Notes: generated by a model from the letters alone, not told the origin. A stretch of DNA of 63,997 nucleotides, filler included, from Stramenopiles sp. TOSAG23-2 (GCA_900128395.1; 6 parts of 6 records of this genome joined end to end with filler, not necessarily neighbours in it), one strand, 5' to 3'; positions 1 to 63,997 are shown, counted from the first letter of the whole stretch. Made by a program: numbers and translations.

Positions 1-1
1 A

Positions 2-1165
2 AAAATTAAATGGGGTTCACGAGTCTGCGATACTGAATATTATGGAGATGAAAATGCTGAACTCAATAGTATATTAGAATATTACTTAAGCAAGCATTTG
101 CAAGCAAATTTTTTGATCCCAATCGGTGGTTTAAAATTGATTCAAAATGTTAGAAAGATGACAAATAATCGATTTATGTGGCTATTGGGAGATAAAGCAT
201 ATACGCAAGAATGTGAATTTGGAGGTTTAAATGATCCACACATTGCATTTCATGGTAGTTTTAGTTTCATGGCAAATTTTCATGCAATAAAACTATATAT
301 TGAAAAAATGTGCAAGGGTTTTTCCTATTTAACTGATAAATTAGAAGGTTTTAAATGTGCTGCATTAGTCGTTGGTACACCGGAAGATATACATCGACGT
401 TTGGAATTTCAATGGTATGATACCATGTCCGATTATAATCCGGAAGATTTTTCAAATTTACAAAGATCCATTAAACAAGAAAATCTCAACCCATCCTTAA
501 AAACAGCATTGTGTACCACTAGATTGGCACATTGGGATCCCGATGTATTCTTGAAGTTCAAGCGTGTTTTAATTGATAAGACCCCATATGCTTCAGAAAA
601 AGAGCAAGTTGATATATATCGGGATGCATATGAAGTATGGGATTGTTATTACCCATTACAAAAAGAGAAAGATGTAGCATTTGAAATTGGCAGGTTAATG
701 ATGGGATTGAGACGGTATGATGAAGGTATTAAATTTTTCGTAAATTCGAATAAATTATGTGGTGAACATCATGTAACATGGTACAATATTGGTATATGTC
801 GAAGTTATGTTGGTGAATATGAGGCTAGTTTGAATGCATTTGATAAATCTTTAGAAATGAAACCTGATTATCAGGATGCTGTTCGATGGAGGGCAAGAGT
901 AGTTGAAACAGCGGAGAAGAAAGATTTAGAGGAGGAAGAAAATGATAATAATACAAGCAATGAACAAGAAGTAGATGTAAGCGACGTGAACGTTGATGAA
1001 GTTGTAAAGGAGTTAGAAAGAGAAGCGGAAAATGCAACAAGAAGTAACAATAGTATCAATGAGGATGATATAAGTCAATTGCCTGGATCGTTACAACGAA
1101 TACATGTGGATAATAATAGTAATGATGATAATAGTATGCCCAGTAGTAATGTTTTGAGAGTTTAA
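2..1165 (+). CDS. 5'-truncated TPR-repeat protein, probably the C-terminal part of a SAM-dependent methyltransferase-TPR protein
   Basis: Frame is open from base 2. C-terminal TPR repeats (VAFEIGRLMMGLRRYDEGIKFF; TWYNIGICRSYVGEYEASLNAFDKSLEMKPDY). LLGDKAY and HGSFSFMANFHAI segments recall methyltransferase-TPR fusions (from memory). Confidence 0.65.
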   Translation, partial: KIKWGSRVCDTEYYGDENAELNSILEYYLSKHLQANFLIPIGGLKLIQNVRKMTNNRFMWLLGDKAYTQECEFGGLNDPHIAFHGSFSFMANFHAIKLYIEKMCKGFSYLTDKLEGFKCAALVVGTPEDIHRRLEFQWYDTMSDYNPEDFSNLQRSIKQENLNPSLKTALCTTRLAHWDPDVFLKFKRVLIDKTPYASEKEQVDIYRDAYEVWDCYYPLQKEKDVAFEIGRLMMGLRRYDEGIKFFVNSNKLCGEHHVTWYNIGICRSYVGEYEASLNAFDKSLEMKPDYQDAVRWRARVVETAEKKDLEEEENDNNTSNEQEVDVSDVNVDEVVKELEREAENATRSNNSINEDDISQLPGSLQRIHVDNNSNDDNSMPSSNVLRV

Positions 1166-1479
1166 AAATTAATACATGATGCATATATGATATGTGAATC
1201 TTACGAAGTACGAGTATAATATTTAATTTAAAAATTCATTTTAATTAAAATACTTCAGTATATTTTAAAATTTAATTTACACCACATAAAAAAAATATTT
1301 ACGAACGTGTACATATATTAAATATATATATATATATATATATATATTGATTTTATCCATCATCATCAGGTAGCTGTTGTACGCCTCGTACCCGATAGTC
1401 ACGTATTTCGTACGAATAATACCAACAGGTACAATATAACAAAATGGAGTGTACACACACATATAATGTATATAAACCT

Positions 1480-3687
1480 TTAACATATTGAAAAATATGC
1501 TGGACGATATATTCGACTACCTCTGTTTCGAAATAACAATATCTCACCACCATTATCAATATATTCATACAATAAATACATGGAACAAAAGGACATACCA
1601 ATATTCTGCCCGGTACCAATACTTCTGCAACCAGATGTAATATAACCAATTTCCTGGAACATTGGTATTGAATCATCTTTAACTCCACGTTTTTCTTCAA
1701 TACCATTGTTTTTCAATATATGTGCAAGAAGATCTTTTCCCTCATTTGATATTATTGATGGCAATGATATTAAACCACCGAATGCAGGCACACCTCGCCT
1801 ACATGAGCGTATACAAACTTTTAAAAAGTATAGATTGTTCACATTTCTATTTGATAATTGTGATGATAATAGATTGGATTGGATACATCGCTTTTTACAT
1901 TGTATGCTTTTAGGATGAAACATTTCACTTCCTTGACCATCATCAACTAACATTATATTATCTTCATTTTTACTATTAACAATATCTCGTATAACAATAA
2001 TATCATTATTATTTAATTTTACGTTACCAAGTAACATCGATTTTTTGTTATTATTACTATTATTATTATTGTTACCAGAATAATCAAGCCATGATGGCGT
2101 GCATAGTAGACGTTGTCGTAACCTATGAAAGTTTATACGATGTTTTTTAATTTTCTTTTTTTGTTGCAAATCTAGCAATTTACACACATCTTCCATGTAT
2201 TGTTTACCAGCATTTGTATCTGGATAATCGTATGGAAAAAAACATTTATTGCATTCAACATAAATATTATAAATATCTTCGATCCCTACAGGAATAATAT
2301 TTAACATGATAAATTTGTTCCAAAATACATTACACCATTGACTAGGTAAAATGAAAATCCAACTTCCAGTTTTATTATTTGCCTTGTCGCTTGAAAATTT
2401 TGTTGACTTGTGTTTTTTTAAATCACCTTTTAATGCAACAATACATGGTATATTTGGAATATTTAATTCTTCCTTATTAGTTGTATTTGTACTACATGAC
2501 AACATATTATTTACAATATGATCGGATGAATATGTTTGTATTGAATTTTCATAATGTTCCTGATCAAAAATAGTAGTACTAGTACTAGTAGTAGCATTTT
2601 TAGACTTAGTTTGGAATTTATCAATAATATAATTAACAAACCTCGGATCTTGTAAATTCAACGATAAATATGTCTCATCCTTCCTATTATTATGAATATG
2701 TGTTGTAATATCGTTATCATCATTCTTATTTGATATGCCAAAAAAATTATTCATACAAGTTTCATTGAATATATTTTCACGTCCATGAAAATGAAATATT
2801 GAAAATTTATCATTTAAATTATAATACGATATAGAGGAATTTTCGTTGTTCATGTTATAAATATTTAAATTATTTTCCACTTGCTTTGCAATAGATGGAT
2901 GAACAAATAACCAAATAACATTTAAATGAAATAATATATCTATTGTACCAATTAATCCATTGGGATATTTTTCGTATGTGTACATTAATTTATTTGACAA
3001 GAAGGTAGAATTATTACACATATTATGTACATGTTCTGCTGTCCATGATGATTTTTCTAAATTATTTGTTTCCAATCCATTACTGTTATCTATTAATGGA
3101 AATACTTGTTTTAATAGCAAAGAAATATTTTCATAAGATGTATTCTTTATTTCATACATTGTAAAGTAGGATGCATCATGTATGGTACAATTATTTAAAA
3201 AAGCACGTCTTGTAGCTTCAAAACCAATATCATTTCGTTTCATTGGTATCATATGTTGCCATTGGTTGCGCATATGAAAACGTTTAGAATGCCATACATG
3301 TGTATGTAAACGTTTAGCATCTGTAGTATCTACTATTTTGTCAGTGGTATTTCTATTTAATGTGTTCGGCTTGCGCCTCATTTTTCTATTTATTTTTTTA
3401 TTTTTAGAATCTTCACAGTTCTTACTTGATTGTTTAACATGGCGTCGTCTATGGCTAGTAGTGCGCCTTCTAAGATGCCTAGGCAACGGATTATTGTCCT
3501 TCTGCCATAACGGATTTAAAAAATTTGTTATATTCCTTTTATTTACGTTTGAATTATTACTATCACCATTCTTTATTTGATATTTTTGTTTAAGTATTTG
3601 TTCTAAATTGAAAATGTCCCTTGATCTATTACTAGCAAATTTCAATGCATTGATCTCTTCATTTTGTATTGCATTTGAGTCATTCAT
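1480..3687 (-). CDS. POP1: RNase P/MRP protein subunit POP1
   Basis: POP1 signatures LPRHLRRRTTSH, RLHTHVWHSKRFHM, IHDASY, FPYDYPDT and C-terminal IGYITSG...FRNRGSRIYRPA. Confidence 0.92.
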   Translation of the reverse strand: MNDSNAIQNEEINALKFASNRSRDIFNLEQILKQKYQIKNGDSNNSNVNKRNITNFLNPLWQKDNNPLPRHLRRRTTSHRRRHVKQSSKNCEDSKNKKINRKMRRKPNTLNRNTTDKIVDTTDAKRLHTHVWHSKRFHMRNQWQHMIPMKRNDIGFEATRRAFLNNCTIHDASYFTMYEIKNTSYENISLLLKQVFPLIDNSNGLETNNLEKSSWTAEHVHNMCNNSTFLSNKLMYTYEKYPNGLIGTIDILFHLNVIWLFVHPSIAKQVENNLNIYNMNNENSSISYYNLNDKFSIFHFHGRENIFNETCMNNFFGISNKNDDNDITTHIHNNRKDETYLSLNLQDPRFVNYIIDKFQTKSKNATTSTSTTIFDQEHYENSIQTYSSDHIVNNMLSCSTNTTNKEELNIPNIPCIVALKGDLKKHKSTKFSSDKANNKTGSWIFILPSQWCNVFWNKFIMLNIIPVGIEDIYNIYVECNKCFFPYDYPDTNAGKQYMEDVCKLLDLQQKKKIKKHRINFHRLRQRLLCTPSWLDYSGNNNNNSNNNKKSMLLGNVKLNNNDIIVIRDIVNSKNEDNIMLVDDGQGSEMFHPKSIQCKKRCIQSNLLSSQLSNRNVNNLYFLKVCIRSCRRGVPAFGGLISLPSIISNEGKDLLAHILKNNGIEEKRGVKDDSIPMFQEIGYITSGCRSIGTGQNIGMSFCSMYLLYEYIDNGGEILLFRNRGSRIYRPAYFSIC

Positions 3688-3775
3688 GTTTGTATATATA
3701 TTTACTTTACTACTACTACTACTACTACTACTACTATTGAATATATATATGCAAGTACTACTACTAGTAGTGAAT

Positions 3776-3814
<39 letters not shown>

Positions 3815-4307
3815 GAAGGAATAAATATCTCTATCTATCTGTATCTACCATATATACTGTTTGCAATATCTAGACTATTACAGATATTATTTATTAATTA
3901 GTCTATTATTACAGGTATCATCACACCATATGTTCGCACACACACCAGCCAAACACCACCACAACATTTTTTTCGCAAAATTAGTAGCTACACACCAATG
4001 GACATAATGAGTAAAAAGATATCTTTTTTCAACAACGACGCGAAAATGATGTGGTAAAAAGCTAAAAGCAATCTTAAATCTGTACTACTTGACTCGTCCA
4101 ACCTTCAACTATAGAAATGTAGATATAAATCAATGAGATGGAAAGTAGAAAATACCTATCTATTATAAACGGATAGAAAAAAAAAACAAATACGACGAAT
4201 ATTACGGAGATAAATATTATTACAAAATAATAATTTTTATATATATAGTGTTGAAATATAACTAAAAATATATACACACAAAAAAAAAATATAAAAAAAA
4301 ATTAATA

Positions 4308-5423
4308 ATGCAAAGCTTTGAAACACCATTAACCAAATTATTAAATTTAAAAGTTCCAATTATGTGCGCTGGTATGGGGGGGATTACAGGCGCGGATTTA
4401 GTTGCCGCTGTTTCGAATGCAGGTGGCATTGGTACAGTTGGTGCCATTAATTTAGACCCACAAGGGTTACGGGAAGTAATTGCTGATATCAAATCACAAT
4501 TAAAACCTGGACCAGGTTTAAATGGCACAATGCCTTTTGGTATTGATCTTGCTTTACCACAAGTCGGAGGAAACGCTAGAGCAACAAATCATGATTATAC
4601 CAACGGGAACTTGAATGAATTAGTTGACATCATGGCAGAAGAAAAAGTTGATCTTTTTGTATGTGCTGTAGGAATACCACCACAATGGGCAGTTGATAAA
4701 TTGCATGCAGTTGGTACAAAAGTCATGAACATGGTTGGACGAGTATACCATGCAGAAAAAGCGTTGAAATTAGGAGTTGATATAATATGTGCTCAAGGTA
4801 CCGAAGCAGGTGCTCATACGGGAGATGTTTCAACACTTGTCTTAACACCACAAGTTGCTGATGTCTGTAAGAAAGCTGGTGTAGTGTGTGTTGCAGCTGG
4901 TGGTATATATGATGGACGTGGAGTAGCAGCATCATTAGTTCTTGGTGCTCATGGTGTATGGGTTGGCACACGATTTCTTGCAACACCAGAAGCAAATGTA
5001 ACTCCTTACTATAAACAACAAATGCTTGAATCAACTTCAAATGATACAAGACGTATTGAAATTTATACTGGCCGTCCATTACGAGTGAAAAAAGATGCGT
5101 TCAACGAAGATTGGGCAAATCGTCGTGAAGAGCTAGATAAATTACTAGCTAAAGGTATTGTTGTTGCTGAAAAGTCCGTTAAAGATAAGTCTGGTGCACC
5201 TTATGAAGCAAGGTTGAGAATGCGCGCAGCATTAGGGGACAAGAAAGTAAGAACAGGTTCATGGCAAGATATACGTTCCGTCCAGGATCCAAAAGCAGAT
5301 TTTAATGTTGCATTTGGTCAAGCAGCAGGTGCAATTCATGAAATTAAACCAGCTGCAGAAATTGTTGAAGAATTAATGAATGGTTTGATGAATTCATTTA
5401 AACAAGTTCAAAGTCATATGTAA
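4308..5423 (+). CDS. Nitronate monooxygenase / 2-nitropropane dioxygenase family flavoprotein
   Basis: PIMCAGMGG, LVAAVSNAGGIG, AQGTEAGAHTG, AAGGIYDGRG, GVWVGTRFLATPEA motifs. Confidence 0.93.
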   Translation: MQSFETPLTKLLNLKVPIMCAGMGGITGADLVAAVSNAGGIGTVGAINLDPQGLREVIADIKSQLKPGPGLNGTMPFGIDLALPQVGGNARATNHDYTNGNLNELVDIMAEEKVDLFVCAVGIPPQWAVDKLHAVGTKVMNMVGRVYHAEKALKLGVDIICAQGTEAGAHTGDVSTLVLTPQVADVCKKAGVVCVAAGGIYDGRGVAASLVLGAHGVWVGTRFLATPEANVTPYYKQQMLESTSNDTRRIEIYTGRPLRVKKDAFNEDWANRREELDKLLAKGIVVAEKSVKDKSGAPYEARLRMRAALGDKKVRTGSWQDIRSVQDPKADFNVAFGQAAGAIHEIKPAAEIVEELMNGLMNSFKQVQSHM

Positions 5424-5654
5424 AAACTGGTTTAAAGAAGATTTAATCTGCTTTGGAAAAAAATTTTAAAGAGAGAGAGAAGGAATAAAAAGGATTTTTT
5501 ACTCTTACGTATTTTTTTGCGAAGCCGTATTATAATAAATCATTATTTAAAGAAGAATATCATTATTTTAAAAAAATAAAATATTTTTTTTTTTACATTT
5601 TTTCACTTTTTTCATTTTCTTATCCTCACACACATCATTGTACAATTTTTTCTT

Positions 5655-8600
5655 CTACTTCTTCATTAAATTCGTTGCTAAAGCTTTTTCCATATCTTGC
5701 ACACCTTGTGCAGCAGCTTTCTTATTTGCAGCACTTGAATTGCCACCCATTAAAACTTGTTGATATTCTTTAATAGCAACTTCATATTTATTTTGGTATT
5801 TCAAAACTTGTGCCAATAAAAGACGAACTTCAGAACTCGTTTCACCACCAGCTGCTAATGATCTACGTAAAACTTGTTCTGCTTGTTCAAACCTTCCATT
5901 GTCAGCATATGCTGTACCAACTTCATGTAACAAACCTGGATCCATCAAATTTAATTTTAAAGCTTGTCTAACAGATTGATCAGCCTCTGTATTTCTGATT
6001 GGGTTTGATTTTAAACAAACCAATGCTAAATGTCCCCACACCAATGGATTTTTATTGTCAACAATATTTGCCTCAGCAAGTGCTTCTTCAGATTCTTGCA
6101 TATTACCAAGTTTCATACAAGCCTTACCAACACCTAACCATACCGATGCAGATGGCATACGTTTACAACATCTTAAATAAACTTCCCTTGCAGAACCATG
6201 ATATTGTCGCTCGCCTAAATAAAGCTTACCTAACCGTAAATAGACTTGAACCAAACCAGTCAAATTAGACACAGGCTCCGTCGTTTGAGCTTCAAGTAAA
6301 GGAAGTGCAGTTTGGTAAGCATTTCTAGCATCTATCTTACTCCCACGCATAAATTTCAAATGACCCAACAAGGCCCATGCTTCTGGACATTTTTCTTCAA
6401 GCTCAATAGCAGCTTCTAACGCTTTTTGTGCACTATCTAAATCATCCATGCACATGTATGTTAAACCGCATAACCACATATGTCTAATTCGTTGTTCTCG
6501 TGTCATCTTCATTGCTGTCCATGCCAATGAATCATTCATTCCATTATCATCATCAGCAATACCACCTTCCGTACCTGCAGCAGCAGCTAATCTTAACGCG
6601 ACAACAGATTGCGTAGTTAAACTACTTTTTAATAAATATTCAATAGCTTCATGATATAAATCGATTTCTTGCTTTCCGGAAGACGTTGCTTCCAACATAG
6701 CTTTCCCTGCTTTTCTAGTTTGCCCATTCATATTGAAACATAATGCTTGTAATGTAAATGCAAGATTTGATTCAGGTGTTGGATTTTCATTTTCCGTAGT
6801 TGCAGCTTTAAACATGACGATAGATTGTTTAACTTCCGAAGTTCCTTCTGCCAATAAACTACCTTGAAGTAACAATGCTGGAGCAGGGCGAACTGTAATA
6901 CCACCTTCCTCCATTTTACCCTCAGGATCAGGAAGAGAAAGGGCAACAGCTTCACTGCAACATTCTCGTGCTTTTGCCATATCTCCACGACGACAACAAT
7001 ACATAGCATATGCTAACCATGGATCTGCACCACCACCAGAAACAGCACGTACATAACGGCGTTTTGCAGCATCTTCCGATGCAGCTACGTAGTCTTGGTA
7101 ATTTTTTGCCGCTCTTCCAAATTCATCATTTAATTCTGCTTCAAGCGCAAGCGATGCCATGCGATCTAAAACAGCTTTTGTATTTCCACCTGCGCCAATT
7201 ATTTCACGTTCACTTTCCGAAACATTATTAGACGAGTCACCTACTGGTGCACCTTCTGCATTTTGAAATGCCATATTGATAACTTTCATAACTTCTTCCA
7301 TTAAATACGAATATAAATCAGTCATAAATTTATCATGTTCTAACGAACCATTTGTTAAAGCTGATTTAGATGGAAACCGTTCTTTTACAAGTCTAGATAC
7401 AGCACGTTTTAATCTTTGTCTAAAATCATGATATTTTCCACCGGTATTCAATTGATATAATAATTGACGTCTTCGTTCCTCACGACTGGAATCATTGTTT
7501 GAACTAGGCCTAGATCCAAATAAACGTGTAATCTCATCTGCAATAGTTGCAACAACGGATGAAATTTCTTCTCGAAAAATTTCAGTAGCTTTCTTCCCTG
7601 GTTTTGCATCTGGAATTGCTCTAGGTGCAATGAAATCTTTTGGAAATAGTTCCGGTTCTGGTGGTGGCGGTGGCAATGTTACAATTGCTTCATCTACTTG
7701 TAAATATAAGAATAAAAGTGGCGATGGTTTTGGTCTATTATATTCCACCATAGCTTCTTCTTCACCTTCGGAATCTAAATCTTCCGTATTTGGTGGCGGT
7801 GCTTTGCCTAATTTATCTCCTAATGGGAAACGTCCTCCGAAATAGGATACTCCTGCTTCTTTTAAAAAAGCAATTTCAGCAAATGTTGTCATTTCTACTG
7901 ATCGTGTATTGCTCCATTCTGCGTCTTCCACACCTTCAGGTGCTTTGCGTTTAATTGATACTTCCCATACAGGAGAGCTATCATCTTGCATTAAGCTTTC
8001 AATACCTTCTTTTGGAATAAATGTTTTCATTAATGTAATTGGTTCATCAGGTTTGCTCCATTGCAGTTCTGGTGCAACTTCAGGTTTTACGGTAGTACTA
8101 GCTGTTTCTGCTTCTTTCTTTTCTTCTTCTGCATTTTTTTCTTCCTCACCTTCTATTGCATCTTCATTAGTTGTAGTAGCACTTGGTTTATATAATTTCC
8201 CCCCACCAATAGATGATGTTTCATTGCTTCCAGCACAAGGTGCATTGCAAGCAATTGTAAACTCTTCATTTTCCCATGAATTACCTTCTGTATCATTTAA
8301 ATTCCATGCTGTTGCAACACTTTCAGCACGTTCACCATTTTCATCTGTTAAATAAACACTACTTGTCAATGCAGTGAATGTTCGTCCACCACGACAAAAT
8401 TGCAAAAGTGTATCATCTGCTACAACTTTTACAGTTACAGTTGGTGAAGATTTTAATGCAGGCTCTCCTTCTTCACCATCTTCACCAACAGGTTTAGATA
8501 ATGTTAAAGGCATGGAACACTCTACGCCACCTGGATATTGTAAGACTCTTTGTATACTATTTTCCGTTCCATCCAATTTTACACCGTTCCATTTTTCTTC

Positions 8601-9308
8601 CCCAAATATCGCAGTACCAACAAGTGTATCAGCACTTGGATCACGTGCTGTACCTTTGTAAACTTCGATAATAATCTTTGTATTTACCAAAGCAGAAAGA
8701 TGTTCAGCCGTACATGGAATAGATTTAGAACGTGTTGGAATGCTACCATTATCAGCTACAGGATAGTCAACGGTAGCGTTTGATAACATACTATTACCTT
8801 CAGTTTCACCAAGTTCTTTCAATACAACTTCCCATGCAGCTGCAGCAGCATTATCAGCATCATCTGGATTTTCAGCCATGGCTTGTTTAACGGCATCTGG
8901 CATTACATTTGCAACATTTGTCCATGCCCATGCTTCAGCATTACTAGATGTTCCTTCGCCTTCCCCCCCTTCTGCTTCTGCATCCTCGGTTGATGCTTTT
9001 TTATTTTCAGGTGGCCAAAACGTAAATTTTTCTGCCGTATTAGTGTTTTCTTCATCTTCACCTCCTCCTTCATTTCCTCCTGACCAACCAACTGCCTTTC
9101 CAAACGCTGAACTTTGTATCCATGAATCATCGTTTGCTTTTGTTACAATTCGACCCCACAATGGCAACGATATATTTTCATCATTATCAATACTTAATGT
9201 ATTTATTGAAAAGTTAGTTATGGACATATTGATACTACCATTTGCTGGTGTTGGTGTTTCTTTAACTTCTGCATTTTCTTGTGCAACTACTTCTTCCTCC
9301 TCGGACAT
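5655..9308 (-). CDS. CFAP70: Cilia/flagella-associated TPR protein, CFAP70 (TTC18)-like
   Basis: 1217 aa. Central LLYQLNTGGKYHDFRQRLKRAVSRLVKERF and C-terminal TPRs with WLGVGKAC...EEALAEANIVDNKNPLVWGHLALV match my recollection of CFAP70. Confidence 0.75.
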   Translation of the reverse strand: MSEEEEVVAQENAEVKETPTPANGSINMSITNFSINTLSIDNDENISLPLWGRIVTKANDDSWIQSSAFGKAVGWSGGNEGGGEDEENTNTAEKFTFWPPENKKASTEDAEAEGGEGEGTSSNAEAWAWTNVANVMPDAVKQAMAENPDDADNAAAAAWEVVLKELGETEGNSMLSNATVDYPVADNGSIPTRSKSIPCTAEHLSALVNTKIIIEVYKGTARDPSADTLVGTAIFGEEKWNGVKLDGTENSIQRVLQYPGGVECSMPLTLSKPVGEDGEEGEPALKSSPTVTVKVVADDTLLQFCRGGRTFTALTSSVYLTDENGERAESVATAWNLNDTEGNSWENEEFTIACNAPCAGSNETSSIGGGKLYKPSATTTNEDAIEGEEEKNAEEEKKEAETASTTVKPEVAPELQWSKPDEPITLMKTFIPKEGIESLMQDDSSPVWEVSIKRKAPEGVEDAEWSNTRSVEMTTFAEIAFLKEAGVSYFGGRFPLGDKLGKAPPPNTEDLDSEGEEEAMVEYNRPKPSPLLFLYLQVDEAIVTLPPPPPEPELFPKDFIAPRAIPDAKPGKKATEIFREEISSVVATIADEITRLFGSRPSSNNDSSREERRRQLLYQLNTGGKYHDFRQRLKRAVSRLVKERFPSKSALTNGSLEHDKFMTDLYSYLMEEVMKVINMAFQNAEGAPVGDSSNNVSESEREIIGAGGNTKAVLDRMASLALEAELNDEFGRAAKNYQDYVAASEDAAKRRYVRAVSGGGADPWLAYAMYCCRRGDMAKARECCSEAVALSLPDPEGKMEEGGITVRPAPALLLQGSLLAEGTSEVKQSIVMFKAATTENENPTPESNLAFTLQALCFNMNGQTRKAGKAMLEATSSGKQEIDLYHEAIEYLLKSSLTTQSVVALRLAAAAGTEGGIADDDNGMNDSLAWTAMKMTREQRIRHMWLCGLTYMCMDDLDSAQKALEAAIELEEKCPEAWALLGHLKFMRGSKIDARNAYQTALPLLEAQTTEPVSNLTGLVQVYLRLGKLYLGERQYHGSAREVYLRCCKRMPSASVWLGVGKACMKLGNMQESEEALAEANIVDNKNPLVWGHLALVCLKSNPIRNTEADQSVRQALKLNLMDPGLLHEVGTAYADNGRFEQAEQVLRRSLAAGGETSSEVRLLLAQVLKYQNKYEVAIKEYQQVLMGGNSSAANKKAAAQGVQDMEKALATNLMKK

Positions 9309-10109
9309 ATTATTGAATAAATGATCTATCTATATTTATATATACGTATATATGTATTCCTTGATTAATTGATACTAATCAGAGAAGTTTAAATGTATTA
9401 AATAAGAATTAAAAAAAGAAGAAGTGTTATTTCTATATACTTTTTATCTTGTCAATGTTGCTTTCTCTTTCCGGTTATTATTACTATTTTCTAATTAATT
9501 TGTTGATGATATATGTTTTTTAATTGTGTTGTAATGGTATGTACCTGTAAATTATTGAGATGATGTAGTTTATTTTCTAACCGAAGCAACGAGTTAGTAC
9601 CTGATACGGATTGTAAAAACGGTTGGCCTAGTGCCTAGTGTTGTGTCTATGTTAATTAGATATAGCAGGTGAATAGCTTTATACCGTATTATAAAATAAA
9701 TAATCACTTGGTTTATTACCAGGTAATCAAACTGATTCCATTTCTGTTGATCTCGATTCTATCATTTTAAACATAACTTCATTATCTATTTCCAATTGCT
9801 TAATTTGTTCCTTTAATTGTACTTCATGTATTTTATAGTTTGTGATTTCCTTTTTTAATTTCAACACCGTTTGATTTGTAGCGTTGCATATAGTAGTATA
9901 TTTAGAATCTACAAATGATGGTGACAATGCAAACTGATTGGTTTACTGATGTGATTAAATGATTTACCATCAATATTTATTTGAAAATTTGTTTGATACA
10001 AATGACAGGATTTTGCAATCACTGCACTGTGATATTCATTTGCTGTGTTATGTCTGTATATCCTCCATGTTGTATTTCCATGGTGGATAAATATCAATCG
10101 CTCTTGGTA

Positions 10110-10216
10110 CAACTCTTTTTCTTTTTTGTTGGGCATGTGCAGTATTGCAATTCATGTAATTGCAACTCTTTTTCTTTTTTGTTGGGCATGTGCAGTATTG
10201 CAATTCATGTAATTGC
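10110..10216. repeat. Two-copy 53-bp tandem duplication
   Basis: caactctttttcttttttgttgggcatgtgcagtattgcaattcatgtaattgc repeated with period 53. Confidence 0.9.
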
Positions 10217-10780
10217 TTTTGCACCAACATATATTGCATGAAATTTTTCTTATATGTAATGGGACAACAGCAGTATCATGCCGCCATGACATGGATGAAT
10301 TAACTTGATTGTTTGAAAGACACAAAAAATTGGTAACAATTGAAGGGCAAGGTGATGAGCAAGGTGATTGTACTATGGCTAAATTCATTACTATTCTCCA
10401 TGTATCAAAATGTGATTACATTAATATGCCATGGATACCATCAGCATTGGCATTGTTGGAGTATTTTGCAAAGCATATGGTAATGAATGGACAACAAGAA
10501 CCTGTATATACCCAGTTGTATACATCATTGAAGGAAGTGGGAAGATGATCAGTTGGATTGTGGCATCTTGGTGATTTGACCACATTCAATAATAATAATA
10601 ATTTGACCACATTCAATAATTAAATTCTATTTGCAGCATGCAACGGCAGGGGAAACATTGAAATTATTGACATACATTATAATACATTAGAATTGAGAAA
10701 GGACAATGCATTGTCTTTCGAGGTGATTTTATTCATGCTGGTGCACCATATAAAAGGGAAAACGAGCATGTACACTTGCA

Positions 10781-10880
10781 NNNNNNNNNNNNNNNNNNNN
10801 NNNNNNNNNNNNNNNNNNNNNNNNTTAATTAATTAANNNNNNNNNNNNNNNNNNNNNNNNNNNNNNNNNNNNNNNNNNNN
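10781..10880. other. Artificial contig spacer
   Basis: N44-TTAATTAATTAA-N44 (stops in all six frames). Confidence 0.99.
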
Positions 10881-11487
10881 GCTATGTTTATACTAAATAA
10901 GCACAGTGGGTGTGTGGATTTTGAATAAAAACAATCTTGTCCAAAAAGCCATCAACAGGTGTGGTTGTTGTTTGCAGTTGTGTTACCCACTGCCAACGAC
11001 TGGTTGTCCACGCTGGTTTGCGAGGAAGAGCGAATACCCGTTGGTATTTGGTCTCCTCGCCGCGCGTTGCTGCTGCTGCAATGCAGCTTGCCATTCCGCA
11101 AGTGCTCAATGCTGCATTGAGCACTGCATCGTTTGCATTGTTTGCATTATTATTATGTGGCTGAAGCCATCACCAGGTGAAGTAGAAAGTGATTGTGTTT
11201 GTGTTCTATCAACACCCACATGGCTGAAGCCATTGTTGGGTGAAGTAAGACACCACCATCCATTGCTTCCAACTGTATTGTTTTATGTTTGGTTTTAAGC
11301 CCCTGTTGTAATTGTTTGATGTTTTTGCACCAACCACAATGGCTGAATGCATAATCAACAATTCTAGACAGGCACCTTTCAAATCTGGGTGCTCCAGGAT
11401 TTGATGCAGTTTTAGAACATTTTCACTCAGAGTGTGCACATAGTCCAATAGTTTGCCCTTTTCTGGCCATTCCATGATATCACAGTA

Positions 11488-12057
11488 ATGCCAAATGTAG
11501 TAAAGCGTTTTCTGTTACTTGTAACCCAGGCAGGAAATAAAGGAAAAAGGACAGAAGCATTAATTGCACCGGCGAAAAGATTCAAAATGCATGTCCAAAA
11601 AGTTTGTGGTCATGTAAAAAATTCACGCATTCCATTCATCATCAGAAAAAATGTCCCAGTAATGGGTAAGGCAAATCTGAATGGAATGTGTGAGTTTTTT
11701 ACATCACCACAAAGATTTGCCAAAGAGGCAGAACGGGCGCTATTATATTTCTTTAAAAAAGATACAGCTGGATTACCTCAGTCAAGAAATTTGATACAGC
11801 ATTTGCTTGTTGAGAATGGGTATATTATTGCAGATATAGTTAAAATTATCATGAAAGCATTGAAATATTATTTTGGGTCCAACCAAACAAAAAAAATGTA
11901 TACCACTCAGCTATGGACAAGCAAAAGAGTTGAGGTAATACAACTGGCACCGGCGGCTTTAGCCAAAAGGTTTGCATCCACTGATGTCAAGCTCACAATG
12001 TACAGTACAGTACAGTCTACAAACTGTGCGCCCTCGTCGATATTCACAAAACCTTAA
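11488..12057 (+). CDS. Hypothetical ORF in a decayed region
   Basis: 189-aa ORF with protein-like composition but no recognised motif; flanked by broken ORFs. Confidence 0.25.
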   Translation: MPNVVKRFLLLVTQAGNKGKRTEALIAPAKRFKMHVQKVCGHVKNSRIPFIIRKNVPVMGKANLNGMCEFFTSPQRFAKEAERALLYFFKKDTAGLPQSRNLIQHLLVENGYIIADIVKIIMKALKYYFGSNQTKKMYTTQLWTSKRVEVIQLAPAALAKRFASTDVKLTMYSTVQSTNCAPSSIFTKP

Positions 12058-12813
12058 TGTTTCTGTGCTGTGTCCCCTACCACCAAATTTCGGGCTCTCA
12101 CGCGTTTACGATAGTATTACGCTTACGAGCAAAACTCCTAAAACAGGTAAAATAGGTACAAAAACGTGCCGTAGCATTCACCACATCGGTTTGCCTATCA
12201 TATTGTACCGATTAAAAATATCCGCAACTGGTTCATTAGCACTCACACAGTATGGCTTTTTTTTCTATTCGGACCGATACATCTAAAAAAAGACTTGTAA
12301 TACAACACCAAAATAGTATTACAAACAACAACCCGAATCGGTGAAAAAGAATCCGTGTACTCCGCCTTCGATAAGATAGTCTGGATGTCTGGATAATATC
12401 TTACTATAACTAATAACTATGCCTGGTGGTAGACTAAAAGTCACAGAAGTGCACAAAAGTAGAAGCACGAAGTCAGAAGTCTGGAAAGTGCGAAAGTCAG
12501 AAAGTCTGAAAATACCATTACCATGGATATAGCACTTTACTACCATCACCATCATCTATTTTATTTATTAAGCTTCTTTTTATTTTATTATTATTATTAT
12601 GTTTTTTGTTTTTTTAGCATCATCATCACTTTACAAGGTTGTACTATATGATGTATTAATACACTTACTTTACACTTTACAAAACTTATTCGTTATTATA
12701 AATTGATTTACCCATACAGGCATATCATCAAAAATCTTTTTTCATATTGATGTAAAAATCTTATCTATACAGACACATAGATTGTACAACTATACAATAT
12801 ACCTGATAAAACC

Positions 12814-13527
12814 ATGAATAATATTACTATAACTATTAAAGGAAATAACGAACATCCTGTCCATGAAGAACTGGAAGAAATGAAAGCTTTAATTCAAAAA
12901 AATTACACAGTTGTAAAACAAACAGAATCTGAAAGTGATAATGGTATACCAAAAGTTAAACTGACTGTGGAACTTGGAACACCAGTCAGGCCTGTTAAAA
13001 GAAAAAATGCAGAAATGAATGGGTCGTCTACTACTTTGTTTTCTTCGCCTAAAAGATCAAAGATGGTTGTTGATGATGATGATGAAGCAGTGGGTTCGAT
13101 ACAAAATATGGATGATAGTAATGAAGAAGCAGAGCCAACACAAGAATTATTTGATGACAGTGGTGATGAAGAAGCAGAGCCAATACAAGAACTTAAAATT
13201 TCAAAATCATTTTTAACTGTCTTAGAGTTGGCCAAACTAATTGGATCTAAGTTGGATAACCGTGGGAAAGCAAGCACTATAAGAGGGAAATTACGAAATA
13301 AAGAAGATATTACAAGCACCTTTTGGAAGAGTGAGAGAAAGCAAACAATGTGGCAAATTCCTACAAAAGAATTAGCAAAGGTTGCATTAGAAAATGGTGA
13401 TAATAATGGCCCATATGATCAGTTACTAAAAGCTGTAAGTTACAAAAAAGCTAATGGTGGAAAATTTAAAGGCGGTTTGAGAGAAGTATATGCTACTATT
13501 AAATCAAAACTATTAATAATGCATTAA
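12814..13527 (+). CDS. Hypothetical protein (acidic repeats, NLS-like motifs, possible C-terminal helical DNA-binding domain)
   Basis: ATG-initiated 237-aa ORF; PVKRK and PKRSK motifs; duplicated DDS.EEAEP.QEL. Confidence 0.6.
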   Translation: MNNITITIKGNNEHPVHEELEEMKALIQKNYTVVKQTESESDNGIPKVKLTVELGTPVRPVKRKNAEMNGSSTTLFSSPKRSKMVVDDDDEAVGSIQNMDDSNEEAEPTQELFDDSGDEEAEPIQELKISKSFLTVLELAKLIGSKLDNRGKASTIRGKLRNKEDITSTFWKSERKQTMWQIPTKELAKVALENGDNNGPYDQLLKAVSYKKANGGKFKGGLREVYATIKSKLLIMH

Positions 13528-13835
13528 TATACATATCAACATATATAAAAAACAACATTTTTTTAAATTTTATTATTATAATGTTTTTATACGTACGCAG
13601 CAATGCTAAAATCATCTCATATTTTTTTACAAACTTCTGGTAACTAATTTCCCTTTCAAGTAACAGGTACAAATTATTGGCCATTTTTGATAGTTGAAGA
13701 AATCTATGAAACTAATCAAGACAAAAAAAATTTCTCATTTGAAAAAATAATAAAAATAAATATACGAGCGCTATATACGGAGAGGTGTCTCGTATTTTTT
13801 TTACGCCATTCGTACGAACCATATTAATCTCGACG

Positions 13836-14340
13836 TTATTCATATAATAATTTTTCACCATCCTCCTCTCCCTCATCTTCTCCCTTCACTTCATTTGGGT
13901 CATCTTTCCACAACGAAACCAAATTTGATAATCGTTCTTTCATCTGTTTATCATACCGTTCAAGTTTAGAAAGGCTTAAAACATATTTTGCATCTGCAAG
14001 TTGTTGATCTAATTTTTCCATGCGAATCAAATTTCCAATTTCGCTGTGTTTGTGTTTCACACCATGATCTTCAACTTCTTTTTCAACCTCAAGTAAATTT
14101 TCCTTAATTTGATTAATCATTGACACCGCAATTTTTGCTGTCAACATGCCCATTCCACTACGTTTTGAAATTTCTAATAATATGTTTCCAAGTGCATTCC
14201 GTCTACTTTCTATTTTTTTAACATTGCGTCTAGCAAGGCATTTCATTGCAAATCTGTATAATATTTGTTGGTGTTTCTCTTCCAAGTTTGGTGGTTCATC
14301 CATTCGTTTGAATATTTCTTCCTCTAGCAAACCCAAGGCT
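13836..14340 (-). pseudogene. 3' fragment of a coiled-coil protein gene (no 5' end)
   Basis: Protein-like helical sequence from LGLLEEEIFKR to the stop; the ORF N-terminus is the antisense of the adjacent LRR fragment. Confidence 0.5.
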
Positions 14341-14531
14341 TGCGAAACAATCAAATTGGTGAGCGTGGCGCAATTGCAATTGCATATGCATGTGCTACTA
14401 GCGGCACCCCAGTCGAAACTCCAGTTGGTTATCAAAATTGTTTGAAAACGTTGTTATTAGAAGGAAATCCTGTTGAAGAAAAAGTATTAAAATATGTCGA
14501 AGAAAGCATTCTTCTCTCTCCGTCGTTGTAA
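14340..14531 (+). pseudogene. 3' fragment of an RNI-like leucine-rich-repeat gene
   Basis: LRNNQIGERGAIAIA and LKTLLLEGNPV LRR units; no ATG. Confidence 0.6.
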
Positions 14532-15149
14532 GTGTTGTATTATTAGCGTGTATTTTGTTTTGGAGAGTAGGAATTATTACATGAGTAACTTTAGAAAATA
14601 AATTGTGTAAAAATGTATTACGTTTGTATTAATATAATGAAATGATGTACATGTAATACGAGTATAAAGGTCTAGTACGAAACTCGCTTCGTACATTTCT
14701 TTAAACTTTCCAAAAGCCATTTTTTTAGTCTTCGCGTCTCGCAACTTGCCCTACCCGACACAATCGTGTATACTCGCTCGAGCTATACGTAAAAAAAAAA
14801 AAATAATACAAAATCTGATAGGGATATAAATTGATATAATGCTATGTGTATATTATCTTCGAATACAATGATATACACATGCTATTTTTAAAAATCAATA
14901 GTGTATCGTTTTAATTAGACAGGATCGAGGAGCGGAGCGAGTATAAACTTGCCCCTGTCTGTGTGTGTGCCATCTGGCCATCACAAGAGTATGGCGGCAG
15001 TTTCTGATTCCTGAAAATAATATGACAGCTGGAAATAGCACTACATAGCATTAATTAGAGACGATTCGATCTATGAGTAATGCGTCAGTTTCTGAACCAT
15101 ATGACAAGCTGCAAATGGGGGATATACAATCACTGGATACGGAGCCTAT

Positions 15150-15473
15150 TTGGCATTAAAAAGAGACGGTTCCATCCATGGATTTGGGATGACGGAGAAT
15201 GGTGCAGTGATACAAGTACCAGCTAGCTTAAGTAATAAAGGTCAAAATGTAGTAGATATTGCAGCCAGTACCAGGGGGGCGTTTGTTGCTGTTAAATCCT
15301 GTAACGGGGATACGTATACAGATGATAATTATCAATGCATACCATGTGGTACTGGTAAATCAACAAATGGTGGGATTGGAAATCTTGGCAAATCCACATG
15401 CATTAATTGTCCGGCAGGAAAATCTAGAAGTGAGTTAGAGGAACAATGCCAACCCTGCAAAGAGCGGTACTAA
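15150..15473 (+). pseudogene. Fragment with RCC1-like repeat plus Cys-rich GCC2/GCC3 (ephrin-receptor-like) repeats
   Basis: ALKRDGSIHGFG...VVDIAASTRGAFVAVK followed by CIPCGTGK, CINCPAGK, CQPC; no ATG start. Confidence 0.6.
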
Positions 15474-15960
15474 TTCTAAAATCTACAAAATTTTGGAAAT
15501 TATAAGTATACCGGAGAGTAAGATATAAAAATGCAAGAAATATCATTAAAGAGCTAATTAATATATTTCTATTATCCTTTACTTTTATATCGTTTAATTC
15601 AATATCTTTTTTATTCATTTTACTTTATAAAAAACAATTAGTATTTTTCTATTTTAGAATATATATATATGATGTTTCTATATGTGGGTTCATATTTCAA
15701 TTTCTACCAAATTTCTAAATATCAGTACCCAACGAATAGTTGCCATGATACAAACTCATACAAACTCATACATTATGCACGTATGAGTTTTAAAAGAGAT
15801 CCCAGACTGGCAGACAGACAAATTTTAAATGTCTCGTGTGTTTGACATAACCCTATTTCTAACTATAGCTGGAAAAGACATAGTGCTATGATAGTGCTAA
15901 TATCGGATATTTATATTGACACAAATCTATTAGTTTTGTAATTTCGGTCAAATGGCAATA

Positions 15961-17065
15961 TATCAAATTTATCACGGATGAGTTTTAAAGGTGTGGAGAG
16001 ATGTGTTCAAAATACAACAATAATATCAAGTCCTCGTACTAAAGGATATAAATGGTAAAGTATATCACGTACAGTCCCTATCAAATTTGTCACGGATGAG
16101 TTTTAAGAGATGTGTTCAAAATACAACAATAATATCTAGTCCTCGTACTAAAGGATATAAATGGTAAAGTATATCACGTACAGTCCCTATCAAATTTGTC
16201 ACGGATGAGTTTTAAGAGATGTGTTCAAAATACAACAATAATATCTAGTCCTCGTACTAAAGGATATAAATGGTAAAGTATATCACGTACAGTCCCTATC
16301 AAATTTATCACGGATGAGTTTTAAGAGATGTGTTCAAAATACAACAATAATATCTAGTCCTCGTACTAAAGGATATAAATGGTAAAGTATATCACGTACA
16401 GTCCCTATCAAATTTATCACGGATGAGTTTTAAGAGATGTGTTCAAAATACAACAATAACTATACCAGTCCTCGTACTAAAGGATATAAATGGTAGAGCT
16501 GCTCCGTTTTATGTCGGGTGGTCGGGTAGTGGGGGTGGGGGGTGTTCAAACGCTTCAAATGCTCCATATGCTCCATCTGCCGATATTAAAATTTACAACA
16601 CTTAAATAATTAAATTTTCAGTTTTCGAATAATTTTTATTATAAGTCACATAATACTAGTTAAGGTAATTAAAATACTAATCGTTAAATAACTACTAATA
16701 TTTAACATATAATAATGTAAGAAGTATATAATTAAATTATATACTTATTACACTACGTGTTTATATAGATTAATTTTAGTCTAGTTTAGTCGGTTAATTA
16801 CCTTAACTAGTATTATGTGACTAATAATAATTTTTATTCGAAAACTGAAAATTTAATTATTTAAGTGTTGTAAATTTTAATATCGAATAATTTTTATTCG
16901 AAAACTGAAAATTTAATTATTTAAGTGTTGTAAATTTTAATATCGGCAGATGGAGCATATGGAGCATTTGAAGCGTTTGAACACCCCCCACCCCCACTAC
17001 CCGACCACCCGACATAAAACGGAGCAGCTCTAAAGTATATCACGTACAGTCCCTATCAAATTTAT
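15961..17065. repeat. 109-bp tandem repeat array (5 units plus a stub; last unit interrupted by a MITE)
   Basis: Units start at 15961 (118 bp, with a 9-bp insertion), 16079, 16188, 16297, 16406; unit 5 resumes at 17031. Confidence 0.97.
16496..17030. mobile_element. Non-autonomous foldback/MITE element, 535 bp, long TIRs, TA target-site duplication
   Basis: GAGCTGCTCCGTTTTATGTCGGG...CCCGACATAAAACGGAGCAGCTC; ~137 bp perfect TIR, imperfect to ~175 bp; TA on both sides; empty site aaatggTAaagtatat in neighbouring repeat units. Confidence 0.95.
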
Positions 17066-17222
17066 GAGGATTTTGTGATTGGGCCTTTTTGAAATATATA
17101 TATAAAAAGGGGGGAGGTGCGGAGAGGAAAAATATATAACAAGATGTGTTAAACGAAAAGATGTATTGATACTTAGATGTACATACAGACAGAACAAACA
17201 AAATTAAACAAAAGGCAACAAA

Positions 17223-18095
17223 ATGAAATCTGTTGTTGTACGATTCATAGCAATCATTGCATTATTAGCAATAATTACAAATGCTAGAAAATTAGATACA
17301 AAAAATAATAAAGTTAATATAAATGATATATTAACTAATAACCTTGTGCCTTTGCAGCCTCACTGGGTGCCTTCATTAAGCACGTTGATTACTACTACTG
17401 GTGGTAAAAATTGCAAACCGGGTTATCATTACACAAAGTATCATGGTGATTATCTTGAATCACATGTTAGGACTAGCAAAATGTTTCTTAAAAATGGCCA
17501 TTGTTTGGGGCATGTATCAGCTTTGGAATGTAAGAATGTTGCAAATGCAAATGGTTTTAAATTCAAAGAAACTATGGGAAGATCATATCCTCCAGGTTGC
17601 TATTCTCTTGGTTCATCAATGTATTTTAATCAAAACAAAGATACAGGGATACCATGTGGCACAAGTGGCCGTGTCTGTTTTTGTAAATCTCATTGCACTC
17701 CATGTCCTGAAAATCATTACAGTGACGGTGGACAAGCGCTATGCAAACCATGTCGAAAAGACCAATTTAGTAACGCCGGTAGTGCAGCGTGTCAAATTAA
17801 AACGGAAGTAATTACGGGCAAGTTGACCAATTTAAAAGAACAAATGGATAAAATGAAAGAGGAAAGAAGTGATAGCCATACCAATTTAGAACGTTTGTAT
17901 CAAGATATGAAAGTACGTAAAGCATATGAAACGCTTATGCTATCGAAACAGAAGAAGGAGAAAGAACTTACGATGGAAGATTGTAAACGAGATCGTAAGA
18001 TGAAAACGCTCCTCTTTCCATCTGTTGAATTGAAAGAGGAAGTGGATGATAACACATGCATTAATAAAAACCGAGATATCATGCTAGATTATTAA
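17223..18095 (+). CDS. Secreted Cys-rich protein with GCC2/GCC3-like repeats and C-terminal coiled coil
   Basis: Signal peptide MKSVVVRFIAIIALLAIITNA; YPPGCY...CFCK module; CTPCPENHYS...CKPCRKDQFS. Confidence 0.75.
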   Translation: MKSVVVRFIAIIALLAIITNARKLDTKNNKVNINDILTNNLVPLQPHWVPSLSTLITTTGGKNCKPGYHYTKYHGDYLESHVRTSKMFLKNGHCLGHVSALECKNVANANGFKFKETMGRSYPPGCYSLGSSMYFNQNKDTGIPCGTSGRVCFCKSHCTPCPENHYSDGGQALCKPCRKDQFSNAGSAACQIKTEVITGKLTNLKEQMDKMKEERSDSHTNLERLYQDMKVRKAYETLMLSKQKKEKELTMEDCKRDRKMKTLLFPSVELKEEVDDNTCINKNRDIMLDY

Positions 18096-18608
18096 ATAAA
18101 CATATACGAAGAAGGTTGCTAGGAAGAGGCTTTGCAGTGTCGTAAAAAGCATATATATTTTAATTTATATAATACATGTGAGTGTATGAGAAAATTTATA
18201 TATATATAGACTATATCAAATATTTATTAATTTACACGGAATAGCAGATTCCAATAGAAGGTTTAACTTCGAGACGTAAAGATTTAATTTACACATAATT
18301 TATTGTTTTAATTTAATCTCCCCTCACCCTTCTTGGGACTTTTGTTTGATCCAAAATCAATATAATAGTGAATGGTTATAAAAATTAACATGGACACACC
18401 AGCTGTTTAATCGGTTTTCAGGTTTAGATCGGGCATACATATATATACATATATATATGTATAAATGATCTTTTAGAACAACAACAAAATTCGTTTCTTC
18501 TTCTGTCGTTTTTGGTGCTTTGCGGTGTGGTGTGACATTTTAATTTGAATATATATAATTAATAAATAATTTTTTGGAACAACAACAAATTCGTTTCTGT
18601 GTTTGCGG

Positions 18609-18641
<33 letters not shown>

Positions 18642-18683
18642 CTGGTATATATCAATTGTATTATTGTAGAATAAATACAACAA

Positions 18684-21173
18684 ATGGATGATAATAATAA
18701 GTATAAAAAAAATGATGAAATTCATAAAAAAATTCATGGAAAGAAAATAAAACCAAAGAAAATAGATAAACCTGGACCAACATTATTTCGTATATGTGCA
18801 ATTATTATCTATGCAACGTTAGATATATTGATACCAACTGCTTTATTATATGCAGAATACGATCAAAATTTAAACAACTTTGTAAACCAAGAATTTCTTA
18901 GTGGATATAATATTACTAGTAGTGGTATTGATATATCATTTATATGTTTCTTTCGTGCTCTTTTAACTGCCGTATTTGGTTTTTTTTTAGGCCTTTGGAT
19001 GCCAATAGCTTTCACTGTTCATATAGTAGCAATAATTTTATTAATCATTAAAAGTATTGTTGTATCAACAAGTTGGTGGAATGGTTATAGAACAGCTATT
19101 TTTATTTGTAGTTTGATTTTTGGTTTTTATCAACTACGTATGTCATGGAAAATGAGGAAAGTTGTAGAAACATTGGATAAAAAAGTATCAACTACTACAT
19201 TTGATGATGTAGAAAGTGGTAACATGACAACAACAAGTGATAGTGAGAAAAATAAAGATGACGAGAAAGAAGATTCATCATCTATTGAACGATTATTGAT
19301 GTTAGCAAAACCAGAAAAATATTTATTACTTGTTGGTACTATAGCCCTTGTATTTGCAAACATTGCAACATTAATTATACCAGCATTATTTGGCCAATTG
19401 ATTAATTTATTAGCACAAAGTAAATCTATTGAACAAGGTGAAATAGAATTATCAAATATAGTCATTTCGTTAATTATATGGGTGATTATTATGGCATTTT
19501 TTACTTTCTTACGGGGATGGCTTTATACATTAGCTGGGGAAAGATTAGTTGCAAGATTTAGAAAACAATTATTTGATAAAATAGCACATCATGATATTTC
19601 ATTTTTTGATAAAATTCAATCTGGTGAATTAGTAAATCGACTTGCATCAGATACAAATGTTGTACAAAACGCAGTGACGGTGAATATATCAATGGCATTG
19701 CGATTTACAGGACAAGGGATGATTGGCCTTGTAATTATATTTTTAATTTCACCAAAATTGACTGGATTAATGTTTACTGTTGTTCCTGTTGTCATGGGAT
19801 TTGCTATTTGTTATGGTAGATATTTGAAAAAAATTGGTAAAAAATACCAAGAATCACTTGCAAAAGCAGGTGAGATTGCAACGGAGGTAATTGGCAATAT
19901 GAGAACCGTAAGAAGTTTCGGACGTGAAAATATGGAACATGGTAGATATAGCAATGCAATTATGGATTCGTTCAAACAAGGCAGAGCACGGGCATTTGTT
20001 TATGGTTCCTTTGCTGGTGCAATGGGACTTTTGTCATATACGGCAATAACAACTGTTTTATGGTATGGTGGAACCTTAGTAATACGTGGAGAAATGAAAC
20101 CTGGTACATTAATATCGTTTTTATTGTATACTATTTTTATTGCCTCCGCGCTTGGTGCATTAACAAGTGTGTTTGGTCAATTGATGACTGCTGTTGGTAG
20201 TTCGGATAGATTATTTGAAATTTTAGATTTGGAACCAGAAATCAATTCATATCCAAATAGTGGTGGACGAATTCCTAATATCATAAATAAAGCTAGTGGT
20301 ATCGTTGTCGAGGAAAAAGATCATAAGGAAGAAAAATCTATTAATAAATCCTATCACGTTGATAGTAGTAGTGATGAAGAAACAATCAAAGGAGAAATAA
20401 CATTTACAAATGTCAATTTTTCATACCCTTCCAGAAGAGATATTAGTGTTTTGAACAATGTTTCGTTTAAAGTAAAAGAAGGAGAAAATGTTGCAATTTG
20501 TGGTCAAAGTGGTGCTGGAAAAAGTACAATTATTCAATTGATTGAACGATTTTATTTACCTACAAATGGATCGATTAAAATATCCTCATTTGATATAAAT
20601 TCATTAGACCATGGGTTTTTACATTCAAATATATCATTAGTTTCGCAAGAGCCGATATTGTTTGCAACGTCTATTCGAGAAAATATTTTATACGGTATTG
20701 ATCGTGATGTACCGATGTTAGAATTAATTGAAGTTGCTAAGAAAGCAAATGCACATAAATTTATTACAGGTTTTCCAGAAGGATATGATACCTTAGTAGG
20801 TGAGCGTGGTGTACAGCTTAGCGGTGGGCAAAAACAAAGAGTAGCAATAGCACGAGCAATATTAATGAATCCATTGATTTTATTGTTAGATGAAGCTACA
20901 TCAGCATTGGACGCTGAATCGGAAGGTGTTGTTCAAGATGCATTAGATCAATTGATGTTAAATCGGACGACAATTGTGATTGCACATCGCTTGAGTACGA
21001 TTAAAAATGCTCATACAATTATGGTAATGCATGATGGTGCAATTGTTGAAAAAGCAAGTGGTGATGGGGATGGTAACTCTGCACATAATCAATTGCTTAG
21101 TAAGACAAATGGTTTGTATTATGAATTGGTAAAAAAACAATTAAGTGGTTTGCAAGATAAAGAGAAGAAGTAA
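18684..21173 (+). CDS. ABC transporter B-family half transporter (TAP-like/ABCB9-ABCB10 type) with extra N-terminal TM domain
   Basis: TMD, Walker A GQSGAGKST, signature LSGGQKQR, Walker B LLLDEATSALD, IAHRLST. Confidence 0.95.
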   Translation: MDDNNKYKKNDEIHKKIHGKKIKPKKIDKPGPTLFRICAIIIYATLDILIPTALLYAEYDQNLNNFVNQEFLSGYNITSSGIDISFICFFRALLTAVFGFFLGLWMPIAFTVHIVAIILLIIKSIVVSTSWWNGYRTAIFICSLIFGFYQLRMSWKMRKVVETLDKKVSTTTFDDVESGNMTTTSDSEKNKDDEKEDSSSIERLLMLAKPEKYLLLVGTIALVFANIATLIIPALFGQLINLLAQSKSIEQGEIELSNIVISLIIWVIIMAFFTFLRGWLYTLAGERLVARFRKQLFDKIAHHDISFFDKIQSGELVNRLASDTNVVQNAVTVNISMALRFTGQGMIGLVIIFLISPKLTGLMFTVVPVVMGFAICYGRYLKKIGKKYQESLAKAGEIATEVIGNMRTVRSFGRENMEHGRYSNAIMDSFKQGRARAFVYGSFAGAMGLLSYTAITTVLWYGGTLVIRGEMKPGTLISFLLYTIFIASALGALTSVFGQLMTAVGSSDRLFEILDLEPEINSYPNSGGRIPNIINKASGIVVEEKDHKEEKSINKSYHVDSSSDEETIKGEITFTNVNFSYPSRRDISVLNNVSFKVKEGENVAICGQSGAGKSTIIQLIERFYLPTNGSIKISSFDINSLDHGFLHSNISLVSQEPILFATSIRENILYGIDRDVPMLELIEVAKKANAHKFITGFPEGYDTLVGERGVQLSGGQKQRVAIARAILMNPLILLLDEATSALDAESEGVVQDALDQLMLNRTTIVIAHRLSTIKNAHTIMVMHDGAIVEKASGDGDGNSAHNQLLSKTNGLYYELVKKQLSGLQDKEKK

Positions 21174-21214
21174 GAGAAAGAGAAAAAAGAAAAGGGTGTT
21201 TGTTATATAATTTA

Positions 21215-21249
<35 letters not shown>

Positions 21250-21644
21250 AATAATAAAAAATAACCACCACCCAGACCACACAGGGCGTGTGTCACATAT
21301 ATTATTTTATTATACAAAAGCAGAGCGCATCAGAGCGCAGACCGGGCAGAGCCAAGAGCACATCAGCAAAAAGCGTTTACGTCACTGTACAATTTAAAAA
21401 TTTGGTTATGCATACTTTTTTTACAGGTATACCTATACTTGAAATACTGTAATACGACAACAACAAAATCCCCTTAAAAACTCTTTCAATAGCTTATTAA
21501 TAACCTCCTAGTATACCGTATAACTGGATTAAGTATAAAAATCGACCCCTAAAACCCCAGCATCATCATTCATAAAAATCTTCTTCTATACCTTGTAAAT
21601 GATCAGGATTGTTAGTGCATTTCAAAATGGCAGTTAATTTAAGT

Positions 21645-21744
21645 NNNNNNNNNNNNNNNNNNNNNNNNNNNNNNNNNNNNNNNNNNNNTTAATTAATTAA
21701 NNNNNNNNNNNNNNNNNNNNNNNNNNNNNNNNNNNNNNNNNNNN
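21645..21744. other. Artificial contig spacer
   Basis: N44-TTAATTAATTAA-N44. Confidence 0.99.
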
Positions 21745-21746
21745 AT

Positions 21747-22576
21747 GAAATTCAGAAAACAGTTGTGTGCTTTGCTCCTGATAAAGCGAATTTGCCACAC
21801 CCCCCGCCATTAACAGAGAAAACATTTGATGGTCACGGTAGCGGTGACATGTGTGGACAATATACATATTCATATGATTGTTTCCCATCTTTACAAAAAT
21901 CATTGTTCATCGATCCACGTCCATTGCCAGAAATGCCAATTGATCCAAAAGAAGCATCTGCAAGCAGTCGCCGTAAAAATGCCGGATTTTGGGTCACTCA
22001 TCCTGGGACGAAGAAAGAGTATAATTCCGATTCAACCATATATTGCGTATGGTTTTTAACATTGGCAGCAATCAGTAGCAACGATGTACAAGACATGGAT
22101 GGTCCAACCACTGCTACAAATAATAAAGTAAGCAATAGGAAAAGAATGAAATCTAGTGTGAAAAGGAGAAGGCAACAATTGCGACGATTGGGTAGCGCAT
22201 TTGAAATTTTGAATCGAATGAAACAGCAACAGATCGGACGTGATGAATTAATTTATAAATCATTAATTGATGCATCTGGGAGATGTGGTAGCACCCATCA
22301 TGCCTTATTAGTTTTAAAGCATATGAAAGAAGATGGCTTGAAGCCAGATTCATTGTTTTTTTCATGCCTTGCAAGTGCATTTTCGATGGATACGACAATA
22401 CCAATGGTAGGCACGTTGCCATTAGGTTTACTTGATGCATGGGAAGATAATATGAAAGATGATGATCAGAAAAATACTCCGTCATCAACTCCACAATCGG
22501 CAGCAAAAATATTGTCAAGTTCCTCCCTGCCATCAACAGCAAAAAAGACGAGTGCGATGTCTTTTTCCTCGTATTT
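21747..22576 (+). CDS. Inverted downstream part of the DENN gene, containing PPR repeats
   Basis: Begins EIQKTVVCFAPDKANLP, shared with the end of the DENN ORF; PPR units DELIYKSLIDASGRCG...ALLVLKHMKEDGLKPDSLFFSCLASAF. Confidence 0.8.
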
Positions 22577-24529
22577 TGGCGGGGGTTGTGGCAAATTCGC
22601 TTTATCAGGAGCAAAGCACACAACTGTTTTCTGAATTTCATGTTTTTCTGATTCTAAAAATGGCGTGCTGTATTTTCTAAATGTAAGCAATGAACGATTT
22701 CGCTTTTGTGCAATTGATTCATTGAAAAATTTGACATCATAATTAGCCTCTTCTTGGTCTTCATGTACACAATCATCCATAAATTTTGAAAATGTTTGTG
22801 TTTGTGTAAATATGTTGAGAAATGTTTTCGATGAGCTACGCTGTGCGTTGACGAATGAATTTACATCGAAAAATTTTCCAGTACCGGCTGATGATGAATC
22901 GCTGGAGGAATTACTATGTGATTTCGTTTTTTTACTTTTTTTAGTTATTACATATTTTTTATATTCACGAAACATGGCAACGAAAAATCTTAAAAATGCT
23001 AAACGAAGCTTATACCAATCCCTTACAATTAATTCATCATCATCATCAAACTGGTCTGCCCGCAATGCATATGAAAATGCAGAATCCATCATATTTAAAC
23101 AAGTTTCTCTCCATATACCATCATCCCCGCCACCTGGACGGTTTAATCGAACCGGCTCTGCAATTTCTTGAAGTGCTTTCACAAGTTTTTGTTCCTCCTT
23201 TTCAGGTAATGGTGGTATATCATTTGCTGTATTTGCATCCGGTATAAATATTTCATCCTTGTCTATATTTACAACAACAACGTTGCATGGTATTTCATCT
23301 TGAATCTCGTCGAATATACCGGTTTGCATCCCACAAATAAATGGCATAGGAGCTTGAAGGACTCCTAATAAAGGACGTGGCAATACTGGAATATATACAT
23401 GTTCCCATGAGAACGGGTAGAGAAAAGCCATAATGCATTCAGCAACTGCTGTTAATAATGACAGCTGCGAGGAATGAAATAATATTTTCTGTTCAAGCAA
23501 AAGGCATTTAAAAATCGACAAAGTAGTTCTAATTCCAATACATTGAAAGGTCTTATCAAATGGTAAATCTATGTTTTCAATCGGTCGATTAACTGGTGGG
23601 CGTGTAAAAATTAATTCCTTATCTGCAATGGAATATAAAATTTTAGCCATTCCTGATGGTGGCATCGGTACTTCATTCATTAAATTACATATATACCTTT
23701 CAATTGGTACATCTAATGGGGATAAAACTAAACGATACAATGATGTTAAAATATCGCGACATTGGCTGATGAAAGGATACCTAGTGATTAGGCAGAGACA
23801 TTTCGGTGCATACATTGTCGCAACAATACTTTGTCGTCGTAATTGGCTATTGCTACGACTTCTTCTCTTTTTATTATTATTACTATTATTATTATTATTA
23901 TTATTATTATTTCCATCTGACGTCACGTCTAATATTATGTCCGGCTCTGGTAATCCTGGTATGTTTCCTGCAGAATGCAAGACAGCATATGCCGCAGGTG
24001 AGATTAAATCATGTATAGTTAAGCAATGTCCATATACATGTTCTCCTCCTGCACCGGTAGATACGAACGTAAAAAATGATGGGACACAGTTATCCCTTGA
24101 AAATTTATATCCATCAGGAAAACAAAACAATGGTAAACCAGATGGAAATGGCGTTGTTTGTTTCATATCAATCCCATCTTGGGCACCATTTTCATATGGA
24201 TATCTATCTATTATATGAGCTTTAAAAACTGTTTGAAATATATTTTCCACTTTCATAGATGGAGACAATGCGCCTTTACTACTACTTCTTTTCCGAGTAG
24301 GAAATTCACCACTATTATTATTATTTTCGACGTTATTATCTTCTGGCATAGGAGATAGAGAACTTCTATCATTTTTGTTTCTAGCAATTATATTATCTTT
24401 TACTTGTTGTTGTAATTCTACAGGGCTTAATCCAACTACTACAAAATATTCTGCAAAATTTGCACGTGGTGCATTATTATTATTACTATCAACAGTTTGT
24501 TCACTATCACTACGTACAAACCCTGACAT
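22577..24529 (-). CDS. DENN-domain Rab GEF (uDENN-DENN-dDENN), DENND4-like, N-terminal part
   Basis: AEYFVVVG, IDRYP, LPLFCFPDG, PKCLCLITRYPF, LLLEQKILFHS, WEHVYIPVLP, FTQTQTFSKF. Confidence 0.92.
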
Positions 24530-25317
24530 GCTATTATCTAATATATATATTATATATAAATAATATACGTGTAATAATGTTTTAATATCTTTATTATTAT
24601 TATAATTATTATTCTAATAGTAAAAATTCTATAATAGACTATATATACAAAATATATATAATCTAGTAATAATATGAAAACAAACAAACAAGATGTAAAA
24701 TACACAAAATATGTATTTAAAAGAATATATAGTATTATATATAGCCAACACGAGAGGAGATGTGGGAGTATGAAAAGGATAAATATAAAATTACAATATG
24801 TTTGAACGATGACTATTTTTCTTCTAACATATATATATATACAGGTGCACATCGATATTTATTTGTATTATTTTTTTCTTTTTTTTTTTCTTCTTCAATT
24901 TATTATACTTACCAGGTACCTGCCACTGCCAGACTGCTATTACTATCGAACAAACAAAATGTGCTATTAATAATTAAACTAATGCTATGTCGATACAGAA
25001 GCTACAGAGAGAATTCTCTGTACTATATTTACCTTAAAATACGAATTATGCATCGGTATATCGTCATACGCTCGTATCTCGATATTCTTTGTGTTGTATT
25101 AGCACTGCATCATATTCACCGCATCTCGCATCACGCAGATGATCGCAGATTCCGTTATAATATTTTTTATGTATATTATTAGGTGCATTTTATTTACTGA
25201 AGAAGAAGTTATTCGCAAAATATATCATGAACATAATTATAGACAGTGTAAGATACTGTTAAAACGGCGGAGCAGCAAGTAAATCATCTTGAGATATTAT
25301 ATATATATATATATATA

Positions 25318-26099
25318 ATGGATCAGGATAGTATCGAAGATGTGATATTAAATGGAAATGTACAAACACCTATTAAAGATAGTGAGATAATAGGACGTAG
25401 TGGTGCAAAGATGTTAGGTATGGTATCTGATTCTGGAATGGAATATCAAAGTTTTACGGAAGAGTCTGCCATGGAAGACAATGAAGGAGATTACCAAGCT
25501 CATAGTAAAGAGTATAAAGATGCAGAGGATGAAACAAAAGCATTTTACAGTAACGAAATAGTATTACCAAAAATATCGTCTGCAGAACATGTAATTATTA
25601 ATAAAAGTGACGTTACTGGTAGCTTATTATTACCATCGTCTGAAGAAGTGAAAAATAACAACAACAATAATAGTAAGAAGAATAAGAAGAAAAACAATAA
25701 AAAGACGAAAAAAAGCAGAGGTGGATCTAGAACCTCATCGAAAGAGAAGAAGCCCAAAAGGGCAAATAGTAAAGATAAGAAAAATAAAAAGAGATCTAAG
25801 CGAAAGAAAAAAAAGAAAAAACGAAAGAAACGTCGCCAAAGTAAATCACGCTTAACGGGTGCCGAAGTTAGACTTCGTATGGATCCGTACGCACTTGCGT
25901 GTGCAATGAAATGGGAAGAATTAGGAGATCAATCACCATTGGATGGTGATATAGAACAGTACAGCATCTCATATCCACCTGGACCTATGGGTATTACGTT
26001 TGATTGGAGAAACGGCTTAGTGGTAATGGCACTTCGAACTGATATGAAAAAAAGTAAAGTGGATACTATTACTACTACTACTACTACTACTACTACTGC

Positions 26100-26131
<32 letters not shown>

Positions 26132-29100
26132 TAGAAAATGTAAATACAACTGTAACGAAAAGACATCCAACATTAGGTTCAAGGCTACTATCTATTAATA
26201 ATACATCTGTTGTAAATTTAAATTTTCGAGAAAATGTAGATATGTTGCGAAATTTAGCAGATACCGATAGAACATTAATCTTTCAATCGTGGAAACATGT
26301 TCTTATGGAAAAAAATGAAACGAAAATATCATCATCAACAAGTCAACCAACATTAAAATTTCCAAGTATTAAACCATCTTCTAGTGAAATGAAAACACGT
26401 GCTCAATCGGCGACGTCTTTACCACAACATAATTTAGATAAAAAAACTGATAATAATAATAGTAAGGATAGACCAATTAGTGCATCAAAGTCAACTGGTA
26501 ATCTTAATAATAATAATAAACGACCAATTATAAAAACCACAAATGCATTTGAACGTAAACCACCTCCTTCCTCCACCTCGACAGCAAATGAAAAAAATAA
26601 TGTACAGATACAAAAAATTAATGAAAGAGCAGACGCATATATAAATCAAATTCTTGATAAAGATGAGAAGAAAGAAGATGAAAATGAATCTAAAAATTCA
26701 TTGACTGAATTGGCAATTGTTGAGAAGAAAAAACAAATTGGAACAAAGAAAGCAAAAAGTAAGAAGAAATCATCGAAAAAAGATAAGAAATCAAACGGTG
26801 GAGCTGGTTTATCAAATGTATTAGCAAAACAATTAGAAAAAAAAGCAAAGGAAAAAAAGAAAAAGGAAGAAGAAGCAAAGAAAAAAGCCTTAGAGAAACC
26901 ACAAGATCCATACGTAGGGCCGTTGCAAATAAAAATAACGGAGATGTTGAAAGCAAAATTTGATGCAAAACATATAAAAATAGTCAATCGTACGTATTAT
27001 GATCGTAATATGAAACGTATGGGTCCGAAAAAAATGCGTTATGCATCAGTGAAACAAAATCAAAACACTGGCGAATGGGATCCACGTATATATATTTTAA
27101 AATTTGATGAACATAGTGGCGGTGGAAAACCAGAAGAAACCTGGTTAGGAGTATGTAAAACTGAAAATAAAGCTTGGAAAACGATTGCTATGGGTAAAAA
27201 TAAAAGAGACCGAGGTGTGTTCGAACCAGTGCCAATTATTCCATACAAACCGGATGAAGAGCATTTTCAAATATTGATTGTCTCTGAAAAATTTCGTCAT
27301 AAGACTATATTTGAAAGAGTTGCAATGGTATACCACGAACTTATTGAATTACTCTGGCATCCAAGGGATATGTCTTACATGTTTGGCAAAGCTTCCAAAT
27401 GGAAAAAATATGGTACAGTAGGTTATAATGTATTTAACACATTGCCTGAATTCCGTTTACTACCAGCTGATATACCATTGCGTTTTATTATATCTGCAAA
27501 GACGCCTGGGCAGTGGAATCCATCCGAATTTCAAACAGCCGTATCTGAAAGACTTGGTCTCTCGCATACATCATTAGGCATGTTTGCAGTTAATCCAAGA
27601 ACAAAACCAGGAATGAAAGATGTTAGAAAATTAAATCCACAAGAGGCAACGGAGGATAAAGATAAGGCAAAACCAGCGCCAATATTCCCACATGTGAAAG
27701 GCAAAGCCAAAACAGGTGCTCGTATGGGACACTTTTTCCATGGACTTAGCGAGGAAACTAGAGCGATGATGGACCGTGATCGAAAAGATCGTGACAAAAA
27801 GGCTATCCAAGACGCATTGAAAGAAGCAGACAAAGCGGGTGTGAAAAAAGCAAAGAAAAAAACTGGTTTGGCAGCAAAATTAGATAGGCTAGCATCGATG
27901 TACGATGAAAATGCAGGGAAAACATCGGCAATCAAACAATATCAAGCAACTAGACGAACACATATTTATGCAGCAAAAACATTACAAACTTTATTTAGAA
28001 AACGATATGTGCCAAGGGTTATAAAATGGATGATAAAACGCCATCGTGCGGTGACAAATATCTCACGTGTATATAAAGGATATTGTGGTCGTCTATATGC
28101 AGTCGAATTTAGAAGGCTTAGAACAGAAGCAGCAATTATTATACAATCTGCGTGGCGTATGGTATTAGGCAAAAGAATTGCTGAAGAATATCGCCGCGTA
28201 AGGGTGGAAGCTGTCTTAAAAATCCAGCCAGTAGTACGCGGTTGGTTTGCAAGACGTTTTGTTGCATGGAAACGTGCTAATGATAAAATTGCTATACAAA
28301 TGGAAAAAGTTGTACGTGGTTTCTTAGCTCGATGTCGATTTAAACGTTTATTGGCACGTAAGTTTCACGAAACAGTAGTCGTTCCAGCTGTCATAATCAT
28401 ACAAGCATTGTATCGTGGCCATGTTGGTAGAGAAATTGTACGTAGCATGCAGTATGGAATTTGGCTACGTGAAGTCGCAACACCAGCAACCATCGTGATC
28501 CAACGCCTACATCGTGGTAATATGGCACGTAAAAGATACGAAGTTATGAAAGATCGTTTCTACGCAGCTATTGAAATACAACGTGTATTTCGTAGTTTCA
28601 AAAAAAGACGATTTTATAAACTTTTATTACGTGATAAATTGGAATATGAAAAATCAATCATTATACAAGCAGCTGCAAGACGTTTCCTTGCCGTGCGTGT
28701 AGTAGCACGTAGAAGAAAAGAGAAATATTTTCATGAAGTTACTGTCCCTTCCGCAATATTGTTGCAACAAGCTTATCGAACGCATCGAGCAATGAAATTG
28801 TTCAAGGTAGCTAGGGTTAGATATCGAGCAGCTATTAAAATACAAGGGTGGTATCGTGGTTGTTTAGCCTCGGCATCGATGAAAGAAATGTTTGCAGAAA
28901 TGGAAAAAGCATATCGTGATAAGCTTGCAACTGCGTTGCAATCTGCATTTCGCGCATACAAAGCGCGTTGTAGATTTCAAGGTGTAAAAAATGCGTGGAT
29001 TGCTAGGCGTATCGCTGCTACGGAAAAAATACAATCGGGTTGGAGATTTTATTTGGCAAATAAGCACGTATATGCAAAACGTTTACGAAGAAAAGCAGAG

Positions 29101-30039
29101 GCGGTATGGGAACATATAGCATGGTGCGAGGAAGAATCAGAAATTATCATTGAAGATTTAGATGATGTCATGCATGAAGATACGGTTCAAAAAAACGTAA
29201 AAAAGCGTGCTGAAAAGTTTTTAAAAGAGCTTAAAGCAGATAGAAGGGAATGGGAAAAACGGCTGCCAGTGGTAGAAAAAGAGTTAGAGGAATTAACGGA
29301 GGAAGATATTGAACATGGCTGGGGTGAACATTTTGAAATGGAATGGGATATGCTTTCAGAATCAATGCCAATGAATGCAGAAGATATGCGTGGGCGTCAA
29401 TTGCAGATCGATGAGGCAACCGATAAAATCGCTGAGTTACACGAGGAACGAGATGAACTTGAGCTGGATATTGATGATATGGGTATGCAAGAGTTGGAAC
29501 AATTTGAAAAAATACGGCGTATGGAAATTGAAGAATGTGAGCGCAAATGTGAAATACATTGGAACAATGAAGAGCGAAAACAACGTAATAAGTGGAAGAT
29601 TAAATCCAGACGGGAAAATAAAGTTAAGAAATTATCTGCAAAAGCAGCTGGTCTGGTTGAACTTGAAGCGGTGGGGATTGATAAAATACAGACTATATCG
29701 CATGAAAAGCGTGACAGGGCTAGACGCCATCAAAAACAACGCCAAAGGCAACGTACGCTTGAGCAGAATCTACTTATCAAACGGCAAGTCGAACAGAATG
29801 GTGCATTAAATACAAAAATACGAGATGCATATACTGAAATTGTTAGCGGGGTAAATGAGCTTTTATCAGACTTTTCTTATGGTATACGTCGCCCGAAGGA
29901 TGATATACGTGGAAATAAAAGTGTCTTCTGTGATAGATGCGGAAAGGTTTTATGTTCATGTAATGATAATGGTCCAATAGATACAGATGATTCTGCTGTT
30001 GATGAAGATAGATGGATATCGTCTGACGATGAGTGGTAG
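25318..30039 (+). CDS. Large multidomain protein: PDZ-like + BolA-like (with AP2-like insert) + ~13 IQ motifs + coiled coil
   Basis: PPGPMGITF...GSRLLSINN (PDZ); HFQILIVSEKFRHKTIFERVAMVY...ISAKTPGQW (BolA); repeated IQxxxRGxxxR. Confidence 0.85.
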
Positions 30040-30435
30040 AAATGCTTTTAAAAAATGAAGGAGCTTGTAATCTAATATATATATATATTATATATTTAAG
30101 AAGAGCTTGTAAATATAAACCTTTTTGCTTTTTTATTATATTAAGATGATGGTAATATTATAGTCTTATTTGATAATCATTGGTATGATAATTCTCTTTA
30201 TTTCCTCGTATGAGAATATTTAATACCCTATCATAGTGTGGAGATTAGATACGTATAAATTATTCCCTTTCAGCTATTGTATTCTTTTGAAAGAGAGTTT
30301 AAGAATTATCATGAGTAAATTAAAAAAATTAGTTAAGCGTAAATTATATATATATATTTTATATCATATACTAAAAATATACTCTGAAATATCAAACTCT
30401 CTCTCTCATATTATTACACACACATTTACAGATTC

Positions 30436-31719
30436 TCATTTCTTTGTATTATTTACATGTTGTGTTACTTTATCAAAATCAATATCAAATGGATTTTCAT
30501 TACTACCATCATTATTAATCGCAGTAGTGGTGGTTGTAGTCGAATTAATGGGAGTAGAAGATAACGGAGAAATCAAATTAGGCGAATCATCTATACTATT
30601 ACCATCACTATTATTCTTATGTACGATTGCATTGGTAAATGTTGTTCTTATGACATTTGCTAATCCTGGTGTATTCATAATTGCATCTGCATGCGTAGAA
30701 TTAGTATCATTTGATTGTTGTATGGAATCTTCATCTAATATTTCTATTAATTCATGTGCATCGGTATCAGAAATTTCATTGTTAATATTACTGCTACTTC
30801 CATCTATATCTTGCTGTTGCTGCGTTAATTGATTATTAATAATAGTTGCTAATTGAGGTGCTTGATTGATGAAAGATTGTATAAAGTTATCTTTATTAAT
30901 TTGATCTATTGGCATACTATTTAATATATTGAAAATATCATTATCATTTGTTGATGATGTTGATGATGATGGCGTTGTTGAATTGTTATTTAAATGATTA
31001 CTCTTGCGAGATTTTTTTTTCGGTGAATTTCTCCATTGCTGAGGAGGCTTATCCTTTCGCTTGCGTCTCGAACTACTGCTATTGTTACTACTATTTCTTC
31101 TGATAGAGGTTAATTGATTTTGTGATTGATGTGTCAATGGTTCTGTCGTTGTTGGATATGTATTATTATTATTATTATTGCTGCTTTGTTGAATTGCAAC
31201 ACGAGCAGCACGCAAAGCTTTTTCATGATGTCTACTTGAATCATTTCGAAAATCATCTTCTTGATGTTGATCGTGTTGTCCGTGATGGATGAAATTGCTA
31301 CGCCGTATACTATTATTGCTGCTACCGCTGCTACCACTTGAACCAATCACGTATTGATTTGGATAAACATGGTGTTGCTGTTGTAAAGAGTCCCGAACAT
31401 CGCGTATTGTTTTATAGTGTCCTAAAAATTTAGTTAAATTGACTAATGTATTTTTTAAATATGGTTGTAATCTTGTTGCATGCTGAGATACAAATGCTCT
31501 ATTAGTCGCTTCAAAATGCAATAATCTGAAATATTCGTTCATAATAATTTCCAAAGATTTCACCTTTTTTCGCGGTGCAATGTTTTGTAATATACTTGCA
31601 CTTTCTGTTTTAAAACACTCTAATGACTTTGGAAATTTGGCTACATTATCTTGTAAATATTCTAATACTAATAATGTTAATTCATGTTCTTGAATACGTG
31701 GTGCTAATGGCGTTGCCAT
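30436..31719 (-). CDS. LisH-motif low-complexity protein
   Basis: ELTLLVLEYLQDNVAKFPKSLECFKTES LisH-like N-terminus; basic NLS-like RRKRK. Confidence 0.7.
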   Translation of the reverse strand: MATPLAPRIQEHELTLLVLEYLQDNVAKFPKSLECFKTESASILQNIAPRKKVKSLEIIMNEYFRLLHFEATNRAFVSQHATRLQPYLKNTLVNLTKFLGHYKTIRDVRDSLQQQHHVYPNQYVIGSSGSSGSSNNSIRRSNFIHHGQHDQHQEDDFRNDSSRHHEKALRAARVAIQQSSNNNNNNTYPTTTEPLTHQSQNQLTSIRRNSSNNSSSSRRKRKDKPPQQWRNSPKKKSRKSNHLNNNSTTPSSSTSSTNDNDIFNILNSMPIDQINKDNFIQSFINQAPQLATIINNQLTQQQQDIDGSSSNINNEISDTDAHELIEILDEDSIQQSNDTNSTHADAIMNTPGLANVIRTTFTNAIVHKNNSDGNSIDDSPNLISPLSSTPINSTTTTTTAINNDGSNENPFDIDFDKVTQHVNNTKK

Positions 31720-32056
31720 GTTTTGTTCTAATCTTTCGATGTTGAAAGGTTTAAATGCTTTGTTTCTTGCCTTTTTATTTCTTAAATGATCTTGGGTGTT
31801 ATCTACACATATATGTATTTTGCATTATTATCATGGATATGTATATATATAATTATACTAAGTACCACACCAGTATAAGTATTTTATTAATAAAGGGGAA
31901 AACGTCGTAGAAGATTTGATGGACCTCCATTATTATTATTATAATTTCAAAATGATAATATATATATATAAAACCTAGGAGGTATAGCAGTAGCTATGGA
32001 ATAATACTAATACTGGAAGAACTATCTATCATCATTATCAATAATATCAATACAAA

Positions 32057-32424
32057 ATGAATTCTACATTGAAGCAACGAAAAGTCACACCAAATCCAGA
32101 TTTTACTAACAATAACAATTTTACACATAGTGTTGAAGTGGATAAAAACAACATCAACAGTAATATTATAGATTTCTTTCAAGTCAAATCAAGTAGAGAT
32201 ATTATTTGGAGCCATGCAACTAACTCTGCTTATAAATTAGCAGTAGCTTTAGCCAGCGAGTGTCATATGATAGAAGCAGATATATTAATGGGAACATGCC
32301 CTTCACATCCAGCAACTATAGCAATAATGTCTCATCCACCACATAAGAGATCTGACATATCTTTTGAAGATTTTATTTTATCAATACATAATGCAAATAA
32401 AACCTTCATTGGGAAAGGTGATCA
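32057..32424 (+). CDS. FAM151/menorin-domain protein, N-terminal part (truncated by chimera and contig end)
   Basis: IIWSHATNS...ALASECHMIEADILMG...IMSHPPHKRSDISFEDF. Confidence 0.8.
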
Positions 32425-32479
32425 ATATTTAAAAAATACATTAGTCAATTTAACTAAATTTTTAGGACACTACAAAACT

Positions 32480-32579
32480 NNNNNNNNNNNNNNNNNNNNN
32501 NNNNNNNNNNNNNNNNNNNNNNNTTAATTAATTAANNNNNNNNNNNNNNNNNNNNNNNNNNNNNNNNNNNNNNNNNNNN
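32480..32579. other. Artificial contig spacer
   Basis: N44-TTAATTAATTAA-N44. Confidence 0.99.
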
Positions 32580-33548
32580 AATGAACATTTCATCTAAAAA
32601 AAGCGCAAAAATATGCCTTTTATATGCTAAAATGGACCATCATCAAAAAATATTCGTTTGTTATAATATATTAAACTATACACATCTATATAAAAACGAT
32701 GACTATTCCATTATAACAACATATTTTTTTATGCCAGGCCACATATATACCAACTGGCACATATATTTAGATTTAATATTGGCCAATAACTTGCAGAGAT
32801 ACACGTTATTGACCAAACATGAAGCAATTATTATTTTTTTTTTATTTTTTTCAAAACCAAGGCATGTAAAAACATTTTTATTTTCAATTTTTCGATCTGG
32901 AAATTGTCCGCAGGCATAAAGTGAGATAAGTCGATTTCCGGGGTCGAAGGTCAGCTCCTAGATCCTTCTAGGTTCGGAGATTATAATAAAGCATTGGAGG
33001 ACCTGAAATAGACCAATTATTTGTGAAAAAGTATGATCGCTCATCCATTACACAGTTTTTCATAGCTAAATAAGAGTACAAATAGTATAAAATTTAATGG
33101 TCAATATTTTAGATAGAAGCCTTAGAATACGTCAAGCCTCCTGGACATTTATGCCCGAGACCACCATATTACGAGTATTAATTATACATACGAGTTTATG
33201 TATCATACGAGTATATTTTCATATCTCTTGCTTTACGCGTCGTATTACATGTTAAAAAACATTTTCTTTTACTCGTATTATATATATACTCGTGTAAGAA
33301 AAGAATTTTTTGATATTAATACAATTAATACACAAATAAATTATGCGTAAATTTAATTATATTAATACACACACACTCGGATAATCGGTACGAACTAACG
33401 AACGAACGTTATGCGAGAACGCGAGCACTCTATATATTATTTTTACTCCTCAGATTTTAAACTTTCTTCCACCACTTTAACAAAAAAACTGCTTCCAATT
33501 GGTAAAACCTCATCATTAAAATCATATAAAGGATGGTGTATATTATTT

Positions 33549-34802
33549 TTACTCCTCAGATTTTAAACTTTCTTCCACCACTTTAACAAAAAAACTGCTT
33601 CCAATTGGTAAAACCTCATCATTAAAATCATATAAAGGATGGTGTACCATTGGATCATTATCGGTAATACCTTGCCCAAGCCATACATAACAACCAGGTC
33701 GTTCTTGTAACATATAACTAAAATCTTCCGCACCCATGGTTGGTTCTACATCTCTAACAACATTATCAAAACCAAGTAAATCTGCAGCAACTTTAGCAGC
33801 AAATTCTGTCTCATCCGTTGTATTTACAGTGACCGGATAACCTTTTTCCACTTCTATAGTACACGTTCCACCAAAACCTTCTACAATATTCTTTGTAACA
33901 TTGTATAAAGCATGATTCATTTTCTCCCTGGTATCTTCATCTAATGTACGAATCGTACCTGCTAAACTTGCACTGTCTGGAATAATATTATATGCACTTC
34001 CAGAATTAAATTTAGTAACACTCAATACACTTGGTTTAACAGGATCAGAGACTCTTGATACTGCACCTTGCAATGCAACAATGACTTGAGATGCAATAAA
34101 TATAGGATCAACAGTTTCATTTGGCATAGCAGCATGGCCTCCTTTACCAACAATTTTAATATCAAATTCATCTGCACTTCCCATTATTGGACCTGTACGC
34201 ACAGACATTTTACCAACTGGCAATAAGGGCCAATTATGCATACCGTAAATTTTATCACATGGAAATTGATCGAATAATCCTTCATTAACCATAACACCAC
34301 CACCACCTCCACCTTCTTCTGCGGGTTGAAATATAAAATGTACTGTGCCATGAAAATTTCTAGTTGCTGCTAAATATTTTGCAGCGCCTAACAACATCGT
34401 TGTATGACCATCATGTCCACATCCATGCATTTTCCCAGGTATTTTACTTTTATGTTCAAAATCATTTAATTCTTCCATTGGCAACGCGTCCATATCAGCT
34501 CGTAGTCCAATACTCTTAACCTTCGTTTCATTTGGTGCTTCTCTTTTACCACGCAATGTACCAATAACACCTGTCTTTGCTATTCCACGTGTGACTTCGA
34601 CACCCCATGATTCTAATTTATTTGCAACGATTTCAGACGTACGCGTTTCCTCAAATGATAATTCTGGATGCATATGGAAATCATGACGCCATTCAGTCAT
34701 TTCCTTATGAATTTCCTGCACTCCAGGTAATATATTCATATTATTATTAATATTGGTTGTGAAAAATTTTACATTTTGTTTTTTAGCTATTATTCTATGC
34801 AT
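33549..34802 (-). CDS. M20D family amidohydrolase (hippurate hydrolase-like)
   Basis: RHDFHMHPELSFEE, LRADMDALP, MHGCGHDGH, FQPAEEG, GKGGHAAMP, MGAEDF, HHPLYDFND. Confidence 0.95.
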   Translation of the reverse strand: MHRIIAKKQNVKFFTTNINNNMNILPGVQEIHKEMTEWRHDFHMHPELSFEETRTSEIVANKLESWGVEVTRGIAKTGVIGTLRGKREAPNETKVKSIGLRADMDALPMEELNDFEHKSKIPGKMHGCGHDGHTTMLLGAAKYLAATRNFHGTVHFIFQPAEEGGGGGGVMVNEGLFDQFPCDKIYGMHNWPLLPVGKMSVRTGPIMGSADEFDIKIVGKGGHAAMPNETVDPIFIASQVIVALQGAVSRVSDPVKPSVLSVTKFNSGSAYNIIPDSASLAGTIRTLDEDTREKMNHALYNVTKNIVEGFGGTCTIEVEKGYPVTVNTTDETEFAAKVAADLLGFDNVVRDVEPTMGAEDFSYMLQERPGCYVWLGQGITDNDPMVHHPLYDFNDEVLPIGSSFFVKVVEESLKSEE

Positions 34803-35934
34803 TCTTTCTTCTTATCAGTCATTTCCTTATGAATTTCCTGCACTCCAGGTAATATATTCATATTATTATTAATATTGGTTGTGAAAAATTTTACATTTTG
34901 TTTTTTAGCTATTATTCTATGCATTCTTTCTTCTTATCTCTTTTTTCAAAAAATAGATATAATGTAGATATGTAGATTATTAATAGATCAAATATAGGAA
35001 AAAAAATGTTTTCTTCTTCCATATCTTATAGTGCTATACAAAAAAAAAAATGTTCCAATACAATCTACTCTAGCACTCTACAAAGTATTTTTTCAATTGA
35101 TTTGGAAATTATTCTATAATCAATATTAATACTTGGTACTTTACAGTATAAGTACTGCTATCGGTACTATCTGTCAAGATTCCTCTCTGTATCATCTGTA
35201 TTACTCAGGAAACCCCGCTATGCTATTCGCAGGTAATGAATGGCAGTATTAGTAGTATGCTTGAGCATTTTTTTTTTCAGATCGAAAAAATATCGACATC
35301 TAAATTCCAAAAATGACATCACTGATTTTAGTAAAATTTAGAGTGAAAAATATCATTTCAAAACTAATTATATTACTATTTAAATGACGAAAACGACAAA
35401 TAACTTGAAAAATTAAATTATTTAATCTAATAATATCCGAAAATACACATCTCGTAAAATACTCAGGTACATCCAGTATGCCAGTATGCTATGTATGAAA
35501 AAAAAAAAAAATTTGAAAATTTAAAATTTGTGCAAATCACAAATGTTGCCAGCCTGGCCAGGATTTCCAGATTGATATTATACCTGGTATTAATACCATG
35601 GTATTATCATCATGTATGTTTTTTTGTGCTATTTATTATTATGGCATTTTTTCATAAATCCAAATTATATATACAGAATTCAAAAAAACAAAAGGTGTAA
35701 CTACAATAGATTATATCTTCTTTAAGAAAATACATGGTTATCAAACCAGTATTAATTATCAATTTTAACATATATATATATATATATATAAATATCTACA
35801 ATAGATTATATCTTCTTTAAGAAAATACATGGTTATCAAACCAGTATTAATTATCAATTTTAACATATATATATATATATATATAAATATAAAGTCATTC
35901 GATAAATACTTTTTCCCTATTTTAAAAGAAAGAA

Positions 35935-36888
35935 ATGTTTATTAAAAAAGATACACGCAAGGTACCTGAAATTTTGACAGATGAAAATGATGAACGAAAA
36001 CAGCTATTATTAGCAAGACGAGGGAACGAGTTTAAAAATCAATCTGCTTCTTTATTATTTCAAGAGAAATATTTTTCTAGCTTTAAGAATTTACAAGTTT
36101 TAAGTTTGTATGGAAACAAATTGAATGATTTAGCAGGTATAGCAAGTGCGTTGAAAGATTCGCCATTAACAGATTTAAATTTAGGTCGCAATGAATTTAC
36201 AGACTTGCCAGAGGAATTATCACAACTTAAAACAATAAAAAATGTTTGGATTGATGATAATAAATTGACGTTGATTCCAAACTGTATTTATGATATGGAT
36301 AATCTTGAAAATTTGCGCTTATCTGGCAATCAAATCACCGTCATTGATGATAAAGTGCAAAATTTATTGCAACTTGAAACGTTTGTCATCGATGGCAATA
36401 AATTAACTAATTTACCAGATGCTTTGACCAAGTTAGCAAATCTTAAAATATTGAATGTACGCGGGAATTTATTGAAATCAATCCCAAAAAAAATAAATGC
36501 TATGTCAAGTTTAGAAAGCTTGCATATAAGTTCAAATCAAATAAAAAATTTACCAAGTAATTTTGATGGTATGAAGTTTTTCAAAGAGCTTTATGCAGGA
36601 TCGAATGAAATTGAAAATGTACCATCTAGCCTTGCATTGTTGGAATCGATAACATTTATCAGTTTGGTAAACAATAATATATCAGAATTGAATGAAATTG
36701 TATATCAACAATGGTTTGATCAAGAAAACTCAAAACCAAAAGAATTTATACATTTGAAAGGTAATAAAGTTATACGAGGTTCAAGAAGCTTATCACAACA
36801 GACACCATCACCATATTTTTCAGCAAATGGTAAAACCATTACAGAATCAGCAAAGAAAAAGAAACGTAGAGAAAACAATCATCAATAA
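35935..36888 (+). CDS. Leucine-rich repeat protein
   Basis: About 9 LxxLxLxxNxL repeats. Confidence 0.9.
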   Translation: MFIKKDTRKVPEILTDENDERKQLLLARRGNEFKNQSASLLFQEKYFSSFKNLQVLSLYGNKLNDLAGIASALKDSPLTDLNLGRNEFTDLPEELSQLKTIKNVWIDDNKLTLIPNCIYDMDNLENLRLSGNQITVIDDKVQNLLQLETFVIDGNKLTNLPDALTKLANLKILNVRGNLLKSIPKKINAMSSLESLHISSNQIKNLPSNFDGMKFFKELYAGSNEIENVPSSLALLESITFISLVNNNISELNEIVYQQWFDQENSKPKEFIHLKGNKVIRGSRSLSQQTPSPYFSANGKTITESAKKKKRRENNHQ

Positions 36889-37312
36889 TCCCAAGAAGCT
36901 TATCACAACAGACACCATCACCATATTTTTCAGCAAATGGTAAAACCATTACAGAATCAGCAAAGAAAAAGAAACGTAGAGAAAACAATCATCAATAATC
37001 CCGCCAAAAAATTACATGATGTCTGTGTTGGGTGTGTGTGTCTAGTATCATATGATATGAAAGATGCTTAAAATCTCTATGTATAAAAAAGTTGTAAACA
37101 TATACATATAATATGACTAAAAATTAAAGGCGCTCTTTTTATATTTTTTAAATTTTTATAAAAAATGTATATATAATTACTCGTAAATTTTTTTTTTATT
37201 TTCCTATTTTATCAACACACGAAATGCATATATGCGCCCTGATAAATAAAAATACATCCATTTTTGTCATATAGTTCGTATACTTCGTATCATATATGTC
37301 ATAATCATCAAA

Positions 37313-38743
37313 TTACGGCCCTGATTTTCCAATATTTTTAAAGCTTCTGGAAATCTCTTGAGGATTTTGTTGGTATAAAACTAGAATTCTTCCAACAAAA
37401 AAAGACAGGACTGCAACTGCTAATATTGTAAATACTGAAAAACCTGATCCACTAGTCGCTTCACTCTCTCTTTTTTTAAATTTCTCTGCCAATGCATCAT
37501 CATTTAATTTCGTAGCATCACTTTCATTATCTTTTGCAACTGCTAATATTGTAAATACTGAAAAACCTGATCCACTAGTCGCTTCACTCTCTCTTTTTTT
37601 AAATTTCTCTGCCAATGCATCATCATTTAATTTCGTAGCATCACTTTCATTATCTTTTTTGATAAAATCTTTCGTAATATTCATTGCTTCATCACGCTTC
37701 ATATCAGCTACTAATCGTAATTTCGTATTTTCTTGAGTTAATTTATTTGATAATTTCTGTAATTGATCACGTTCACCTGTCAATTGCAATGTCCATTTTA
37801 ATAATTCATCGTATTTTTTGCGTAATGTTGACATGTCTTTTTCAATTTTCTCGAAATCATAATTAACAGTTACATCTCTGTTTCTACTACTACTACTGCT
37901 GCTGCTAAAGTTATTGCTAATTGGATTATTACTAGTAGTTGATATATTGTTGTTTTTTCCAACATCCTCCTCCTTTTCTACCATTTTATCCGATTCATCA
38001 TTATTATCCGTTGTTTCTTGTTGCTCACTATCATTATCTTTATTATTACCACTGGTATCACGTTGATCATCCCCGCCATCGCCGTTTCCATCTTCCTCCG
38101 TTGCTTCCATGACATTAGCATCGTTTTGCTCATCGGCAACAGCACTTGTATTCGTACCATTTGGCTCTACAGACTCATCTTGAGTAGCTGACGATGTGAC
38201 AGGTTGCATCCAGTGAAGGGATTCAAAATTAACTGAATATTTTAAATTCTGTATTTTCGCCTTGTTCTCGGGCGTTTTAGCAAACAACCGACTTAATTGT
38301 TCTGAGACTTCACTCATACCTTCTGGAGAACCACCTTTCTCCATTAAAACTTTCATCACATTTGCCTCCACTGTACGTGTTTGTACTAGAAATTTATCAG
38401 GTGCTTCATATTTTTTCAACTGTTGGAATGATTGTGTCAACATATCATTGACATTCCTTGTCAAACAAAATACTTGGATTTTTGCATCCCCACCATGAAC
38501 AATTACGCCTTGATTTGGTTGTACCAAATATCTGTCAGTATTATTCGTCTTAACTTTAAATGCAATAGCTTTATTGCAACGGTTTGTAAGCGCTAGTGTT
38601 GAAACAGAGTCTATATGTGGAACTAACGTAAATGTTAAACCTTCATTTGTTGTTGGGTTTGTACTCACAATTTTACCTTTCCTTTTGGTACGTGCTTTTG
38701 GTGCCCCTCCGTTTCTTACGTCGCAAGCTGGACTTTCGTTCAC
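37313..38743 (-). CDS. VAP-like segment: MSP domain, coiled coil, C-terminal TM anchor (no ATG ahead of the MSP domain)
   Basis: LALTNRCNKAIAFKVKTNNTDRYLVQPNQG, DKFLVQ; tail anchor FTILAVAVLSFFVGRIL; 41-aa in-frame duplication before the anchor. Confidence 0.85.
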   Translation of the reverse strand: MNESPACDVRNGGAPKARTKRKGKIVSTNPTTNEGLTFTLVPHIDSVSTLALTNRCNKAIAFKVKTNNTDRYLVQPNQGVIVHGGDAKIQVFCLTRNVNDMLTQSFQQLKKYEAPDKFLVQTRTVEANVMKVLMEKGGSPEGMSEVSEQLSRLFAKTPENKAKIQNLKYSVNFESLHWMQPVTSSATQDESVEPNGTNTSAVADEQNDANVMEATEEDGNGDGGDDQRDTSGNNKDNDSEQQETTDNNDESDKMVEKEEDVGKNNNISTTSNNPISNNFSSSSSSSRNRDVTVNYDFEKIEKDMSTLRKKYDELLKWTLQLTGERDQLQKLSNKLTQENTKLRLVADMKRDEAMNITKDFIKKDNESDATKLNDDALAEKFKKRESEATSGSGFSVFTILAVAKDNESDATKLNDDALAEKFKKRESEATSGSGFSVFTILAVAVLSFFVGRILVLYQQNPQEISRSFKNIGKSGP

Positions 38744-40430
38744 CTAAAAGCGTATTCCCATCGTCAAATGCCAATGATATATTCATTCCCATTCCACCGG
38801 AATTAAAATTGCCTGTTCCATGATTATTTTCATATTCATCTTTATCCCCAGACGAATTAAAACCAACGCTCAAACGTCTCCTAGAATTTAAACCACCATT
38901 TCTACGTAATGCTGCACGTTGCATCATATTACTACTACTACTACCATTTGCCTGCCTATTATTATCTGCCATGTTGTTGTTACCCATTGGTAGTTTTGAT
39001 TCTATACTCAAGCGGCTATTGCTTTTTTTGCTACTGCTCCACCTTTTTGGATCCATTGGTGACATTGCCAACGCATCTAAAGATCGGTTTCTTGGTGTCA
39101 ATCGATCCCGCAAATTTGTTAATTCATCTTTACTTTCGTCTTGCATCTTCAAACTTAGCTCATTCGAAGAGTCTATATTACTGCCATTAAAACTGGTAGT
39201 GTCTGATGCCATTGACAATTGTCGTTCCTGCTGCTGGATGCTTCTTAGATTTAACATTGGTTGCTGTAATAAAATAGGCGTATTAACTACATTTGGACTT
39301 CCATTTGCAGAGTTGGCATATATCGCAGATAATTCTAAATTCTTTAAATTCGGTCGGTTGGAAGGAGTTCCATTTTCATCAGTGAAAATACCATCTTTTT
39401 GAATTTTTTCTTGTAAAAAATTTAAGTCATTAAACACTAAATGAAGCGTTTCATTTGCACGTATAGATGAATTATTATTATTATTATTATTATTACTAAC
39501 ATTATTCGGTGATGATTCATTGTCATTCATACTACCAGTAAGGGTTTTATTACTTGGGTCTTTCTCCTCCACCATTTCCATATCCGTATTTTCATTCTGA
39601 TTGTCATTGCCTTCCATGGAAGTACGCATTTGTTCATCTAATTGTTTTTGCGAAGTCATCATTGACGTTGTCATTAAATGTTGACGCGCTCGTTCAATAT
39701 CTTCCCCAGTCCACGCATTTCCATGTACAACTTCACTTAAAATCAACTCTGTCATAAGTTTCAAGCTGTCTGTTGTAGTTAAATGGGAAGCAACGATCAA
39801 TAATGCATTCCCTAATGAAAGTGTATTGCTATTTGCTGCCTCATTGTTATCAGGGTATTTATTGTTAATACCCAAATCTTCATCCAATATATCATTATTC
39901 ACGATATGGACTTGATCCGTACTACCAATACTGTCACTAACTTCATTTCTGGTTGTTAAATTTAATGCAGACGTAGATTTCGTTGCTTCTTGTTTTAAAT
40001 TACCCATGCTCATCGATGAAGCTTTGCGATGATACGATACAGGATGTAATTTATTCAATGCTTTTTCTTTTTGTTTTTTCAATTTTAATTGCCGTTTCTC
40101 TTCCGATTTTTTCTTTAACCAATACATTATACCCATGTAAAATAATGTCATAGTTAAAATCAAACCGGCAAATGCAATAAATATAAATAAAATGGTTCTT
40201 CTTTGAAATATTAATGCAACATGGTTAACAACATATAATATACTTTCGGTGACTCCAAGTTGCACTTTTGCATATGTTAAAGACGAAATTGACAGGTAAA
40301 TACTATCGTACGTTTCTTGTACAAACGTATATGCTTGTGTTTTATTTGTTATTACACCATAAAACGTATTTGTAGCACTAGAAAATGTGTTTGTAGATTT
40401 CGTATTTGCACTTTTTGTATTTTCTTTCAT
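38673..40430 (-). CDS. Membrane protein segment (TM + low complexity), probably the middle part of one long gene
   Basis: TM ILFIFIAFAGLILTMTLFYMGIMYWL; start duplicated in the upstream ORF; overlaps the VAP ORF in the +1 frame. Confidence 0.6.
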   Translation of the reverse strand: MKENTKSANTKSTNTFSSATNTFYGVITNKTQAYTFVQETYDSIYLSISSLTYAKVQLGVTESILYVVNHVALIFQRRTILFIFIAFAGLILTMTLFYMGIMYWLKKKSEEKRQLKLKKQKEKALNKLHPVSYHRKASSMSMGNLKQEATKSTSALNLTTRNEVSDSIGSTDQVHIVNNDILDEDLGINNKYPDNNEAANSNTLSLGNALLIVASHLTTTDSLKLMTELILSEVVHGNAWTGEDIERARQHLMTTSMMTSQKQLDEQMRTSMEGNDNQNENTDMEMVEEKDPSNKTLTGSMNDNESSPNNVSNNNNNNNNSSIRANETLHLVFNDLNFLQEKIQKDGIFTDENGTPSNRPNLKNLELSAIYANSANGSPNVVNTPILLQQPMLNLRSIQQQERQLSMASDTTSFNGSNIDSSNELSLKMQDESKDELTNLRDRLTPRNRSLDALAMSPMDPKRWSSSKKSNSRLSIESKLPMGNNNMADNNRQANGSSSSNMMQRAALRRNGGLNSRRRLSVGFNSSGDKDEYENNHGTGNFNSGGMGMNISLAFDDGNTLLGERKSSLRRKKRRGTKSTYQKER

Positions 40431-40765
40431 TTTATTTTCCTTTTGCTTGTGTTTTATTTGTTATTACACCATAAAACGTATTTGTAGCACTAGAAAATGT
40501 GTTTGTAGATTTCGTATTTGCACTTTTTGTATTTTCTTTCATTTTATTTTCCTTTTTTACAGGCAATTTTTTCTTCTTTGGTATGATTTGTATATTATCG
40601 GATTCTTCTTCTGCATCTACGCGGTTGTTACCCTTCTTCATTTGTTTCCTTTTCTTCTGTTTCTCTTCCTTTAATTTTCGTTTCATTAATTTCCTTTTCT
40701 TTTTCTCCTCTTTACTATGCACTGTCTTGCTTGTAGTAGCAGGATCTTGCTTCAAATTGACTTTT

Positions 40766-41625
40766 TTAGCTGCCTCGGGCAATGTTTCTTTCTCTCTTCT
40801 TCATTTGTTTCCTTTTCTTCTGTTTCTCTTCCTTTAATTTTCGTTTCATTAATTTCCTTTTCTTTTTCTCCTCTTTACTATGCACTGTCTTGCTTGTAGT
40901 AGCAGGATCTTGCTTCAAATTGACTTTTTTAGCTGCCTCGGGCAATGTTTCTTTCTCTTTCAATATGCCATCATTATCTGTGTTGCTGCTAGAGGATGAT
41001 GACGTAAAAAAGTAACTGCCAAAATCTGTCTCGGCAAATTTTATATTTTTTATATTATTTATACTAGGCATAATTTGATCATTCCATTTATCTTTAAATG
41101 GCATTGATATACTGGATAAATCAAAAATATTACTATATAAAAATGAAATTGCATATTGGAAAAAAAAGACAACAAAAATAATCAAACAACAACATCCACC
41201 AATACCATAAAATACCAATCGCTTACGTTGATTTATACTTTCACTAGTAGTACTAGTTGAATTATTAATTTTCCATTTAGTTTTTCTAAAAAAGGACGAT
41301 TTTTTCTTTTCTTTTTTTGTTTTTTTAAACGTAGTTTCTTTAATACGATCATTCTTGCCACTATTATTAGCATTTGATGATAAGTTGGACTTATTTATTG
41401 CTTCATTACTACTGTTTGACATAAAGTCTTTTCTACTTGTAGTAAAACTTGCATCATTCTTATTCTTTTTTCCCATTTCATTTTTTTCTATGTTGTCTAA
41501 CTTGAAATCATCCATATCCCCATCAATATTATTATTATTATTAAAACTTGCATCATTCTTATTCTTTTTTCCCATTTCATTTTTTTCTATGTTGTCTAAC
41601 TTGAAATCATCCATATCCCCATCAA

Positions 41626-41657
<32 letters not shown>

Positions 41658-42517
41658 GTTCCATCTAAATCTTTTGTATTGATACTATAATCATCATCTA
41701 ATGCATCTTGTATATTTTGCAATGAAGGATGTTCATTTCGAAAGCGTGATAAATCACCAAGTATACTATTGCTAAGGCCAGAACTAGCAAATGTATTTTG
41801 ATTTGTATTCTTTGCAACATCGCTTTTTTTATTTTTATCATCAACATTTTTCTTCCTTTTTCTTTCTTCTTCATCTATTTTACTCTTTCTACCATATCTT
41901 AAGCCAACAAGAGCTGATTGGACAGGACTAAGTGTTTTCGAATTATATTTTTTATTTCCGTTATTTTGTTTTTGTGTTCTAGATCTACCATATAGTTTTC
42001 GCCTATTATTAACACTTTTATTTGTATCTTTTTCCATAGTAGTAAAGTTATCTTTATCTTCAAAATTATCCTCATTTTCATCACTTTCACTGTCATCGTC
42101 ATCATCATCATTGCCCTTTCTCCCGTTCCTATAGCTTCTCCTCTTATTGTTAAATCTACTTTTGTATCTATTTGATCTAACATCAGATTTTATATTGTTG
42201 CTACTACTATCCTCATCTTCCTCCTCGCTGTCATAATCATCTTCCTCACTATCATCTTGTGTTATCGACTTGTTGAACTTTTTAAAATTAAATTTAAAAC
42301 TTTCTTCGTCATTTACATTTTTTGAACTCCCTTCTTTATTATTATTATTCTCTATACTTGAATTTCTTTCTTTTTTCTCCTCTTGAAAATGCGATTCTTT
42401 GTTTTCTATTATTGATCTAACTGCACCGATAATAACGAGACTTATCAAAATGATTAATATCCATTTGATGACAATAAATACAATGGAAAAGCTGGATGCT
42501 AATATCGCATCAATCAT
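40766..42517 (-). CDS. Membrane protein segment (N-terminal signal anchor, second TM), broken by tandem duplications
   Basis: Hydrophobic N-terminus; LVFYGIGGCCCLIIFVVFFFQYAISFLY; C-terminal sequence repeated in 40432..40782. Confidence 0.6.
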
Positions 42518-43298
42518 TATTACTTCAATATAGATATATTCTTCTTATTATTATAATGTAATAGAATGGAAAAAATAAAATAAAAAAAAAATATATATAT
42601 ATATATATGTATTATTTTTTGATACAATATTATTATATATTTATTATTTATACATATACTAATCGTATTATAATATTGACAAATGTTTACTGATTGTTTC
42701 TTTCTAGTTGTGCATATAAAATAATATTATACAAACATGTGTGTGTATATCTTCTTTTGTATTTGAATTGCAGCACTTTAGTTTAATGTGCCTAGTCCCA
42801 CTTATTATTATATATATGGTTGGTACTTAGTACTGTAGAAGGTGGTGTTCCTAGTTAACTATTATTATATGTATTATTATGTATATTATAAGATATCTGT
42901 ACCTTAATATTTATATTATATTGCATTATTATTATTTGTAAATGTTTCCTATTTTTAAGTTATTTGTCTGTTTTTTAGTAATAACCTATTAGTAAGAATG
43001 TTTAGGGATTTACGTTCTTTCTCGCCCACACAATAAATGAAATAAACACAAAGTGCCAAAGCTCTGTGATGTGAGAGCTGAAGAGAGGAAAACTCCATGA
43101 CTCGAAATAAAACAGTATACTATGGGGAAAAAAGAAGGTGCAAACAAAAAAATGGGAGTTGGTAATAATATGAAAGAAAAAGATAAAATATAAATAAGAG
43201 ATGGAGGAGAGAATTTGGATGGAAGTGTAAATAAAACAGGAAAACGGACAATTTTGAACATACCATATAGTCTGTTATAAGTAGCATATATACATACA

Positions 43299-43398
43299 NN
43301 NNNNNNNNNNNNNNNNNNNNNNNNNNNNNNNNNNNNNNNNNNTTAATTAATTAANNNNNNNNNNNNNNNNNNNNNNNNNNNNNNNNNNNNNNNNNNNN
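43299..43398. other. Artificial contig spacer
   Basis: N44-TTAATTAATTAA-N44. Confidence 0.99.
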
Positions 43399-43400
<2 letters not shown>

Positions 43401-43456
<56 letters not shown>

Positions 43457-44195
43457 GAACAATAACAATACTGCTGTTGGTGGATCAGCATTTAAATTGT
43501 TACGTTCGAAACAGAATCATGTAGCAGCAGCAAAGACAAATAACATCGAAAGAGATAGTACAGATTCACCGTCATTGTATCTATCTTTAAATTATGTAAA
43601 TAAACAACATTTCATAAATTCCACTATATTTTTATTAAATCGTTTAATAACATATGTGGATATATTTAAAGGATTAAAACATATTACGAACAAACAAACA
43701 TATGCATTAAAATTGTGTTTAAAAACGATCAATCTGTTATCAAATACATCATTATTGTATGATTGCTATGAAACTTTATTTGATACAAAAACAGCTGATG
43801 TTGTAGAGGGAACGAAGAACGATAATAAGCTTCAAGTACATATTGAAGAAATGTATAATAATATCAAAACAATAAAAGTAATAGAAGAAGATGAGGGAGT
43901 TCAAAACGATAATAATGATGGGAAACCGGAATCAAACAAGAATATTATCAACAAATCACCACGTAGAAAATTACAACATCAACATCGTAAATTACATTTT
44001 AATATTGATCAACAAGATAAAAATAACTTAATTATTGCACCAATGCCACCTATGTTAAGGAGTGATAAAGATTTGCAATTTAGAATTCCAACAAGGCCCC
44101 AAACATCCGCAGGTACACTGAAACATCTTGGAAATGAACGTCGTCATAGAATTGAAAATAATAAAAGAAGTCGACGGAGTAAAATTTATTTTTGA
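43401..44195 (+). CDS. 5'-truncated hypothetical protein beginning in an (AAT)n poly-Asn tract
   Basis: Open frame from the contig edge; RPQTSAG motif; no family recognised. Confidence 0.55.
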
Positions 44196-44524
44196 AAAAA
44201 GGGGTTCAAATATTATTAATCTATAAAATAATAGAGAGCGAGAGGTTGAGAGAATAAAAATAATACTTCGTAAAAAATTTATTATAAAAAAAAATGCATA
44301 CGAAGTACGGCTTCGTATTTTATATTTTATATACAGTTGCGCCAGAGGATTTTTTATTACGAGAGTATGATAGTTCATTATTTTAACACCAGCAGAATTT
44401 TATTTTTTTTATTTTTATGATAAATAAAAAATATATTCGTGTATATTTTTATTATTTTAATATTAACGTTTTATAGTATGAATGATACACACCGAAATCA
44501 AGTTTTTTCTCTTTTTGTTATTTT

Positions 44525-44605
44525 ATCATACCGTTTCACAAAGTTGTGTAATTTTCTTTTTATGTACACAATTTTTTATTTTTTTTTATGCGAAACAATA
44601 GTCAT
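44525..44605 (-). promoter_or_regulatory. SECIS element candidate (type II-like) in the MsrB 3' UTR
   Basis: Minus strand: AUGAC core, 12-bp helix UAUUGUUUCGCA/UGUGAAACGGUA, unpaired A-run, ministem UUGUGUA/UACACAA, then UGAU 3' core. Confidence 0.8.
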
Positions 44606-44745
44606 TCATATATATATCTTGTCTGTAAATTATTTTTTTCTACTATAACAAAGATGTATATATATAAGCAATCGGAAACTATATATAAAATATACAAATA
44701 TATAATTGTCTGTTTTTCTTTAACCATTTATATCGAAATATTTCT

Positions 44746-45195
44746 TTAAAATGCATGTAATGAATCTTCTTTCAAATCACATGCCGTTTTAACAAATTTG
44801 ACACAAATGGAGTTTATTCACTGTCTTTCGCCAGTTTCACTATGACCTTCTCTGAATACGTGCCCAAGGTGACTTCCACAATTATTACAACCAACTTCAC
44901 CACCTGAACGAACTATAACGTGTGGTCTATCATTTGTATAAAAACATTTTGAATAGGCATCCCAACCTTGGTCTTTAAATTTACTTTTGGCACTGTACAA
45001 TGGGCTATCACATGCTTTGCATACGAAATGCCCTGACTTTGGAAACAAACGGCAAAACTCACCTTGTCCATAAGCTTCAGTTCCATGTTGCCTTAAAATT
45101 CTGTATTCTTGTGGTGTTAATTTTTTTCTCCATTCCTCATCTGATAATTGATACGGATACGACGACATGTCAATACTTGAATGCGACTTTCCCAT
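44746..45195 (-). CDS. MSRB: Selenoprotein methionine-R-sulfoxide reductase (MsrB/SelR), 149 aa with Sec at UGA 44818-44820
   Basis: [15 protein letters not shown], two CxxC Zn motifs, HLGHVF, then [17 protein letters not shown] matching the conserved RxCxNS catalytic motif. Confidence 0.93.
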
Positions 45196-45847
45196 AAATA
45201 ATTTAATAAATAATTAATGAATCAAACTTTGTTCAGATAATTGATATATATATATATATTTATCTACTATATGGTATTTCACACTTGTTCCCGACTTACA
45301 CATACATCTCTAATTTATTCGCACATTTGGTTGCATGTGTGCCAATTGCAATTCGAATTCCACAGGAATTCTATTAATAATAATGGCAAAATGAAAAACT
45401 ATTTGTACTTATTAGTCTATAAATATTATACATCAGATTGATTTCCTGCTAATATTTCCTATATTAACAGTATGTGCGTATTGATCATAGGTCCGGGCCC
45501 ACAAAATGCCCAAATGAAAAATGAAAGAGAGTGCTGCCACAGTGATAGCTAATATGTCAAAGACGTATATCGATAGTAAATAATGTAAAAACAGTGCTAT
45601 TCAAAGCTATTTTAGTATATTATACTTGATAGACTATACATATAATAGTAAAGTAAATGAGGAAGGATCAAATCCTGAAGGAAGTATTTTAGGCGTAGAG
45701 TACACGCGAAGTTTCGTTTGCAAAGACCCTTAAAGTTTGCGAAGTCTGTATGGTAATGCCATTATAATAAAACCTTATTTTCTCCAGTTTTTTAATCAAT
45801 TTTTGCACATTATTTTAGTCTATAGTAAACAGTGTTATTTTATTTTT

Positions 45848-45871
45848 CAAACCGGTTTTAAAACCGGTTTG
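45848..45871. repeat. Perfect 24-bp palindrome
   Basis: CAAACCGGTTTTAAAACCGGTTTG in the divergent MsrB/TMA7 intergenic region. Confidence 0.9.
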
Positions 45872-46335
45872 TAATTTTAGTCCTTTTTTCAGTGCTATTT
45901 ACATAGTAGCCAATTTGAGACCGTGTCTGTGTACGGAAGGCCTTAGCATGGAAATATTATACCATCGATGACTAATAATTTTCCACCATATTAATAACAA
46001 CTCCCAGAGTGCTGGAGTGGACACTCCCACAGGAACTCTGGAACTCTGGAACTCACCAAAAGGCAAAAGTCTATATATTATAGGACCTAGATTAGATTAA
46101 TGCTGTGGTGTGCACCTTCATCATCATTCCAGCAGCATTAAAATAATCTTAGTAGTTTGAATCATCATTATAAAATTAAAATATAAATGTTTTTAGTTAG
46201 AAAGTAATATACATTTTTGTTGAAACAAACAGAAACAACAAAACATATATATATATATATAGAAGATATAATAGCATTAAGAATACTGTTTCAAGAAACA
46301 ATTTAATATACAGTAATAACCACTATTTTACAAAC

Positions 46336-46491
46336 ATGCCAAGAAAAGGAGCAGCTGCTGGTAAAAAAAAACCATTAAAAAATAAATCAAAAGGACGTAA
46401 AGAAATGACACCAGAAGAAAAAGCGTTCAAAGCAAAACAAGCAGCTGATAAAAAAGCAGCAGCAGCATACTTAAAAGGTAAAAAGAAATAA
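46336..46491 (+). CDS. TMA7: Translation machinery-associated protein 7 homolog (51 aa; below the ORF-track cutoff)
   Basis: MPRKGAAAGKKKPLKNKSKGRKEMTPEEKAFKAKQAADKKAAAAYLKGKKK; GKKKPLK and EM..E.KAFK.KQ match TMA7. Confidence 0.88.
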   Translation: MPRKGAAAGKKKPLKNKSKGRKEMTPEEKAFKAKQAADKKAAAAYLKGKKK

Positions 46492-47247
46492 GTACATTGT
46501 TAAAAGCATACTGTATTGAAGTAGTTAATCAATACTAATCTTTTAATATGATGGCATAGTATACATATTTCCGCCTGTATATTAAATAGTCGTTACCTTG
46601 TACATAAGAAGATTTATAATATTTTAATACATATATCATAAATCAAACTTGATAAAATACTATGCATAGGAAGAAGTGTTTGCTTTAGCTTCTATATGAC
46701 GAAATATTATAAAAATGAAAAAAAAAAAAAGAACACAATATTTTTTGTACAGCAGACAAAATTGAAAAAAACTTCAACCTTACATATATAGATCAATACA
46801 TGTTGAACTATACAAAATTTATCAAAAAAGTTAAAAGTTACGTTTTTATTTTTTTTAGTAAAAATATTGATGGTTAAAATCTAAGTTATAATAATTTTAC
46901 ACTTCTCGTGTTAAGTAAATATTTACGACGAGTGTAAAAAAACATAAAAAAAAAAAAATTAATAAAAATACACTTCTAATTATCATATCAGAATTTTATA
47001 TCATATCTAAAAGATACATTACTACCTCTAAATGCATATCATATCTTGATACTCGTATGAGATTAGAGAGATATTTTTATATTTTAAATTATTTTTTCAT
47101 ATAGTGTCTCTGAAATACTCTGGGATAATTCATGCTTTTTGACCAATCGCTAAAATTCCAGGAATTCACTCAAAATCACCGGATGCACCACCACACACAC
47201 AAACACACACACAAACTAAGAAACTTTGATTGCCCCTCATCAAATTT

Positions 47248-47883
47248 TTAAAAATTTTCAAATTTTCCTTGATCACCACTATATTTCTCAATCACTTCTC
47301 TTCCAAAATCTGCATTATCAAAATTACTTTCAGAAATACCATTTGCTGATGCTTTTGGTGGCACATATGGTGCTGAAATTTCTTTTGCTAATAATGCATT
47401 CCAATCCAATGTTGTATAATATGGTGCATCTTTAATGTCATTTGCACCACGTGCTAAACATCCATAACGTCTAGTAGGTTGACGATGTAATAATTTCTTA
47501 ATCAATTGCTTTGCACTTGGATTCATACCTTTTGGAAATGATAATGGTTTCCGTAAAATATTCTCACAGATAACTTTATTATCATAACCATCATAATCAG
47601 CAAATGGAGTTGATCCAGATTCACATTCGTAGATTAAAATACCAGTTGCCCAATAATCAACACCTTTATTGTGACCACGGCGTAATAAAATTTCTGGTGC
47701 CATGTACTCTGGGGTTCCACATAACGTAAATGTTTTATCGGTAACAACTTTAGCAAAACCAAAATCAACCATTTTAATGTAACCATCTTTATCAATCATT
47801 AAATTTTCAGGTTTCAAATCACGATAACAAATGTCTTTTGAATGTATATATTCAAATACAGATACAACACATGCAGTGAACCA
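47248..47883 (-). pseudogene. C-lobe and tail of an AGC kinase (cGMP/cAMP-dependent type)
   Basis: YRDLKPENL, DFGFAK, TFTLCGTPEYMAPE, GVDYWATG; N-lobe absent. Confidence 0.85.
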
Positions 47884-48080
47884 CGTTTAAATTCCATATC
47901 TGTCTTATGTCCATCATGAACAACTTGCCTATGCCTATGACGTAATATATTTTTCACAGCAGTTTCTGTAACATTATGTGCATCAAGAGTCGTTGCCCGT
48001 TTAAAGCTTCCTTGACTACCTTTCTTACCAGAAAATGATTTTTCATTTTCCACCACTGGTGTGGATGCGCATAAACCCAT
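47884..48080 (-). pseudogene. Acylated N-terminus, probably of the same PKG-like kinase
   Basis: MGLCAS dual-acylation motif; joined out of frame to the kinase C-lobe. Confidence 0.55.
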
Positions 48081-48132
48081 GATTGATAATATATATATAT
48101 ATATATATGTGTGTGTGTATGTATGTACCTGG

Positions 48133-48166
<34 letters not shown>

Positions 48167-48340
48167 ATGTACCTGGATATATATATACTATTATGTTTTA
48201 ATATAAATATATATAATGTCTGAATATGATGATATGTTGTTTGATTCAAATGATATGATATATCTGTCATTCTTTCCATCTTATTATGTTATGAGAATGT
48301 ATATATGGTGCACATCTATTCAATTCTTTTTATTTTATTT

Positions 48341-49664
48341 TGGATGGTATACCATTAACTTTTTCTTTTTGTCTAGCATGGAAATACCATTGCAACGAAT
48401 TTTATTTTAAATTTTTCCAAAAACATAAAAAATGGGTGTTTCCCTTAAGAGAACTTTTGTTAAGGCTTGAATTTCTTCAAAATTTTTTACTCTCAAGCGG
48501 TTTTTGGCTTGAGAGTAAAATTAAATAAATGTAATAAATTTTCACGTAAAAAAATCGAAAAAATCATCTTTTTCTTGTATTTCTATAGGTGAAAATGGTA
48601 GTCTAATTTTATCTTCAAGTACAAAAATGTCCACAAAAATCTGTTCGGGATAAATACCTTACTTTTGAGATTTATCAAATTGTGATGTCACAGTGACATA
48701 AAAACAAAAGTACAAACATAAAAATAGATTGATAAAATGTATATATACAAAAGTACAAACATAAAAAATAGATTGATAAAATGTATATATATAAATATAA
48801 ATATTACTTTTGTATATATATATATATATATATTGTTACTATATATATATTTTATTGTTTTCTCACTGGGCATACTTTTGTATACACAAAGTGCGTCTTT
48901 GCCCAACACTTTGGGCAGAGAGCACCATGAAGCAGACAATAATTTCGTGTATTGCCTTTACATCCTGAACTAATGCATTTTTGCCTCAAAGTTGGTACTT
49001 TAACAAGAAAACATTTATTCTTTTGATCTTTTATGCTTTTTAATGTCTCATAGGGTCTTACCCCAGCCTTACTCCAATATTTTGCCATTCCTCCTTTTAA
49101 TCTATGGGCAAACCATATCCTGCCAAGGATAAAATCAATGCATACTGATAGTTGCTATAACGGCCCATTGTGAAATAGTTGCTGGTATTTATAATAATAT
49201 AATATGATGTGTTTGTTTAAATGGAGTATGATAAATAATTATATTAATATATTTATATATGTCATGTCACAGTGGCATATCTTAATTCATTTTGGTATAA
49301 CGTCTTCACACATTTTCTTGATTTTTATGTCACTGTGGCATGAAAATTGCTTACCTGTTTTCCTACTGGTTTAAGGCATACAATATTATATACTATATTT
49401 AGATAAATAAAATATAACTATATACAATGCAATTTATATTAGTATAAAATTTATATTTTCCTTAAAAATATAGCATTGATACAGCACTGTGAATTTAATC
49501 CATCAGTCTAATTTTCCAAAATTCCAATTATCAAATGGAGGCTAAATTGTGAAATGCAAAATCATACATCAATTTTAGTTGCCAACTATCAGTACAAAAT
49601 AGCAGCCAAATAAGGAGAATGTAAAAAAAGGTCAAATTTTACGAAGTTAATGGTATACCATCCA
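48341..49664. mobile_element. Putative deleted DNA transposon with 21-bp TIRs carrying a Cys/His-rich transposase-tail remnant
   Basis: TGGATGGTATACCATTAACTT (48341-48361) and exact inverse (49644-49664); internal ATGTCACAGTGRCATA motifs; minus ORF 48852..49088 with C-x4-C-x7-C-x2-H-x3-C-x2-C-x4-H. Confidence 0.65.
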
Positions 49665-50367
49665 TTTAAAAATATTATTATTATTTTTCGTTATGATGAT
49701 GAGTGGCAATCGCGATATCTTAATCTTTAATCTGGCCATGTTGGTATACAAGTATATAGTGTTAATTTGTACTCCCCCCATTCATGCAAACCATTTATAA
49801 ACCTAAATACCACCCAAAAGGATTTCAGCAGACTAAGATGCAGTTCATACGTTTATACCAAAAAAAGATAAGGGACAAGATACCTGTGGTATTATTATAT
49901 ATGGCGATAACATTATAGAGGGTTATAAAAAAACATAATTTTTCTCTTTTATCCATATTATGATTATTTTTATATACCAGGTAAACATATCTATGAAATA
50001 GTATTATAAAAATCGAGTCGGAATCTAAATTTTAATACATATCATAAAAATATCCCCTTTCTAAAAATCAATGCGGATAATTTTCCTTTTCTGTAGTAGT
50101 ATTAGTATAGCGAGCTATTTGTTAGTGCTATTCGCCTTAGGTTTCTTGAGTATAGAACGAGCCTATCAAAAAGGCTAAGGCGACCTATTTTAGGATTTAC
50201 GGAGTGTCTTGAAATTGCACATAGCACCATACACAATTTGGCTAATCTAAAATAATAATATCGATAAGTGTCATAGTCGGAACACACGACGCTCTCTAAT
50301 CTAATTAATACCAAAAAGAAAATTTTTACAGGGAGAGCGTGTACAAAAATATATTCTCTCAACGAAT

Positions 50368-52029
50368 TCATTTTACTCTACTTATATCATTATAAACTTT
50401 CAATAACCATAACTCTAATTTGCTGTTACCTGCATATTTTGCTAATTCATATGGACGTGATCTTTCACTATTTGTTACTTGAAAATGTTTATTCAGTAAT
50501 ACATCACGAAGATAATGCAGATTATGATCATGATATTCATCATTGTTTTTGTCACCAAATGATGTTGAACAATATTGATATGAAGCATATAATAAACCAC
50601 CGTGATATTTATTTCTAATTCCTTCACCTTTGTAATTATCACCAACTAATAATAATTCACATACTTGTAACTTTCCACGTTGTGCTGCTTTATGTAATAT
50701 ACCTTGTCCATTTTCATTGAAAATATGAAAATTACATGAATGTGTAAATAATAATTCAAACATTTCATTGCTAGTATTTAAACCTTGGCCGGCCCATAAT
50801 ACAGCATTGCAACCATACGAATTAATATGATCTACATCACAACTTTTATTAATTAGATAATTACATACGTGAATTTGATTTTGCCATACAGCTAAATGAA
50901 ATGGTGTTGTCCCATCTTCCGTTTCCACATCTACACACATTGGAAACAATGTATTATTTAATAAAAATTCAACAACATCTACATGTCCATTTCTACAACT
51001 CCAATGCAATGCAGTACGACCCGCATAACCACGTCTACCCTTTTGTTTTTCTACATTTGGGTTGATTTTACATGTTTCTATTAAATATTGAACACAATCT
51101 AAATGCCCTCCACCAGATGCCCATAACAATCCATTGGATCCATTACGATCATATATTTCTTTTGGATTATACTTATCATTCAATATTAATTCTTTTAATA
51201 ATATTAAATCCCCACTTCTACATGCTTCTAATCCTGGATTTAATAATGGCTTCACTTTTCCTGTTCGAATCATTTCCTTTAAATTCTCCGGATTGCTTTG
51301 TGCAATTGCCATATCCATTTGTTTATTTAATATGATCTTATTATTATTGTCACCATCATCGCTTTGTGAAATCACATCAGTATTTTTCTTATTATTGTTG
51401 AAATTATGAAAATGTATCAATGAATGTTTTGCAGAAGTTACTGCATTATATGCCTTTGAATGATCTTTAATTTTATGTACATTCTTTATATGCCATTCTA
51501 AGCCGGAATTATTCAATTTTACAAATTTACCACAGCGTGTACAACTGATCATACCATTCATATTTTGCTCTTTGTTATATTTTAAAGTAGTAAAATGAAT
51601 TGTTAATGAATTGAATTCGTGTCCAATTCCAACATATGAAAATATAGTTTGTAATTTTTCTATTGGTAAATTATGAAATAATAATTCATTTAAATTACTT
51701 TGTGTTACAAATGGACGAGTTAGACCTAGATTGGAAGTGATGGAGATAGTTTTTTCTTGTTGTTTTACAGTGTTCTTATTACTACTACCAGTATCATTAT
51801 TATCATTGGTTGATGCCATCTTTTGTTTTTTTTCATCTTTAAATATAGCCCAGAATAATTTAGTCGTAAGTGAAATTTTATATTCAGCATGGTCTTTTTT
51901 ATTTGATCTTTCAATACTTTTATTATTTATTAATGGTTGATATTGTATATATTGTTCCTGGGATAAAATATTTTTCATCGATGTATCCAATACATCTTTA
52001 ATAATATCTACCATGATGATGGTGGTCAA
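50368..52029 (-). CDS. Ankyrin-repeat protein with C2H2 zinc finger
   Basis: CTRCGKF...LEWHIKNVH; ankyrins GSNGLLWAS, GRTALHWSCRNGH, GTTPFHLAV, GQGILHKAAQRG. Confidence 0.9.
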   Translation of the reverse strand: MTTIIMVDIIKDVLDTSMKNILSQEQYIQYQPLINNKSIERSNKKDHAEYKISLTTKLFWAIFKDEKKQKMASTNDNNDTGSSNKNTVKQQEKTISITSNLGLTRPFVTQSNLNELLFHNLPIEKLQTIFSYVGIGHEFNSLTIHFTTLKYNKEQNMNGMISCTRCGKFVKLNNSGLEWHIKNVHKIKDHSKAYNAVTSAKHSLIHFHNFNNNKKNTDVISQSDDGDNNNKIILNKQMDMAIAQSNPENLKEMIRTGKVKPLLNPGLEACRSGDLILLKELILNDKYNPKEIYDRNGSNGLLWASGGGHLDCVQYLIETCKINPNVEKQKGRRGYAGRTALHWSCRNGHVDVVEFLLNNTLFPMCVDVETEDGTTPFHLAVWQNQIHVCNYLINKSCDVDHINSYGCNAVLWAGQGLNTSNEMFELLFTHSCNFHIFNENGQGILHKAAQRGKLQVCELLLVGDNYKGEGIRNKYHGGLLYASYQYCSTSFGDKNNDEYHDHNLHYLRDVLLNKHFQVTNSERSRPYELAKYAGNSKLELWLLKVYNDISRVK

Positions 52030-52363
52030 TTCTCTAATGTATACGTTTCGCGTTTTTATTGAGGGGTTGATATATATGTATATATATATATTGCATTGTT
52101 CTTGTGTTTCTATTATTTTTCAATATTATTATTCTTTTTTCTCTTGTGCTCTTCTTCACATAAGAGAATTATAAATTAAAAATGTGTGTGTGATGTGTTG
52201 AATGTGATGAATATTAATAATATAATATAAATATAAACAAATAGAAAACAGTGATATAAAAATATATACAACAACAATATATACATATATATATAAAGGT
52301 ACCAGTTTATAGTATCATAAACAAAACAAGATAATAATAGTATTATAATACAAGAAAAAGAAG

Positions 52364-53890
52364 ATGACATCGTTTAATAAGAACAATACTAATATTAATA
52401 CAACTATATGTTTTCGTGTTGATGGTGACTCAACTATTGGATTAGGACATGTAGTCAGAAGTAAAGCATTAGCAAGTGTTTTTGATGAAATGAGTAATGT
52501 TAATGTAATATGGGCTAGTTGTGGAACAAGTGATAATAGTCCAAATGCAGTTGAAAAATTATATGGTCGTAGCATGAAAGATGAAGACTTGAAATTGCCA
52601 AATGGAAGTGCATGTGATTTGAATGAAGCTGAAGAAGTTGGAAAATGGGCTAGAAAATCAAACGCAACATGGATTGTTATTGACCATTATAAAATTACTG
52701 ATGAATATTTAAATCATTTGTATACTACAATGAATAATGATAATAATAACAATTCTACTATGAATAATATAAAAATTATGATTATGGATGATCATCAAAT
52801 TCGTGTAACAAATGTTGCCATGCGCTTAGCACCGATGCAAGTTTTTGAGAAATTTAATGATATTAAAACTAATAAAGACGATGATAATGTTGAAAATTTA
52901 ATTGGACCACAATATTTATTGTTACGACCAGATTTTGCATCAATTGCAAAAAAATATAATAATAGAAAGAATTATATTAGATCAGGTACTATTATATGTT
53001 TTGGTGGAGCAGATACCTTAGGAATGACGAAAAATTGTATTGAAATGTTATTAAATACACCAGGTGTATTTTTTGATCAACGTCGTAAGGAAAAGTTATA
53101 CGTATTAGCATCAGATAAAATGTGTGATATGCAAAATTTAAATGAAATAATCAAACAATATTCTGATAAACTTGGTGTTGATAAAATTGAACGTAAATCA
53201 TGGGTTGATGCAAATGATATGGCAACATTATTAAGTTCATGTAGCTATGCATTTGTAAGTTCAAGTGGCGTTGGTGTTGAAACAGTTGCAATGAAATGCC
53301 CATGTACGGTAGTATGCTGGATTGATAATCAAATTAATCATGGTAAAATAATTAAAGGATTAGGTGGTGGTTATGTTGCAAACAATATTGAAGAAATAAT
53401 CACTCAATTAAGTAGTAGTAATGTTGATGGAGCGAAGAATGATAATAATAACAATGTTACTATGATGGACCAGGAAGAAATGGAAATTATGAAAACATTA
53501 GATGGTGCTACTATTGATCCATATGGTGCATGGCGTGTTGCATCAAAAATGTTAAACATTGATTTATTGAAAAATATGATAGATGTAGAAAAAGAACAAG
53601 AAGAAGAAGAAGAAAAGAAGAATCATGAATCATGTAAAAAAATTGAAGAACAATTACGAGCAGGTTTTGACAATATTGAATTCTTATCTGTTGAAGATTT
53701 ATCGGATGGATGTGGTGATAAATTTAAAATTATAATTGTATCTGATGTTTTCGAAGGTGTTAATTTAGTAGATCGACATCGTATGGTAAATGGTTCAAAT
53801 GGTGTATTGAAAAATATTATGGATACAGTCCATGCAATGCAATTAAAAACATGGACAATAAAACAATATAAAAAAAAGATGAATAAGTGA
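52364..53890 (+). CDS. PseG/SpsG-like UDP-sugar hydrolase (GT-B fold) fused to a C-terminal BolA domain
   Basis: FRVDGDSTIGLGHVVRS, VIDHY, LIGPQYLLLRPDF, CFGGAD, DNQ; C-terminal EDLSDGCGDKFKIIIVSDVFEGVNLVDRHRMVN...VHAMQLKTWT. Confidence 0.88.
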   Translation: MTSFNKNNTNINTTICFRVDGDSTIGLGHVVRSKALASVFDEMSNVNVIWASCGTSDNSPNAVEKLYGRSMKDEDLKLPNGSACDLNEAEEVGKWARKSNATWIVIDHYKITDEYLNHLYTTMNNDNNNNSTMNNIKIMIMDDHQIRVTNVAMRLAPMQVFEKFNDIKTNKDDDNVENLIGPQYLLLRPDFASIAKKYNNRKNYIRSGTIICFGGADTLGMTKNCIEMLLNTPGVFFDQRRKEKLYVLASDKMCDMQNLNEIIKQYSDKLGVDKIERKSWVDANDMATLLSSCSYAFVSSSGVGVETVAMKCPCTVVCWIDNQINHGKIIKGLGGGYVANNIEEIITQLSSSNVDGAKNDNNNNVTMMDQEEMEIMKTLDGATIDPYGAWRVASKMLNIDLLKNMIDVEKEQEEEEEKKNHESCKKIEEQLRAGFDNIEFLSVEDLSDGCGDKFKIIIVSDVFEGVNLVDRHRMVNGSNGVLKNIMDTVHAMQLKTWTIKQYKKKMNK

Positions 53891-54097
53891 AGGAGATATG
53901 GAGGGTGCGTTTCGTTCAGTTCAGAGATGTAACACAATCTAATAATTCAGTTTTCTTCACATGAATGTTATGTTCGTATAATCAATCCGAAAAGATGTCA
54001 TTTCGGATAAATATAATGAGTAGTTGATACCATCTATTTACCTTCATTGGTTTTCTCTATTATGGGAATATCAACACATTAGTGTGAGATAGATTAT

Positions 54098-54197
54098 NNN
54101 NNNNNNNNNNNNNNNNNNNNNNNNNNNNNNNNNNNNNNNNNTTAATTAATTAANNNNNNNNNNNNNNNNNNNNNNNNNNNNNNNNNNNNNNNNNNNN
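54098..54197. other. Artificial contig spacer
   Basis: N44-TTAATTAATTAA-N44. Confidence 0.99.
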
Positions 54198-54654
54198 GAG
54201 TATGTGTTTTTATTAACCGTATTAAAAAAAAAGAATGTTTCATGAAAAATGCGCGTGTGTATTTTAGTTTTCTCTAAAAATACGAGTCGTATACTTTTTT
54301 GTTGCACTATACACATTTCTTCCTCACGACCGCCTCTTTTATAATATTATATTTTTTTTTCATTTTTGTAGACGACTCTCTCTCCATTTTTGTAAAATTC
54401 TTTTTTTTCTCTCCCAGTAAATATATATATGATATCTCAAACGCGAATAATTTTGAAAAAAAATATTAAAACATATTCGCGAATAATTTTTGAAACCTCT
54501 TTTATATTCTGTGGCTTATAAAATTCATTTTGTCCTTCAATACAAACCCGTTCGGTATTAAAGTAAACAAATTAACATATTACGTATCTTTTTTTTCAAA
54601 AAAATATGAAATGTTGTGCGTACATGAAAACTATAATTTCCACATATTTTTTTT

Positions 54655-55800
54655 TTATGAAAAATCCAACATCGTATTTGCAATATTAAAATCGTTGATA
54701 GAAAATAAAGATGATGTTTGATTTGAAATAGAGTGAATAATACAATTTCCACAATGATCGCATTTGATATTATCTAGTGAGTCACCTTTTGCATGTTTTT
54801 CCAATTCAATTGAACATGATTGTGAACTAGATTGACTTTCATCATGATTTTCATCTTCCGCTTCAAGCTTGATGATATCATGTTCGTCTCCACCAACGTT
54901 ATCATCATCAACATCTGAATCATCGACCAATTCTACAGGAATCGGTGGAAAACCAGCTTCGATAACATAATTTAAACATTTTCGTGACTTTTTTTTTTCA
55001 GGTGGGCAGTCCTCTTCATATTTTACCAACGAAGCTTGCGAGCTTTTACTCGCAGTGTTCTTTCGTTTCAATATAAGACATTTGTTCTTTGCACCTTTTG
55101 GGCGTCCGGGGCGACGTTTAACTGTTTCTGCAGTTACAATAACTGATGTTTTGCAATTTTTTTTCATCTTCGAATTGGTTGTGGGAGACTTCAAATTGAT
55201 CGGTTCATTTTTAGATAAGAATTTGCTTACATGTTTGAAACGTATACTTTGCATTTTTTCCGAATCATCGTTTTCGCATCCACCATTTTTAAAATATTGC
55301 TTCAATTCTTTTATTCGATCTTTATGCGTTTTAGTCATATCTCGAATTGATTTTACTAAACCAGCTGCAAGGCGAATGTCTCCAATACAAAAGGATCGAT
55401 TTGATAATTCGACGGATGCATCGTTTTTATTCGCATTACTCGTATCTTTTAACAAAGGAATGTACATATTTAAGACCTGCCAACCATTGATTTTATTTGA
55501 ATAATCATACGATTTAATACCTTTATGCCGAACAATGCGTGCAATGCTAGTAGGCGTATTTCGAGAAAAGATTTTCCCACCAATGTTTGTAATCAAATCA
55601 TATTTTTGTACCAAAATTTCCTGCGTTCGTACTTTTTTATTTCCATCTCGAACAACTTGAAACATTTTTAAATCAACATGTTTGCATTTAAATCTTCCTT
55701 TATTTAATATAGGTATAATTTTCGGTTTTACCATGTTACAGATAAGATCTCCTTCACGATAATGCTTTTTTGCAATGAAACATTTTTCCGATGTTGACAT
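54655..55800 (-). CDS. Hypothetical nuclear protein with AT-hook
   Basis: KRRPGRPKG AT-hook, PPEKKKSRK NLS-like motif, acidic tail with CDHC. Confidence 0.65.
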   Translation of the reverse strand: MSTSEKCFIAKKHYREGDLICNMVKPKIIPILNKGRFKCKHVDLKMFQVVRDGNKKVRTQEILVQKYDLITNIGGKIFSRNTPTSIARIVRHKGIKSYDYSNKINGWQVLNMYIPLLKDTSNANKNDASVELSNRSFCIGDIRLAAGLVKSIRDMTKTHKDRIKELKQYFKNGGCENDDSEKMQSIRFKHVSKFLSKNEPINLKSPTTNSKMKKNCKTSVIVTAETVKRRPGRPKGAKNKCLILKRKNTASKSSQASLVKYEEDCPPEKKKSRKCLNYVIEAGFPPIPVELVDDSDVDDDNVGGDEHDIIKLEAEDENHDESQSSSQSCSIELEKHAKGDSLDNIKCDHCGNCIIHSISNQTSSLFSINDFNIANTMLDFS

Positions 55801-56208
55801 GTTTTATATATATATTATTATATAAATATTTATGTGAAGTAAATAATATATATATCGATATATGGTCGAAAAAAATAATATGATATATACGATATTGTTT
55901 ATATATTTTCAATCTATATAGTATAATATAAATATAAAAAAATAATATATATCTACTAATACGTGTGTGTGTGATAATTCTAGTATGGCGTACAAATTGT
56001 TTTCTTTGTATTGATATTTTAATGTTCTTGTTTGTATTTATGATTGTCGTTGATATTTGTTCATCTCTTTTCACTTCAATGTATTTGCAAAATGTGTACA
56101 ATCATTATATATATACAAATTTTGAAATTATTTAAAAAATGCCTCCGCTTTGATTCAAAAAAAGCACTTTTGGGATCTTCAACGAAATCAAAAATGCATC
56201 CTTGTGAT

Positions 56209-56436
56209 TCCCCAAAAATAGTGAGGTTCCAATAAGTATAGATTTAGTATACCATACATGTATATGTATATAGGATAATATCAAAAAACTCGGATATTCT
56301 AGATATTTTCATCCAATATAATTAACATATTGGCCATTTTTGGATTTTATGAATTTTTACCAAAGATCTTTACCTATCAAATATCTATATAATATACTAA
56401 ATCTATACTTATTGGAAACCCACTATTTTGTGGGGA
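56209..56436. mobile_element. MITE-like element (~228 bp) with ~43-bp imperfect TIRs
   Basis: TCCCCAAAAATAGTGAGGTTCCAATAAGTATAGATTTAGTATA versus its inverse at 56393-56436; inner 25 bp perfect; no clear TSD. Confidence 0.65.
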
Positions 56437-56783
56437 GAGGTTCATCCGTCAATTTATTATTCATGGTATAATCATGCTATTTCGAAAATTAAAGTTTCAT
56501 ATAGGACCTTAATATATTATGCCGTTCTGTTTTTCAGTCCATCCTTATTATACTAAAAAAATATCTTTTTTTATTGCATGATATGCATATAAAAAATGTA
56601 TATTTAATATTGGATGTGTTTGTGACATGTATGTATATATGTGTGTATAGAAAGAGAAAAAGTAACAGGAAAGAAGAGACTGTGCAATCAGTTTATCGAA
56701 TAATATATATATATATATATAAAAATATATCATAATATAATACAATACAATACTAAAGAAATTATAATAATAACAACAACAAC

Positions 56784-57680
56784 ATGGGAAGACTTGATGG
56801 AAAAGTAGCAATAATCACTGGCGGAACAAGTGGGATTGGACTGGAAACTGTTCAATTATTTATCAAAGAAGGTGCATCAGTTGTATTTTGTGGACGTGGT
56901 GAAGAAGTTGGCAAAGCAATTGCAGCGGAGCAAGGTCCAAAATGTGTCTTTGTGAAAGCAGATGTAACAAATGAAGCAGATATTAAAAGAGTTATCGATA
57001 CCACCGTTGAACATTTTGGTCATATCCATTGTTTATTTAATAACGCTGGTGGTGGTGTTGGTGTACGTGGCGTTGAAAGTGTATCTCGTAAAAACTTGGA
57101 TGCAACATTTAGGTTAAACTTTGATTCCATGGCATTGGCTACAAAAATGGCAGTTCCACATATGAAAAAAGAACGAACATCATCGATTATTAATAACTCA
57201 TCTGTTGCAGCAAAAAAAGCTGGATTTGGCGATGTTTTATATTCCGCAGCAAAAGCTGCAATGGATGGTTATGGACGTGCTGCAGCAATGGAACTTGCAA
57301 AATTTGGAATTCGTGTAAATAGCGTAAGTCCTGGAGCTACGGCGACGCCAATTTTTTGGGGCGGAAGTCCTGGAAGTGCACGTGGTAAAACATTGAGTGA
57401 AGAAGACAATGCTGTACGTCAAAAAAAAGTTGAAGATAATATTGTGAATAATGTTGTCCCATTACGTATTGGTAGAAGTGGTACTGGATATGATATTGCA
57501 ACTGCAGCATTATTCTTAGCAAGTGATGATTCTGAATGGTATACTGGTAAAGATATGATTGTTGATGGTGGTATGACGACGTTTGATGCTCCTAATAAAG
57601 GATGGATGGCAGATGAAAATGCAGTTGATCCAGTTCCATTAAGACAATATATTCAAAGACCAAAACGAAGTAAAATGTAA
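56784..57680 (+). CDS. Short-chain dehydrogenase/reductase, PTS1-like C-terminus (SKM)
   Basis: TGGTSGIG, NNAG, YSAAK, IRVNSVSPG, VDGG. Confidence 0.95.
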   Translation: MGRLDGKVAIITGGTSGIGLETVQLFIKEGASVVFCGRGEEVGKAIAAEQGPKCVFVKADVTNEADIKRVIDTTVEHFGHIHCLFNNAGGGVGVRGVESVSRKNLDATFRLNFDSMALATKMAVPHMKKERTSSIINNSSVAAKKAGFGDVLYSAAKAAMDGYGRAAAMELAKFGIRVNSVSPGATATPIFWGGSPGSARGKTLSEEDNAVRQKKVEDNIVNNVVPLRIGRSGTGYDIATAALFLASDDSEWYTGKDMIVDGGMTTFDAPNKGWMADENAVDPVPLRQYIQRPKRSKM

Positions 57681-57840
57681 AAATGCCCAGTGTTGTATAT
57701 AAGACAAAAATGAGTGTGGTAAGAGAGAGAGAGAAGAAGAAGAGGAGATATATAAAATGTTAAAATTAAGACAGGACCTTTTAAAATAAATACGCAAGTC
57801 TCTCGTGTGTTACTTAATAACTTTAGTTGTGCTTTAACTT

Positions 57841-58704
57841 TCATCCCCCCTCTCCTCCTCTTGATCTTGGTTCAATTACTAAATAATAATAACTTACATA
57901 TACTACGAAAATGAATGTTAGAAACAAAAAGCGTTGAAATGATTTCCAACCAATTGTAATCTTTCCTAAATAAAAAGGTAATAACATTTCAATATAGCCA
58001 TCTAATTCTGGAACTGGTGCATTAATTATTTTTGCATACCCAAGTGAACCAATTACATTTTGTAATGTAACAATATCTTTTGTTTTTCTTACAGTTCTTT
58101 TTACATCTAACATAAAATGTTTTGCCATTCCAGAATAAATTGCCCAAAAAAAATCATCGCATACATAATTTTTGATACCATCGTTTTCCGGTAGTTTTCC
58201 ATGCTTCTCTTCCATTTCTCCTTTCCACCATTTTGTTTGTATTCTAAATTCTGGTGGTACGGGTTGGTTAGGAAATGTTAATTTGCCACCACCTGGTACC
58301 ATAACAACTTCTTTAAAATAAAACCAATGGTCAACAAGCATATTTGTCCAACAACATTCAGCCACTAATCGGGTTGATTCACTATCCATTCTTAACTTCC
58401 AAGTTGTCAAATGTTCTTTTCCCTTTACAATTTCAATGGCATTTTCAAAATAATGTAGTTTTAACGGTTTAGTGAGCATTTTTTCTATATTTTTAATAAC
58501 ATGTTTTTCATTATCGTTCTTTTTCAAAGTATATTCTGTTTTTTTTTTAATAGTCCATTGCAATGCTACTCTACAATCTATACAACAACATTCAAGGCAT
58601 TTAACCGGCTTTGGGTTATGTAATATAATTTCGCATTTACCACATGAACATTGTAATGTTGCTTTTTGTTTTGGACCCGGAATATCAGTAATTGTGCCAG
58701 GCAT
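57841..58704 (-). CDS. GFA/Mss4-like Zn-binding protein with C-terminal TM anchor
   Basis: LQCSCG...CCCIDCR, RLVAECCWT; hydrophobic FLFLTFIFVVYVSYYYLVI tail. Confidence 0.7.
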   Translation of the reverse strand: MPGTITDIPGPKQKATLQCSCGKCEIILHNPKPVKCLECCCIDCRVALQWTIKKKTEYTLKKNDNEKHVIKNIEKMLTKPLKLHYFENAIEIVKGKEHLTTWKLRMDSESTRLVAECCWTNMLVDHWFYFKEVVMVPGGGKLTFPNQPVPPEFRIQTKWWKGEMEEKHGKLPENDGIKNYVCDDFFWAIYSGMAKHFMLDVKRTVRKTKDIVTLQNVIGSLGYAKIINAPVPELDGYIEMLLPFYLGKITIGWKSFQRFLFLTFIFVVYVSYYYLVIEPRSRGGEGG

Positions 58705-59105
58705 GATGTTTTGTAGTTATCTATTTCTACCTATCTTCTATCTATTTGTATGTCTCTAATCTCTATATATTACTTATCATTCTGTCTATCTATCTATCTA
58801 TCTAGTGGTGTATTATTATTATTATATAATATAGTATTATTATTACGTTTTGTAAAAAAAAAAATGCTTCTCATATTATAATAAAATAAAAAAAATTATC
58901 ATATATATAATATGATGACACATTAAAAAACACTCGTATCTCGTATATACTAGTAACTCAAAAAAAATACGTATAATATTATACCTATGTGTGTACACCA
59001 CACGAAGTTTTTTTAATCTCTATAAATATATAACACTATATTAATATAATCGGATGTTTGCAAAAAAAATGTTTTTTTTTTCCTTTTTTTCTTTCTCAGC
59101 TCTTT

Positions 59106-60896
59106 TTATAAACGTGCTCCGACACTTGTAATCTTTTGATACGCTGCCATATCCATTAATTTATACACTCCTTTCTCCAAATAATAAATTTGATCGCTAA
59201 CTTTAACAGGATCTATACCATCATTCCTCATTTGTACTTTTTGATGTTTAAAGGTTCCAGTAATTTGCATTTGTGGCAATATTCTTAAGAAAACAGGAAC
59301 GGAATAAGACGGTAAAGAACTACTAGCATGTGTATAAAAACGTTGCAAATTTTCCGCGGATGTATCGGGCATGATCATCGCACAACACCCAGCCCTACCA
59401 TCTTCATTGTTGGGTATTTGAACTCCATATACATTGACTTCATCAACATTTGGAAATTTTGCTAATTCGGTTGCAACTTCAGCAGTGCTTACATTTTCTC
59501 CTTTCCATCTGAATGTATCGCCAATACGATCAACAAAATATACCCAGTTTTTTTCATCTACTTTCATCAAATCACCTGTTCTTGTAAACATATCTCCAGC
59601 TTCAAATACATTTTCAAGCAACTTTTTTTTTGTAGCTTCTTTATTTGTATAACCTACAAATTCAGTCTCACCTTTAATCACTTTTACTACCATTTCCCCA
59701 GGTTCATTTACATCAGCTTTAATACAGTATCCATTGCTATCGCGTATTAATTCATCTTTTTCCACATCATATTTTAAAAACATTATGTTTTCATTTGTTA
59801 ATTGTCCAACACTGCCATAACCATCATAATTCCCTTTTTTCAAATTATCTAGGAAAATATAGTTTTGAAATCCGCCTGTACCTTCCGTGGATCCATAAAA
59901 TTCAACTATGATATCCACTCCAAAACGTATCTGGAACGTATCCCAATATTCTGGTCTCAATCCATTGCCAATCATGAATCTTAACGTATTTTCATCATCA
60001 TTTGCTTCTTCAGGGATTGATAAGATATAACGAGCAAGTTCACCAATATATTGACCAATTGTAACTTTGTATTTACGTATATCGCTTAACCAATTCTTTG
60101 CACTGAATTTTTTTCGAATCACATAAGTTAAACCAGCACAAACTACATATCCAATTCCAATCATACCAGCAGCACTATGATACAATGGCATCCCACCTCC
60201 ATATCCAACATCCGTATCGGAAAATAATGCTTGACCCCCGATACCAATATTGCAATATTTAAGATGTTGTATAATTGAAGCTTTTGGTAAACCAGTCGTT
60301 CCAGATGTGTAAATATAACACATCGTATCTGTATATTTCACACCTTTTCGATATGTATTAGAAAATGTTGTTGTCGGCTGTACAAATAATTCGCCATCGA
60401 TAGAACGACAAAAATTACATGTGCCACTCATTATGATTTGCTCAATACCATTCATTGTCAAATCTCTTGCAACATCTTTAACGACATTGGTCAATTCAGC
60501 TCCAAATATGACCATTTTTGCTTGCGAGACACTTATGGAATGAACTAATGGTGCTAATTTAATGGTATTATTTATCCATGCTGTTATGATTCCCAGCTTT
60601 GCAAATCCAAGCCATAATGCAACAAACTCCGGACGATTTTCAAAGAACAGTGCAACTGTATCTCCCTTTTTTAATCCTTGTTCCAAAGCCCAATGTGCAA
60701 CTTGATTTGCAATTGCATCAACATTGTTAAATGTCAATGCACGTGGTGGAAAATTATTCTCTGGGTCTCCAAGATAATGAAAACAAATTTTATCTTTTTT
60801 TTTCGCAACAGTTTCCTCCCATTGTTCGGCAATTGAATATGTTTCAGCATTTTTACGTGCTTGTATCATTTGTTGCACTTTATCAGCAGCGGCCAT
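59106..60896 (-). CDS. FATP/SLC27-type very-long-chain acyl-CoA synthetase, PTS1 (ARL)
   Basis: YIYTSGTTGLPKA, EFYGSTEG, FVDRIGDTFRWKGENVST, ITGTFKHQK. Confidence 0.95.
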   Translation of the reverse strand: MAAADKVQQMIQARKNAETYSIAEQWEETVAKKKDKICFHYLGDPENNFPPRALTFNNVDAIANQVAHWALEQGLKKGDTVALFFENRPEFVALWLGFAKLGIITAWINNTIKLAPLVHSISVSQAKMVIFGAELTNVVKDVARDLTMNGIEQIIMSGTCNFCRSIDGELFVQPTTTFSNTYRKGVKYTDTMCYIYTSGTTGLPKASIIQHLKYCNIGIGGQALFSDTDVGYGGGMPLYHSAAGMIGIGYVVCAGLTYVIRKKFSAKNWLSDIRKYKVTIGQYIGELARYILSIPEEANDDENTLRFMIGNGLRPEYWDTFQIRFGVDIIVEFYGSTEGTGGFQNYIFLDNLKKGNYDGYGSVGQLTNENIMFLKYDVEKDELIRDSNGYCIKADVNEPGEMVVKVIKGETEFVGYTNKEATKKKLLENVFEAGDMFTRTGDLMKVDEKNWVYFVDRIGDTFRWKGENVSTAEVATELAKFPNVDEVNVYGVQIPNNEDGRAGCCAMIMPDTSAENLQRFYTHASSSLPSYSVPVFLRILPQMQITGTFKHQKVQMRNDGIDPVKVSDQIYYLEKGVYKLMDMAAYQKITSVGARL

Positions 60897-61495
60897 GTTG
60901 TCGTCGTTATTGTTTCTATTTTTTATTGTATGTGTATATATGTATATATGTATTGAAATTAATAATATAGTTTAAATTTGTTTACAGGATTGTAATAATG
61001 TTTCTTATGTATATAGTACTTACATTATTATTATCATTCATATATATGTTAAATATGATTTATAAAAAAAGATATAATAATAATAATAAAATTAATTCAT
61101 CAACAAGACGAGAAGTGTTTTTACGATATTTAAGGATTTACGATATTTAAGGATTTTCATCGATTTTTGTGTACCTATTTAGTATACAAATAGCACTTAA
61201 TGTCATTTACGAGTATATCCTCAGTCAACTTTTCCATAAAAAAAGATTTTTTTCAATATCAAATGAACAAATGACACCATACAGTAATTTATACTTGAAA
61301 GGGAAATTAGAATATCAGAAATCGATTTTTTTTTGCTGCTAAAATCGGGGCACCAAATACATAAGGCCAGAAGGCGGCTGGAAGGCACACAAAAACGTTA
61401 TAAAAAATAAAACTAATTTAAATATTTTTTTTTAATTTTTTCAAGAAAGGTACATATAGACGACAGATAAATACATACATAGAAAAGATGCAAAG

Positions 61496-61732
61496 ATGTC
61501 GAAATTAAAAGTAGAAACATTGACATCCGGTGATGGAATTAATTATCCGAAGGAAGGCCAATCGGTGACGGTACATTATTGTGCATATATTGGATCAGAA
61601 TGCAAACAAAATGCCAAATTTGACAGTACGAGAGATCGAGGGAAACCGTTTAAATTTAAATTAGGTGTTGGCCAAGTGATCAAAGGTTTAGATGATGGGA
61701 GTAATATAATAATAAAAGATGATGAATATTGA
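61496..61732 (+). pseudogene. FKBP12-type peptidyl-prolyl isomerase, N-terminal two thirds only
   Basis: GDGINYPKEGQSVTVHY...KFDSTRDRGKPFKFKLGVGQVIKGLDDG, then similarity stops at about 61700. Confidence 0.8.
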
Positions 61733-62538
61733 TTGGATCATTTTGTATGTGTGTATTTGTGTGGGGGGAGTATATATAATTTATTTGAATGATTATACAA
61801 AATCACTTCGTCAATCAATCAATCTATATACTTTTGTTGTATTTCAAATAATCTTACATGTGATCGCAGAGGTTCGATGGATACGATGTCTTTTCACATT
61901 TAAACATATTATATATATATATATTGGCCAATCACAAAACAACATAAAAACGGCGTGAAAAGCTGGTTTGCGGATTATGTTTCCAATAGTGTGTAGTTTT
62001 AAAAAATTGACAGTGCTATTCGCCTATTAGCTCTTACTGTAGCTCTTACTGAATCGTTATATTATTATACAAAACTTTTTTTTGCTGGTGGTGGTTTGCT
62101 GGTTTGCACGTTTGCACGTTTGCCCACTTGATACATATATGTGCCCTCACTGCCTGAATGGACTGTGGTGGTGGGACACTTTGTTCCACTATTTCCTTGC
62201 TCAATGCGGGTACGTGTTGGTTGCTCGCATTCATATCGACCATGGCCAATCGAGGCTGGTTACCAAACAGCATTTCTTTGACCAACTGTTGGGCGCACAC
62301 TGGGCGGTATTTCATTGATGAGTTTGAGTGAAAAATCCCACCATTTGAAATTTATTAATGCGCACATTTATAAACTTTGGTATTTTAAAAAATATATACT
62401 CTCTCTACTTTTAATTTTATTAGAGACTCTAAAATAATTTTTTTTTAAAATAAAAAAATTTAATAATATTACGTTTTCGAACGTTAAAATTTTTGTTATT
62501 TTTACGTTTTTACGACGCTCTCAAATACCTCAAACTGT

Positions 62539-63837
62539 TCAATACAAATTGCTAAAACGACGTACGCTCCCATCATCCCCACAACTGAATACATCTTTAT
62601 CAATAACATCAAAATCCAAAACAATATTTGTATGACCTGTCAATTTTTTCACTTCATCCCCGGTTCTAGAATCCCATATACGTACGGTTTGATCGACGGA
62701 ACAACTTGCTAATAATGGTGGATTACCACTTAAGAATTTTGCTTTAATAATACCAGCATCATGCCTACATTCAAAACGTACATTTGTTGTTTGTAAATCC
62801 CAAACTTTTAACAAACCGGCACTTCCACCAGTTAAACACCATGGCATTGAATTTGAAAAATTCACTGCTTCAACTGTATGTCCTAATAATGCACCTTCCC
62901 GGCGATGTGCTAATGTACTTAAACATTTTTTATTTTGTACATGTGCTAAACGACAACTTCCATCAATACTACCAGTCAAAATCAAATCACTTGTTTGGTT
63001 TACAGCTAATTGTACAATTGCACTGCCATATTCATGCCATGCTGATGAATCACCTTTACATGTTTTGCGATTAAATGCATGGCGACATTTTCCAGTTTTT
63101 GGAGCCCAAATTCTTACAGTACCATCAGCACAACCAGTAACAACACCTTTACCATTTGGTAAAAATTGACCACACGTAACAGCATCTTCATGCCCAGCAA
63201 ATACTTGCATACATCGACCACTACCAGTACCAGCCATCCACATCCAAACCGTCGTATCTACTGAACCGGCTAAAACAACATTTCCTTTAGGATGCCATGA
63301 GATAAATTCAATATCTTCCCCAGGACCTTCTAATGTTTCTATTAATTTGCCAGGTTCTTCAACACTCCAAATTTTTACAGTTGCATCCATGGATCCAGTA
63401 GCAGCTAATTTACCATCATTATTAAATGCTACGGATGAAACTGTATCTGTATGACCTTGCAATTTAATCGATTTATTATTATCATCTGGAAACCATAAAT
63501 ATGCATTGTCATCACCACCTCCACTTAAAACAACTTTATTATTTGTTTCTATATTTTTAAACGATGCAACTGCATATACTTCCGCTTCATGTTGTAAAAA
63601 TTGACTAGTTGATATATCTTCAACACCTTTTGCATCTTCTTCTTGTTCTTTTTCTTCCTGTGCTTTTAATATCTTTTCTTCTTCTGTCAATTCATCTTCT
63701 TCCTCGTCATCGTCGTCGTCCCCTTTACCCTCATTGTCATTATTATTATTATTTTCATCCAAATAAACAATATTTTCAACATCATCTTCATTTAAATTAG
63801 CTGCAACATCATTTAAATCAATTCCATCTTTTGACAT
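62539..63837 (-). CDS. AAMP: WD40 ribosome-assembly chaperone AAMP/SQT1-like
   Basis: Acidic N-terminus, SGGGDDNAYLW, WHPKGNVVLAGSVDTTVWMW, CMQVFAGH; start placed at MSKDG although the frame is open to the window end. Confidence 0.85.
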   Translation of the reverse strand: MSKDGIDLNDVAANLNEDDVENIVYLDENNNNNDNEGKGDDDDDEEEDELTEEEKILKAQEEKEQEEDAKGVEDISTSQFLQHEAEVYAVASFKNIETNNKVVLSGGGDDNAYLWFPDDNNKSIKLQGHTDTVSSVAFNNDGKLAATGSMDATVKIWSVEEPGKLIETLEGPGEDIEFISWHPKGNVVLAGSVDTTVWMWMAGTGSGRCMQVFAGHEDAVTCGQFLPNGKGVVTGCADGTVRIWAPKTGKCRHAFNRKTCKGDSSAWHEYGSAIVQLAVNQTSDLILTGSIDGSCRLAHVQNKKCLSTLAHRREGALLGHTVEAVNFSNSMPWCLTGGSAGLLKVWDLQTTNVRFECRHDAGIIKAKFLSGNPPLLASCSVDQTVRIWDSRTGDEVKKLTGHTNIVLDFDVIDKDVFSCGDDGSVRRFSNLY

Positions 63838-63997
63838 ATTTTTCACTGCCTTTTCTGCTATTGATGCATCGTGTGCATCTTCTGCGTTGCCTAAGTTTGT
63901 CAATTCTGTTTTATAAAATGATTCTAAATCTTTTCCCCGTGGCCATTTTCCTAACATTTCTTCATATACTTTTTCAAATGTTAATTTTGATTTATAT

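Follow-up and report, generated by a model that had tools for sequence, protein, structure and literature searches.

A probable hidden selenoprotein MsrB with a Cys-type active site and a candidate N-terminal lipid anchor in Stramenopiles sp. TOSAG23-2

The locus and its surroundings

The window, as we call the whole stretch of DNA that was analysed, comprises 63,997 nucleotides of Stramenopiles sp. TOSAG23-2 (GCA_900128395.1), with six records of this genome joined end to end by filler. It has a GC content of about 30%, and marine metagenomes and metatranscriptomes contain its DNA as well. Its genes are of an ordinary eukaryotic sort, with a nitronate monooxygenase, an SDR protein, an ankyrin protein, TMA7, half a kinase domain and an ORF ending in BolA; an acyl-CoA synthetase is also found in it, and no tRNA was detected within the window by ARAGORN. 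The gene considered here, for a proposed selenocysteine-type (Sec-type) methionine sulfoxide reductase B (MsrB), is located on the minus strand. The features that are needed below are as follows.

44746..45195, minus strand: coding sequence of the proposed Sec-type MsrB, 149 codons plus TAA, single exon, 450 nt
44818..44820, minus strand: in-frame TGA, codon 126, the proposed selenocysteine and catalytic residue in R-Q-U-I-N-S
44749..44817, minus strand: tail behind the UGA, residues 127-149, conserved in homologues and in the DNA of a metagenome locus, L001
45010..45021, minus strand: first CxxC, C59/C62, structural zinc site, its columns invariant in alignments A1 and A2
44878..44889, minus strand: second CxxC, C103/C106, zinc site, with invariant columns, followed by GSHLGHVF (His109, His112, Val113)
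45178..45195, minus strand: M-G-K-S-H-S start, candidate N-myristoylation site (Gly2, Ser6)
44425..44745, minus strand: 3' UTR as far as the RNA-library contigs reach (X6 record 20, X18 record 5)
44525..44605, minus strand: SECIS-like hairpin, on which the MFE and centroid folds agree
59106..60896: acyl-CoA synthetase, whose homologues are transcripts from environmental samples or from MMETSP

Several other properties of the window were recorded. Of the 508-aa ORF at 52364-53890 (plus strand), Pfam recognises just a BolA domain at the C-terminal end (residues 448-500, E 6.8e-12); the large part in front of it has no match. Head-to-tail duplications with 99-100% identity are present at 37412-37657, 40332-40555, 40633-40958 and 41440-41637 (123, 112, 163 and 99 nt, respectively), and two of the four repeat protein segments within the ORFs 37313-38443 and 40766-42517; they could be very recent or could be assembly artefacts. 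In each of two inverted repeats, 21745-21822 / 22564-22641 (78 nt, 91%) and 31409-31462 / 32425-32478 (54 nt, 98%), one arm adjoins a run of N and copies, on the opposite strand, coding sequence from the gene next to it; such an arrangement resembles an assembly artefact of the fold-back or chimeric kind.

Reading frame and domain assignment

Conventional translation of the minus strand yields an ORF of 125 aa, MGKSHS...GERQ, from the ATG at 45195-45193 to the TGA at 44820-44818. The starting point of this study was a sequence-only reading, according to which the stop after GERQ is a TGA behind which the frame continues, and the translation bears this out: with TGA read as a sense codon the frame stays open for 23 more codons, to the TAA at 44748-44746, for a total of 149 aa. 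The same frame has a TAA 21 nt upstream of the ATG, and inspection by eye of the 85 nt upstream (45280 to 45196) found no second ATG.

The catalytic residue of MsrB enzymes sits in the RxCxNS motif and is Sec in SelR/MsrB1. In the window protein, the Pfam SelR domain (PF01641) matches residues 26-135, spanning the TGA, with an E-value of 1.4e-26 and 93.2 bits versus a cutoff of 24.9. When the protein is aligned by phmmer with MsrBs of known structure, the TGA comes to lie at the catalytic Cys (RYCINS or RFCINS) of 6tr8, 2l1u and 6q9v, in line with the earlier proposal. The best matches among solved structures are of the MsrB2/MsrB3 type (E 1e-20 to 1e-22), and the MsrB1 chains reach only 1.5e-6. 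Both zinc-site CxxC pairs are present. The pocket motif GWPSF is not matched: the window protein, like most of the Sec-type clade described below, has GWDAY, with the Trp kept. GWDAY is a variant pocket motif and no ground to exclude the protein from the MsrB family.

An AlphaFold2 model built from an alignment of 20 rows (mean pLDDT 75) places strands at residues 123-127, 132-135 and 142-145, with a block pLDDT of 89 for residues 131-140 and 75 for residues 141-149. When this model was compared with known structures by Foldseek, MSRB3 and bacterial MsrBs ranked first (TMq 0.63-0.71, E down to 7.6e-12), and the model superimposes on MSRB3 and on the MsrB of B. pseudomallei with a TM of 0.69-0.71. 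According to the model, the peptide encoded behind the UGA is predicted to belong to the MsrB fold.

Authenticity of the TGA and the genetic code

The TGA is no sequencing error. Four coded marine runs, drawn from four studies, supplied contigs that were placed on 44300-45400, and in three of these runs a contig bridges the TGA unchanged: X17 record 1 (44643-45201, polyA RNA library), X18 record 5 (44513-45127, oligo-dT RNA library) and X4 record 13 (44463-45240, DNA). In the fourth, X6 record 20 (44425-44848, RNA library) covers the TGA with just 28 letters on one side. The observation named in advance as speaking against the sequence-only reading was TGT or TGC at 44818-44820; neither occurs in the placed contigs of the four marine runs. 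A diverged minor contig, X18 record 7, which has about 30 letters on the tail side of the TGA, keeps it next to synonymous changes in codon 125 (CAG>CAA) and codon 124 (AGA>CGA). Contigs from RNA libraries are not in themselves proof of transcription. Since no joints break the main contigs, the MsrB gene looks single-exon.

The use of TGA elsewhere in the window was also considered. The 24 other long ORFs, about 12,400 codons in all, contain 189 TGT/TGC and 142 TGG codons but not a single in-frame TGA, which serves as the stop codon of six of them. As TGA counted as a stop when these ORFs were delimited, the argument lies in the fact that such long frames exist at all and not in a chance absence of TGA. 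Judged from these frames, UGA is not a general sense codon in this organism. Reading through TGA lengthens 33 frames of the window, among which, by eye, only that of MsrB resembles a protein family.

Homologues and conservation of the UGA and the tail

A word-indexed homologue search returned 541 matches, and the closest 36 (P0002-P0037, 50-97% identity to the query) were classified. The sequence-only reading had foreseen that standard annotation would truncate such a protein, and this is what has happened to 28 of the 36 in the public databases: they end exactly after ER[QH], just before the catalytic residue. Three more (P0003, P0015 and P0019) were called with W at the site and then continue into a conserved tail with the consensus [IV]NS[IV]CV.[FY].K.A...L[HN]AF; conservation of this tail is also seen in P0050. 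Another two (P0031 and P0033, with 88% identity to the query) have GERQ-C-MY[YF]LHN, after which they pass into unrelated AT-rich sequence. The letters C-M-Y would fit T|GTATGTA, an intron that begins inside the Sec codon. Two homologues diverge a few residues before the site, probably also owing to introns, and one is a fragment. No clean Cys form is present among the 36. In the alignment P0010 matches P0003 yet breaks off at the site, a difference that would follow if two code tables had been applied to one sequence.

Metagenome loci were scanned at the level of DNA. Among the best 80 of 591 loci, 79 carry Cys-type MsrBs with at most 48% identity to the query, and the exception is L001, a GC-rich locus whose MsrB is 46% identical and broken by apparent short introns. 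Its DNA reads ...KERH TGA GTC AAC TCG..., or ERH-U-VNSVCTKYVKGAPP. The TGA and the tail are therefore conserved across very different base compositions, and the suggested check on the peptide behind the UGA comes out in favour of the initial proposal, the tail being kept both in homologous proteins and in the DNA of L001. A scan of viral contigs gave two partial, distant matches.

The MsrB of L001 lies at positions 694-1310 of that locus, is of the GWDAY type and has the N-terminus MALPQT, without Gly2.

Phylogeny of the Sec-type clade

An exhaustive search of 1.84 billion representatives gave 7112 relatives at E <= 0.001. Two trees were built by quick maximum likelihood from about 120 columns, with the rows cut at the residue before the catalytic site. 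In the first tree, from which rows without the anchoring motifs were excluded (168 rows, comprising 130 Cys and 38 Sec-type, the Sec label of homologues being deduced from where their gene calls end), all Sec-type rows fall on one side of a single branch with an SH-aLRT support of 90, and the group is nested within the eukaryotic Cys group with the GWPAF...ERHCVNS pattern. One change suffices to explain the distribution of Sec and Cys labels on this tree, as compared with 34.5 in shuffles.

The second tree has 90 rows and left out the rows of the GWPS type. In this tree P0265, a GWDSY protein with Cys that had been dropped from the first tree, is positioned inside the Sec clade with support 98, and with P0265 included two label changes are needed. 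Apparently, one switch from Cys to Sec was followed by one reversal from Sec to Cys, in P0265. The only named member of the clade is a transcript of Lotharella oceanica (cluster P0037, 57% identical to the query). Two members, P0328 and P0350, are glutaredoxin-MsrB fusions (Pfam Glutaredoxin, 6e-17 and 5e-17), and the MsrB part of both ends at the Sec position.

The active site and its recycling

Cys-type MsrBs have His, Val or Ile, and Asn in the active site, where MsrB1 instead has Gly77, Glu81 and Phe97 together with the resolving Cys4 (PMC1278935). The window protein has His109, Val113 and Asn128, as mapped by eye from the motif, and thus lacks the Gly/Glu/Phe set of MsrB1; there is no Cys in its residues 1-47 and hence no MsrB1-like N-terminal resolving Cys. 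On these residues the active site appears to be Cys-type, and the protein would be the Sec version of a Cys-type enzyme. Because of His109/Val113/Asn128, the lack of Cys before residue 48 and the weak match to MsrB1, we do not consider it an MsrB1 orthologue. As the His/Val/Asn set of Cys-type MsrBs is retained, the Sec form would have arisen separately from that of vertebrate MsrB1.

Engineered Sec forms of MsrB2 and MsrB3 show activities raised more than 100-fold and need an added resolving Cys for recycling by thioredoxin (PMC1278935). The canonical resolving position (CGW) is Gln in the window protein, and C48 and C84 are nearly invariant in the alignment of the clade. In the proposed reaction, attack of Sec126 on the sulfoxide of Met-R-SO would free Met and convert Sec126 to a selenenic acid, which may then be recycled either by a resolving Cys, with C48 and C84 as candidates, or by glutathione and glutaredoxin. 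The fusions P0328 and P0350 hint at glutaredoxin as the reductant.

The 3' UTR and its SECIS-like hairpin

Recoding of the UGA is most likely aided by a putative SECIS hairpin, type-II-like in form, that lies about 212 nt downstream in the 3' UTR. The hairpin starts 140 nt after the TAA and folds with -14.3 kcal/mol (z = -2.4; 4 of 200 shuffles fold as well). Its parts, all on the minus strand, are the following.

44605-44602, minus strand: AUGA, in the context A-AUGA-C (44606-44601)
44600-44589 paired with 44540-44529, minus strand: helix II, 12 bp
44588-44572, minus strand: A-rich internal loop, 17 nt
44571-44565 paired with 44550-44544, minus strand: mini-helix, 7 bp, with a 14-nt loop
44528-44525, minus strand: UGAU

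AUGA and GA could make up a kink-turn quartet of tandem sheared G.A pairs, as in a type-II-like SECIS. Other features speak against a SECIS: the first unpaired A comes 14 nt after the AUGA, a spacing at the upper edge of the usual range, the A-rich internal loop is long, and no clear helix I is evident in the hairpin of the MsrB 3' UTR. A hand-written SECIS pattern (ATGA plus one base, a helix of 9 bp or more, AA within 4 nt and finally NGA) found two sites only on both strands of the window, the MsrB hairpin and a weak site at 56578 of the plus strand. In 200 first-order shuffles the pattern occurred 0.39 times per window, and 0.025 times when the helix was at least 12 bp long.

The second site (plus strand, 56578-56651) was rejected as a SECIS: with three G.U pairs in its 9-bp helix and a position upstream of the SDR gene (56784-57680), it is probably due to chance.

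Variation among the marine contigs fits the structure of the hairpin. With the variant 44531 C>T, which X6, X18 and X4 all carry, a helix pair that was G.U becomes A-U, and insertions of X18 at 44560 and 44578 are in the apical and internal loops; three more differences between contigs lie just upstream of the hairpin. In L001, a hairpin with AUGA...GA at 1344-1387 starts about 34 nt past the stop codon; its helix counts 11 positions, one of them mismatched, and its 14-nt loop lacks a 5' AA. It was picked up by a relaxed pattern, to which the other loci have about one match per 22 kb, so that the L001 hairpin lends modest support to the SECIS assignment.

No Rfam family reached its gathering score in the whole window, and the Rfam SECIS models gave no match at E <= 10 on either 1.1 kb or 131 nt of sequence. 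At this threshold the matches near the hairpin were weak and unrelated, e.g., mir-2 and TeloSII_ncR49; the 3' region of L001 gave no Rfam SECIS match either.

The N-terminus and a candidate lipid anchor

The protein starts with MGKSHS and has the Gly2/Ser6 spacing described in the sequence-only reading, which had suggested a membrane-tethered enzyme. With regard to the positions that matter in substrates of N-myristoyltransferase (NMT), Gly2 and a small residue (Ser) at position 6 are present. After removal of Met1, Gly2 would probably be N-myristoylated and the enzyme held at membranes. Lipid anchoring is plausible, and we would set its odds at slightly above even.

The competing view, that the Sec-MsrB is soluble and non-lipidated and that its MG start is incidental, is an alternative that we rate somewhat below an even chance. 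An MG start is shared by 14 of the 36 closest homologues, and 12 fit MGxxx[S/A]; these 12 differ from one another at positions 3-5 but retain Gly2 and Ser/Ala6, which argues against an incidental origin. The other 24 lack MGxxx[S/A], and close relatives start with MSSVDM, MSIDES or similar, in favour of a soluble protein; MGxxx[S/A] therefore marks a sub-lineage and not the whole clade. P0245, a member of the 90% cluster, has S instead of G2. Lys3, which follows Gly2 in the window protein, is excluded by the old PROSITE myristoylation pattern and to that extent favours the soluble form. Against this, Gly-myristoylation is documented for some twelve human NMT substrates that start with Gly-Lys and so have Lys3, ARF6 and the hippocalcin family among them (PMC7048800). 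Residues 1-14 have a pLDDT below 50 and are modelled as disordered by AlphaFold2; such a segment would be accessible, again in disagreement with a purely incidental MG. Among the matches listed for MsrB plus myristoylation in the literature, no title or abstract opening mentions a myristoylated MsrB.

Discussion

The initial proposal of a Sec enzyme is supported by the TGA at the position of the catalytic Cys, its recurrence across the clade, the conserved tail and the SECIS-like hairpin. We put the probability that a hidden Sec-MsrB is real and correctly interpreted here at about 0.85. The fuller explanation, in which a Zn-binding MsrB would receive Sec126 through SECIS-aided reading of UGA, would be recycled after each turnover and would probably be myristoylated on Gly2, is also considered quite probable. 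Of its elements, the anatomy of the gene, the place of the TGA and its conservation, the tail and the fold come from the data themselves, and insertion of Sec, a working SECIS, the way of recycling and the lipid are deduced from them.

Apart from the soluble form weighed above, two other explanations concern the UGA itself. According to the first, it is decoded but not as Sec: a variant code would give Cys or Trp, or near-cognate read-through would take place without Sec machinery. The W given at this codon in three database calls points in this direction and reflects only the code table chosen by the gene caller. A variant code is at odds with about 12,400 codons of 24 ORFs that contain no TGA, together with 189 TGT/TGC and 142 TGG, and with the six ORFs ending in TGA. 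Moreover, the single in-frame TGA lies exactly on the redox-active Cys position, in the known pattern of Sec/Cys exchange, the hairpin has the AUGA/GA core, and Trp at the catalytic position, given the mechanism of MsrB, would make a dead enzyme; we regard such decoding as improbable. The second, a true stop giving a 125-residue product without the catalytic residue and last strands (a decaying pseudogene or a non-catalytic zinc-binding fragment), is very hard to credit: the gene calls of 28 of the 36 homologues do end there, TGA is the ordinary stop of six of the 24 other long ORFs and Rfam finds no SECIS, but the 23 downstream codons are open and conserved from an AT-rich to a GC-rich genome, the TGA is fixed across a clade of 50-97% identity with synonymous changes adjoining it, the Cys form P0265 inside the clade shows that the position is used, the tail lies within a confidently modelled fold, and a SECIS-like hairpin is present.

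The hidden Sec-MsrB can be compared with several known systems. Vertebrate MsrB1 (SelR/SelX) is alike in the MsrB fold, the zinc site, the UGA-encoded catalytic Sec and the SECIS in the 3' UTR, the last two being predicted for the window protein; it differs in having Gly77/Glu81/Phe97 and Cys4 (PMC1278935), in contrast to His109/Val113/Asn128 here. The Cys-type eukaryotic MsrBs (mammalian MsrB2 and MsrB3, the GWPAF...ERHCVNS group) share with the window protein His/Val/Asn, the two CxxC pairs and the C-terminal [IV]NS strand. They have Cys where the window protein has UGA, GWP[AS]F as opposed to GWDAY, and the canonical resolving Cys (CGW), whereas the window protein has Gln.

Misannotation of selenoproteins is well known, and among non-vertebrates the MsrB of Metridium senile is known to contain four Sec residues and to be served by two SECIS elements. 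The impression that a Sec-MsrB is a rarity has to be tempered. Sec-MsrB was treated as animal-specific by Lobanov et al. in 2007 (PMC2375036). Later, Jiang et al. (2020) listed MSRB among 42 algal selenoprotein families, and thus a protist Sec-MsrB is already known; nearly 90% of the algal genomes have Cys or other homologues of MSRB, and it is mostly in this form that the family occurs (PMC7539508). Our comparison with the algal Sec-MSRB is by family listing, not by sequence, and the passages of that paper on the family make no mention of N-terminal lipidation (PMC7539508). An N-terminal myristoyl group is found in another methionine sulfoxide reductase, mouse cytosolic MsrA (Kim et al., cited in PMC7795007), which resembles the window protein in this respect, myristoylation being a candidate feature here, and differs from it in an unrelated fold, specificity for the S-epimer and a catalytic Cys.

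What may be new is the combination of a single-origin clade, a Cys-type active site, a pocket of the GWDAY type, fusions to glutaredoxin and a candidate lipid anchor. The more general picture, in which an ocean-wide protist clade of single origin has Sec in a Cys-type site, has exchanged the GWPSF pocket for GWDAY, has given up the canonical resolving Cys for recycling by glutaredoxin and glutathione and, in the sub-lineage of the window protein, has acquired an N-myristoyl anchor, is put forward tentatively and as somewhat doubtful.

Given that the public gene calls of 28 of the 36 closest homologues break off at the catalytic residue, functional surveys of marine protists undercount both active MsrB and the use of selenium. 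The Sec clade would represent a natural counterpart of the engineered Sec forms of MsrB2 and MsrB3 (PMC1278935). If the N-terminus is lipidated, the clade adds a membrane-anchored member to the methionine sulfoxide reductases, and the MsrB of the window would be a membrane-tethered selenoenzyme that repairs Met-R-sulfoxide at membranes.
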